Shown here: positions 1 to 64,000 of the stretch, piece by piece
Position numbering within the stretch: position 1 is the first letter of the stretch
How the letters are laid out: every line of letters starts with the position of its first letter
Assembly (NCBI GenBank): GCA_965603825.1
Contig: CBFDEM010000030.1
Coordinates: 310,001-374,000, forward strand
DNA: 64,000 nt
DNA from: Blepharisma stoltei ATCC 30299
Taxonomy: Eukaryota; Protista; Ciliophora
Reading direction: 5' to 3'
The notes under the pieces: generated by a model
The model's database searches: none
What the model was told of the DNA's origin: nothing
The model's input: only the letters and a program-made list of their open reading frames with translations
Program-made: the position numbers and the translations under genes

Positions 1-711
1 GAAATTTTAAAAGAAGGCAGAGCTTCTCTGGTAACGTGCTTCCAAAGCTTTAAGTTCATTACGATGTATAGTATGATTCAATTTTTGTGCGTAATGATTC
101 TCTATACTCTTCATAATAGCTTGCAAGATGCTCAATTTCTTTATCAAGATTTATTTATGATACTGCCTCTTGCTATTTTTATGGCTTATACTGCAGCTTA
201 TAATTATTTATCGCCAGTAATGCCGCCTGGAGCTTTGATTTCGGTACCTGTAGTCTCATCAATTTTAGGACAAATTTTGATATCTTTAACCATGCTGATT
301 ACAGGATACTTGACAGTTCATCATCAAGACTGGTTTGTCCCCACTGAAAGTACAGTAGAGCACCCAAAGCAAGGTCCAGAAAATACTGTTTTGTTCATTT
401 TGGCTTCAACACAAATTCTGATTGTATGCATGAGCTTCAGCATAGGGCCGCCTTACAGACAGCCAGCATATGCAAACTACTGGTTCAGTAGCTGTGTAGT
501 TATTGTTTGGGTAATAAGCGTGTATTTTACTCTTACACCTGACACATTTACAAGGAAATTATTAGCGATTTATGATATGCCTATGGACTTCAAAGAGAAA
601 CTCTTGGGGATTATGTTTGCGAATTTAGTTATAGCATGGGCTTATGAGAAACTTGGTGTGAGAGTAATAATGTATTGCTTTAAGAAAATAAAGGAAAGGG
701 GAACTGATTAA
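1..711 (+). CDS. P5-type (ATP13A-like) cation-transporting ATPase, C-terminal part (5' partial)
   Basis: Frame open from base 1: EILKEGRASLVTCFQSFKFITMYSMIQF..QFLYQDL..ENTVLF..SIGPPYRQP, typical P5-ATPase C-terminal TM region; TAA stop. Confidence 0.9.
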   Translation, partial: EILKEGRASLVTCFQSFKFITMYSMIQFLCVMILYTLHNSLQDAQFLYQDLFMILPLAIFMAYTAAYNYLSPVMPPGALISVPVVSSILGQILISLTMLITGYLTVHHQDWFVPTESTVEHPKQGPENTVLFILASTQILIVCMSFSIGPPYRQPAYANYWFSSCVVIVWVISVYFTLTPDTFTRKLLAIYDMPMDFKEKLLGIMFANLVIAWAYEKLGVRVIMYCFKKIKERGTD

Positions 712-916
712 TATGAATATTAATTTATTAGTATTAGCTATTAATTTCCTTTCGTCCGATATTTTAAGCTTTCTATAATTGCTAAAACTTCTTAAACATA
801 GTAAACTCCTTCATTATTCCAAAAACCTCGCCATTTCTTTTGCAGTCTATCTTATTCCATTAGTTCTATTTTTGCTTCTAAATATGAAACTTATAAAACA
901 AGACCAAAAATTCGTT

Positions 917-932
917 TTGTGTGAAACGGATA
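917..932 (+). promoter_or_regulatory. Conserved 16-bp element TTGTGTGAAACGGATA upstream of HIBCH-like paralogue 1
   Basis: Identical 16-mer at 4257-4272 upstream of paralogue 2; flanking DNA is not conserved. Confidence 0.5.
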
Positions 933-1114
933 TTTCAGATTCTCATAAAAAATATGGACTATTATAATTAGGCTTTAGAAAGCCTTTTTGATATGATAAC
1001 ATTCCATCTTATGGCTAGTAATAATTCTTGATCAGTCTCAAAATTTATATCAAGCAGAAATTTTATTTAAATTTAATTTTATCTATCTTTAATTGCTTCT
1101 GTAATATTTAATAA

Positions 1115-2170
1115 ATGTCCATTAATGCCAACTTCTCTCAAGCACTAGTAGTTTTAGAAAGCCATAACAACGTATTCATAAAATTCAAAAGACCAGCAAG
1201 GCTAAATTCTTGGAACTCAGAAATGACACATGTAGTTAGTTATATTATTAATAGAGCTGCCAAAGAAAAGCAAAATATAATATTTTATGGAGAAGGCAGA
1301 GCGTTTTCGGCTGGTTGCGATATTCTTGGAATTGCGAAAGGAAATATTGTGCCAAGTGAAATTTTTAGATACGAAGTAGAAACTCTATTACAGTTGACGA
1401 GGTTAGAAACTCATACAGTCGCTTTGATGAACGGGATTACTATGGGAGCAGGAGCAGGACTTGCATGGGGCTGCTCTATAAGGGTATCCACACCTAACAC
1501 TGTGTGGGCAATGCCTGAGACCTCAATAGGATTTTGCCCTGATGTAGGTGCTTCGTATTTTTTAAATAAAGTGAACCCGCCTGAGCTGGGTCTTTATTTG
1601 CAGTTGACTGGAGAAAAATTGAATGGAGTTGATTGCTATTTGTTTGGGTTTTCACATTACCACATTGAAGAAAAACTTGAAAAAGTTAGAAAAGAAATCT
1701 TTTTAGGGGAAGATATCGTAAAAGTATTTGAAAAATATCACATAGAGCCTGATACCGAAAAGTCTACAATTATGCCTGTGTTAAAAGATCTGAGAGAGTG
1801 CTTTAACATTTATCACAGCCTTGAGTTTATTATTTATAAACTTAAAGAAAAAAATACACCTTGGAGCTTAAGGATTTATTCTAAGCTTCAAAAATTATGC
1901 CCGCTGTCTTTGAGAGTAGCTTATGAGTCTTTTAGAAGAGGAAGAAACCTTAGTTATATGGACTGCCTAAAAATGGAATATAACTTAGGAGTACAGATGA
2001 CGAGCTACAGATCAACGAATTTCAAAGAAGCAATTCAAAAGAAAATGATAAATAAAAGCAGAGCAGCGGTAAATTGAATACCGAATTCCATAGTTGAAAT
2101 AGGAGACTCTACCATGATTCCTTATTTCACAAATGAAGAAGGACCAAAATTGGAGTCTCCAAAGCTTTAG
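1115..2170 (+). CDS. 3-hydroxyisobutyryl-CoA hydrolase-like protein (crotonase fold), paralogue 1, C-terminal PKL
   Basis: GEGRAFSAGCD, MNGITMGAGAG, WAMPETSIGFCPDVG motifs; TGA at 2075-2077 aligns to TGG in paralogue 2 (VNW); ends ..ESPKL-TAG at 2170. Confidence 0.9.
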
Positions 2171-2612
2171 AAGTCTTAACTAGAATTTAACTCTAAATGT
2201 GTCTGGTAGTTTATTCTAAGCAAAAAACCAAATACATTTATGAAATATCCCAATTAATTTTTTTGAGTTTTTCTTCGTTTACTTTTCAATAAATCATTGT
2301 TCCATCACTGTAATTTTGGTGTTGTTTTTTAAGCAAGCGGTACTAATTAAAATTATATTGTTTACATAAAATTTAGAGCAATAAATCAGTTGAAATTAGC
2401 TTTTACATGATTTTAAATCATATTAAATAGACTATAAGTTACAAATTTTGACTCTAACTTGAAATTATCAATATTTTACACCAATTTTTCTTTATGACTC
2501 TATACCACTGAATTTTGTTAAAGAATTATTATTTTTCACCTTTATTGAGTTTGCACATTAAGAAACTTACTTGTCAAAAATTCGTCAACTTACATACGTC
2601 ACCATAATTAAT

Positions 2613-3521
2613 ATGAGAAGGCTTGAGCTCTTAGACAAACACCTTTCTTCACAGCCTTTATATTGGGTCCTCAAAAACACTGACATAAAGGAATTCAAGA
2701 AAGTTGGGAACCTCAAGGGAAAAACAATTGTAATTACAGGCGCATCGAGAGGAATAGGTCTAGCAATTGCAAAAAAAGCTGCAGCTGATGGAGCTAATAT
2801 TGCGATTTTAGCGAAGACCGTTGAACCTCACAAAAAGCTTGAAAATACCATTTACACAGCTGCTAAAGAAATCGAAGAGGCAGGTGGAAAAGCTTTACCA
2901 ATTAGATGTGATATTCGCTTCGAAGATCAAGTAAAATCTGCTATTGAGCAAACAGTCGCTACCTTTGGCGGCATAGATATTTTAATCAACAACGCTTCTT
3001 ACATCGCCCTCACCCCGACTCTTGATACAACTATGAAATCATATGACTTAATGAACAGCATCGTCGCCAGAGGCACTTTTATGCTCTCAAAATACTGTAT
3101 ACCACACCTACTGAAGGCTCAAAACCCTCACATTCTCAACATTACTCCACCAATTAATCTGAACCCTAAATGGCTCGCTCCACATTTGGCTTATACAATT
3201 GCAAAATACGGAGACAGCATGTGTGTAGTTGGATTGAGTGAAGAATATAAAGGACAAATCGGAGTTAACGCATTATGGCCAAGAACAACTATCGCCACTG
3301 CAGCTATAAGACTTGCCTTAGGAGGAGAACCTATAATGCAAAGGTCAAGAAAAGTTGACATCATGTCAGATGCTGCTTATACCATTTTGACCAGCTGCAA
3401 TAAAGCAACCAATGGAAACTTCTTTATTGATGATGAAGTTGTAGGGCCTGTAGATTTAAAGAAGTATAATGTGAACCCGAACATCCCTCTAGAAGAGCTC
3501 ATGCCTGACCCATACGTCTAA
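2613..3521 (+). CDS. HSDL2: Hydroxysteroid dehydrogenase-like 2 (HSDL2-type SDR, no SCP2 domain), N-terminal PTS2-like RLELLDKHL
   Basis: TGASRGIG, INNAS, YTIAK, ALWPRTTIATAA motifs; first ATG at 2613. Confidence 0.88.
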   Translation: MRRLELLDKHLSSQPLYWVLKNTDIKEFKKVGNLKGKTIVITGASRGIGLAIAKKAAADGANIAILAKTVEPHKKLENTIYTAAKEIEEAGGKALPIRCDIRFEDQVKSAIEQTVATFGGIDILINNASYIALTPTLDTTMKSYDLMNSIVARGTFMLSKYCIPHLLKAQNPHILNITPPINLNPKWLAPHLAYTIAKYGDSMCVVGLSEEYKGQIGVNALWPRTTIATAAIRLALGGEPIMQRSRKVDIMSDAAYTILTSCNKATNGNFFIDDEVVGPVDLKKYNVNPNIPLEELMPDPYV

Positions 3522-4256
3522 TTAATAGATCTAGATATCAATTGTGTAAAAAATAAATTTAGCTAATGGTTATTATGTATAGAGCTGTAAGATGGTATAT
3601 TTAAGCCAGATAAAAATTATTTTCTATTTGCAATTTTTCGTATCAAGTTTAAATAATCTTGAAAAATCTTTGCACTTTAAATTTCAAGAGTGCTCATTAG
3701 GATTATGCATTTACTTTTATCTGATATTATTAATTGTTTACAATTCAACAATTATATTTTCTGTTCTTTATATTAAAAGGAAACTCCATCATATATGTCA
3801 TTTTTATACTTCGCAGGATCTGCAAGCTTTAAAAAATTCCATAAAGAAAGACAGATTAAATAGCCAGTTTTACTGTACATTTAAAATATCATAGTTTGAG
3901 AAAAAATTTGATTTAAATATTTAAATTAAAGATTCTAATAAAATCTTAATCTAATGTATTAATGAAGCTGTTTTAATAATACCTGCTAGATATTAGACAT
4001 TAGAATTAAATTGTAAGATTAATAAACAATGATTGTATGCAAATTATTTTATAATTAATTTTTGAAGCATGCTTTTATTCATTCTTTTTTTTCTAATATT
4101 TAATATAATAGTTAGAAAGGCTCTACTAAAAATATTATAAAGCTTCTAATCTAAAATATTTCATTAAAGGCTTAATTAGAATTTTTATGCTTAATAAAAA
4201 TACTCGGTCAAATAATTATAAGCAAGCTATATGAAATTACTTATATTTTCCATTTC

Positions 4257-4272
4257 TTGTGTGAAACGGATA
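4257..4272 (+). promoter_or_regulatory. Conserved 16-bp element TTGTGTGAAACGGATA upstream of HIBCH-like paralogue 2
   Basis: Exact repeat of 917-932. Confidence 0.5.
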
Positions 4273-4337
4273 GTCTTAACACCTATTGATTTCCCTAAAT
4301 CAGACTATTTCATTATTCGTTAAATAAAAACAAGGTA

Positions 4338-5390
4338 ATGGATTCAGAAGCAGCAGATTCTCAAGTCATTTGTGTCGATAAAGCAAATACTCTCTTCATT
4401 AAAATAAACCGCCCATCAGCCCTGAACTCTTGGAATTTAGAAATGCTACAGTTTGCTCATAGGTTTCTCGCCAAGGCTCAGCAAGAAAGAAAAAATCTTG
4501 TGTTTTATGGAGAAGGCCGAGCTTTTTCAGTGGGTGGCGACATTCTTCAGCTTTTAACAGGTCAAGCAGGTGTGGAAGAAGTATTTATGTCACTTAATGC
4601 TTCTCTCTATATAATAAGCAATTTGCCAACAACAACTGTTACTTTTATGGATGGATTAACCATGGGCGGCGGATGCGGAGTGTCTTGGGCATGCAAAATA
4701 GCAGTTGCCACCCCTAAGACAGTTTGGGCAATGCCAGAGTCTTCTATAGGTTTTTGTCCTGATGCTGGGTCTTCTTACCATTTAAGCAGACTCTCTATCC
4801 CTGAGTTAGGGCTCTATTTGAAACTAACTGGTGAAAGAATAAATGGCGCTGACTGCTATTTTTATGGACTAGCTAAATACTACATCTTAGAAGACAAAGA
4901 AAAGATTTTGCAAGAGATGAGAGAAGACGAAGATTTAGAAAAAATAATAAAAAAATACCACGTAGAGCCAAGGCAAAAAGAGTCAACAATTATGCCAATT
5001 ATGAGAGATTTGATATATTGCTTCAATAATCATATCGACGTAGAAACAATAATGTATCGACTTAGACAAACAAATTCCTCCTGGAGCTTAAAAACATTGA
5101 AGAAGCTAGAAGATTTGTGCCCACTCTCACTGAGGATTGCTCATGAAGCTTTTAAAAGGGGAAAACAATTAAGTTATGAGCGATGCTTGAAAATGGAATT
5201 TAATTTAGCTGCGCAAATGCTTGAATATAGAAATAAAAATTTCAAGGAAGCTGCTGAGCACAAGTTTATAAATAAAAACCGAGGGAGAGTAAACTGGTCA
5301 CCAAACTCAATTGAAGAGGTTGGCGAGAGTACCATACAGCCTTATTTTGCTAATCAAGAAGGAATCAAGCTACTGTTTCCTCGACTTTAA
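4338..5390 (+). CDS. 3-hydroxyisobutyryl-CoA hydrolase-like protein, paralogue 2, C-terminal PRL
   Basis: GEGRAFSVGGD, WAMPESSIGFCPDAG; colinear with 1115-2170. Confidence 0.9.
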   Translation: MDSEAADSQVICVDKANTLFIKINRPSALNSWNLEMLQFAHRFLAKAQQERKNLVFYGEGRAFSVGGDILQLLTGQAGVEEVFMSLNASLYIISNLPTTTVTFMDGLTMGGGCGVSWACKIAVATPKTVWAMPESSIGFCPDAGSSYHLSRLSIPELGLYLKLTGERINGADCYFYGLAKYYILEDKEKILQEMREDEDLEKIIKKYHVEPRQKESTIMPIMRDLIYCFNNHIDVETIMYRLRQTNSSWSLKTLKKLEDLCPLSLRIAHEAFKRGKQLSYERCLKMEFNLAAQMLEYRNKNFKEAAEHKFINKNRGRVNWSPNSIEEVGESTIQPYFANQEGIKLLFPRL

Positions 5391-5555
5391 GTTTTATATT
5401 AAGTATAATTCAGATTTAACAAAGAATAATTTTAAATTGCATATGCAGATAGTGAAGCAATGTCTATATATGTCTCTTATCGTAATACATATCTTGCTTC
5501 TTATTTTGAATAAACTTTATAACAAAAGAATGATTTAATAATTAAATTAATAGAT

Positions 5556-7106
5556 TTATTCATTAAGCAGTTTCTTACAAAAATCCACAAGTTCAGCATA
5601 ACCTTCTAAGTCCACTTCTTCATTATTGATTATTTGCTCAATTCTTTTAGTAAGTTTTTCATACTTTGGATCATTAAATTCTCTTAAAGTACTTAAGGAT
5701 TTGTAAGCAATTTCCATCATATCTTTTTTTGAATTGTTATCATATGCCTCAATAATCATTCTCATGCAATAGCCTGTTGAATGATCAGAATTTCCTACTA
5801 TTTCTATAATTGCTTCTCCTGGATCCTCTACCACTTTTTCGTTTTCTTCATATTCTATCACTTCAGAAAGAGATTCTTGTTTTCTAGTAATTCTCGTCTC
5901 GCTGCTTTCTACTCCGTGTGCTGTTTTTAGATTACTCATAGTTTGGGGTCTATCTATAACTTTGCTACTACTTGTAGGTAAATTACTAGATTGCTTACTA
6001 AAATTACTTATTTGGAGCTTTAATCTTTCATTTTCTTTTTTTAGACTTTGGATTTCTACCTGAACTGTTTCTAGTTGTTTACGTGAATTAGTTATCTGAA
6101 GACTCAACCTTTCATTTTCTTCTTTTAATTCTTGCATATCTATCAAAAATAGTGTGCTTCCTTTATTCTTTGCAGCTTCACACTTTAGTTTTTCATTCTC
6201 ATCCATAAGGCCATTTATTCTATATTGTAGATTAGTGATTTCTTTATCCTTTTTACCAATAATTTCTTCTGATTTGAATTTTTCAGAAGTAAGACCTTTT
6301 ATTGTTCCATTAAGACTAATAATTTCTTTGTTTTTTCCTTCAGTCTGCTTCTTTAATTCATCTTCAAGTGTTCCGATTTTTAGAGAGCATAATGATTTAA
6401 AAGAACTCAGCTCGTTTTGCAGTGCGATTATTGCATTTTTCAGCTCGCTTTCAACTTTTTGCAACTGTATTCTATGAGTTTCTTCCCCTCTATTTGTAAT
6501 TTCAAGAATCTTCTTATCAAACTCAACTTTTATTTCTTCTTTCTCTTTAGTAAATGCTTCAATATTCCTGTCTCTTCTACTGATATTTTTCCTCAATTCT
6601 TCTAACTCTTGCCTATATTGTTGTATTTTCCTGTAATTTTCTTCGATTGTTATTTTATTTTCGTTGAGAATTATCACATACCAATTGATCATCTCTTCTT
6701 GTTTTTTCAAAAGATTTTTATCATTCTCATTATCTTTCAGGCATTTTGACAATAACTCTCTTTGGTATTCATGCTCTTCTTTTAGATGTTTCATGCTTAC
6801 TTTTTCTCTTTCATAAGTTTCGATCCTCTTTTGGATTTGCAAAAAGCAAGAGTAGGTGAAATTTCATAACTCAACGACCTCTTTATTCCAACACTCCTCA
6901 ATTTTTTTGAGATGGGGCTTTAGATCGCCAAATTTGGTTAATAAAAGGGATGATTTCGAGATGATTGTTTCTCGATACGCATTAGGAAATTCTTTTTGAC
7001 GTCTAAGTTCTTCAAGATATTCGTTTTACTCGAGGTATTTTTCTTGACTTTTTCTTCGATTGGAATCTTCTACAAGTATCTTTAGGTTTAATCTTTCTTC
7101 TTCCAT
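5556..7106 (-). CDS. Coiled-coil protein of unknown function; one in-frame TAA at 7026-7028 (possible pseudogene or later start)
   Basis: 428-aa E/K/L-rich heptad ORF extends upstream through TGA=W to MEEERLNLK at 7106, interrupted only by TAA in YLE*NEYLEE; no 15-nt intron removes it. Confidence 0.6.
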
Positions 7107-8083
7107 TTGAATAATTATATTGTAATTTCTTCTGCTTTCCTTTATAAAACTGAAGAGGGGGCTCATCTAAATATTCAGCGGAGCATTTCAAGCACTTTCT
7201 ATGCATATTGGAATATCGATATCAACAAAAAAATGAACCCCAATTTTGTATTATAAATCGAGTAATAATTAAGTATAAAAGCAGCATAGAAAACTATTGA
7301 ATATTGTTTTAGCGTCGGATCCTCAAGCATGATAAAGCGAATTAAACGAATAATGCTTCAATTATTTGCAAATCATTTTAATTAAAAAGTCCTTATGGTA
7401 AGTTAAGAAAAAAACCAGTAATATCTTTCTAATTGTTTTATGAGAGTTGGAAATAAGGTTTAATAAATTTTGCAATGCCAATATAAAAAATTCCCTTTAT
7501 TTTAATTTAATAAAAAAATTCAATAGAAATCAATAAAATGCTACTTTTTTGTTTAAATAATCTAAAAATTTTTTATCAATCCCAATTGTAGTTAATTATT
7601 ATTTTTTGGCTTTCTTTTGATGCTTATATTTACTATATATACCAAACTTTTGATTTCAGACTTTCTTCAACTACTAATTGATCCATATTAGAATTGAATA
7701 ATGATAGCCGTAGATTCCAGATTACTTAAAACATAAGCATTGCAGCACCATCATAATTTCATAAATAATTCGATTAGTTTTTTGATTAGAAGCATAAATT
7801 TAAGACAATTTATATATAAGACACAATCAAACCTTTTTTAGTAAAATAATAATAATTTTTGAAATATTTAAAGATTACTACCAATACACTATCAATAATC
7901 AAATCTAATATAAATTGCATCAATTATCTGGAAAAATTAAATTTATTGCTTCTTACACAATGCTCTTATTTAGCTTCAGCTTAACTATCACTCAAAACCT
8001 TCAATTTCTCTCATTTGAGAATCCTTATTTTAGACAAATTTATTGATTTCGCTTCTAAATAGCTAAAACGGTTAACATTAAAA

Positions 8084-11000
8084 ATGTCAGCGAAGTTCAT
8101 AATCGCCTTGTGCTTACTAGCATTGGCAAATACAGCTCAAGGATTGAAAACAAACAATAAATTACAAGCTTTAAATGCTCCCTCTGTATTTTTAGAAGTT
8201 TCACAAGATACAGTTTCTGATGAGTCTGCTTACACTAGTGAAAGCTCTAATAGTGCGGATGAAATTTCAACAACTGATGAAACTACGGAGAGTGATGGGA
8301 CTGCTGAAGATAGCGGAGCAACTGAAGAAGAATCCACAAGCGATGAGTCAACCTCATCTGCAGATGAGAGCACTGAGGAATCTTCATCATCAAATGAAGA
8401 AAATGGAAATGATGAAGGTACAAGCACCGATGAAAGCGAAGAAACATCAACAGAAGAGGAAGCTGATGAAGCTAATACAACTGAAGAAGAATCTACAAGT
8501 TCAGAATCTTCAGAAGAATCAAGTGATAGTTCATCTGAAGAGACAGAGACAACTGATGAAACTAGTACAACTGAAGAAGAAACCAGTTCATCAGACGAGA
8601 GCACTACCGAAGAATATTCAGAAACATCAACTGATAGCGAAGAATCTTCATCAAGCGATTCAAGCGATCAAGCAACTGAAGAAGAGTCCTCTGAGACTGA
8701 AAGTACTGAATCAAGCTCAACTGAAGAAGAAAGCTCATTAAGTGAGACATCTGAGGAAACAGCCACAGATGAGACTGATGAATCTACTGAGGAAACTACG
8801 ACAGATGAGACTACCACTGAGGAATCTTCATCTGAAAGTGCATCCACTGAAGAGTCAACAACATCTAGTGAAGGTGATGAAACAGCGGAAGAATCTAGCG
8901 AAAGCACTGAAAATGCGTCGACTGAAGATGCATCGGATGAATATTATACTGAAAGTTATTTAAGCGAAACCGATTCCACTCAAACTGAAGAGTCAAGTGA
9001 AACAGAATCTACTGAAGAAGCAACTAGTGAAGAAGAGTCTACTGAAGATGCTGAAACCTCCTCAAGTGATGAAACAGAAGAGTCTACTGAAGATGCTGAA
9101 AGCTCTTCAAGTGATGAAACAGAAGAATCTTCTGAAGAAGCCTCAAGTGATGAGACAACAACTGAAAGCTCCTCAAGTGATGAGGGAAGTACTGATTCTA
9201 GCGAGACAGACAGTACTGAAGAAAGTTCCAGCGAAGAAACTTCAGAATCAAGTGATGAGGCAACAGAAAGTGAAGAAAGCTCAAGCGAAGAGACAGCATC
9301 AGAAGAGACGAGTGAATCAGAAACCGCTGAAGATACCTCAAACGAGGAGGAAACTTCTGAATCAAATGAATCAGAAAATAGCGAAGAAACTTCAAGTGAG
9401 GATGAAACTGCAGAAGCTAGCGAATCTGATAGTGCTGAAAACTCTTCTAGTAGTGAGGAAACAGCTGAGGAGTCAAGCGAATCTGAATCCTCTGAAAGCT
9501 CTTATAGTGAGGAAACAACTGAGGAGTCAAGCGAATCTGAGTCTTCTGAAAGCGCAAGCGATGAAGAAACAAGTGAAGAAGCTAGTGAGGATGCTGAAAG
9601 CTCTTCAAGTGAGTCAAGCGAAACTGAAGAATCATCTAGTGATGAAGAAACCACTGAATCAAGCGAATCTGAGTCGACAGAAACTACCTCAAGCGAAGAA
9701 TCAAGTGAGTCAGAGTATGTTGAAAGTTCCTCTACTGATGAGACAACTACTGAGTCCAGTGAAGAAACGGAAACCAGTACAGAGGAATCAAGTGAAGAAG
9801 CTGAAACCACTGATGAGGAATCAAGTGAGGAAGCTGAAACCACTGATGAGGAATCAAGTGAGGAAGCTGAAACCACTGATGAGGAATCAAGCGAGGAAGC
9901 TGAAACCACTGAAGCAAGTGAAGAAGACTCTAGTGATGAGACAACTACTGAGTCCAGTGGAGCAGAGGAGTCAAGTGAAGAAACTGAAGCCACCGATCAG
10001 GAATCAAGCGAAGAAACTTCAAGCGATGAAACTTCTAGCGAAGAAACTTCAAGCGATGAAACTTCTAGCGAAGAAGCATCAAGTGAAGAAGCATCTAGTG
10101 AAGAAACCTCTAGCGAAGAAACCTCTAGCGAAGAAACTTCTACTGAAGAAACATCTAGTGACGAAGCTTCTAGTGAAGAAACATCTAGCGACGAAGCCTC
10201 TAGCGAAGAAACTTCTAGCGAAGAGACTTCTAGTGAAGAAACTGAAGCTACTGATGAGGAATCAAGCGAAGAAACCTCGAGTGAAGAAACTGAAGCTACT
10301 GATGAGGAATCAAGCGAAGAAACTTCTAGTGAAGATACTTCTAGCGAAGAAACCTCAAGTGAAGAGATATCCAGCGAAGAAACTTCTAGTGAAGAAACTG
10401 AAGCTACTGATGAGGATTCAAGCGAAGAAACTTCAAGTGAAGACACATCTAGTGAAGAAACCTCTAGTGAAGAAACATCGAGTGAAGAGAGCTCTAGCGA
10501 AGAAACTTCTAGTGAAGAAACATCTAGTGAAGAAACCTCTAGTGAAGAAACCTCTAGTGAAGAAACTTCTAGCGAAGAAGCTTCAAGTGAAGAAACCTCT
10601 AGTGAAGAAACCTCCAGTGAAGAAACATCTAGTGAAGAAACATCGAGTGAAGAAACCTCTAGCGAAGAAACTTCTAATGAAGAAACCTCTAGCGAAGAAA
10701 CCTCTAGTGAAGGTGCTTCTAGTGACGAAGCCTCTAGTGAAGAAACTGAAGCTACTGATGAGGAATCAAGCGAAGAAACCTCGAGTGAAGAAACATCAAG
10801 CGAAGAAACTTCTAGCGAAGAAACATCAAGTGAAGAAGCATCTAGTGAGGAAACCTCTAGCGAAGAAACTTCTAGTGAAGAAACCTCAAGTGAAGAAACT
10901 TCTAGTGAAGAAGCCTCTAGCGAAGAAACTTCTAGTGAAGAAACTTCAAGTGAAGACACATCTAGTGAAGAAACCTCCAGCGAAGAGACCTCTAGTGAAG

Positions 11001-13642
11001 AAACGTCAAGTGAAGACACATCTAGTGAAGAAACCTCCAGCGAAGAGACCTCTAGCGAAGAAGCTTCAAGTGAAGAAACCTCTAGTGAAGAAACCTCCAG
11101 TGAAGAAACCTCTAGCGAAGAAGCTTCTAGTGAAGAAACCTCTAGTGAAGAAACCTCTAGCGAAGAAACTTCTACTGAAGAAACCTCTAGCGAAGAAACC
11201 TCTAGTGAAGAAACCTCTAGCGAAGAAACTTCTACTGAAGAAACTTCTAGTGAAGAAACCTCTAGTGAAGAAACCTCTAGCGAAGAAACTTCTAGTGATG
11301 AGACAGCTACTGAGTCCAGCGAAGAGGAGTCAAGTCAAGAAACTGAAACAACTGGTGAGGAATCAAGTGAAGATACCTCTAGCGATGAGGAAACTACCGA
11401 ATCAAGCGAAGGTGAAACAACCGAGGAGGAATCAAGTGAAGAAAGCTCCAGCGATGAAGCAGCTACTGAGTCAAGTGAAGAGTCCTCAAGCGAAGAAACT
11501 TCTAGCGATGAGGCAGCAACTGAAGAATCTACTGAGTCAGAAAATGAAGAAGGCTCAAGCGATGAAGCATCATCTGAGGAATCAAGTGAATCAGAATCCT
11601 CTGAAAATACTGATGAAGCTTCAAGTGATGAAGAATCAACCGACGAAACTAGAGAGAACGTAGAAAGCTCTTCGAGCGAGTCAACTGAAACTGAATACAG
11701 TGAAGATTCATATACTGAAGTAGTAGCAACTGAATACAGTGAATCAGAATCCAGCGAGTCAGAATCAAGTGAAGAAGCATCCAGCGACGAGACAGAAACT
11801 CAAGAAACAAGCCAATCAGAAGAGACAAGTGATGAGGCAACATCTGAAGAATCAAGTGAATCAGAAAATACAGAAGAAAGCTCTAGCGATGAAGCATCAT
11901 CTGAAGAATCTAGCGAATCAGAGTACACTGAAGAAACCTCTAGCGATGAGGCCTCTTCAGAATCCAGCACATCAGAGTATAGTGAGGATACAACTGAATC
12001 CACTGAAGTTGAATATACTGAAGAATATTATACTGAAGCAACAGAGTCAGAATCTAGCGAAGAGGCAACCACTGATGAAGAAACAACTGAAGATTCTAGC
12101 GAATCAACTGAGGATACTTCAAGCACTGAGGAAGCAGAGGCAGTAGATGAATCGACCGAGAGTGAAAGTGCTGACGAAGCTTCGAGCGAAACAAGTGAAG
12201 AATCATCTGAATCTTCTAGCGAATCAAGTGAAACTGAATATAGTGAAGACTCAACTAGTGCAGAAGAAACAACTGAATCCAGCGAATCTGAGTACACAGA
12301 AACTAGCTCAAGCGATGAAGCTAGCACTGAAGAATCCAGTGAAGAGGCTTCCAGCGAAGATGGAGCCACGGAATCCGGTGAATCTGAGTACGTAGAAAGT
12401 TCTTCTAGTGAAGAAGAAACTAGTGAAACAGAGTCAAGCGAAGAAACTTATAGTGAAACAACAGAGTCTAGTGAAACTTCATCAACTGAAACTTCTTCAA
12501 CTGAAACAGAAGAAGCTGAATCCGAGTATACTGAGGAATCCGAAAGTGAAGAGGACACTGTTGAGTCAAGCGAATCTGAGTATGCTGAAGATTCTAGCAG
12601 CGATGAGGAAACAAGCGAGGAGTCTAGTGAGTCAGAGTCTACTGAAAGTTCCTCAAGTGAAGAAGAGGATACAGAAAGCGAGGAGTCTACAGAAAGTTCA
12701 TACAGTGAAAGTGTTTCAACATCTGGAACTACAACCGATGGTGATAGGATTTACTCAAATGAAGATTTAGACGAAACCATTGAGTTCTATGAAGAAATCT
12801 ACGAAGACATGGACGAAGGTGACACTGTCACAATTGACGGTACAACTTACACTTATGAAGATATCGACGAGATCATTGAAAAATACAAGGAAGCCGAAGA
12901 TGAGCTTGAAGAAGACGAATATTACGTCGTTGACTCCGAAACAGGAACAACCTACATCATTGATGAAGACGAATATGAATCTGTCACCACTGGGTCCTAT
13001 TATCAAGACACCGCTGAAGTTAGCAGTGACAGCGAAGTCACATATAACTATGCAGATGACGAAGACGAAGATAGCGATGACACTGAAGTAGACGTAGAAG
13101 CTTATGAAAGCTCTGAAATTTACGATGAAAGTGAAGGCGAAACATCTAGTGAAAGCGAATCAGACTCTACTGAAAGCGAGTCAGATACAACTGAAAGCGA
13201 GTCAGAAAGCACTGAGTCTGTGGAATATGACTATGAAAGCTACTATGAAGAAGACGAAGACGATTATGATGAAGTTGACCAAGACGAGGTAGAAGACTTA
13301 AATGAGCATTATTATGAAGCTGTAGATCAAGCCGAAACTGGAGTTATTATTGCCACAGAAGATGATGTAGAAGATGTAGAAGACGATCTTGAAGACGTTG
13401 AAAGTGAGCTAGAAGATGCAGAGCCAGGAACCACTGTAACTGTAGGAAATTATGAACTTGACTACGAAGATGTCAAAGTATTGCAAACCCAAGCAGAAAA
13501 TGTCAATGAAAAAATAGATGAAGATGATTATGAATCTGTTAGCTATGATATAGACACAGAAACTGTGTCTTACAATGATGAAGATGAAACAGAAGCACTG
13601 TATGAAGAACAAGATGAATATTATGAAAGCCAAGAATCATAA
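8084..13642 (+). CDS. Giant secreted hyper-acidic Ser/Glu/Thr-rich repeat protein (1852 aa)
   Basis: Uninterrupted ORF; signal peptide [20 protein letters not shown]; body dominated by E/S/T/D/A; no TM segment; TAA stop. Confidence 0.9.
9785..9915 (+). repeat. 30-nt coding tandem repeat ([11 protein letters not shown]-type, about 4 copies)
   Basis: gaatcaagtgaggaagctgaaaccactgat repeated. Confidence 0.8.
10010..11300 (+). repeat. 15-nt coding tandem array encoding (EETSS)n, with interspersed [10 protein letters not shown] units
   Basis: Unit gaagaaacNtcNagY repeated dozens of times with synonymous variation. Confidence 0.9.
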
Positions 13643-13755
13643 GCAAAAATTAGAAAATTAATTTATTTTAATATTAACCAAATTGAATAAACTGTCTTAA
13701 AAAAAAATTTTCTATATATTTTTAATTATATTAATAAATCGCAATTTAGCAAAAT

Positions 13756-15198
13756 ATGAGCAATTTAGATGAAATACAAAAAGCTTGTAGACTTGGCGAT
13801 GTAGAGCTGCTGAAGAAGTCTCTAATACAGTCACCTGAACTTATAAATGAGCTTGACCCAAAATTAGGTTGGGCACCTTTATATCGAACAGTTATATGTG
13901 GCCATTTCGAAGCATCAGAATTTTTATTGAATAAAGGAGCAAATCCAAACATTCAAAATCGGCTAGGTGAGGCTCCTCTGCATCAAGCCGCTGACAGCAA
14001 CCAATTGAAAATCGCTCAATTTTTGCTTAAATTCAAAGCTGATCCAAATATTCAGCAAAATGATGGTGACACTCCACTTCATCATTGCTGTGTCAAAGGA
14101 CACTTAAAAATGGCTCAGCTCCTATTAAAGCACAAGGCAAATCCTAACATTCAAAACATTTCCTTTGGAAAAACACCCTTACATTATGCAGCTGAAAATA
14201 ATTTTCTTCCTATAGTGCAGGCATTAATTTCTTATAATGCAAATAAAGATATTAAAGATAGAAATGAAAAAAAGCCTATTCAATATGCTCAAAATTTAGA
14301 AATAATTCAGGCCCTTAGTGAGGAAATAGAAGTTATTGATAAAAATGAAATTTTCAGCGAAGATATTCCTCCTGTTAAGTTTTTAGTCCCAGAAGTCCCA
14401 GCTGCAGAATGCAGAGAAGCAATAGCGGAAAGCACTGAAGAACTGGTCGAATTTTCATCAGAAAATTGTGGAAAGCAGCTGGAAAGTGAAGTCATTTTGT
14501 CGGTGAAATCGGAATCCTTGTTGGAGCCTGAAAGTGAAAGAGTAAGTTTGCAAAGCAATTTTATGGTGACAGATAGGAATTTTTCGTTTGGGGGAGATTT
14601 GAATAAAAATATGCTTTATAAGTGGCTGGTAAGCAATAGACTTGAACCACTTTTTCAAGCTTTTTTGCATAATGGATATGAGGACTTGGATTTTATTAGG
14701 CAAATTATGAGGTCAGCTGAGCCTTTAACTCTTAAGCATTTAGAAATGATGGGAATAAAAAAACCTGGCCATAGGGTAAGAATCCTAGCTTTATTAGAAG
14801 ACGAAATTTTACGGATGAGAAAATCATTAGCAGAGCCTAGCAATTTTAATTGCTGTGCAGCTCCAATAGGATCACAAGTTATTTCCAGCACCTATCATGG
14901 TAAAAATCTTGAAAATTGGCTAGAGGAATTAAGTTTGGGATTTCTAATTAGAAATTTCAGAGACTCTGGATATGATGATTTGGATCATATATGGATGCTT
15001 ATGAATTCAAATTACCCAATCACTGAAGATGTGCTGAAAAATGATATAAAAATTGATAAACTAGGATATAGGCATAGAATCTTAGCAAAACTAAAAGAAG
15101 AAGTAAATTTGAAAAGGAGAAGACCAGTTGCTCAATGTGGACTAAAGATTGAAAAAGAAACTCAATCACTTGCATGCGAAATGTGTAGAATAATATAA
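13756..15198 (+). CDS. Ankyrin-repeat protein with two C-terminal SAM domains (ANKS1/CASKIN-like architecture)
   Basis: GEAPLHQAA, GDTPLHHC, GKTPLHYAA ankyrin repeats; SAM signatures WL..MGIKKPGHRVRIL and WL..IKIDKLGYRHRIL. Confidence 0.88.
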   Translation: MSNLDEIQKACRLGDVELLKKSLIQSPELINELDPKLGWAPLYRTVICGHFEASEFLLNKGANPNIQNRLGEAPLHQAADSNQLKIAQFLLKFKADPNIQQNDGDTPLHHCCVKGHLKMAQLLLKHKANPNIQNISFGKTPLHYAAENNFLPIVQALISYNANKDIKDRNEKKPIQYAQNLEIIQALSEEIEVIDKNEIFSEDIPPVKFLVPEVPAAECREAIAESTEELVEFSSENCGKQLESEVILSVKSESLLEPESERVSLQSNFMVTDRNFSFGGDLNKNMLYKWLVSNRLEPLFQAFLHNGYEDLDFIRQIMRSAEPLTLKHLEMMGIKKPGHRVRILALLEDEILRMRKSLAEPSNFNCCAAPIGSQVISSTYHGKNLENWLEELSLGFLIRNFRDSGYDDLDHIWMLMNSNYPITEDVLKNDIKIDKLGYRHRILAKLKEEVNLKRRRPVAQCGLKIEKETQSLACEMCRII

Positions 15199-15298
15199 TT
15201 AATGATAATTAATTGTGGAATTAAATTATAATCTTAATTAAAATTAAATAAAATTTCATAAACTTCATTTTAAGCTTCTCAGATAAATAATTTCTAAA

Positions 15299-16099
15299 AT
15301 GTCCATTCAGAACCTCCAAAATGCCATTGAAAACGTCAGACTTACCCTACAATCCAACTCCTCCGACCTAGCCAGACATACCAAAGCCCTAAAAATCGCT
15401 TTGATAGGTATCCCATCAATGCCTCCATCCCCAGTTCAAGTCCCTGAAGAATTGGCATTAATCAGGACTGCATATGAGCTCAGTTTGCAAGCTTATATCA
15501 AGCTCCAAGACACTACAGGCATTGAGCAATGCTTTGACTTGCTAAAAGTCCTTTACTTCGACTACACCGGGATTATTGGCAGTTCCGAGCACGTTTGGAG
15601 GGTTCTCGGTTTGCATTTAACTTATTTGCTTTCTTTCAATAAAATTACCGAGTTCCATACAGAGTTAGAAGCAATCCCATGGACTGAAAGGCAGAACAAC
15701 TTCATAAGGTTTGCTGTGGAATTGGAGCAATACTTTATGGAAGGAAATTATCAGCAAGTATTAGATGCAAAAGATAATGTCCCGGCCCCAGAATTCAGCT
15801 TTTTTGTCAACAGAATTTTGGACACTATTAGGTTCGAAATAGCAGCTAGTTTTGAAAAAGCTTATGATTTGTTACATGTTAACAGTGCATGTGAGTTGTT
15901 GAGACTGAAGAGCAGACAAGAATTGGCAGAGTTTATATCAGTTTTTAAGAGGGAAAGAGAGCTACAGAAGGAATGGATTTTAGATGGAGAATGGTTATCA
16001 CTTAGAGGAGAAGCTGAAAAGAAGTCGTCTGAGCTAGAAAATTGGCACCTGATTTCACAAGCTGTCAGCTACGCAGTAGAGCTAGAAAGAATAGTCTAA
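15299..16099 (+). CDS. RPN12: 26S proteasome regulatory subunit RPN12/PSMD8
   Basis: LGLHLTYLLSFNKITEFHTELE, LEQYFMEGNY, DTIRFEIA, C-terminal YAVELERIV. Confidence 0.92.
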   Translation: MSIQNLQNAIENVRLTLQSNSSDLARHTKALKIALIGIPSMPPSPVQVPEELALIRTAYELSLQAYIKLQDTTGIEQCFDLLKVLYFDYTGIIGSSEHVWRVLGLHLTYLLSFNKITEFHTELEAIPWTERQNNFIRFAVELEQYFMEGNYQQVLDAKDNVPAPEFSFFVNRILDTIRFEIAASFEKAYDLLHVNSACELLRLKSRQELAEFISVFKRERELQKEWILDGEWLSLRGEAEKKSSELENWHLISQAVSYAVELERIV

Positions 16100-16121
16100 G
16101 ATAATTTATTTAGAAAATCTT

Positions 16122-17009
16122 ATGGCAAGCTTTGTAAAAGTTCCCGCCAGTATTTATAGACTGTTTATAGGGAATATTTTAAGCCTAAAACAAGAAATAA
16201 ATGCAGAAGGCCAAACAGAGTTTTTTATGTATGAAAATCAAGTAAAACAAGTAGTTACACAAGGCGTCGTAATCTATGTGAAATTAGGAGCATCGCATAC
16301 ACTTTTTGTTTGTAACTTTTATTCAGTGGATGACACAACTGGTACTATCAACTGCGTTATTTTTGCAGAGGGGTGAAATCAAAGCCGACTTCCTATAAAA
16401 GTAGGTGACTTGGTCAGAGTTAAAGGGAAACTAGAAATTCACAACGACAATTTCCAAATAAAAGTCAAAGGAAATCCTTATATAATGGAAGATTTCGATG
16501 AAGAAATAGAGTGATATCAAAACACATCTAATCTATGAAACAAAGTTTATACATCAAGAATTGTGAAAACCCCAAAAAATTCGCTTAAGATGCAGAGGCA
16601 TTATAGTAGTAATAAAGATGTATTAGAGCTTAAATTAGTCTCTCTTATTAGAGAAACTGGAAAAACACAAATTAATTATCAAGAGATTTTGCAGCTTGCA
16701 ATAGGAGAAAATGAAACAGAAGAAGCAATTTATAACTTAGTCGTCAAAGGATTTTTAGAGCCTTTTAATAGGGAATCAGCCCTTACAGCTACAATTTTTG
16801 ACATAAATCCTAACCCTTTTCATCCCAAAGAACTAATTTTGCAAGCTTTCAAAGAAAGCAATAGACCTCTGAATTTTTCTGAGTTGCGAGCGATTGCAAA
16901 CCAAAAGTTTCAAGATAACGCGGCACTGCTGTCTGTATTATTAGAAGAGCTTAAGAAAAACGACGTGATTTATGAAAGAAATGATCAAGAATTCGCATTA
17001 ATTTCATAA
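16122..17009 (+). CDS. STN1: CST complex subunit STN1-like (OB fold plus winged helices); one 15-nt intron, three TGA=W
   Basis: After splicing 16312-16326: FVLDDTTGTINCVIF..VGDLVRVKGKL..EEIEWY..LWNKVY, matching the STN1/RPA2 OB fold; two short wH-like C-terminal domains favour STN1. Confidence 0.75.
16312..16326 (+). other. 15-nt spliceosomal intron (no in-frame stop)
   Basis: GTAACTTTTATTCAG; removal restores the LDDTTG motif. Confidence 0.8.
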
Positions 17010-17045
17010 ATTATTTTTATATCAAATTTTATAATAATTTGAAAA

Positions 17046-18842
17046 ATGTTTAGGCTCGCTAAAAATTTGTTATCAGCAAAATTTTTGTATCCTACTTTTG
17101 CTCGTATATATGTACGGCCATTATCCAATTTTAATATGGAACCTGGTGAAGGCGAAGAAAAGAAGATCAGCAAAAAGTAACTTTTATTTAGCGAGCTTAA
17201 ACGTCAACAAAAAGCAGAACGTTTAGCCAAAGAAAAAGCAGAAAAGGCTGCTAAAAAGCATGAAGAAGGTGAAAAACACGATTCCGCCCAAAAGCATGAG
17301 TCCGCCAAAAAGGAAGAGGAAGAAATTGATCCAAGTCAGTATCTTTTAAACCGCTGCGAATATGTAAAATCCTTAAAAGCAGCAGGAATTGAAGCTTATC
17401 CTCACAAATTCCAAATTTCAATGGAGCTTCCAGAATTCATCCGCAGATATTCACACTTGGAAAAAGGCCAGAAACTTGACAATGAAATCGTCTCGGTCGC
17501 AGGAAGAGTAATCCATATAAGAGAACATGGGAAAATCCTGTTTTACGACTTACAAGCTGATGGAGTCCATTTACAAGTAATGGCTGATGCTTCCAATTAC
17601 CAAGGAGATTTTACTGACATAACCAGCAAAATTCACCGTGGTGATATTGTAGGCTTTACCGGCGTCCCAGCTAGGTCATCTCCTAAGAATAAACCTGGAG
17701 AGCTTAGCATTATTCCTCACCACATCAATATTTTAAGCTACTGTCTTCACATGCTCCCTACACACAGCTTAAAAGACCAAGAAACTCGTTATCGTCAAAG
17801 ATATCTTGATCTTATTATAAACAACGATAACAGAAATACCTTTATCACCCGTAAAAAAGTCATCCAAATGGTCAGAAATTTCCTTGACACACGCGGATTC
17901 ACTGAAGTCGAAACCCCAATGATGAACATGATCCCTGGAGGAGCCTCAGCCAAGCCTTTTGAAACCCATCACAATGACCTGAACATGAAGCTTTATATGA
18001 GAATCGCCCCAGAACTTTACCTCAAAATGCTCATAGTAGGAGGAATGGAAAGAGTTTACGAGATCGGCAAACAGTTCAGAAATGAAGGAATTGACCTTAC
18101 TCACAACCCTGAGTTCACGACTTGTGAGTTTTATTGGGCTTATGCGGATTACAATGACCTGTTGACGATTACTGAGCAAATGATCAGCGGAATTGTCTAT
18201 GAAATTAAAGGCTCACACAAAATAAAATATCACCCAGACGGCCCAGAAGGCAGAGAAATTGAAATTGACTTCTCAACTCCATGGAGACGTCTTCCTATGA
18301 TCGCTTCATTAGAAGAAGCTACTGGAGAAAAATTCCCAGCCGACTTATACTCTGAAGAAGCCAAAGTTTTCTTTGAAAATCTGTGTCATAAGCACCATGT
18401 TGAATGCAGTCCTCCTCGCACCACCACTCGTTTACTAGACAAGCTATGTGGTCATTTCTTGGAATCCCAGTGCATAAATCCTACATTTATCACTGATCAC
18501 CCACAAATTATGAGTCCTTTAGCTAAATACCACAGAACAACCCCAGGACTAAGTGAAAGGTTTGAGCTATTTATTAACCATCATGAGTACTGCAATGCTT
18601 ATACTGAGCTTAATGATCCATTTAAACAAAGAGAGCTGTTTGAAGAGCAAGCCAAAGATAGAGCAGCTGGAGATGATGAAGCTCAATTCTTAGATGAAAA
18701 CTTCTGCACTTCACTAGAATATGGGCTACCTCCAACTGGTGGATGGGGTTTGGGTGTTGATAGGCTCACTATGCTTCTAACTGACAAGAATAACATCAAG
18801 GAAGTATTGTTGTTCCCAGCCATGAAGCCTATTCTTAACTAA
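17046..18842 (+). CDS. KARS1: Lysyl-tRNA synthetase (class II); mitochondrial presequence from ATG 17046, second in-frame ATG at 17136; intron 17177-17191
   Basis: [12 protein letters not shown] after splicing; [47 protein letters not shown]. Confidence 0.96.
17177..17191 (+). other. 15-nt spliceosomal intron
   Basis: GTAACTTTTATTTAG; contains in-frame TAA; removal gives SKNELK. Confidence 0.93.
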
Positions 18843-18860
18843 TTACCTCCATTTAATAAA

Positions 18861-19892
18861 ATGATAAGTAAAGCCTTTAGAAGATTTAGTAGCTTTAGAG
18901 TTGTCCTTATGCCTGGCGATGGGATTGGGCCTGAAGTTGCAAATTCTGTTGTGGATATTTTTGATGCTGCACAAGTCCCTATTTCCTGGGTTCATGCAGA
19001 TTTGATCAATAAAAGTGCGAAGCCAGGAGAAGATCCGTTTAATAGAGATACCTTGTGCCAAATAAGAGAACACAAAATCGGACTGAAAGGACCAACTGGG
19101 ACTCCAATAGGTGGAGGGCACGTAAGCTTGAATGTCCATCTCAGACGTGAGCTTGACTTATATGCAAATGTAAGGCCATGCAAAACTGTCCCAGGGGTCA
19201 GGACAGTCTACGAAAATGTAGATCTAGTGACTATCAGAGAAAACACTGAAGGCGAATACAGTGGCAAAGAGCATGAAGTGATACCAGGTGTCATCGAAAA
19301 CCTAAAAATTGTATCCGAAAGAGCATGCTTAAGAATCGCCAGATATGCCTTTGATTACTGTGAAAAATACGGCAGATCCAAAGTCCATGCATTCCACAAA
19401 GCCAGCGTCATGAAAATGGGTGATGGCTTATTCCTGAAAAAAGTTCGAGAAATCGCGAAATTGCACCCAAAAGTCCCTTATTTTGAAAAGAACATGGACA
19501 CTGGTTGTGGAATTTTGGTATCGAACCCGTCGAATTTTGACGTCATGGTCATGCCTAATTTGTACGGAGATATTGTTAGTGATGTTTGTGCTGGGCTAAT
19601 TGGAGGGTTAGGATTGACACCAAGTGCAAATATTGGGGAAGAGCATGCTATTTTTGAAGCAGTTCATGGGTCTGCTCCTGATATTGCAGGGAAAAATTTA
19701 GCGAATCCGACAGCCTTGCTATTTAGCTCGATTATGATGCTAAAGCATTTGAATTTGCTAGAGCATGCAGAGAAGATTGAAAAAGCAATCCATTCGGTAT
19801 TGGTTGAAGGGACTGTGAGGACTGGAGACTTAGGTGGAAGATCTAAAACGACTGAGTATACAAAGGCGATTATTGATAAAATTAAAGGATAG
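18861..19892 (+). CDS. IDH3A: NAD-dependent isocitrate dehydrogenase, mitochondrial, catalytic (alpha-type) subunit
   Basis: PGDGIGPEV, LYANVRP, IRENTEGEY, MPNLYGDIVSD, FEAVHGSAPDIAG; presequence MISKAFRRFSS. Confidence 0.9.
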   Translation: MISKAFRRFSSFRVVLMPGDGIGPEVANSVVDIFDAAQVPISWVHADLINKSAKPGEDPFNRDTLCQIREHKIGLKGPTGTPIGGGHVSLNVHLRRELDLYANVRPCKTVPGVRTVYENVDLVTIRENTEGEYSGKEHEVIPGVIENLKIVSERACLRIARYAFDYCEKYGRSKVHAFHKASVMKMGDGLFLKKVREIAKLHPKVPYFEKNMDTGCGILVSNPSNFDVMVMPNLYGDIVSDVCAGLIGGLGLTPSANIGEEHAIFEAVHGSAPDIAGKNLANPTALLFSSIMMLKHLNLLEHAEKIEKAIHSVLVEGTVRTGDLGGRSKTTEYTKAIIDKIKG

Positions 19893-19980
19893 CAAGTCTT
19901 TTAAAAATTGGTTTTATTTTTAGAAAATATATAGCTTAAAACTAAAACGAGATGCTGGATGAGTTTTTGATAAAATTTCT

Positions 19981-20040
19981 AAAGAAATTTCACATAAAAA
20001 GAAATTTCACATACAAAAGAAATTTCACATAAAAAAGAAA
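19981..20040 (+). repeat. Short intergenic tandem repeat (AAAGAAATTTCACATA x3 plus partial copy)
   Basis: Three direct copies visible 3' of IDH. Confidence 0.8.
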
Positions 20041-21037
20041 GCAATTTTTGCTATAAAAAAATGGCTCCTTATAATTTTTTTTTAAAGTTACATAATTAAA
20101 TTTGAACTAAAAAAAGATAAATAATCGTTTAATGAGAAATGAATTTCAATAATTTAATTACTATTTATTTATCATAAAACTATTACAGAATTTGGTTGAA
20201 GATATAGTGTCGAGAAATCTAATTTAAATGCATAACCCAATTAGCAACCACAAGCAAAAAATATCTTATTTTTGAGTCAGGACTGACATCGTTATCTAAG
20301 AGTTGCTCAATAAATAAGAAAAGATAATTAATTATACATGAATGAGGATTTGAAAATATAAAAATATTAATAATTGCTGAATTAAATTAAAAGTCTTTAT
20401 GATTTTGATAAACTAATTAGTTTCGCTTATCAGGCATTTTCATAATTGTGCGAATTTTATTCTTTTCTATTTTTTGGTTTTGCTTCATACAAATTTTTAT
20501 TATTAGTCTCTTTAATCTTTTCACTTTCATGCTTGCTTGCATTTTTTTAAAAAATAAAGAAATTTATTTTTAGAGATAAAAAACTAGATAAAGCTAAGAA
20601 GAGTTAAATAGTAAAAGTTTGATAAGATAGATTTCAATTATAATAAATAATCGCTCATGAGTGTTTAAGCATAAAAGAGTGATTAACCTTACTAAATTTA
20701 GCAGGTAATCCATGCTCCAACTTTGCTGCACTCTTTAGTGAATGATTTTTTCTTTGCCTTTACAATATTCTCTGACAAGGTCGAGGAAATCTTTTGCCTA
20801 AGAATTAGAATTCTATATTAAAGGTATAAATACCTCACGAGCTATTACAATTTTATAGATGATGCCTCTGTTTTTAAAAAAATAATAAATTAAATATGAA
20901 AACTAACTTTATCAAATTATAATTTCAACTTCAGTCAAATATCTATCATATAAAGAAGATGCCAACTTTTATGAGATAATAATTTATATACATTGAATTA
21001 GCATAAGTATTCAAACTTAAATTTTATCTAATTTAAA

Positions 21038-22018
21038 ATGGAAAATCAAAGAAAATTTTTATCTCCTTACACTAGAGGTCAAAAGAATTTGCAAAATCCA
21101 GATCAGCAATCCTTAAAAAACTCACAAAATTCCTTTGAAATGATTTCTAACACTGATGAAGACTTCAACTCATCATTTGCAAAAGGCCTTGCTTCATCAT
21201 TGCTCCTTAAGACACTTACATCAATTTCATTTAGGCTAAAACGGAAATCTTTAGACCAATGAAAACGAAGGACATGCTTTGAATTAAATCACCCTCTTTG
21301 CTACAAAATAATATCAAGTCCATCAAGACTAAGAGAAAATAAAATAATCGAAAAAATGCTGAGATCATATACGAGATTTTTTTCACGCAAAGTAACAAGA
21401 TCTTTTAATTTGTGGAAAGTCCAACTAAAAAAATCAAAAAATGATCGAAAATTGACTGGGATTACTCTGATTTTTGAGTATGGGAGAAAAATTATGAACT
21501 TTGGATTTATGAAAATATGGAACCAAGCTGTAGAGACAGAGAAAAGGAATTCAAGAATAAAACTGTCAATAAAATGAGCAATTGCTAGGCTAAATGTTTC
21601 TAAAGGACTTAAGACGAGAAAAGCTTTTAAAAAATGATATATTAAAGTTGCTACAAGCAAAAACTCTTCAAGACTGAATTTAAATATGAAAGTAATGAAA
21701 TTCAAGGTAAAAAACAATTAGAATTACCAAGCAAAGTTATTAGGCAGAATTTCTGGGATTTATAAGAAATTTTCTATCCAGAAAATATTGCATGTGCTGT
21801 ATAATTGAAAAATTTGAACTGAAAACGAAGCTAAAAAGCAAAAAGCTGAGGAATCTTTGATGATCAAACAAATTATGAGTGATAAAAGGCTTCAAAATTA
21901 TAAAGACCTTGAAAATAATTTAGGTGAACAAAGGGATGGGATTATTCTTGCTCAAATTCAAAGACAATTATATGAGATGTGCGCTGAAGTTGTCGATGGC
22001 ACTATTCAATTGATATAA
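21038..22018 (+). CDS. Basic protein with Sfi1-like (L/F)xxW(K) repeats, putative centrin-binding; intron 21707-21721
   Basis: Continuous frame with TGA=W and one 15-nt intron, TAA at 22016-22018; repeats SLDQWK, SFNLWK, AFKKWY, VLYNWK. Confidence 0.65.
21707..21721 (+). other. 15-nt spliceosomal intron
   Basis: GTAAAAAACAATTAG, removes an in-frame TAG. Confidence 0.85.
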
Positions 22019-22292
22019 TTTATTATTTATCTAATTTATTAATACATATTTTAAAATTTATAATAAAACTTAATTAATAGCTATTATATCCACCTTGGGG
22101 TTCCTTCCACTATATTGCAGGCACAAATTTAACTTAGCCTGAAGATTTTGATTTCCTTTCCTACTCCAAGATGAATAGCCAGCCAAGATAGAAAAATAAC
22201 TAAAAAATTATAAAAAGCCAAATCACTAGCAGAGTAAAACCTGTTTCTAAAACATAACCATTTAATCTTAGAATAAATTTTTATAATTTCTA

Positions 22293-24476
22293 TTACCCAC
22301 TAATTAGAGCTTGGTAAAACTCACTTAGCCCATCAGCGTTGATTTCTAGTTTCAATCCCAAGTTATTGAATCTAAAAATAATTTCAATTTTCTGTTCAAA
22401 ATTATCAATTATTTCTTTGGTAACGTTTACCATATAAGGTGTGTCCACAATGTAAGCTTTCATTATCTGCTTTATCGAATTTAGCACATCGCATGCTTGA
22501 GTCGTTCCCCCGCTCTGATCTGGGAAAAATGCCCTTGGGATATCACTTACACTTTTAAAGCTCATCTCTATATTTCCTGACATCAGTAGAAAAGATAATG
22601 GGAAAACACCAGTCGAGATATCACATTTATTCTGCAAAGTCATTATCATTTCTAAAAATTTCACCCAGTGTACGTAGGTGATTTTCAATCGAAATGCTTC
22701 AAATAGCAAATCATTGCTAGTCATTTCATTAGATTGCAAATTTTTTATCCCATTTTTGAACTGCAATGACAAGTCCAAATAATCATCGACTGGGGATCGG
22801 AATACTTTTTCAAATAAAGAAATGTGGTCATGGATCATGCCAAATTTTTCATTATTCAGATCAATCCAAGCACCGACAAATACTTTGTTCCCAACTGCTT
22901 GGGCACTTGCACCAATGGAGTTTTGTAGAGAGTTTCCATCATAAGCGGAAGCCAGGAAGGAGCTCAGTGCAGTTTTGCTAGTTTCTTGAGCCAACTGTGA
23001 GTGAGCTGAGGAGGCGTTTCCTTGTTTAGTTGTAAATGCAACTGCAATCCAACTTTCACGCATATTAAAAGACAACGCTTGGTTAGCTTCCTGCAATATT
23101 TGCTCTCTTTTAGCACTTTTCCCAAGCATTAGGTGGACATTTAGCTTAGGGTCAGCAAAATCTTTGCCAACTCTAACCGAAATTTCTTTTGTATAATAAG
23201 TTTTGTCAATAGTACGTTTACCAATTCCAATATTTCTCAGCAGGTCCAAAGACCCAGGAACATTTGCAGCAAACCTACTGGCAATGCTTCCAGCCATTTT
23301 TTGTATAGAAATTGCTCCTTGGCGTCCTCTTTTCCACCAATACACAAATTCTTGGAAATTTATTTTTCCATCACGGTTAAGATCCATTTCTTGCATTGCA
23401 TTTTGAATTTCACTTTGATTTGGGTTTTCTCCAAGCTGCTCAGTTGCTGATGCAAGCTCACTCATGTCGATATATCCACTTCCATCCTTATCAATTTTCA
23501 TGAACACTTCTTTCAATAAAATATAAAGTTTTCTATCATCATTATACACCTTTCTCATAAAATCGTCCATGCTATTAACAATTGCGATCCCAATTTCATC
23601 AGATAATGGCTCTACGTCCAACATAAGCTGCTCGCTTTCACAGATAACGGCTTGGCTCCATACATATCTGAATTCAGTATTGATTTTTCTGATTTCTTCG
23701 ATATCTTCTGGGGTTTTATAAATATAAGCAATACAGTCTACGACTTTGGGAATATTTTTGGATTTTATGTGAGTTATAGGGAAATCGTTGAAGGTCAGTT
23801 TTTCTGTAGCTCCATTGATTACTACGTTGAATGAAACTGCAGGCTTGTGACGCTCGTTAGCAATTACCTTTTGCTTTGCCCAAATTACTTTGTTATAAGT
23901 TGTGGGAGGCTTGAAGTCAACTAAGCTTTGACTTTGGATAATTTCAGCATCAGATGCAGGGGATTTCAGCCTTTCTAGTTTTTGCTGCGATGGGTTTCTT
24001 AGGATTTTTTGTGACTTTGATTCTTCAAGCTTCAAAGTACCTTCACTTTTCCTCGGCTCGAGTGATTTGAGTGAATTATTTTTTTGGATAGGCTTGATTT
24101 CCGTGTTTTCTAATACAGCAGATTTTAAGTCTTCTTTAGTTTTTTGAATATTACTAGGATTTGGCTGATGACTACTTGGTTCTGGATTTTTAATCTCTGG
24201 AGGTTTCGATACTTTTTCTTGAGGTTTTACTTCTGAAGCTTTAGAAGATTTTTTAGGTGGGGAATTTGGATCTTTTACCCTTGGAGGCGCAGCTGGCTTA
24301 TCCTGTGGCTTTTGGTTAGCTGTAATGACATTTCTTCCTAAAGAATCGGATAAAGATTGTTGGGTACCTATATTTTGACCATTTCTTGGAGTCAGACCAG
24401 ATGGCTTATCTTTTGAGCCTGCAAGTTTATGAGGTTCTGAAACTCTATTGCTTTTCTTAGATCCACCACAGCCCAT
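22293..24476 (-). CDS. N-acylated (MGCGGS) EF-hand calcium-binding protein with uncharacterised C-terminal domain
   Basis: EF loops DKDGSGYIDMSE and DLNRDGKINFQE; MGC start at 24476 preferred over the upstream ATG. Confidence 0.85.
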   Translation of the reverse strand: MGCGGSKKSNRVSEPHKLAGSKDKPSGLTPRNGQNIGTQQSLSDSLGRNVITANQKPQDKPAAPPRVKDPNSPPKKSSKASEVKPQEKVSKPPEIKNPEPSSHQPNPSNIQKTKEDLKSAVLENTEIKPIQKNNSLKSLEPRKSEGTLKLEESKSQKILRNPSQQKLERLKSPASDAEIIQSQSLVDFKPPTTYNKVIWAKQKVIANERHKPAVSFNVVINGATEKLTFNDFPITHIKSKNIPKVVDCIAYIYKTPEDIEEIRKINTEFRYVWSQAVICESEQLMLDVEPLSDEIGIAIVNSMDDFMRKVYNDDRKLYILLKEVFMKIDKDGSGYIDMSELASATEQLGENPNQSEIQNAMQEMDLNRDGKINFQEFVYWWKRGRQGAISIQKMAGSIASRFAANVPGSLDLLRNIGIGKRTIDKTYYTKEISVRVGKDFADPKLNVHLMLGKSAKREQILQEANQALSFNMRESWIAVAFTTKQGNASSAHSQLAQETSKTALSSFLASAYDGNSLQNSIGASAQAVGNKVFVGAWIDLNNEKFGMIHDHISLFEKVFRSPVDDYLDLSLQFKNGIKNLQSNEMTSNDLLFEAFRLKITYVHWVKFLEMIMTLQNKCDISTGVFPLSFLLMSGNIEMSFKSVSDIPRAFFPDQSGGTTQACDVLNSIKQIMKAYIVDTPYMVNVTKEIIDNFEQKIEIIFRFNNLGLKLEINADGLSEFYQALISG

Positions 24477-25289
24477 TATGAAATAATTATGAAAACATAA
24501 CTGAAAATATGCATTTATCTTTTTTCCAATAAAATTAATATTTCTATACATGAAAGTAATATGTCGCCTTGAAAGATAAACTTTATTTGGTATAAATTTA
24601 AATCGGATATCGTATTTTTAAATTTATAATTTAAAAATAAATTTTATTAAAACTCCATCTATTTTCAAAAAATATAACTCGTTGAGAGGATTTTAATTTA
24701 TTAAAATATATTTCCAATACCAAATCACCCTAGTGGCTTCTATATCTTGCTAGTTTTCTGCATGTCAGTGCTTAAATTGCTGGTATTATTCTGAAACGGT
24801 TTTTCGGCTTTGATTATAAAATTTGTTGTATTGTCTTAGATCTCTCAAAATAAATTGAGTCTAAGCAATTTAAAGGTCCCCTCTTGAGCGATTTTCAATA
24901 TGGATAAACGTAAAACTCCTCCCCTTCTTCAAGTCTAAGGGCTAGAGTTAAACTTTCGCATAATTGATTTTGCATCTATGTGATAGCCAGGGTAATCGAT
25001 ATGTGAAGTTCAATAAAATAATTAAAATTGGCTAATGAGAACTTACTGCTGAAGAGAAAATTTGAATAGCGCTATAAAACGCTCCAATAACTAAAATTTT
25101 TTATAAAAATTGATTATTTCGCAATAATTTCATGATTAAAAGATCTTTTAGGCTTATTCAAAAATTTCTCAAAGCCTTGCCTAGGAATTGCTATATTCTT
25201 CTTATTACAATTAAACCTTTGCTTAAATCTATATTTATCAAAATTATTAAAATCTCTCATCTTTCTATTACAAAGCAATTTACACATAA

Positions 25290-25829
25290 ATGAAAAAATC
25301 AATCTACGATCGTCCTGTAAAAACCAAGCGCGAAGTCTCTAAAAGTGCCTTTAATTTTCTTTTCTCAGAGATTGTTCAATATTCTCAGTCCCGCAGCAAC
25401 CGTGATGCCCAAATTCTCACAAATCAGCTGGAAGAGCTCGGCTACCCTTTAGGCTTAAAATTCCTGGAGCTAACGTGTCTACGTGAAAAGAGCTCAACTA
25501 AAGAGCACACCATCATAAATATGCTGCGATTTATACGAGACCCATTTTGACGTACTTTATTTAACAAACCAGCTGGAGACATAGAGCAGAGCACCGTAGA
25601 TGATTGCATGTTCATGATATATGAAGACGAGCCTTCACTCTGCAACCAGTTTTCAAGTGCGCCTAGAGGCCAGGAACGCATAAATTGCTCCGCTTTTGTA
25701 GCAGGAATTATCGAAGGCTTATTAAATGCTTCAGGTTTTGCTGCGAGAGTGACTGCTCATTTTAGTAATGATTCTACTGTTTTTCTAGTAAAATTCGCAC
25801 CTGAAACTATAAAGAATAGAAATGTTTAA
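25290..25829 (+). CDS. TRAPPC5: TRAPP complex subunit 5 (TRS31)
   Basis: SIYDRP..EVSKSAFNFLFSEIVQY, FI..F-W(TGA)-RTLF, INCSAFVAGIIEG; joins two ORF-track fragments. Confidence 0.92.
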
Positions 25830-25843
25830 GAAAAATATAATAA

Positions 25844-26524
25844 ATGGGCTCTTTAAAGATCAAACTTTCCCTGTCAGCTGACCCAGAAGCTCCTCAAGAA
25901 GCAGTTCTCCAAGTCTCGAGCGGGAATTCAGTCTCGCCAAAAAAGAGAAAGCCAGAAGTAAAAAGCGAGCAAATCCCTGCCAAAATCGAACTGCATAATC
26001 GACCAAAACACTGGGAGCCAAGATGGGTCCTTTACAGCAACGTCTTTGAGCACGGGCCAGAAATTTGGCTGAAAAGATGGGTCGCACTTGATGAAATTGA
26101 AGAAGAAATGCAGGTGGAAGAAGAAAAAATCACCCCCAAAATTTATAAGTGCAGCCTCGAAGACTGTGGAAAAGTTTTCAGTGACCATGGGACACTTAAA
26201 AAGCACGCTGCTACACATGGAGAAAGACAGTTCGTCTGCGCTTATGAAGGGTGCGGGAAAAGGTTTTTAGACAATTCCAAGCTTCGAAGGCATCAGCTAG
26301 TCCATACAGGAGAAAAACCATATGAGTGCCAATACTGCAACAAAAAATTTTCCCTCGACTTTAACCTAAGGACCCATCTGAGGACCCACACAGGAGAAAA
26401 GCCTTATCAATGTTCATTCCCCGGATGTCTCAAACGGTTTACACAGTCCAGCAACTTAGCCGCCCACGAGAAGTCTCACCAGTCTAAACAGACGAAAAAA
26501 GAAGAAGAAAAGAAGGCTGAATAA
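25844..26524 (+). CDS. YY1: YY1-like C2H2 zinc-finger protein (4 fingers)
   Basis: FLDNSKLRRHQLVHTGEKP and FSLDFNLRTH match YY1 finger signatures. Confidence 0.8.
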   Translation: MGSLKIKLSLSADPEAPQEAVLQVSSGNSVSPKKRKPEVKSEQIPAKIELHNRPKHWEPRWVLYSNVFEHGPEIWLKRWVALDEIEEEMQVEEEKITPKIYKCSLEDCGKVFSDHGTLKKHAATHGERQFVCAYEGCGKRFLDNSKLRRHQLVHTGEKPYECQYCNKKFSLDFNLRTHLRTHTGEKPYQCSFPGCLKRFTQSSNLAAHEKSHQSKQTKKEEEKKAE

Positions 26525-26550
26525 CTTGATTAGTGATAATATTTGATAAT

Positions 26551-27894
26551 ATGGAAAATCAAGAGCTCATTGATGGCAAATCTCCAGCAGACCATGATAA
26601 CTTAATTGCTCATGAGAAATCAGCAAGACTCTTTATAGAGGCTGAAAATTTCTTTTCAGCGCTGAATGAACTCGCCAAATGCGAAGAAATCATTCACGAA
26701 TTTTCGACGCAAGGAATAACTCCAGACCCAGAGTACGCGATGGCGACACTTTATAACATGGCTTATTGCTACTTTAAGGTAGGGTGCGTCGACAAGGCAA
26801 TCTCGTATCTGGAAGCGTGCTTATGTCCAAGAGAACACCCAGTTTGGAATAGGCTCAGTGAAGAAGAAATTATGGGGTATATTAAGAAGTCAAAGTATAT
26901 GTGTCAGATTAATTTACAAGCAGCGGCTTTGTATTGCCAAATGGGCAACCATGAGGATTCTTTAAATAAAAATCAGGACGCTGTTTTTATTGCAAACTCA
27001 CTTGTGGAGGCAACTGCAAAGGTATATAAGTTTCATATATGTGCATATCAATATAAGAAAAGTAAAGAATATTCTGAGAAGCAGATAGCACTTTATAGTT
27101 TAGCACAAAGGTCAATACCTACACTAAAAATTTTGCTTGAATTTATAAAGAATGGGAAACTTCCAGACTGTGATAGTCCTTCAATCAAAACTTTATTGGG
27201 GATTAAAAATGTACCTGATTGGGTAAACAACTTTACAGTTGGAAATATATTGGATTTAAAGCCAATGAATGTGGACAACTTAAAAAGAAGAGGTAAATTG
27301 CATAATGAATTTTCTAAAGACGCTTTGTTTTCCAAGATATCGTTTGTGTGCCTAAGTCTTTATAACACTGCTATAGAAATCAGACATTTAAGAATGAACA
27401 CATCAGTATCATCAGATTTGAATGCATGTGCTGATTTGTTTATGCAGAGAGCTTATAAGCTTTCCTCATTGTTTTTCCCAACGAATTCGGCCTTTGGAAA
27501 TTATATAAATAATGGAAGCTTAAGAAGAAGCCCTACAAAGCTGAGATCAATTGTAACTTTTAATTAGCCTGAAGAAACAGACGAGTCACAGAAGTCTTCA
27601 CCAGTCAAGCTCCCACTTATCAGAGAATTGTCAAAGAAAAAGCTTTCAATTCCAAAGCCAATGAGAGGTTCTAAAACAGAGAGAATTTTGCCTCCTAGTG
27701 AAAAAAATAATAATTTGTTAGCAAATGTGGCCTTACAAAGACAACTGAGTGAACTGTTTGAAAAGCTTGAAACTGGAAAAATCAAAGTCAAAAAAGTAAG
27801 GCAGAAATCACTGGAAAATAGACAGAGAAATCTGACTCCATATGACAGGAGTCCTTTGAAAATCACTGATACTTCTAATTCAAGTGTAGCATAA
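26551..27894 (+). CDS. TPR-like helical protein with basic disordered tail; intron 27553-27567
   Basis: TLYNMAYCYFKVG..AISYLEAC TPR-like; 15-nt intron joins the 26533 and 27628 ORFs in frame. Confidence 0.75.
27553..27567 (+). other. 15-nt spliceosomal intron
   Basis: GTAACTTTTAATTAG, removes an in-frame TAG. Confidence 0.88.
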
Positions 27895-28753
27895 ATGTTA
27901 TTTAACTATAGATGGTTTTATATATTAAAATCTTGATTTATTGTTATAATATAATAGGACTTAGTATGGAAGTTTTAGAAAATATATAAATAAATCTATA
28001 ATAGATAAAATAATTATAATGTGAAATCTGAATGCAAATGAGCGATAGAGGCAATTAAAATTTTGCAATTTTTGTCCAGTATGCACATACGAATTAAAAT
28101 CAGTATAAAAAGTGCTGATTGAAAATAATTAAATATGGCCAGATAAAGGCATTTGCAAATGAACTATCATCAGAATTTGTTATTTGTGATATTTTTGGAG
28201 CTTATTCTCAATATTTAACCATTTGAGTAAAATACTTTGCACAGATGATTATAATTGAGATATAAAGAGATCATCTTAGACTACATAATTTTAAGATGAT
28301 ATTTACTTATGAAGTTTACGCTCATTATCAAATAAAGTTTATTTCTCCAGATTTATAAATCAGCAATATTTATTGCGGAATCAGTTTTCTTAGAGGACAC
28401 TTATTCAAATATACCTTGAAGGTAAAGAAATATGTTATAGGCTCTAAACATTCCAACGATGATGCCTTAGCTATCTTTATTTGCTCAAAATTATTAATTT
28501 AAGGTATTAATTTTTCGACGATTATCCTTATGTTGAAAGATCTCCTTGCTTATACACACAGATTGATTTTATTTTTAATAAAATCACCTCATTATTACTT
28601 ATAATTCCATTTCTGGTGCTATAAAACTTAATGAAACCATAAAGATGTTGCTTCAAATATTATGAAAACAATTTTTCTCAAAATATTAGTTATATACAAA
28701 TCCCATGAAATGATCAATTGCTGAAAATTATGGACGCCTTTAAAACTCATATT

Positions 28754-30079
28754 TTACACTACGCAATTATTTTTCTTCTTGATTTCTTCACTCCTTTCAT
28801 AATTTTCTTTACTCAGCAACTTTATATCTTCAATCATCAAATTAAAAAACTTCAAGTATTGGCATTTCATGCTCGGGTCTTTACGCCTTAACTTCCTTTC
28901 AATACAAGCTGCTAACTCCCCAGCTTTATTAGTCTCAAACCCATTTGTCGTCAAAACTCTCACAATTTGCTCACAAGTTTTCTGTTTCAAGTTAGGATCT
29001 GGACAAAATTCATCCTCTGTATTATAATATTGGCAAGAAATCTCAGGGGATGAAGAAGTTGTTGACTCGCTTGAAGAAATTTGTAATTCTGGTACCATTA
29101 TAGTGCTTTTGGTCTTTTTCAGGCTCTCAGGTATTTTTTTCATAGGACTTTCATGAGCTTTTTTCACAGGAACTTCATGTATATTTTTCACAGGACTTTC
29201 ATTTATTTTTTTTACTGGAGCTTCAGCTGATTTTTTCTCAGGTTCTTTATAGTCTGAGTTCCCTAGCACATGAGATATTATTTTCCTTTTCCAAAACAAA
29301 TATAACTTGTGGGCCAATTTTGCAAGTTCACTCAAAATATGATCATCATTATCAATAAACTCTTCATGAAAATGCTTAATAGCTTTTAAAATTTCTGAAG
29401 AATTCAAAGCTGAGGAAGTTGGATCAGAGTTCAAAAGATAAGAAAAGTGCTCATACAAATTGTGAAGGGTCATTTTATCAATATTCATTTTACTCGTGTT
29501 CGCTGAAGTATACCCAGTTAAAATCTTCTGTAGTTTCATAACTTTATTCTGAATAAATGTTACAAGTGTATAAGGAATTTCTGTGAGCTTCAAACACCTA
29601 TTATTTTTTGTTTCTTTGCTATCGAGGCTTTCTTCAATGTCTTTTAACTCTTTCACATATGATTTTTTCTTTATTTCATTCAAATTAATTTTTGGGGGAA
29701 ATAAGCTTTTATTAATATATTCATTGATTTTTGGCAACTCTGAAATCGAGATTTTTCCATTCAATATGTCGTTGGCTGCTTCAATGCTTTTCTTCAGAAA
29801 CTGCTTATTTTTCACCTTTTTCTTGGCGAAGCAATATTTCGCATAGTTTTCTTGGTAGTCACAAACGTTATTTTCTGATAAGTTCGAGCTATATGTCAGT
29901 TACTGTGAGTTTTCCCCAATGAAATTGACTTTGACGAATCTTGATTTTTCAGCTGCATTTACCCCATAGCCTGGCTCTTCTGCTTGTGTTACCTAAATTA
30001 TTATTACCACTCCAGGCCACCATGGATACCCTTTAAGTTTTGCCCACACTAGCTGGCCCTTCGCAAAGCACTTATCCAT
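28754..30079 (-). CDS. PWWP-domain chromatin protein with TFIIS-N-like and TFIIS-central-like domains; two introns
   Basis: GQLVWAKLKGYPWWPG..VNFIGENSH after splicing; LAHKLYLFWKRK and ELAACIERKL..QY segments. Confidence 0.85.
29889..29903 (-). other. 15-nt spliceosomal intron
   Basis: GTAACTGACATATAG on minus strand; removes an in-frame TAA. Confidence 0.88.
29993..30007 (-). other. 15-nt spliceosomal intron
   Basis: GTAATAATAATTTAG on minus strand, directly after PWWPGV. Confidence 0.9.
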
Positions 30080-30135
30080 AATTTCAAATATTATTAACCT
30101 CACATTTATTGACTTGGGAAATATAAAAAACACGA

Positions 30136-32823
30136 ATGGGCTGCGGTATCAAAACAATGGGAATTAAAGGCGAATACCCAGAAGAAGTGTCTGTGAACCA
30201 AGAGAAAAACAATAATGAAGATTCTAAGTCAACCCCCTTCTTATCTTCAGATCAAGCACGAAAACATCTGAAAAGAAAGGCCGCCGTTATTGATTCGCGC
30301 TTAGAAGCACAAGAATCTCTTGATGCTCCAACCGCTACAATCACAAATAAAATTAAATCAGAAACCGATGCAAACATGATAAACAAGTCTTTAAGCCGGC
30401 ATTTTATTTTCAATAGTCTTACTGATGAGCAACGAGATCTTGTAATTGATCAAATGAAGCACTATTCCTTAGGCTCAAATTCTATCATTTTTGAGGAAAA
30501 CCAGTCAGGCAATAATTTTTTCGTCATCATTTCTGGGAAGCTTGAAGTCCTTATAAAAGGCAAACGCGTAAATATTTTGAAGCCTGGGGATTCCTTTGGA
30601 GAACTCGCACTGCTTCATGATACCCCAAGAACTGCTACTATAAAGACTATTGAAAAAAGCACGCTGTGAGGACTTGACAGAAGAACGTTCAGAAATGCTA
30701 TAGAAGCCCTAAATGCAATGAACTATAATGAAAACAAGCATTTTATCAACAGCATCCCTCTCTTTCAGATATTGACAATGCCACAAAAAGAAGCTCTGGT
30801 CGGGTCTTTGACTTCTATTAAATTCTCTGCTGGACAAAGAATAGTGAATGAAGGAGATCCTGGGGATTTGTTTTATATAATCAAAGATGGGACTGTATCT
30901 TGCGTTGCTCATGGAAGGGAAATTAGGAGAATGGCTAAGGGAGATTACTTTGGAGAGCAGGCTTTGCTTTATAATAGCCCAAGGACTGCGACTATTTCTG
31001 CGATTGATGATGTCAGATGTGCAGCTATTTGAAGAGAAAATTTAACAAAGGCATTGGGAAGCCATCTGCAGCAGATTATTTATAGGAATTCTCAAAGAAT
31101 GGCACTCGATAAGAGTTCTGTGCTTTGCAGGCTTATAAAGTCGCAAGCAGATTCATTGATTGCTAATATGAAAATCCAGTCTTTTGAAGCTGGAACTATA
31201 GTTATTGCAGCTGGAACTCCTTATGGAGAATATTTATGAATCGTTGTCAAAGGGACTGTAATAAAAGAAACCAATCGAGAAATTTTTTCTGAAGTTTTTT
31301 GCTGTATCGGCGACAAAGAAATTGTAAATAATGAAAATAATGGTACGTTTGATGAAAATTTAATTGCTGGAGACAACGTAGACATTGCTATGATAAGTAA
31401 AACAGAATTTGAAGCCTGCATAGGTGGGCAGTATTCTCAAGTAACCTCTAATAATGAGGCCTTAAAAGTGCTCAAACAGATCCAGCTTTTAAGAAGTCTT
31501 TCTTTTGAAAAAATGAATAGCCTGCTCCGGGCTTTGAAAATAGAGCAATATATCGATCGGCAAGTCATCGTTCAACAGAATAACCCTGGAGATTCTTTAT
31601 TTATTATAAAAAAAGGAAAAGTGGAAGTTTTCAAAGACAATCTAAAAATCCGAGCTATTACTAAGCACGACTATTTTGGCGAAAGGTCAGTGCTTTTTGA
31701 TGATTTTAGGTCAGCCACTGTTATAGCTAATGGTATGGTTAGCTGCTGGGTAATCAGTAAGGCTGACTTTCTAGAAATAATTGATGACCAGATAAGGGTG
31801 CAGCTGTTGAAAAGAATTGAGCTCCAAGATGACACAATCAACATTGAAGATTTATCAGTCGTCAAAAGTCTCGGAAAAGGAAACTTCGGAATTGTCACAC
31901 TAGTAGTCCACAATATAAAGCGCACCCTTTATGCACTAAAATCAGTAGACAGGCACAAAATAAATGCCTATGAGCTTCAAGAAAGTCTGACTCTAGAGCG
32001 AAGAATTCTCCAACAAATGGACCATGTTTTTGTTATGAAATTAATTAAAACTTTCAGAGATACTAAACGAATTTATTTTCTGCTGGAATATGTAAGAGGG
32101 ATGGACTTATTTGACGTTTTACGGCAAATGGGGATTGTAAGCGAAAAAGATGCAAGATTTTATATATCATGCTTAATTTATATATTGGAGCATTTGCATG
32201 AGCATGATATCGTATACAGAGATTTAAAGCCAGAAAATATCATGGTAGATGATGAAGGGTACCCCAAGCTGATTGACTTTGGGACTGCTAAAATTGTAAT
32301 AGGGAGAACTTACACTATAGTAGGGACTCCACATTATATGGCTCCTGAACTTATTACTGGCAAGGGATATGGGATTGCAGTAGATTTGTGAAGCTTAGGG
32401 ATCATGCTTTATGAGTTTTTGTGTGGAGGAGTCCCATTTGCAGAAGATGAAGAAGAGCCCTATGAAATTTATAAAAGAATTTTGGAGAGAAACTTGGTAT
32501 ATCCGTCATGAGCAGAAATTAGTCCAAATGCGAGAAATCTCATAGAACAGTTTTTAAGCAAGGATCCAGTCCTTAGGACTGGAGGAAGCTATGAAATTTT
32601 GAAGTGCAATCCTTGATTGAGCGGGATGGACTGGGACAAATTGGTCTGCAAAATCTTGAAAGCACCATATATTCCACAAGTTCCGAATTTGAGAAAAGAG
32701 GCTGACTTAGCTATCAAGAAGCAAACAAGTCTGGATGAATTTATTAGTAAACAGGAAGAACAAGTTTCAGGAAATATTAGAATAAGGAGAGGAATCGCCA
32801 CTGGGTGGGATCTAGAATTCTAA
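30136..32823 (+). CDS. PKG: cGMP-dependent protein kinase, alveolate type (895 aa; MGC acylation motif, four cNMP-binding domains with the third degenerate, kinase)
   Basis: FGELALL..PRTAT, FGEQALL..PRTAT, FGERSVL..RSAT, RIELQD, GKGNFG, YRDLKPEN, DFG, APE, DL-W(TGA)-SLG; five ORF fragments share one frame. Confidence 0.93.
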
Positions 32824-33269
32824 TTTTGATGTAGAATAATTCAAAGCTTAAATAGTTATTAATATGCTGATTAATGTTTCCAAAATCCTTCAACAAAACA
32901 GCTCCCATTATTTTTCTTTAGAGGAATTTACGATGGATATAAAAAGGCCTCATTCGCTATATTCATTGCTTGTAATTCACATTTACTGAAAACTAGAAAT
33001 GAAAAAGTATAGACCTCCAATCCAAGCTGAGTACTTTCTTTCAGGATTAAGTTTTATTCTATCAAATCATTATCGATGATTGAGTATTATATCATTTAAT
33101 TATTATACATTTAAAGTTGTTTTATAAAAAACTGGTGTGTTGTCTATATAAAAAAAAATTTTGGATTATTAGGACTCTAGGGCGTATAAAAATTTTAATA
33201 AAATAATATCCAGTTTAAATCATACAGTTCTGAATCATTAAGTTTTCATTAGGAGTCCATTTAAAATTT

Positions 33270-33896
33270 ATGAACACATATGGAGGATTTCCCACAAAAC
33301 AACAAGAAATTCTATATGGAAAGTTATCAGAATCTCTGATTTTGCTTTTGTCTCACTATATAATTCAAACCATAAAGCACTCCGAAATCAACCAAATTGA
33401 ATTTACAGAGAGGCTGCTATTAATTTTCCAGCAGATGAGTAAATTAGAAGCAAATAAGTATAGCCCTCCAAGATTATCAGAGTTTTTCCAAGATTTAGCT
33501 TTAATGGTGGCACCAAAGGAAGAAATACCAGCGAATGAGGAATATACAAGCATGGACTCCCCAACGACAAAAACTGATTCTGATATAATGGAGAGAAGCT
33601 ATATTTCGCCAAAATTTCACTCAAAGGAAACTAGCTTTACAAATAAGCGAGCAGGAAGGTCATTTAGCAACTCAAAGCTTGATAAAGATATAAAATTTGA
33701 ATCTCCTGTGAGAACTTATAAAGGCTGAGCCCAAGATTCAAGACCAAAAATACTGTCGAAATATCCTGGACTAGAGAAAACTGTCAATAAATATTTCCAT
33801 ATAAAAAAGCATCAGGAGCCGTCAAAATTTCACCAAAAAGTAAAAAAAAATTCTGAAAACGCTAAAGATATATACATTAGGTCGCCTTTATCGTAG
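33270..33896 (+). CDS. Hypothetical protein (208 aa)
   Basis: ORF continues through TGA 33726-33728 to TAG at 33894-33896; no recognisable motif. Confidence 0.6.
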
Positions 33897-34073
33897 CTAA
33901 AGCACATTTAGTCATCTAAGTTATTTTTCGCTAGTAATAGAGATTTTGATTAAATTATTATGTATATAAGAAATTTATGCTCTTGCACGAGAAGCAAACA
34001 TCAATGCTATAGATAAGAAAGATTTTCTTCAATCTCTTCTATATAAATGAAAACTGTAAAAATGCTCCAGCAT

Positions 34074-34156
34074 GGCTGTTTGCCCGAGTGGTTAAGGGGG
34101 CAGACTTAAGATCTGCTGGATCAACGTCCGCGTGGGTTCGAACCCCACAGCAGCCA
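34074..34156 (+). tRNA. tRNA-Leu (TAA)
   Basis: GGCTGTT/AGCAGCC acceptor stem, GCAGA-CTTAAGA-TCTGC anticodon arm, long variable arm, GTTCGAAC T-loop, followed by TTTT. Confidence 0.96.
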
Positions 34157-34592
34157 TTTTATATTTTTTTCTTTTAGATTTTATATAGATCTACTAAAAT
34201 AAAGAAGATTTATTCTTTTCTTAGATCTAGCTTTAATATTTGCTAATTCAAGTAAATCTTAAACCTATATAATATTTTATTAGCGATTTTATGAAGCTAT
34301 TTATGAATAATTAATATGGAGGGTATTGAATTTTATATATTTAGGGTTTTATTATTGAAATTGATTTAATTGTGATTTATTATTTAAGCAGAAGTATGCA
34401 ACTCAACAGGAAATAAAATATAATATTTTTTGTAAATAAATAGAGTCTGCTATTTTTTAAAAATTCATAAATTTATCTAAATAATTGCGATTATCATTAA
34501 TTTTGCCGATATTAGCTGTCTAAGGAAATTTCTAAATTCTTACATTTGGCTAAGTTAAAATCATGAAAATATAGACTAGAAAATTGTCATAT

Positions 34593-35318
34593 TTATAATC
34601 TATGATTAACTTGTATTTGGCTTAAGTCTAAAATTTCATCCGAATTTTCGTAGTCTTCAATTTTTCCTTTCTCAAATGCCTCCCATCATTTGAGCAAATC
34701 TGTGTTCCTAATAAAAATATCAAACCAAGGAGTTACCTTCAAATCTTTCCTATCAATAAACTGCTCAATCCCACTTCTATTGATCCACATGATATCATTA
34801 ACTTCTTCACTATTTATCACGGGCCGATTTTCATTTGAATATTTATCAGTCATCACAAAGAACACATAATCCATCTCATATTCGCCCCAATTTTGATCTG
34901 ACTGCGATTTATATAGAACTTTTGATAAAAATTTGAGAGATCGAGGGCACAGGTCAGTTCCGAGCTCAAATTTGGCTCTTTCTGTGGCTTCATCACAAAT
35001 TTCAAATATTGATCTCCCTACTATGGGATGGCTACAACAAGAATTGCTCCAGTAGAGAGGGAAAGTTACCTTTATGGAGCTTCTTTGTTGGAGAAGCAGC
35101 TCAAAGTTTTTGTTGAAAATTAAGAGTGAAAATGCTCGATGTGGAAGGGCATCATTGCTACAAATTCATTCCCAATTGTGAGCTGTGTACTTATCAATGG
35201 TTTTTATAAACTCATCTTGATCGTTGACTAGGAATAGTTGCTGCCTAAAAGTTTCGAGCTGTTTTGGGTCATAAACTTTGGATCCAAAGTGCCTAGTAAA
35301 TTGTAAAATTTTAAACAT
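34593..35318 (-). CDS. IDI1: Isopentenyl-diphosphate delta-isomerase type 1
   Basis: HRAFSLLIFN, LLLQQRS..KVTFP, WSNSCCSHP, WGEYEMDY, TPWF; TGA=W twice; ends NHRL-TAA. Confidence 0.93.
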
Positions 35319-35577
35319 AATAATTAGCTTTCAAAGCTGATTTATTATAATTAAGAGTGACGAACGATATATAAAAACCAGATTTTGAAATCTAAAAAGT
35401 TATAAATAGATTGAAATAGCAAGGTTACTATTATCAGCATTATTAGCGAATAAAATCATCAGGAATAGCATTTCAGCATCATCTGTCTGCTATTTGTCTC
35501 ATGAGCAATAAATATCTTACTAAGCCCTCTATTTTTTCAAATATTAAAAAATCAATCGTTTATAATTAAATCTTGAA

Positions 35578-36021
35578 ATGCTGAGCAGATCAGAGGAAGC
35601 TAAAGAGATTTTTGACATCCTTGATCGAGAGCATGCTGGTGCCATTGACATCAAAGAGCTAGGCAGAGGTCTAAGAGCGCAAGGTCTTAATCCTACTGAG
35701 GAAGAAGTTCAAAGTCTCATTAAAGAAGCCGAACAAGTCCCCATTGGTAAAATACAGTATATTGAATTTCAAAGGCTAACTGAAAAATGTCGTTCTACAA
35801 GTGCAACTAATCCTGAAGATGTAATGAAATTCTTCGAGACTTTTGACCCAAATCATGAAGGATTCGTTAATGCAAATGATATAAAAGCAGCATTATGCGG
35901 CTCAGGAGAAGCCTTGGAAGAAGCTGAGGTGGAAGCTGTGCTAAAAGATTTTGATAAAACAGGAACAGGAAGGATCGACTTAAGAGAGCTAATGGAAGGA
36001 CTATTCAAAGTAAGTCATTAA
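35578..36021 (+). CDS. Calmodulin-like / myosin light chain-like EF-hand protein
   Basis: KEIFDILD..LRAQGLNPTEEE, FETFDPNHEGFV, DKTGTGRIDLRE; 147 aa. Confidence 0.85.
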   Translation: MLSRSEEAKEIFDILDREHAGAIDIKELGRGLRAQGLNPTEEEVQSLIKEAEQVPIGKIQYIEFQRLTEKCRSTSATNPEDVMKFFETFDPNHEGFVNANDIKAALCGSGEALEEAEVEAVLKDFDKTGTGRIDLRELMEGLFKVSH

Positions 36022-36380
36022 TTTTGATTAAATAAATGTGTACTATGAATAATTAGTGCTGCCTTTAGCTAAAAGAGAGTTTGAAAAGCTAATTTAATCC
36101 GCATTAATTGGATTTATGCATCTAAAAGACTATTTTTATATAAATAGCGTCATGGTTTGGAAATACATGGGAAATTAAGTATTTTTACATTAATTTAAAT
36201 ATTAGATCAATTTTAATAGCTTTTTTGGTTTTTAAGAAATTTAATTTAAACTAAATAAATAAGACTTCATAATTCCTTGTTTCAGAGAAAGCTAGGTATG
36301 TTCTTACTGAGCAAGTAAATATTGCTTAATTAATTTTGAAATAATCTAATCTGTTATTAATAATGGTGCTATTGTAAATT

Positions 36381-38825
36381 TTATTCATCAAATGAGAGAA
36401 GTATGCTACTTAGTAGATCTAGATCCATATCTAATGGTTTATGCCCTAGTTCTTCCAATTTTCAGCTATAGTCTATTATTTTTGTTAAGCTCAGCCCAGT
36501 CAATTTTCCAATTTCCCTCAATATTTCTGGTCTGCTAAGCAATTGATTTTTATAATCAATTCCAAAAACTGCAAATACTTCACACTTCTTTTTTTTCTTC
36601 TTACCTTTTTTGCTTGTTTTACTTGAATTGCTTGAGTTGCTCTGAACTTCAATGGTTGCTTCCTTAGTAAATTTTAACATGGAAGGAATTGAGCTTGCCT
36701 GCAGCACAAATTCTTCAGTAGTTAATCCAGCTTCAATCTGGTCACTCATAATCGCCATAATAATCTTGAGTGCATCAATGCATCCCAATATTTCTTCTGG
36801 GTTCTGATACAAGTTATGATCAACATTCACTTTGAAAAAGTCCTGACATCTTTGCAGCAGTCCTTGGTTACGCCAAAAATAAATTTCTTGATTTTTACTG
36901 ATGTTAAGGAGCTTCCTTTTAATGTTTATTGTAATGTTTTCAGCTGTTTTTTTAATAGCACTTTCTCTTTCCTCGGGATTTCTACCTGTTGCTGTTTTCA
37001 GCTTAATTGCTTGATTTTTGATAGAGTTATTGTTTATTGTATTAATGCATATATCAAAAGCTGCGCTCAGGACGTTACCAAACATAGGGGCCATGCCAAT
37101 TATGTAGCTAATTATTGATGATCCTGGCCCTGAACTGTCCAAGGCAAGACTTCCTCCACAGATCACTTCTGCTTCTGCTATAACTGTATGCAGTTTATCA
37201 TACAATGCAGAATAATAAAGGTAAAGATAAGAATTCTGCAGAATTACAGGGTTGACTTTTAAGGCAGATACCTCAATTTCATTTTTCCCAACTTTATCTT
37301 GACTTAGCTTAGAGATCTCTTCATTATAATGATTTTTCAAATCCTCCATTTGTTTTTTCAAATCCTTAAGCTCATCCATCAGTTCTTTGGTTGGCTGGCT
37401 TACAAGATGACTTGCATTTCTTGGGTTGATTTTGTCAGCTAGCTTTTCAACAAGCTCAGCTTGCTTCTCTTTAATTTTTTCTACCTGTACAGAAACCAAA
37501 TGTTTAAAAACTGAGTTGCCTTTAATAAGGCTGCTATCAATTTGGATTTCTTCTTCAAATTTAATTGCATTGCTTTGTAATTTTCTAAGTTTTTCTAATA
37601 GTTTTGCTTGGTCGTTTCTTAAAGTTTTTCTGATGAAATCGAAGCTGCTTTTAGGAAGAGATTGCCTTAGATTATCTTGTTTAATAAGTTCTGATGCCAT
37701 TTTGAAGTCTTCTAACGCTGCTCTTTCATTTTTTAGCTCATTGTAGACTCGCCCTCTATTGCAGAAGCATAAGGCGTAGTCTGGGTTTAGTCTTATAGCA
37801 GTAGTGAAGCTTTCTATCGCTTCATTTAAAGCTCCCATGTTCATTAGAGCAATACCTTTCTCATTGTGGACTTCTGCATCATTTGGGTCCATATCAATTG
37901 CAATATTATAACTTTCTACTGCTTCTTGGTATTTTCCAGCCTTATTCATTGAAATTCCTCTGTTTATGTATGCAATTCTGTTGTCTGGCATTAGCCTTAT
38001 TGCTGTGTTAAAGCAGTTAATTGCAGAATCGTATTCTCCAAGCTCGTTAAGTGAATTAGCTTTATTTAAATAATTCTCAACAATATTTGAGTCAATTCTA
38101 ATAGCAGCATCATAGCAGTTGATAGCTTCGCGATGCATGTCTAAATTTTGCAGAGCATTACCTTTAGCAAAGTAAATATTGCCTCCATTAGGGTTCAAAT
38201 TTAACGCAGCATCATAAGATCTAACAGCTTCCTCATAATTTTCGCATTCTACGCAAGTCGCTGCTTTATTAATATGTGCATTAATATAGGCTGGACCTAA
38301 TTCTATTGCTCTATTATAACTTTCTATCGCTTCTTCATTTCTTTTGAGCTTTCTAAGAGCGTTTCCCCTGTAGTTGTATAAATTTTCTGAATCTGGGTAA
38401 ATTTTAATAGCTGAAGTATAGCACTTAACTTCCCCTTCATAATCTTCTAAGGCCTTATGGCAGTCGGCTTTATTGATATATGAATCTATTTTTTTGGGAT
38501 TAAGTTCTATAGCTGAAGCATAGGTATTTATTGCAGCTTCATAATTTTTGATTCTTTGCAAGCCCTGGGCCAGCAAACAGTAAGCTTCTTCACTTTTTGG
38601 ATTAAGGCTTACGGCTGTATGACAGCATTGGATTGATTCTTGATATTTTTTCATTCAGCTCAACGCGATTCCCTTGTGGTAGAAGGCTTCAGAACAGTTA
38701 GGATTACTATGAATAATCAAATTGCATAATTCGAGAGCTTGGGTGAAGTTTTTATCATTCAATAGCTTAGCTGATTGCTGAAGAAGATGACTTTCATTGG
38801 AGCTCTGATAACTTGATGGTTTCAT
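36381..38825 (-). CDS. Tetratricopeptide-repeat protein (about 10 TPRs) with coiled coil and unknown C-terminal domain (814 aa)
   Basis: Regular 34-aa TPRs (AYINRGI..EAVESYNIAIDMDP); extended at both ends through TGA=W to ATG 38825 and TAA 36381. Confidence 0.88.
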
Positions 38826-39175
38826 ATTTTTTTAAATGTCAGAGCAAATTAGATTTATCGTAAATAATATTTTCACATATAATTAGCGATTAATTAAGTA
38901 AAACTTTTGCTCTTAAGCATAATATGAAGTGTTTTTTAAATCATCAAATCCGTATAATTTAATTAGTTGTTATTCTTAAATCAACAACGATTCACCTATA
39001 AAATGGTATTAGGATTATCTTTCTTTTATAAAAAGGCTCTCAGTTATAGCTCTTTCTAAGCAAGCAAACTTAATCAGAGAAGCTTGAGACTGCTCAGAAA
39101 ATATCTTATACATCAAATAAAACAATTATGATTAGACCACATAAGATTATGAACCTCAAGCTATAGATTAAATAA

Positions 39176-41263
39176 TTAACTTGAATTTAATTTAGTTAGC
39201 TTCCTGATGTCCTTGAACAGATGTGCCCAGGAGGCCTGCTTATAGACATCTGGATAACTTTCTACTGTGTTTATTATGTTTTGGTAAACCTGTCCATCAG
39301 AAGTTCCAATTATCGAGCCTATCATCTTGTCTGGTGGAGCTACAGCTTCAATTATATTTATGCAATGATCACTAAGCTCTTTGCAAAGCTCAAGCTCAGT
39401 TTCCCTAACAATATCAGCCTGATTTGGAGTAATCGCAAACTCTAAATACGTAGCCAGGCTCTTTTCAATTCTTTCCACTATAAAGAGATGCAATAATTTT
39501 CTAAACGCTTTCCCAGTATTTTCACATTTTGCCAACACATCATCTGCCATAAATCTCAAGTTGTTTGCCATCACTCTTTCTCCATAAGCTTTACTTAACT
39601 CCTGCACATAGAAAACTTGTGTATTGTTCCAAGCATCTATGACTTCTGCATATTTCGCTGCATTTGTCTGCAATTTGTTGATGCATTTGTGGATCAAGTA
39701 GTTGACCCTGTATTCAAGGATTTCGAAAAGAAGCTTTTCGTTGAGGAGCTCTTCTTTGTTAGAGAAGTTTGCTTTGTAATTTTTAATATGGTCGAAATCT
39801 GGGTTTAAATATTGCAGGGTTGGACTTGTGACTTTTTGGCCTTTGTACATCCTTTGAATTTGTTTGAGAAGATATTTTCCAGTTTGCTGAGCGAGAACGG
39901 TGTTGTCGCCTTCCCAGGTGGAGTTTATATCTTGGTTGTTTAGTAAACGGCCAAGGGCTGAATGGGCGGAATATCCGTGACCTCCGCATGCTTCACGGCA
40001 TTCTTTTAGAGTAAGAGCAGAAAACTGTGTGGATAAGCCTTTAAGAGTAGATAAAAGAGCATGATATTCTTGAACTTCTTCACATTCTGGGTCGACTCTT
40101 GATTTTTGTCTGACAGATTTGAAATCAGAGAGCATCTGGTTTGCTGATGCTCGGATGGCAAAAAGCTTAGGCATATTGGAGATCAACCTGTACTGATGAG
40201 TTTGATAGTCTAAAATGGCTGATTCTTGTGTTTTGCTCCCAAATTGTTTTCTGACTGCTCCATATCTTAGTGCAATTGTTAGCCCATTTTTCATGGTATA
40301 CTCGGCAAGACTTATTGTCCCTATTCTTCCTCTTAGTATCCCTCCAAGCATCATTGCAAGTCTTTTATCATTGTTTTTTATATGGCTTTTGAATTTATTA
40401 TCAAGTGAAATTGAGCTGTGCTTATCTAGCAAGCAATCATAAGGAACTCTATAGTTTTTAAAAATTAAAAAGCCGTTATCAATACCATTTAGACTGTTCT
40501 TTTTTCCACAATCACCAATTACAACTCCAGGCAGAGGTTCATGTGTATTATAGTCTCTGATAGGGATTGCAAAGACATGGATTCCTCTATCAATTCCTTC
40601 TACTATGAGCCTAGCAAAAAGGGCGGTCATGTTTGAAGATTTAGCTACCCCACCAACCCACCATTTAGCGGATGTGGCTGTTGGAGAATTAATAATAAAT
40701 TCTCTAGTTGTATGGTCAAAAGTTGCTGTAGTCTCAAGCATTGAGACATTTGACCCGTGCCCCATTTCTGTCACAGAGAGAGAGCCATAGTCGTGGACTG
40801 CATAAACTCTATCAATAAGGTTCTTGTGCTTTTGAGTGCCTAAGGATTTTAAAGTATCTCCATAGAGACCGACAGAGACTGTCAGACGAGTTGCGACTGA
40901 CGCATCAAATTCTCCAAGAACATAGAAAACTTGAGTCGACCTTCATGGGTCTGCCTCGTCTAATTCTGGAGTTATATTCTGAGCAAGATAAATCTCTTGA
41001 ATTTGTCTGACAACAAGCTCTCTGAGCTGGTCAGTGGGCATGCCTACTTCTGCTTGGTGATCAAAAAGTTTACTTGAATTTATGAGTTGGCGAATTCTGA
41101 TCACTCCAGGAGTCATATCACGAAAATAGCTCTCAAGGATAGCAGAAGCGTTTAAAGGAGATCCGCGCTGCCTAAAAGTCTGAAGAGAATTATCATATGG
41201 AAGAGCAGGAAATTGTGATAGAAGGTGAGAGTTAATAAGGCTCAATCTATGTGATTTAGCCAT
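39176..41263 (-). CDS. Peroxisomal acyl-CoA oxidase with PTS2-like RLSLINSHL
   Basis: TEMGHGSNV..LETTATFD, KWWVGG, NGIDNG, CREACGGHGY, TWEGDNTVL; N-terminal ORF joined via TGA 40943-40945. Confidence 0.93.
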
Positions 41264-42495
41264 ATAAATTATTAAATTTCTTCACCAAGTCGACGGAGAT
41301 AATATGTCAATTTATTATTAAATCTTTAGAAAATATGTTGAGCCACGTGCACGCTTATTATTAGAGTCTGCTATACTCTTCCAATATTTTTCAAAATTTT
41401 TGTTGAAGTAAAAAATTAGCATTATTAATTTCTTTTTTTATAATACCAAATAAATATTTTGAAAATATAATATTTTCTTACTGTTTTAGATTTTTTATAC
41501 GTCATACACTTCTAATACTCCTCTTATTTATTATTTTGATCTGATCTTAATTATAATAATTATTAGTTTCAAATTTTAATATGAAGCTGATGCACAAAAA
41601 TCTCAATTATTTTATTCATTGCTGATAACTGTTTTGCTAAAGAAGGAACTTAAGCTTAATATTTAAGATTCTAGTTTACGATAACCAGCTGAAAGGTATA
41701 AAACCTATATGGCCGGAAGAAGATCCGAAATTATAAATCTCATGAATTAAATTGTTTAGCCTTATTAAGCTAGAGCAAGGAATCTCATTTTAAACTGATG
41801 TCTATTATTACTTACAAAAACACTTGAAAATTGGATAAAAAGTATAAGAATAAATCTTTACCTAAGATTGGACAAATATTTTATTCAATCAAATTTAATT
41901 GAAAGATGATATAAAATTATAATCTTGAACACAAGATATTGGATGCCAATAAAATTCAGAGCTAGCTAATTATTTCCAAAGTCTTAAAGAATTTGATAAA
42001 TCTGCTCAAGAAAGAAAATTATTCTTAAATCCATAAATTATCTTCATATTTAAGACATAAATTTCCAGAAACTAAGTTGTAGCAATAAATATCTTATTTC
42101 AGATTCACTTATGCTAATAAATTAATTCCTGCTTTTTCTTTGCTTTAATGCTATTCTACTAACCAAATCTACGAATTAGATTTTCAAAATTAAAAACTTT
42201 TGCATTTTTGAGAGAAATCAAATAAAATGACAGATAATCATTATTTCAAAAGAAGTAAGCTTAATAATATCGTAATCATGTATCATTTAAAATTGATATA
42301 AAATGCTGCAGTATTTAATTAAGATAATTAGTAAATATAGATTTACTGACGAGAAAGAATTAAGTTCATTTTTATGCAAGCTAAGAGATGAGCTCTGCTT
42401 AATTAACTAAAAAATAATTATTGGTATTTATACTAATCTTAATGGGATGAAAACATTTGCTATTTGTCTAATAAATTAATTTATATAAGAAGTGA

Positions 42496-45400
42496 ATGAA
42501 AGCGTTATGTTTCAATTTGCTCCTAACAGTGGCTTTTTGTCAGCACACGCTTAATTGCGATGTAGGTAGAAATTGAGAGCCAAAGGTGGTCCCGAATTTT
42601 CATCCAGGAAGAGAGCTCGCTTCAGGCTTAGCAAGAGGTTCCACCTTACAATCCATTCGACTTCATTTCGAGTATATGGATTTATCTATGACAGACAGCC
42701 AAGAAAGTCTTCTCAAAGGCACAGTTATGTCAGCTGTCAATAATTGATTCACAAACCTCCTGTCAGTTTATCCTCTGCAGTCAAACTTAAAGTTGAGCAT
42801 TTCGAAATGCAATAGTGTGACTGTCCCATCAAGCCATCAAACAACAGGAGTAGCAGCAGATTATATTTTATATATTTACGGCAACACAACTACAGCAACT
42901 TATATTGCTAGAGGAGGTGCTTGCACTTATGACAGTGGGAATAATAACGTTTTAGCAGGGACGTTTGAAGTCAATATTGCCAATTTTTTTGGCTCAGGGA
43001 CTCAAGATAATATTATTAATTCTATACATGAAGTGACCCATGCTCTGGTGTTTTCAAGCTCTTTATATAGCTTGTACAAACAGTCTGATGGGACTAAATA
43101 CTCAAGCTACCAACAAACTGTTAATTACCCAAACCGTGGCAAAAGTGTTACGGCTTTGACTTTTCCTACTGTTTTAGCAAAAGCGCAGAGTGCATTTGGC
43201 TGCAGCACTTTGGTAGGACTTGAGCTAGAAGATGCAGGAGGCTCTGGATCGGCTGGATCCCACTGAGACATGAGAGTGATGCCACATGATTATATGTCTC
43301 CTTCTTTTTCTTACTTCTCAGTCTTATCTGATATTACTTCAGCTATGTTTCAAGACTCAGGCTGGTATACTGTCAACTGAGATTATCCTCAAAGCATCAT
43401 ATGAGGCAAAAATCAAGGCTGCTCATGGTTTGAAAATAAATGCATAGATAATGGAGTAGCCCAATTTCCAGGATTTTGCACGAATTTAAAAAGCAGTGGC
43501 TGCGATGTCTTTCGTTTATCTGAGGCTTCTTGCTATAAGGGGTCTTATTCAAGCATTCCTTCTTATGAGCAGTATTATAGCGACAGCACGATAGGAGGTG
43601 CTTCACAGTTTGTGGATTTTTGCACTTATATGTATCCTTATACTAATCGCTTTTGCCAGAATACCACAGCTTCGAGTAGCTATAAATATTATGGGGAAGC
43701 CTTAGGGTTTACCAGCAGATGTGTTGAGTCGACATTGCTTAGCAAGAGCTACGTTTTTACAGAAAAATTAAAAGGAAATTGCTACCCAGTAGCAAGCTGC
43801 ACATCAGATGCAGCCTATTTAACTGTTGGCACTCAGACAATTAAATGCCCCTTTACAGGAGGAAATGTGACGATCTCAGGGTATAATGGAGTTCTCATAT
43901 GTCCAGCTTCCAGCATTTTGTGCGATGCAGTCCCTTGCTTAAACGCTTGCTATGGTCAAGGAATCTGTAAGTCAGGAATATGCACTTGCAATGCAGGCTA
44001 CGGAGGTAATGATTGCTCAATCGAGTGCGACCCTACTTGCAAAAATTGCAATGGAAGTGGCTCAACCAGCTGCACTTCATGCTATTCAACAGCTACAGTT
44101 ACCAATGGAGCTTGTGCTTGTCCATCTGGCAGCACATGGGATCAGAATTCGTTAAGCTGCCAATCAACCTTGACATGTGCAAGCCAATGCTCGACATGCA
44201 CAGCCTCAAGCCTATATGCTTGTAACTCCTGCAACTCCAATTATTATCTTTTTCTAGGGACCTGCACCCAAGCTTGCCCATTCGGATATACCGCTTCAAA
44301 TAGTCAATGCAGTGAGAGCTCTAATCCGAATGTTTATAAAGCTGCCTTTTACGCATGGAATAACACATATTCAAGCGAGAATTCAGCAGTCTCTCTATAT
44401 TTTGGAAGCTCTAACAGCTTTATGCCAACTCCGGACTCTTATGATCCAACCCTATCATACTCAAGAGGAGTTTATTTTAAATCCAGTTCATATGCCTCAC
44501 TTCCACCTAACAGTGTGAGCTCTACGCCTATTCTTTTGTCGCCTGTTCATTCAGCTGAAGTGTGAATAAACCCAGATAAGGTTACATCTGAACAGTGCAT
44601 AGTCTCCAAGTACAATGGTGATCCTTTAATAGAATTCAAACTAGCTTCAAATCTTTTAAGAGTCAAAATAGCGCTAACATCGACAGCGGATTATTCTTTG
44701 GATACAAAGCTATGTGATGGATTAAGTGCATCTGCGCAATCTTGGCAGTGGGCAGCTTACAAAATATCATATTCGTCAAGTTCTCTTACAACTACTCTCA
44801 CTTTATACTTAAATGCAGGCACATTTACCTGCACCTACAGCTCATATATCTTTATTGATTCCACCAGTTCCAGCAGCAATGCATTTTTAATTGGGAGTGG
44901 GTATCAAGCTTATAAATATACTGAAGGTTTTCAAGGATTTTTAGGTTCAGTATATATCACAAACCAAAATAGTTATGTCCCTATCACCCCAAGCTCATCT
45001 TGCATCAGAGACAATTTGTGCCTTTCTTCTTGCACTTTTTCGCAATACGTAAAAGATAGCAGCTGTGGAAGTTGCCTTTCCTCTTGCTCAAATGGATGCA
45101 CAAATGCTTATAATTGTTTGTCAAATGTAAATAGCCTCTGCACTGGCTTTACTAACTTTACAACTTGTACTTCATGCAATACGGGGTCATATTTATCAGG
45201 CAGCACTTGTGTTTGCATTCAGTATTCAAGTTTTGATGCATCATCAAATACATGCTTATGCAATTCTGGGTATACTTATGTATCTCAAGGATATTGTGCT
45301 GTCTGTGGAAATTATTTTAATACATATGAAATTTCTGCCTACTTTTCCCAGGATTATTTAAGCCTGATCTTGGATTTTTCAAGAAAAGTAAAATCAGAGA

Positions 45401-48400
45401 CATCGTCTGACTGCTCAATGATATTCCTACAAGATTCTTTAGAGAAGCTAGGAACTTCTCCTTCATGCTTGTGAGTGACTTCAAGCTCTTTAAGAGTTTT
45501 GCTAGGCTCTGGTGCTACTTTAAAAAATGAAAGCATTGCACTTAACCCACAAAATGTCCAAGCAAGTGGTACACTTTGCGACTTGAATATTCAGCAACTG
45601 ACCCCAACCGTTCAATTTAAGTATGATTTACCTATTCCAAGTGCCTGCATAGACGCTCCAACTTCATATTCACTTACTTGCGCTATTTATGATTTAACCA
45701 TATCTGGTGACAGATCTCAAGGGACTGATTTGACCTATAGTTGAGCAGCTACAATAACCCCTTCAAGTTCATCAATAGTATCTTACATTAAAGGTCAAAC
45801 CGGGGCAAAGTTTACTATTCCAGCATCTATGCTCTCTGTTTCTACAATTAATGTAACTCTCACTATTACAAATTTCAGAGGAATGATGTCTAATACTACA
45901 TCTTCAATATCAGTCGTCAGCGAAGCTGCACTATCTGTTCATATAGACAGTGGAAACCATGCTGCTATTTACTCTAACGTAGTGAGTCAGTTCAAAATGA
46001 CAGTTTCGAACTTTTGCAATTCAACTTCAACATCTGCATCATATAGTTGAAGCTATGTTTCATCTACAAATCCTTCTGTAGACGTTTCCTCAGTAGTTTC
46101 TAATAGCAAGCAACCAAACACTTTGATCATAAATCAAAATGATCTACCAGCTGGATATCAATATACTTTTAATGCAACTGCATCTGATGGGACAATGACT
46201 GGATGGAATACTTTAACTATTTCGGTTATCCCATCAAATCTGGTGCTTGTTTTGAATAAAGTGAGCGGATCTGTTTTCAATGGAAGCGACTTAGTTTTAG
46301 ATGCTAGCAACTCTTATGATCCAGATAATCCAGGGTCATCGCTGAATTTTGAATGAAATTGTTCTCAAGGGTCTGGAAGCTGCTTGGACTCGTCAGGAAA
46401 TCAATTGATTGGAAATGTCACCTCATCAATCCTGACGATACCTGGAAGTAAGCTGCAGGTAGGAGCTACTTATGATTTTCATACTAAGATTTATAAAAAT
46501 AATCGAACCACTTCTGGAACGGTAGAAATTCTGGTAGCTGATGGGACTGGTTCAATTTCAGTTAGCCAGCCACTAACAAGCATAGACTACCAGCATGATT
46601 TTACATTATTGCCTGATATTTCTACAGGAAGTAGCGCAACTTTCTTATGAAGTCAAAAATCTGGCCCTTCAATAGCTACTGAAATTCAAACAAACAACTC
46701 TTACATTATGTTTCCAGGTAACTCTATGAGCCAAGGAACTGCTTATACCTATACGTTGTCTATGACCTATCAGTCTGGATCAAAGATCTATTCTGACATC
46801 TCTTGGGCCACAAATGTTCCACCTTCATGCTCTAATCTTACTTCATCAAAAAATTCTGACAATTCCTGGCTTCTTTCTGCTAATTCTTGCACAGACCAAG
46901 ATAGCAATTTTCCTCTGAGTTATCAATTTGCTTTATATATTGACCCTATATATTATGCGCTCAGTGTGCCTTCTCAAAGCTCATATATATCAGTGAATCT
47001 TCCAGCTGGAACTTGGAATTTACGAGCAAAAGTGTGTGACTCGATCGGATCTTGCAGTTTTTATCTGTCAACTGTCACAGTTTCATCAAGAGTTTTGCAA
47101 GGGTCGGCTACCACTGCAAGTCAGTTTAATCAAATGATTAAAAACCCTGACCTGATACCTGCTGAAATTATATTTTACAGCTTATCAACAATTGACGCTG
47201 AGACCTTTAATGCGATGTTTGGTGCTCTAGATTATTATATTACCTTGATTTCATATATTAATAATGGAGTTTTGGACACTGCTTTGACTTCTCTTCAGTG
47301 TATGCTTAAGAATCAAAAGGCACTTGTAAATGACACTTATTTAGATCTTTCTTTTAAAATATTGAATTGAACCTTCAGCAATTATGATGACTCTATTGTG
47401 GATTATCAGGTATCAGAAATCTGCGAGATGTTCACTCCATTTTATGGGCCTGAGTTTAAATTTTATATGCAATTGCAAGAGCTGCTTGACAAGGTGAACA
47501 ATAATTGAATGAGCTCAACCTTGCCTGGGCAGTCTAAGGAATCTTTAAATTCCACTTTTCTTTCTTCAAACCGATTGCTCCCATCAAATATAGCAAATTA
47601 TACATTGAATATCCAGAACAGAACAGTAGTAATCCCTTCTGCAATCCCAATTGCCAGCACTGAAGTCTATGATTTAAATGTCTTTGTTTATCCACTTGCT
47701 GGAAATCTATCAGACATTATTGATATCACTTTTAAAAAGTCAGGAGTCTACCAGAACTACAACTTGTCTATCAACCCAGATCCCTCAACAAATTCTTTCT
47801 CAAACCTTTCTGTTCCAATTGCAGTTCAGATTAATATAAATAATGTCAATAATGATACACTCGAATGTGCTTATTACAATAATAGCGCATGAACCTCGGA
47901 TAGCTGCAATATTTTGAAATCTACTGAATCAACTGTAGTCTTCAACACAACCCATACCTCAATGTTCCAAGTCAGAGTTAAAAGTACTGTCATTCCTATT
48001 CCTGAGGACTCTTCAGACTGTGGAACTACATATGGGCCTATAGCTTCAATGATTGTTGTGGTCTGGCTGGCTTTGATATTAATCACTATTTTTGTAATTT
48101 TAGACAGACAAATTAAGTACATGAGTAGCGATTCTGTCTCAATGAAGAGCATGCTAGAAATGCACGAATTGACGACGCTTTTTATACCCCAAGGGTCATT
48201 TAGAAGAGCACAAAAAGTCCTTCAAGTCATGGGTGTTTTGCTGTTTGAGCTATTTATATGTGGAGCTATTTATCGGCCTATTGATGATCCTTACAATAGT
48301 AGTGATGGAGGCTTTGACGATTATTCTGGAAAGGAGCTTCTAAAAGTACTGGTAGCTTTACTACTAGGCCAAGTTTTATCAGTTGCTTTTATTATTCTAA

Positions 48401-48804
48401 ATAACCAATCAAGAAATTTCTCAATTTTCCAAGTAATTGCGTGCACAACCAGTATCTTTATTTCGATTGGAAGCATTATTGGGATCATAATTTTGAATAT
48501 CGATTACTGCTCAACGTATTCTGATTATTGGTTTATTGATTTTATGATTGCCTTACCTTGTGAGTTCTTCTTGTTCAATCCTCTTCATTGTGCTTTCTTT
48601 GTTTTATATAAAAGATTGACTGCTAAAGTGAGCAGTGAAGTTCCTGGAATTGTAATACATAGAATTGATGAGCTGGCCCCAGAAACGACTGAAAGAGGAG
48701 GATTAGCTGATGAAAATAGTAAATTTGATACGATGACTGTAGATTTCAATACCATGAATTCTTTTATTCAAGTAAAGGAGCCAAATGTAAAATCCGTTGA
48801 ATAA
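42496..48804 (+). CDS. 2102-aa membrane protein: signal peptide, leishmanolysin/GP63 (M8) protease, EGF/furin-like Cys-rich repeats, LamG-like, REJ/PKD-like, GPS-like motif, about 5 TM helices
   Basis: Ten ORF-track fragments in a single frame, separated only by TGA; HEVTHAL, GSH-W(TGA)-DMR, DYMS, DSGWY, W(TGA)GKNQGC; LDASNSYDPD..FE-W-NC (REJ); CAYY..WTSDSC..HTSMF. Confidence 0.88.
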
Positions 48805-49147
48805 ATTGATCTTTAGTAGATTTAGCAATTTATTTAATTTTAGAATTAATTTTATATCATACAATATTTTGCACTATTAAGTAGCCTGATAGCTTTGAAT
48901 GTCCATTCATAAAGCCTTTATAAGTTTTAATAATTTATAGAGCATTTAACTTTATTAAAAATACTGAGTGCAGGCTATAAATTTTCTTATATGCACCTAA
49001 ATATATTTTTGGTTGTTGTAGCACTAGTGGATAAAACAGTTATGATTTTAACAATTTGAACAGACTCAATGAAAAATGATTTAACAATATATGACATCAA
49101 ATAATTTATCTGACGAGTCTTAAAAATAAAATGTGTTATTTGACTTT

Positions 49148-49567
49148 TTACTCTGTCTTTTTCTTTGCTTTTTTATTTTCCACAACAACCCAATCCTCAT
49201 TTTCTGCTTCAGGTAAAGCGCTAGCTGCCTTTTTTTCTTTAATCTCACTTTGCTTTATCTCAGTTTTCTTTTTTAAAGCTTCTTTCTTAGGCTTTTTTTG
49301 GACTGAAGATGGTTTAGCTGGGACTTTTTTCTTTGCTTCTTCTTGGTCTTCACCCCTGGGCTCTTCTTCATACAAATCTTCTATATCAACCTTTTTGCCT
49401 CTTGACGGATCGCCTAAAATGACTGAAACCAAGCACACAATAAATATAAAGATGAATAGTGTCACCAAGGCGCTATATTCACTTAGCGGTAATGATTTGA
49501 AGAATTCTTGAAGATCTTGAGGAAGCTTTATAAGCAAATTTTCATTAAATGCTCTCAAAGTTTCCAT
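49148..49567 (-). CDS. Small single-pass membrane protein with Lys/Glu-rich tail
   Basis: TM ALVTLFIFIFIVCLVSVIL; tail ends EDWVVVENKKAKKK. Confidence 0.75.
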   Translation of the reverse strand: METLRAFNENLLIKLPQDLQEFFKSLPLSEYSALVTLFIFIFIVCLVSVILGDPSRGKKVDIEDLYEEEPRGEDQEEAKKKVPAKPSSVQKKPKKEALKKKTEIKQSEIKEKKAASALPEAENEDWVVVENKKAKKKTE

Positions 49568-49645
49568 TTATAAAAGTTTACATTAAAATCTAGATATTTT
49601 CTAAAGTAAAAATTCAAAGAAATTTGTAATTTAAATAAATTAGAA

Positions 49646-50563
49646 ATGAAATCAAATGCCTTAAAAGTGAACTTGTCAAAAGACAATAAAAAGCTTCAGG
49701 AGCCAGGATTTAACACAAGACTGAAGAAAGAAACTAAAGTTCAAGCTAAGCTTGATGGATTCTTGAGATCAGTCCCGCTTATTTTCCCGAACTTACCTAA
49801 AAAACAAAAAATAAAATTTGAGAAAAACTCATATGAGCCATGTCTCGAAAACGAAAATAATAAGGCTTTGGCTTTTAAAATAAAAGAGCACGAAGAATTG
49901 TATGCATATAATATTAAAGAAGAGCCAAAGAATTTAAGTATACACACAAAAGAAATAGAAAATGGTTTTCCTATTTTAAATATAACAAGAAATGAGGCAG
50001 AAGAAGATTCAGATGGATTTCAAATGACAAAAAACCTAAAAATTAGTCCTAATAGTGAGCCAGATCACACTCCATATAAAAGAAAATTATCTCCTGATTT
50101 TGTTTCAGTTAAAAAAATAAAGACTCAAATGCCACTTGGCTCGAATGCTGAGTCAATCATCCCTCAAAAGAAATCACCAGATAAGCCAGCAAATTACAGC
50201 TTAATTGAAAACTCTAAAATAGAACCTGCCACCGATCTACTTAAAGATTCTGAAGGCTTTATAACAAATAAAAAGAAAAAATTGATTGTAGAAGCTGATG
50301 AAAATTTAGAGTCAAAAGATTATAATTTTTCCAGGAAGCATTTTCCAAAAATTGAACCTGAAGAAGAAGCAAATTCTCCAAAATTCAAAACATTATCAAA
50401 TAAAGAGAAAAAGAACTTAAAAGGGTATGATTGTGAGCGTTGTAAGCCTTTTTATGAGGCATTCAGCGATTGCATGGATCCTTCAGCTTTAAAAGACTTA
50501 TGTTCAGAGCATAAGCATCAGTACCCTCCCACTAAAACTCCTGAATGGTATTACAAGGTATAA
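49646..50563 (+). CDS. CtIP/Sae2/COM1-like protein (C-terminal domain recognisable, divergent)
   Basis: KKNLKGYDCERCKPFY..CSEHKHQYPPTKTPEWY resembles the CtIP CxxC..SRHR..TP.FW C-terminus. Confidence 0.7.
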   Translation: MKSNALKVNLSKDNKKLQEPGFNTRLKKETKVQAKLDGFLRSVPLIFPNLPKKQKIKFEKNSYEPCLENENNKALAFKIKEHEELYAYNIKEEPKNLSIHTKEIENGFPILNITRNEAEEDSDGFQMTKNLKISPNSEPDHTPYKRKLSPDFVSVKKIKTQMPLGSNAESIIPQKKSPDKPANYSLIENSKIEPATDLLKDSEGFITNKKKKLIVEADENLESKDYNFSRKHFPKIEPEEEANSPKFKTLSNKEKKNLKGYDCERCKPFYEAFSDCMDPSALKDLCSEHKHQYPPTKTPEWYYKV

Positions 50564-50823
50564 TGATTTGATTTAAAATTTAATTCGATTTTTATTAAAT
50601 AAATTACTCAAAGAATAATGATATTCGATTTGTGAAATTCTTATAATTGCTTATGCTGAATTGCACTAAAATAATAATCTATTCCGTTATTTTCAAAAAG
50701 CTAAATTTCAATTGCATAGAGAGGGCCTTCATTTAATTTTTCAATGCTCAGGGATTTCTGATATTCAAAAAATCACTTTATTTTATTATTTTTTAACTAG
50801 TATTATTTGCTTTTTAATATAAA

Positions 50824-52203
50824 ATGGGCTGTGCTCAAGGTAAAGCCAAAAAGGGTACGATTATGATGCAAGCAAGCAGTGACATGCTCTGTGTATATAA
50901 TAGAGACGCAACTATACTAATAAAAAGCTCCAAAACGCCAGGACGCTCTGAAGAAGTTCACTTTAAATTAAGTGATCCTGTACTTTTCTCATCCCTAAGA
51001 GTTCAAATTGCATCATATGATTTGTGGATTTCCAAATGTGTTTTGCCTGGTCTTGATCCTAGGGATCCATCTAAAAGGGCATGCCAAGATTACTGCGTTT
51101 TTACCAATGATGAAACAAGCACTTTGCTTGGGGTTTTTGATGGGCACGGGGCATACGGAAAAGAGGTTGCTAAACTTTGTTCTGAGACAGTTGAAAATTT
51201 TTTACCAGAGAACAAAGAATTTTCTCAGGTAGGCTTTATTTAGACTGATCCTAAAGGATTTTTAATTGCCTTAACAGAAAAATGCACTGAAGAGCTGCGA
51301 AAAAATGAAAATACTGTAGACTCAAAATTCTCAGGATGGTATTTATTATTTAGCACTGCGGTTTTTGTGCTGCTAGCTGGGGATTCGATCCATTCTGCAA
51401 GCGTAGGAGACTCACGAGCTGTGCTTGGGACTTCATCTCCGCCATCAGTTATGCCAGCTCCTACAACTCAAATCAGAGAGGAAGAAAGGAAACTTCTTGA
51501 AAAAGTTAAAAAAAGAAGGCAAAGCAACCCTATGCTAGAAGTTCAAGCAGTTCAGCTGTCTAAAGATCAAAAGCCTGAGGATCCTGAAGAGCTTGAGAGA
51601 ATTACACAAAATGGAGGAAGAGTTCAGAGAATTACTGATGCACTGGGAAACCAGGTAGGACCTTATCGTGTATGAGAACCAGATTTGAAAGCTCCAGGAC
51701 TTACAATGAGCAGGTCTATTGGAGATAAAGGAGCTGCATCTTTAGGGATCATTTCAACCCCTGTTTATACAAAACATAAAGTGCATCCTTATGCAGATTT
51801 TTTTGTGGTCGCAGGGACTGATGGGATATGGGATGCGATGGATAACCAAGATGTTGTCAACTATGTTGAATGCTATCGTGATAAATGCAAAAGAGGATGC
51901 GGTTCACCTCCGATCGGAGATCAAATCACAATTCATAATACATGCATAGCTCAGCTGCTATGTGAAGAAGTAAGAGTCAGATGATTGACCATTGTAGAGG
52001 AAGAAGATGTCACAATAGATGATATTTCGTGTATAGTCCTTGAACTCCAGCCGACAATTCTGCCTTCTTCTGGGCATGCTAAGCGGCCTATTCCAAATGA
52101 ATATGACCCAATAAGAAGCATTGGAGAAACAGCAAATCAACAAGCGCCAACCAACCCTGTAAGAGATCCTCGTAGAGGAAGCATAGTTTTATCTGGCTCT
52201 TAA
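50824..52203 (+). CDS. Protein phosphatase 2C (PPM family), MGC N-terminus; two introns
   Basis: CQD, GVFDGHG, SGCTA (after splicing), VGDSRAV, GLTMSRSIGD, TDGIWD, DDISCIV. Confidence 0.92.
51229..51243 (+). other. 15-nt spliceosomal intron
   Basis: GTAGGCTTTATTTAG, removes an in-frame TAG. Confidence 0.9.
51339..51353 (+). other. 15-nt spliceosomal intron (no in-frame stop)
   Basis: GTATTTATTATTTAG; removal restores the PP2C SGCTA motif. Confidence 0.88.
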
Positions 52204-52703
52204 AAAAATATAAATAGCATTGATTATTTAACTGAGCATTATAGTAAATATTTAATTTTTTAGCAAAATTTGAGTTCCATATAAATTAATCTATTAATTT
52301 ATTTTGAAATCTCTTTATTTAAATCGAATAAATATATATCAAATTAATTCCTACTATAATATTTATATAATCTATAAAGTAAATTTTCAACTTTGATCAT
52401 TCGTTAATATATAGCTTAAGCCATATAATTGTATGCAGCCAATTATAATTTATTTAAACTATTTTAAGCAGCCACTATAATTTTTTAAAATTCAAAGAGT
52501 GGGTCTCTTTAAATTACTATTTTAATCTGTCTTTTTATTAGAGAAATGTATCTTTATTTTGCATATTAATTAAAGATTCTATTTTGAAGAAAAATTTTAT
52601 TCACTTCTCCTTTAAACTGAACAAATAATCCTGCTACTATTTAAAGAAGGGTTAAATTACCCAAAAAATGTAATTTTAAATCGAAAAAAGATAATTAAAA
52701 TAA

Positions 52704-55700
52704 ATGAATTGTATTTGCTACCTTACTCTGTTTCAAATAACTTACTCAATTGGTGATATGCTGATTTATGTGCTTTATTCTGAGAAAACGAATTCAAACT
52801 TGCAAGCAGATATGAATAGTAGCTTACATAGAACGATTAACCAAAATGAATCATACTTCGATGTACAGCTGCTAGAAATCGATACTGCTTCAAATTTAGC
52901 TGATATTTTAGTAGCTCAACAATTTTTCCTTACTGTAGACGCAACTTTCGATTTACACTACAGCAAAATAATAAACCAGTACACTGAGGAAAATAGCATT
53001 ATAAATCTTATGTTAAGTCTTGATTCCAGCTTTGATGGTGAATGGCAATTTTTTCTTCACAATTCTGCTGCTCAACATCAACAAGTCGCTGAAATGACTA
53101 TTAATTATTTTGGGTGAAAGAATATGGCAATAATTTCTGATGAGCAATCGATAAATGTAAATATCGCATCAAGTCTTGAAAAAATGCTGAAAAATCGTGT
53201 CTCATTAAAGTTGATACTTCCTCAGTCAATAAATAGAGACAGTGTCGAGAGCTTAGTTGGCAAAATAATTAAGCCAAATGGCATTCAAATGTTTTATATT
53301 TTGGAAGAAGGCGAAATTTTTATTAATTTTATTGAGAATTTAAAAAATAAAAACATTTATAAAAAAGGTGCTGGTGTTTTAGGAGGAAGTTCTAGCATTT
53401 GAGCAGCTAGCGAGAATGGAATGCTTATATATGTTGAAAAAGGACTAGAGACTGCAAAATCTTATGCAGAATATGAAATGCTAGCGATAAAATAGTTTAC
53501 CGATATGATTCTTGAATATAAAAATGGATATATGAATTCTAATAATTTTGACTCGCTGCTTCTGAAGCAATTATTTGAGTCCAAAACATCAGAGCATAGA
53601 AAATTGCCCTTATTTTCTATAGTAAACATTGAAAATAATTCAAAGATCATAAAAGCTCTAATAGATGGCTTAAATGCTAAAGTTTTCAACAATACTTTTT
53701 TCTACCCTGGTAATACAAATACCCCTCCAATAATTTCTGAAACTGAGATCGTAGTCTCAATTGCTTCAGGATCAAAAGAGCCAAATGGTTTACCAAATAA
53801 TGTCTACAATTCTGAAAATTTTGAAGGTTCTCTATATGCCCAGTGAGTTATAAACAATTCGACATTCATCTTAAAGAATTTTTATATTACCCAATTTCAA
53901 ACAGACTGCGGATCTGACACTTTCGATTTTAATTTTTATTATAATTGTATGAATCCTTATAAAGATCAGCTTGGAGTAGCGTTTCTTTCCCCTTCCTTTG
54001 AGTATGGAGCTCTTGGATATATTTTAGTTTTGAGAAGCTTAGGTCTAGAAATTCCCCATTGTGGGGCTGCGACTTCAATTAGTGAACTATCAAATAAAAC
54101 TGAATACCGTGAATTCATGAGAATTACAAGTAGTCCTTATGATTATGCAACCATTGTGGCTAAAAGCATCACATATTTTGGATGAAATAATATTGCTGTC
54201 ATTTATAGCAATGATTCGACGATGGCCTCTCTGTACAAAGTATTCGTTGAGGATTGCACAAGGTTAGATATATCTATTCTGAATAATGAAGATAAAAGGA
54301 TAATTTCACCAGGCTACCTGAGAAGCAATTTCAGGCAATTTAAACACATATTTCAAAATATATATGATTCAAAAGCCAGAATTTGTATTATGCTTATGGA
54401 CGTTCAGTCCTCTTTACATGCAGTAGAAGGCTTATATGACATAGGCTTTAGAGAAGGGGACATTGTTCTAATTTTTAAGAGCAAAATAGGAGGAGCTAAA
54501 GCTTCTTTCAATGATCTTCCAGAATTTGTGCATAAAAGAAAAGAATTATTGCTTGGATCTTTGAGTTTTTCATCTATAGAATACTACGGAGATTATGGGG
54601 AAAAAATTGAAGCAGAAATAGCTAAAGCTTTCTATCCAGAAGATCCAAGCTATAAGTGTTTTTCATTTGACGCTTTTATGCTTGCAGCTAATGGACTTGA
54701 TTATACTATAAATCAAGGTGGAGAAATCGAAAATCCTTGACTATTGAATAAAAACCTCAGGAAACAAAGGTTTGTTGGCTGCAGTGGAGTTATTTCAATA
54801 AATTCAAACTCTAATGATAGAAATTCTGCTCCCAAACCACTAATGAATTTTTATTATAATGAAACTGATAAAACATATTACGAAGAAATAGCTATGATCT
54901 TTAATCTAGAATCGTCAAAGACTCTGTCTGTTTTGCAGCAAATTATATGACCTGGTGGTTCCTACGAAATCCCAAAAGACCTTAGAGATGATAATTTCGA
55001 TTGCCCATTTGATAAAAAACTTGTCAGCAGGTCTGGAAAAGGCATAGGGTTGCTTTTTGGCATATACTTTTCGATATTTTCTGCATCAGGATTCATGACC
55101 TTTTTCGTATGGCAGAGATGAAAACTAATTGACTTCCCCAAGCTCAAAAAGCAAAAAAAGATAAAATTTGCTGATATGATGGTTTATTTAGTTATTGCCA
55201 TTGATTTTTTTCAATATCTTTATTTAGGTCCTCCAATATCAATTAATCCACTGGTAGCGTATATTAGTGAAACAACTTCTGTCGATCTATCAAATATAAT
55301 TTCTTTTAAAGGATCATTTTTTTGAATTGTCATGATTCTAGCTCTTTCTTTAGCTTCTCTGAGCATTTTTCTAAATATTTTGACGGTAACAAGATTCAAG
55401 TATTACCTCGAAACAAAGTATTTTGCAGATATAAAAGCCCTTGCAGAAGGATTGATGCCTATACTTGGGAATGCTTTATTCATCCCAATTTTTTCATTTT
55501 TATTGAATATCTTTGCATGCACACATACAACAGGGCATAATATCTTTGACACTTATTTAGATCATGACTGCTATCAATATTGCTGACAAGGAAAACACTT
55601 GATATTCGCTATATTTTCTATAGTAGCAATTTTCGTTTATGTACCCTTAATAGTTTATTATCGACCGTTATATCAAGAAGTGCAAGAATCTTTAAATATA

Positions 55701-56336
55701 AAAACAATGCCAAAGTATCTTGTCGTAAAGAGTTTTGCTCAAATTTTTTTCGTGGTTCTTAAAAAAACTCTTGGCTTGTATCAATTAAAAATTCATGGAT
55801 TTATCTATTTGGTTTTATTTTCTATATATATTTGAATCATTATAAGAATAAAACCATATAATTATGAGAAAATTTCTCTATTTCTGCTAGTTTCATTGCT
55901 TATGGTAGATTGGTCTGTACTGTGAACATCTATCGCAAATGTATTTGAAATGACTATTATTCCCTGGTTATGCTGCCAGCTGATTGGATGAGCTGCAATT
56001 CTTGTTTTGGGAACTCTAAAGTCTAATAAAATTCCATCACTAATTTTAGCTGGAGAAGGGATTGATGTGTCAATCTTGTTTAAATTTATGGTTGGCCAGG
56101 TTGAAGCGAGCCAAATAGACAAAAAAGAAATTAAGTTTGTTTCTAAGAAAGAAATAGGAAATCCTTGGAAAAATATCCTTGCTCAAGATGAAGAAAAATT
56201 AGAATTAAAAGTTGAAGATGATCCTTCTCAAGTAAAAATTTCTAATTCAATCGATATGAGTTTACAAATTTATGAAAATGATGCTCTGAAGAAGGATGAA
56301 ACAGCAAGAATCGCAACAGCTCGGAAATTTATATAA
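52704..56336 (+). CDS. Receptor-like protein: signal peptide, tandem Venus-flytrap (ANF_receptor-type) domains, multi-pass TM region; one in-frame TAG at 53493-53495
   Basis: YFG-W-KNMAII and YFG-W-NNIAVIY, ELSNKTEYREFMRI, FVGCSGVISI, II-W-PGG..PKD; all fragments in one frame of 1211 codons; about 7-9 hydrophobic helices after 55040. Confidence 0.75.
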
Positions 56337-56614
56337 AATTTTGATTATTTTGTTTATAATTGAATTAGGAAAGTTTATTTCTAATGCTGAACCTTCAAGG
56401 ATGTTGAATTAAGTGGAGTTTCTTAAAATCCCTCATAATCTGTAATATAGCCGATAATATAAGCTAAAATAGTTTTTAATATGATAGAATGGATATTTGA
56501 AATATTGCCCTTTTATGGTTTATTTTTTGAATCTAAAATCATAAAGGAAATATGTCTATTGGATAGAAATTAATAGGATTATTACATAATTTTCATATAA
56601 ACTAAATTTTTTAA

Positions 56615-57250
56615 CTAATAATTAGCAGGATTATATTGAAAATAAGACCCTGGATTTCTCCCAATTGGTATTCCAGGAACAGGCATAAATTGAGCATTAG
56701 TCGTATAGGTTCCTGCAAAAACTGGATTTTGAAAATTCTGGACTCTTCTCGATATCAAATCTTTCAAATAATTTATATGCTTATTTGAAAATCACCATAA
56801 AGTAAAAGCTGAAATTGATAAAATAAAATATAAAAAGGCTATAATAAAAACTAAAATTGCTATAGCTTTATCTAGTCCGCATGTTTCAGATCGTGATGAG
56901 TCACACTGAAAAGTCAGAATTATGTATAAAACCCATAGAGAAGCTATTCCTGAAATTCCTATGCTCAATAAGGAATAGATAAATGTACATTTCAGCATAG
57001 AAGAGTAACAATTTGCATAGGAATTTTCATTTTGGGAAGTACAAAACCCGAAAATAGCTGTTAATGCATAAGGAGAGAAAATTGTGGATAGCCAGAAAAT
57101 GAAATACAAGGCAAGTTCGTCGTTTGCAATTAGTCATACTAGAGTCCATGGAATAAAAAAGCATACTAAAAATAAAATTGAGTCACATTTTATCCTTCTT
57201 TTTGCAGCCTCTATGTCGCAATTGTTAAAAATAGATGAGGATGGATCCAT
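56615..57250 (-). CDS. Four-TM membrane protein (MS4A/CD20-like topology) with P/N/Y/G-rich tail
   Basis: ATG 57250 to TAG 56615 with TGA=W; four hydrophobic helices; loop CDSSRSETC between TM3 and TM4. Confidence 0.72.
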
Positions 57251-57594
57251 TTATATTTTTATTGTGGTATTTTTATAAAACCGAATCATTGCTATTAAGA
57301 AAAATATACATACTTTATAAATATTAAATATGAAAATCCAAGCAATTCTTAATGTTTTATAACTGAATTTTAAAATAACAGAAATCTATTATGCAATAAG
57401 GTTTTAAAGAGAGAGCTATAGATTATAGGAAGACATAAACTTATTAAAGTATGCATATATGGTTAATTCAACTCTTAGCATGAATAATTAATAATAAAGA
57501 AGATAATTGCCATTATAAACTCAATATTTATAAGCATGCTTATTTATTTAACAAGCTGTAAAGTTGCTTCCTTGGCTTATACTCCTCCTTTCAA

Positions 57595-58251
57595 TTATGG
57601 GTTGTAAGAGACTGCATTATTATATGCAGGGCTTCTATATGAAGGGCTTATATATCCCGTATTTGATCCAGAAAATTGTTGATAGCCTGCTTGCAAATTC
57701 TGACCCTGCATAGTGTAACCTCCTGGCGAGAGCATATAAATTTGATTTGAATTAGTTTGATTTGCAAGCTGAGCCTTCAATATTCTTGAAACTCTAATAC
57801 CTCTAATAGAAAGGAAGCAAGCAACTAAGAAGTAAACTGCAAAAAAGAGAGTAAACCATGTAAAAAACCATCCTAGTCCTTCTCACGTAGAGCAATTATC
57901 ATCGTCTGATGAATTACAGGAGTATCCATTAATTGCTATTATGAGCACCATGAAAAGGATTCCCCAAAATGCGACATTGATTATGCTATAAACTAGCAGA
58001 CAAATAAATAAAGCAGTTACAGTACTTATACGACTAGGGATAGTGCTTCTTGATATACATATCCCAGATATTCCTGTAGTTATATAAGGGCATAAGTATA
58101 TGAGCCACAAAATGATAGCTGCTGCATTCACTATTAAGAAGATAACTATAGGTATGAGTACCCAAACCAAAGTTATAATAGAAGTGCATAGCACTTTTCC
58201 CTTGTATAAAGGAATTTTGGAGCAAACTGCTAGTGGAGGATCGAGCTGCAT
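57595..58251 (-). CDS. Four-TM membrane protein, probable distant paralogue of 56615-57250
   Basis: Two ORF fragments joined by TGA 57883-57885; loop CNSSDDDNC; Q/N/Y/P/G-rich tail. Confidence 0.75.
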
Positions 58252-58552
58252 ATTTTATTTATATAACTTATTTTTGGTTTATGCAGAAGATTAAAAAATT
58301 TATTAAAATATCAAAAAAAAGAGTTCTTAACTGTTTTATGAAAGTAATTCTACTTTATTGCTGGAATTTGTGAGAAAAAAAAAGTTATGCTTACAACTAA
58401 CAAAAACTCCTCTTTTATTTCCATCACTCATTTTTATTCTAACTTATGTAGAGTTCCTTTCATTTTTATAGATTTTTAAATTATATAAATAAAACCTAAA
58501 GTAATTTTCCTAAATCTTAGACAAATCATCATATCTTTTTAAATACACAAAA

Positions 58553-60055
58553 ATGTCAAGATTGAGAGGACTCAAAAAAATCGCTGATTTGAGGAGTCCT
58601 CACGAATGATTCCCACTCGCTCGAATTTCGCCACGAAAAATTAACTACCACATTGGTCCTACCAATAGTGGTAAGACATATTCTGCATTAGAGCATCTTA
58701 AAAAGGCAAAAACAGGGATTTATTGTTCCCCTCTTCGCCTTTTGGCTTCAGAAATTTTTGAAAAATTAAATTCTTCAGGAATTAAGTGTTCACTTATTAC
58801 AGGGGAAGAGAAAACTATAATTCCAGGAGCTACACACATGTCTTGTACAATGGAGTCAATCAATTTAGATGAAAGCTATGACTGTGCATTAATTGATGAA
58901 ATTCAAATGATAGGAGACCAAGATAGGGGCTCTTCATGAACAAATGCACTACTTGGGCTCTGGAGTCCTGAAATTCATTTAACTGGTGACAAAAGGCCGC
59001 TTAGACTTATAAAGAATTTAGCTAAAATCACTGGGGATGAACTACAAACTTTTGAGTATAATAGGCTTAGCCATCTAGAAGTGTGCGAGCCAGTGACTTC
59101 GATTAAGGATTTAAAAGAAGGAGACTGCATTATAGCATTTTCTAGGAAAACTTGCCATAAATTGAAGAAAATCATTGAAAGGAAAGATCCTGGATCCTGC
59201 GCTATTATATATGGAAACTTACCTATAGAAACAAGGAAAGAGCAGGCTAGGAAATTCAATGAAGAAAAATCTGTGAAATATTTAATATCGACAGATGCAG
59301 TTGGTATGGGATTGAATTACAATATTTCAAGGGTAATTTTTTTTGATATAAAGAAGAATGATGGAAGTGGAATTAGAAAACTAAGGCCTTGAGAAGTAAA
59401 ACAAATATCAGGAAGAGCTGGAAGATTTGAAAAGAATGGCCTTGTTACAGCTTGGTCTCTAGAAGATGCAAAATTTATTAGTCAATCTTTAATAGAAACA
59501 CAGCTATCTATTGAAAGAGAAACAGTTAATAGAGCAGGACTTTTCCCTATTTATAGCCAAATTTCTGAATATGCTGAACAACTCACACAAAACAGCAAGG
59601 ATATTGTATATCATAAGGTTTTGCAAAGCTTCGAAAAATCTGCTTTTATTGAAAAATTTTATTTTTTTCAAAGCATCGATGAAGTATGTTATAATTCTGA
59701 ACTATTATGGCATTTGCATTTGGATTTTGAAGATCAGTATGTATTCTCTCATTCTCCTCTTAGATTAACCTCAAAATACCTTACAAGATCACTAGGAGAA
59801 ATGGCAAAAAATTTAAAAAGAAAAGGCGAAGTAAAGCTTATAATGGAATTTGATAATACATGAAGTCTAGATCACTTAGAAAACTTGCATGCTTTATTTG
59901 AGCTTTACATTTGGTTATCGAAAAATTACGAGCCTCAAGTTTTTCCTAACTATAATGATGTGTGCTACCAGAAAAAAATTATAGCGGAACTGATAGAAAA
60001 AAAGCTTGATGAGCTCCCATATGAAGATGCTGATGAAATCAGAAAAGCAAGATAA
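58553..60055 (+). CDS. SUV3: ATP-dependent RNA helicase SUV3 (mitochondrial degradosome)
   Basis: DLRSPHE-W-FPLAR, HIGPTNSGKT, IDEIQMI, GDCIIAFSR, IYGNLP, TDAVGMGLN, QISGRAGR; exact start uncertain. Confidence 0.92.
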
Positions 60056-60133
60056 AGACTCAGCTTACGTGATACTTAATAACTTATAATTCCAGGATCT
60101 TTTTGATTAAAATTTATCCATTTAATAATTATT

Positions 60134-60418
60134 ATGAGAGAATTCTATAAGCTTGAGGCTCCAAGAATCTACGGGTTTTTCAAATGCATAGAGGACAGGC
60201 AATTTCTGTTAGGATTAAGAAGGGTCACCAGATATACAGCTTATAAAGTCCTCAAATATGCGCCAACTCCTATATATGATAAACTTTTCAGTAAATCTTA
60301 TCTTCCATTTGCTACAAGATATAATCTTCCAATACTTTTTACAGCGTGGCTTGGATGGAAAGTCTATCGTAATGTTGCTTATGACTCAAGCGACTGCAGC
60401 TGCAAGGCTAAGGCCTAA
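60134..60418 (+). CDS. Small basic protein with one TM helix (94 aa), function unknown
   Basis: Clean ATG-TAA ORF in a tightly packed array; hydrophobic LPILFTAWLGWKVY. Confidence 0.7.
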   Translation: MREFYKLEAPRIYGFFKCIEDRQFLLGLRRVTRYTAYKVLKYAPTPIYDKLFSKSYLPFATRYNLPILFTAWLGWKVYRNVAYDSSDCSCKAKA

Positions 60419-60552
60419 AGTTAACTAGATTTACTAATTCTTTATTTTCATATAAAATAATACCCATAAGATGGATTTATATATTTTTTGTTCAGTGATT
60501 ACTTTATTGCCCAAATATTTAAAATTAAATCTATTTAAATTACAATTATTGC

Positions 60553-62457
60553 ATGTCTACTTTTCGAAAACCAAAAATCAGAGTTCAGTCAAGGCAAAGG
60601 ATTACTACAAGAACGCCTGATCAAATTTCTAATGAAGATCCAGTCAGGCCTCTGCTAAGCCGCAATCAACTCCCATCTCCAAAGCTTTCATTCAGTTCTG
60701 CCTCTTCATATGAAATTACCAAATCAATAATTTCTAGAAGAGAGCCAAAATTGATAAAAATCAGGAAAATTTACTCCACAAGTTCACCAGATAAAGCTCA
60801 AAAAGTGCATAAAAAAAGAAATAAGCCAGAAAACTCAAAGGAAGAGCATTTTACCCCTCTTCTTCCTAATTTAAAATCAATCAGCTCTCAAGGATTTGAA
60901 CCGAAAATGAAACATGAAGAAAACTCTTCAATGATTTTTATTAAAGAATTTCCTGAAAAATTGCCAGCGAGAAATTCAATGATTTCTTTCAAAAAAGCAA
61001 TGAAAAACAAAAAGTGGCTCGCCAAAGCCAAAGATTTCTTGAAAACAGAATTCAATAAATGTCTAAAAGAAAGTAATGGAATAAATGTGGTAAGCCCTGA
61101 AAATTCGGTGACAACTTATAAATATTATGTAGGAAAAGGAAATAATAGTGGATTAGTGAAGCAAGTAATGCAATCTAGATGATGGTGAGTTGAAGTTGAA
61201 GAGGCTGAAAATATGAATGTCAATCTTTATTGGTCACAGCTTTTTAATTCACAATTTTCAGGGAAAATCCCTGAAGCTGTTCCTTTTGTTGATAATTCTA
61301 CTATAAGTAAGCCATTATCGGTTTCATGCTTGAATATAGAAACTGATATATCAAATAATGTAAAAGTTGATATATCAGTCTTAGGGTTTGATTTGATTAC
61401 CCAAAGCAGCTCTTATACAACTTTAAAAGAAATGCATCAATATGTACCAAATCTTGCACTTACCCATAACAGGCTTCCAAGTAATGACAATCTTTGCAAT
61501 AAAAAAGCTTTATATAGAAACATGAAAGCCTACTATACAAGCTTAGGAAAAAATGTTTTCGATTATTTGCCATTAACTTTCCATTTAGTAAATGGAGAAA
61601 ATGATGAAATTTTTACGGAATTTTCTCAGTGTTTTGAAGAATTTAAGGAAAAATCCCAAAATCTTTGGATTCTTAAACCCGGAGAAAATACTAATAGAGG
61701 AAATGGAATTTGTGTATGCAATAGCATAGAGCAGATAAAGAATGAGTTAAGAAATAACCCATTCCCTAGAACAGGCGAGCATACTTATATATTGCAGAAA
61801 TATATAGAAAATCCTTTATTAATAAGTAGAAGAAAATTTGATATCAGGCTTTATGCGATGCTAACATCAGTAAATGGGATTATTCAAGGCTACTTTTATA
61901 AAGAAGGATACTTAAGAACTGCTTGCAAGGCATATACTGCTAAAAATTTAGATAATAAATATATCCATCTTACTAATGATGCAGTCCAAAAGAAAAGCGA
62001 AGATTATGGAAAATATGAAAATGGTAATAAAATTTCATATAAGGAATTTCAAAGATACTTAGATATAAAAAGAATTGATGTAAGCTTCATGAATGATATA
62101 ATTCCGAAAATAAAAGATATAGTAAAAGATACATTTATGGCGACTTTTCAAATGATTGATAAGGAAAGAAAATCTCATTCATTTGAAATTTATGGATATG
62201 ATTTTCTTTTAGATACCAATTTTACACCATGGTTATTAGAAGTTAATACAAATCCATGTTTAGAGTTATCATCACCTTTGCTTGGTAGAATTATTCCTTC
62301 AATGTTGGATAATGCATTTAGAATAGCTGTAGATCCTGTTTTTCCTGAAATTGCTCAGTGTTCAAGAAGAAGTAATGTTGTTAAAGAGTCTTATCCTCCG
62401 AATAAATTTGAGCTGATATTCCATGAACTTATCGATGGTAAAAATCCATCTGAATAG
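60553..62457 (+). CDS. Tubulin-tyrosine ligase-like (TTLL) protein, probably glycylase-type
   Basis: GKGNNSGLV..SR-WWW (TGA TGG TGA), WILKPGENTNRGNGI, QKYIENP, RKFDIR, HLTNDAVQK, WLLEVNTNP. Confidence 0.92.
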
Positions 62458-62645
62458 GCTATTTTAACATTTTTATAACGATTAAAATTTTATTGATTTG
62501 AGAGAAATTATTTATATTGAATAAAACTGTAAAACGAATTATCATTTTAAAAGATTATTAACTTAACGAGGAAATAAAGTATAAATAAATATGCATGAGT
62601 TATTAAAATATTGGAATTATGGGAAAATGAAAGTTTATAAAAAGA

Positions 62646-62717
62646 AGGTTCTACCGAGATTTGAACTCGGGTTACAGGATTCAGAGTCCTATGTGATAAC
62701 CACTACACTATAGAACC
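62646..62717 (-). tRNA. tRNA-Gln (CTG)
   Basis: Minus strand GGTTCTA..TAGGA-CTCTGAA-TCCTG..CCGAG-TTCAAAT-CTCGG-TAGAACC-T, 72 nt. Confidence 0.96.
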
Positions 62718-62917
62718 TATTGCCTGTTAAACATTATCAGTGCATTTATAGCTGAAAACTGAAGCTTGGTGCATCATCAATTAATTCCAAAAATTGCTTT
62801 GCTTTATTTTATCGAATGGATCAGCTCTAAGCCATGTCATAATTTTTCATTTAAAGATTTTCTTAATTTCTTATTAAAGCGTGTATATTTTCGTGCCTGC
62901 AGCCTTAATAATTCAAA

Positions 62918-64000
62918 ATGGATTTTATCCAAGAAATCCCTAGGATTCAAGAAGCTCAAAATGCTAATATTGAAATATTTGTTATCAATCCTGTTATAAA
63001 TAACGAAAATTTTCAACGGCAAGTTACATATGAAGTCAAAGGTCAAGATAGTTTAGGACAGTTTGAAAGCTTAAGAAAATATTCTGAGTTCATTACACTA
63101 AGAAACATTTTAACACAAAAATGACCTGGCCATTATATTCCTCCTGTGCCTCCTAAAAAATTAATGGGAAGCTTTTCATTAGAATTCATAGAAACTAGGA
63201 GAAAACACTTAGAATATTTTTTGCAACAATCTTCAAAGATTAATATTTTTTATACAACAGAAGAATATCAACTATTTTTAAGAGGACCCGCAGATTTTGA
63301 TAAACTCATGAACCAATTTAAATATACAATCAGAGATATTTCAGATAAATATAAACAAGTATATGAAGAATGCACTAAAGTTTTTGTGACGACACAAATG
63401 GCTGATCAGATTGCTGAATATGAAAACTTATTTAAAGAAAATCTCAATAAATTGCTTGATTTTAAAAATGTTGTTAAAGAAGTTCATACAAAATTTGATT
63501 CTTTCCAAAAACAATTTTGTTTATTCAATGCAAAAATGACAAGTTTAGAAACCGAATACATAGGCGAAATCACACCTTCTTATAGCAAAATTTACAGTCC
63601 AATTGAAAAAAATGAAATAGAAAATCCTTTTCACGAAATTTACGAATGAGTCAAAATTGAAATTTTAGATCTTGAAGCCATTTTAGAAACAATTTCAAAA
63701 AAATCCGAAATCGAGAATCAAAGAGCAAAGATAGAAGAAAAAATAAAAAAGGAGAATGTCAATTTGAAAGACCTCCAAGCTGGAAAAACAAAATTTTTAA
63801 ATTTATTAAATTCAAAACCTAAATCTGATCAAGCTGCTGAGATAGAATCTACTATAAGAGAATTAGAAGCTGACATTATTGATCATTCTTGCATACTCAG
63901 AATTATAGTTGTTCGGCTTTTTGAGACTGTTTTACCTGAATTCAAAGTAATGAAGTCAAAAGTGTATAAAGACATGATGAAAACTTATGGAAGAATCTCC
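62918..64000 (+). CDS. PX-domain sorting nexin-like protein with helical/BAR-like region (3' partial)
   Basis: VTYEV..RKYSEFITLR..K-W(TGA)-PGHYIPPVPPKK..FIETRRKHLEYFL. Confidence 0.88.

Follow-up and report, generated by a model that had tools for sequence, protein, structure and literature searches.

Gene structure and domain layout

The window analysed here is a stretch of 64,000 nucleotides from Blepharisma stoltei, and all positions given below are counted from its first nucleotide. Positions 42496-48804 on the forward strand form a single frame of 2102 sense codons with 14 in-frame TGA codons and a terminal TAA. The Blepharisma stoltei genome paper reads UGA as tryptophan and predicted genes with Intronarrator. 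A frame scan found no in-frame TAA or TAG across the 2102 codons, while upstream of 42496 the same frame is packed with TAA. Translated with TGA as Trp, the frame is residue-for-residue identical to a public product of 2102 aa (P0007, NCBI/UniRef). Only two intron candidates (15-nt GTA..AG) occur within it, and since both lie inside gap-free stretches conserved in the paralogue, the frame has no intron as far as can be judged from the nucleotides. The locus is a real, intact and intronless ciliate gene, almost certainly from the B. stoltei macronucleus. The observation that prompted this analysis is confirmed; the intronless 6.3-kb frame and its coordinates stand, with the TGA count corrected from about 15 to 14. 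The features of the gene are as follows.

42496-48804, forward strand: whole gene, 2102 codons plus TAA, 14 TGA as Trp, no intron, same product as P0007
42496-42543, forward strand: hydrophobic N-terminal stretch, likely signal peptide (by sequence reading)
42688-43929, forward strand: Peptidase_M8 (leishmanolysin), aa 65-478 (Pfam, alignment to 1LML)
43936-44295, forward strand: Cys-rich EGF-like region, aa 481-600, 21 Cys (sub-threshold Pfam matches, Cys count)
44482-44964, forward strand: ConA-like/Laminin_G_3 block, aa 663-823 (23.4 bits, cut-off 27.6)
45016-45315, forward strand: second Cys-rich spacer, aa 841-940, 16 Cys (sequence, Cys count)
45796-47112, forward strand: REJ (PF02010, best at aa 1213-1539 with 106.4 bits, cut-off 25)
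47065-47988, forward strand: predicted GAIN domain, aa 1524-1831 (AlphaFold, Foldseek, VIA-align)
47953-47961, forward strand: GPS-like site H1820-T1821-S1822, predicted scissile bond T1821/S1822 (structural alignment)
47959-48033, forward strand: stalk of 25 residues from Ser1822 to TM1, with a conserved Cys (sequence and model)
48019-48636, forward strand: predicted five-helix membrane bundle, aa 1842-2047 (AlphaFold, pLDDT 86, pTM 0.86)
48034-48111, forward strand: TM1 (AlphaFold)
48202-48270, forward strand: TM2 (AlphaFold)
48328-48408, forward strand: TM3 (AlphaFold)
48421-48504, forward strand: TM4 (AlphaFold)
48511-48636, forward strand: TM5 (AlphaFold)
48637-48801, forward strand: C-terminal tail of 55 residues, predicted disordered (pLDDT < 50)

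The protease head and middle region

Domain matches were judged by the Pfam gathering cut-offs (21 bits for PF01457, 25 for PF02010, 22.5 for GPS PF01825, 27.6 for Laminin_G_3 and 24.3 for EGF_Teneurin). Following the hydrophobic N-terminus and a cysteine (C21) that is present in all paralogues, the Peptidase_M8 profile (PF01457) matches aa 65-478 with 223.3 bits, covering profile positions 105-525 of 529. The HEVTH motif occupies aa 178-182 (43027-43041). In the alignment to 1LML, a structure of GP63, His256 (43261-43263) falls on the final residue of GSAGSH (chain position 235); this is presumably the third zinc ligand of that enzyme, and we take His256 to fill the same role in the M8 head. 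His256 is followed directly by a TGA (Trp), between positions 291 and 294 of the Pfam M8 profile. The Met-turn residue, Met267 (43294-43296), lies in DYMS, 11 residues past His256. This protein and nine of ten fused relatives retain all three elements (HExxH, third His, Met-turn) intact, and the leishmanolysin-type head is apparently active. Thus, the original prediction of an M8 protease with intact zinc ligands was borne out, each of these residues lying where it had been placed.

The region behind the protease is less sharply defined by profiles. EGF_Teneurin reaches 18.8-21.5 bits in aa 481-600, so the EGF/furin repeats proposed earlier are backed by cysteine density but by sub-threshold Pfam matches only. 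The ConA-like/Laminin_G_3 block, interrupted by the TGA at 44563, falls just below its cut-off in the 2102-aa protein, but the profile passes in relatives (36.3 bits in the co-linear paralogue, 29.6 in P0174 and 32.2 in P0175), whose scores uphold the assignment as ConA/LamG-like. The REJ region, also predicted, is well above its cut-off; its signal comes in separate pieces, with a weaker part from about aa 1101.

A predicted GAIN domain with a GPS-like site

An AlphaFold model of residues 1500-2102 (pLDDT 84.9) shows seven helices followed by a beta-sandwich that reaches TM1, which would correspond to GAIN subdomains A (helical, aa 1540-1671) and B (beta-sandwich, aa 1680-1828). The best Foldseek matches of this model are adhesion-GPCR GAIN domains (E 4e-10 to 2e-5), and VIA-align gives Z scores of 16-18.7 against adhesion-GPCR GAIN structures. 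In addition, the family profile matches the GPS region of ADGRF1 (E 4e-4), and the top ESM Atlas cluster for the region is a GPS-domain family. By these comparisons, the model has a genuine GAIN fold directly before TM1, on which the original prediction depended.

The GPS-like stretch, C1791-F1824, spans 47866-47967, in agreement with the HT/S motif proposed there. In alignments with the cleaved chains of CL1 (ending at residue 837) and GPR56 (ending at 382), the match stops at model residue 322, which is T1821. The would-be scissile bond is thus predicted to be Thr1821/Ser1822, Thr1821 occupying the place that the P1 Leu has in CL1 and GPR56. The canonical triad is His-Leu|Thr/Ser, whereas P1 here is Thr; passages of PMC3321182 describe the P1 Leu of solved GAIN domains as occupying a hydrophobic pocket. 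His and Ser/Thr are both kept in 36 of 47 family members, among which Thr is the most frequent P1 residue (14 of 36) and HTS the most frequent form of the triad. The His-x-Ser triad is lost in five of the eight M8-headed relatives, the closest paralogue included, compared to six of the 39 others (Fisher p = 0.011, with members counted irrespective of relatedness). Self-cleavage is therefore not conserved among the M8-headed members.

Pfam GPS (PF01825) gave no match in P0007 at E <= 0.01 and 14-18 bits in the paralogues. Of the GPS disulfide cysteines (Cys..Cys..CxC), only the first two are present (C1791 and C1804). The CxC is absent, and it is substituted in most of the family too, P0145 alone retaining it. 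Among the Pfam domains for which the original prediction had called, M8 and REJ were thus above cut-off, GPS was not reached and Laminin_G_3 lay just under.

The membrane anchor and tail

By analogy with polycystin-1 and adhesion GPCRs, cleavage would turn the stalk into a tethered N-terminus. The number of membrane helices, put at about five in the original prediction, is five in the AlphaFold models. Their bundle aligns with polycystin-1 residues 3068-3622 with Z 17.3-18.4 and an rmsd of about 3 Å over 182-202 residues, while the next unrelated structural match has Z 6.7. As modelled, the anchor is a structural equivalent of polycystin-1 TM1-TM5. An adhesion-GPCR 7TM anchor was considered and rejected (five helices; Z of only 5.0-5.5 for the 7TM of ADGRF1 and ADGRG2, 5.5 being the value for ADGRF1, compared to 17.3 for PC1).

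The models and Pfam show no PLAT domain between TM1 and TM2, where the loop of about 30 residues has two short helices; a genome profile search with PF01477 found no match, its controls being equally silent. The TRP-like channel half (TM6-TM11) is absent, as the protein stops 55 disordered residues past TM5. This tail would be cytoplasmic if the N-terminus is outside. The polycystin-1/adhesion-GPCR layout initially proposed can be made more precise: the order REJ-GAIN-TM stands, and the anchor is the PC1-like bundle and no 7TM, lacking both PLAT and the channel half.

A family of half polycystin-1 proteins

In the genome searched (41.46 Mb, 64 contigs), the 5TM module occurs at approximately 27 loci, and three of these have an M8 head. 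Co-linearity with the closest paralogue extends over its entire length. The third (C20, 1128 aa) joins M8-EGF-LamG straight to the 5TM module, without REJ or GAIN, and in its cluster M8 genes without a TM module adjoin fused ones. The copies in the genome are partly fragmentary, with matches containing TAA stops and short frames.

A large protein search yielded 308 representatives at E <= 1e-3. At least nine more M8-headed relatives come from other assemblies (P0035, P0038, P0076, P0078, P0108, P0109, P0130, P0174 and P0175), and in sister members an H-lectin or Cys-rich head takes the place of M8. A poly(A) contig of 6986 nt from a Blepharisma relative encodes a 2320-aa frame (TGA as Trp) sharing 89% identity with the co-linear paralogue; this transcript of the paralogue's orthologue covers the entire architecture, from M8 through TM5. 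Metagenome and transcriptome contigs yielded no orthologue of the 42496-48804 copy itself. The protein belongs to a large "half polycystin-1" family of REJ-GAIN-5TM proteins without PLAT or the channel half and with interchangeable heads, which ranges over heterotrich ciliates and environmental assemblies and carries the protease head in a minority of its members.

Comparison with known systems

Polycystin-1, sea-urchin REJ and PKDREJ share with the Blepharisma protein the order REJ, GAIN/GPS, a stalk of about 25 residues and TM1. The likeness to polycystin-1 extends to the REJ match above the Pfam cut-off and to the five helices, which in the predicted model superpose on PC1 TM1-TM5. However, the Blepharisma protein lacks PLAT, TM6-TM11 and the coiled-coil tail; its head is a protease, whereas that of polycystin-1 consists of LRR, PKD and lectin repeats, and its GPS site reads HT/S instead of HL/T. 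Adhesion GPCRs (latrophilin, BAI, GPR56) have in common with it a GAIN domain of both subdomains right before the first helix, and His at -2 and Ser at +1 in the turn between the last two strands, but it differs from them in having no 7TM and no CxC disulfides and in not reaching Pfam GPS. GP63 and other M8 proteases, including the expanded ciliate families, share HExxH, the third His and the Met 11 residues later. These are GPI-anchored or secreted, whereas here the protease is followed by spacers, REJ and GAIN (approximately 1350 residues in all) and then by five helices. MT-MMPs, ADAMs and meprins are single-pass surface zinc proteases with EGF-like or Cys-rich spacers; the resemblance to these animal enzymes is a functional analogy only, as protease family, spacers and anchor are unrelated.

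GAIN domains have been known in ciliates since 2012. Passages of Arac et al. (2012, PMC3321182) attribute "more than eight" of them to Tetrahymena and treat Tetrahymena and Dictyostelium GAIN proteins at the sequence level only, with no mention there of a protease head or a PC1-like five-helix anchor. We found no description in the literature of M8 combined with the first half of polycystin-1, in agreement with the original view that this is not a characterized family, although public databases already contain the protein and its combination of Pfam M8 and REJ.

Proposed function and alternative explanations

We consider it likely that the locus is one gene for an M8-headed half-polycystin-1 surface protein, a protease on a stalk with possible self-cleavage. 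The encoded multi-pass surface glycoprotein comprises, from the outside in, a likely signal peptide, M8, Cys-rich and LamG-like regions, REJ, the predicted GAIN domain, the stalk, five predicted TM helices and the tail, and the polycystin-like stalk would keep the protease at a great distance from the membrane. Since it retains His1820 and Ser1822, the protein may cut itself at Thr1821/Ser1822. The protease-bearing ectodomain would then be bound non-covalently and could be pulled off or shed. The P1 Thr, the absent CxC, the unreached Pfam GPS and the triad loss in five of eight relatives temper the idea of self-cleavage. It is also conceivable that the five-helix bundle signals via separately encoded PKD2-like channels; PKD_channel genes are separate loci at other places in the genome. 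The original interpretation is thus supported in part: all of its structural predictions that were put to the test came true, and its putative self-cleavage at HT/S, shedding of the protease and link from proteolysis to signalling are hypotheses.

The protein could instead be a membrane-anchored protease and nothing else, with REJ, GAIN and the five helices serving as stalk and anchor, the GAIN domain uncleaved and no signalling, working in the manner of a membrane-type metalloprotease or of a GP63 that is anchored differently. The M8-headed relatives, which tend to lose the triad while keeping the protease site, would fit such a role, as would the C20 paralogue, the P1 Thr and the lack of the CxC pair. 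Moreover, many GAIN-bearing adhesion GPCRs are not cleaved, BAI2 and BAI3 having been solved in uncleaved form according to their structure titles (PMC13197933). Yet His1820 and Ser1822 persist here, as their counterparts do in most of the family, which folding alone can hardly explain, and a PC1-conserved bundle (Z 17-18 in the models) would seem to go far beyond an anchor's needs. We therefore regard a simple anchored protease as possible but rather unlikely.

It is most improbable that the reading of the frame fused two neighbouring genes, one for a REJ-GAIN-5TM receptor and one for a secreted M8 protease. Ciliate genes are tightly packed, and the C20 cluster places unfused M8 genes beside fused ones, but the absence of TAA and TAG from a frame whose flanks are packed with them argues against such an artefact, as do the co-linear paralogue, nine homologues from other assemblies that span both halves in one frame, the poly(A) transcript and a public annotation with the same single product. 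A decaying or unexpressed member of a fast-evolving surface-protein family, in effect a pseudogene in the making, might be suspected from the fragmentary copies of this large family and from the lack of an orthologue among the contigs. This too is very unlikely for an intact 6.3-kb frame in which all catalytic and structural motifs are kept and for which the AlphaFold models are confident.

A more far-reaching reading, which we put forward as speculative and improbable, is that REJ-GAIN-TM1-5 is an old free-standing receptor module that predates the TRP-like fusion of animals, with the heterotrich proteins representing the unfused chassis and cleavage both stripping the protease and gating a channel. 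If this were true, self-cleavage at Thr1821/Ser1822 would allow force or substrate binding to detach an active protease, and the unmasked tethered N-terminus would switch the five-helix bundle and thereby gate one of numerous PKD2-like channels encoded by genes of their own. It would also mean that half of polycystin-1 existed alone before it was fused to a channel in animals.

Gene model and genetic code

The gene under study and its upstream neighbours in the window are arranged as follows.

42496-48804, forward strand, gene under study
39176-41263, reverse strand, acyl-CoA oxidase
36381-38825, reverse strand, TPR-repeat protein

Small unassigned frames lie downstream of the gene, and nothing was found linking the neighbouring genes in the window to it. 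The gene is a single frame of 2102 sense codons with 14 in-frame TGA codons, no TAA or TAG and a terminal TAA, and the same frame upstream of 42496 is dense in TAA. The macronuclear genome of B. stoltei ATCC 30299 has been described as 41 Mbp in 64 telomere-to-telomere sequences, with UGA read as Trp and introns either 15 or 16 bp long (PMC9942806); the genome that we searched comprises 41,464,486 bases in 64 contigs, with the window on contig 30. Translated with TGA as Trp, the gene yields P0007, a 2102-aa protein held by NCBI and UniRef that was also returned by our profile search. Because the two are identical, the public annotation, which was produced with Intronarrator, contains the same single intronless model, in agreement with the original prediction of an intronless frame with about 15 TGA codons. 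Trp fits at one of these codons, since it lies immediately 3' of the His aligned to the last residue of the GP63 motif GSAGSH, between positions 291 and 294 of the Pfam profile for leishmanolysin-type (M8) proteases. Hidden 15-nt introns were considered and rejected: GTA..AG candidates in the frame numbered 2, against about 6 expected by chance, and both fall inside gap-free stretches conserved in a paralogue. An intron of 16 nt would disrupt the frame.

Protease, spacers and REJ region

Pfam scans were run first on the pieces between TGA codons and then on P0007 as a whole, with the following matches.

aa 65-478, Peptidase_M8, 223.3 bits (cut-off 21)
about aa 481-510, EGF-type models, 18.8-21.5 bits (under the cut-off of 24.3)
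aa 663-823, Laminin_G_3, 23.4 bits (under the cut-off of 27.6)
aa 1213-1539, REJ, 106.4 bits (cut-off 25)

The gene had been read as encoding an M8 protease with intact zinc ligands, and both the Pfam score and the complete zinc site motifs (HEVTH at aa 178-182, His256 and Met267) bear this out. His256 aligns with the His at chain position 235 of the GP63 structure 1LML, which we take to be the third zinc ligand (His334 in precursor numbering), and Met267 follows 11 residues later, presumably the same spacing as in the Met-turn of GP63. The REJ region, also anticipated, scores well over its cut-off. The proposed LamG-like block is below the cut-off in the gene itself, but homologous blocks pass it in a paralogue (36.3 bits) and in the homologues P0174 and P0175. 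The two Cys-rich regions contain 21 and 16 Cys, respectively. A Cys right after the signal peptide (window 42547-42570; C-G/D-V or E-C-G) is kept in nearly all M8-headed relatives and may, by analogy with GP63, belong to a cysteine-switch propeptide.

A predicted GAIN domain

The Pfam GPS model gave no match reaching its cut-off in P0007, and only 14-18 bits in the paralogues. Residues 1500-2102 were aligned with 46 relatives (alignment A2) and then folded. The predicted model (mean pLDDT 84.9) begins with two strands that belong to the end of REJ and with seven helices (aa 1540-1671), continues with a beta-sandwich (aa 1680-1828) that includes a turn bearing H1820-T1821-S1822 and a last strand, and ends with a stalk of 25 residues followed by five long helices. 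In Foldseek, the top 9 matches, and 11 of the 13 at E <= 0.001, were GAIN domains or GAIN-containing chains of adhesion GPCRs (BAI2, BAI3, CELSR1, latrophilin-1, latrophilin-3, CD97, GPR110, GPR126 and GPR56; E 3.6e-10 to about 5e-5). VIA-align against GAIN structures gave Z 16-18.7 over model residues 25-332, for example GPR126 with Z 16.8 and an rmsd of 3.0 A over 218 residues. Two weaker signals agree, namely a match of the family profile to the GPS region of ADGRF1 (E 4e-4) and a GPS-domain family as the nearest ESM Atlas cluster (score 0.94). The original prediction hinged on a GAIN-like fold before the first transmembrane helix, and the predicted model and its structural matches place one there. 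Designed helical-repeat proteins, which topped the profile search against the PDB, were set aside as composition matches to the helical subdomain.

Some matches lay farther afield. The axonemal doublet-microtubule proteins 9fqr_Hn, 8glv_AE and 8j07_k3 match the GAIN region with Z of about 11, which hints at a GAIN-like fold inside cilia. The ESM Atlas GPS-domain cluster has 103 members, of which 55% are labelled viral, and the few that have a taxon record belong most often to the phylum Nucleocytoviricota; the viral entries may be giant viruses with GPS-domain proteins or may be mislabelled.

The membrane module and polycystin-1

Folded alone (alignment A3, 56 sequences), the membrane module was predicted to form a five-helix bundle (pLDDT 86.2, pTM 0.86). 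Its first 9 Foldseek matches were all polycystin-1 (PC1) chains of PC1/PC2 complexes, with a TM-score by query of 0.50-0.62 and E of 0.013-0.15; four of these gave an rmsd of 3.0-3.8 A over about 165 columns. A Foldseek-independent scan of 48,161 chains returned PC1 chain 8z6b_A (Z 17.3, rmsd 3.4 A, 185 residues, range 3068-3610), and the next match, a designed GPCR-like fold, had Z 6.7. The longer model matched PC1 chains with Z 17.5-18.4 and an rmsd of about 3 A over 182-202 residues (range 3071-3622). We take the matched range to be TM1 to TM5 by the UniProt PKD1 topology, less the PLAT domain and a long loop. About five helices had been expected, and the bundle, with PC1 chains as its best structural match, is consistent with that number. 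An adhesion-GPCR 7TM identity of the anchor, with Z of only 5.0-5.5, was rejected.

Sequence-only searches of the module against the PDB found no polycystin and only a weak match to a CorA hairpin (E about 0.01), which we treated as chance, and an ESM Atlas fold search gave no match above TM 0.45. The relationship to PC1 is thus visible only at the level of the predicted fold. PC1 has its PLAT domain between TM1 and TM2, whereas the corresponding loop in the gene is about 30 residues long and therefore leaves no PLAT; likewise, the channel half is absent, because TM5 is followed only by 55 disordered residues. A PLAT profile search of the genome found no match, but its controls were equally silent and it carries little weight. 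At least 35 separate PKD_channel (polycystin-2-like) loci are spread over many contigs of the genome, several as tandem pairs; none adjoins the gene, and the matches compared include no locus fused with, or next to, a REJ-GAIN-five-helix gene. The short TM1-TM2 loop is common to the gene and its M8-headed paralogues on contigs 12 and 20. Most non-protease paralogues (L004-L012) carry an acidic low-complexity insert of 100-150 residues in this loop, at the position of PLAT in PC1.

The GPS-like site

Chains of cleaved receptors stop aligning at model residue 322, where GPR56 ends at residue 382, which we take to be its P1 Leu, and latrophilin-1 ends at 837. Because these chains end there, Thr1821 falls in the P1 place and Ser1822 in that of the nucleophile, so that structural alignment arrives at the same predicted scissile bond, HT/S, as the original prediction. 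In latrophilin-1 (CL1), residue 837 is the P1 Leu, and P1 Leu in solved GAIN domains sits in a hydrophobic pocket, with the turn held by two disulfides (PMC3321182).

Of 47 aligned family members, 36 have both His at -2 and Ser/Thr at +1, with P1 being Thr in 14 of these, Phe in 9, Leu in 8 and another residue in 5; HTS is the commonest form. Since His and Ser are conserved while P1 is free, the sequences suggest that the family makes use of the cleavage chemistry. All but one of the 47 have the two upstream Cys, and one distant member from a Logan assembly, P0145, has the canonical CxCxHLS (1/47), which would link the degenerate motif of the family to the classical one. However, several observations count against cleavage. 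P0007 lacks both the P1 Leu and the two turn disulfides, the closest paralogue, on contig 12, has lost the His-x-Ser triad, and the triad is kept in only 3 of 8 M8-headed members versus 33 of 39 others (Fisher p = 0.011, ignoring relatedness). We would give self-cleavage of this protein roughly even odds.

Transcript, paralogues and homologues

One JGI contig, 6986 nt long with poly(A) at its end, has a TGA=Trp frame of 2320 codons with one TGA and a TAA stop, 89% identical to the contig-12 paralogue over 2319 residues. Because this poly(A)-ended contig holds the whole paralogue-like frame, a close Blepharisma relative makes the M8-to-TM5 architecture as a single polyadenylated mRNA. The evidence that this provides for the window's own gene is indirect.

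The membrane piece has about 27 loci in the genome, many within very long open frames, and the M8 piece has ten. Three loci have both: the gene itself and two paralogues.

Contig 12, 2323 aa, co-linear and alignable end to end with the gene
Contig 20, L015:2038-5424, 1128 aa, M8-EGF-LamG joined directly to the five helices, without REJ or GAIN

The contig-20 region 883000-903000 (L014, L015) has five leishmanolysin genes with differing C-termini, only the 1128-aa gene having the five helices. A profile search of 1.84 billion representatives returned 308 proteins at E <= 1e-3, of which 180 reach E <= 1e-10. Among the 308 are Stentor coeruleus OMJ71464.1 ('hypothetical protein') and the product of a Blepharisma japonicum MMETSP transcript. 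Within the best 150 matches, seven combine a full N-terminal M8 domain with alignment to the gene's protein at both ends, and a word search added two relatives with M8, Laminin_G_3 and REJ; the assemblies that contain these M8-headed relatives are from ENA, Logan and JGI. Of 10 fused proteins, 9 retain the catalytic motif and P0108 has lost it; sister family members have other heads, such as an H-type lectin or Cys-rich repeats. Two homologue loci examined have no in-frame TGA. A metagenome scan found no close orthologue of the gene's protein, and a word search with the GAIN and membrane alignment gave no match within its length window. In a quick maximum-likelihood tree, the gene pairs with the contig-12 paralogue, adjoining the homologues P0108 and P0109. 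On this tree, 3-5 changes of the M8 label are required and several branches are long; we therefore draw no conclusion on one versus several M8 fusions.

Significance

P0007 and its pairing of M8 and REJ Pfam domains are already in public databases. Full-text literature searches found no paper on the M8-REJ-GAIN-five-helix architecture or on the five-helix half of PC1, in keeping with the original view that this is not a characterised family. The finding stays at the level of annotation and draws on sequence and predicted structure. In dominant polycystic kidney disease the main gene is polycystin-1, and the role and origin of its TM1-TM5 half are poorly understood. The Blepharisma gene would present that half (REJ, GAIN, stalk and five helices) as a complete protein, without PLAT or the channel half, and thus a natural minimal version for asking what it does alone, in a host that encodes its PKD2-like channels separately. 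With its protease head, it would be a GAIN-domain protein with an enzyme, rather than an adhesion module, as the detachable part. The Blepharisma variants, with the triad (the gene), without it (contig 12) and without REJ and GAIN (contig 20), would offer a ready-made comparison.
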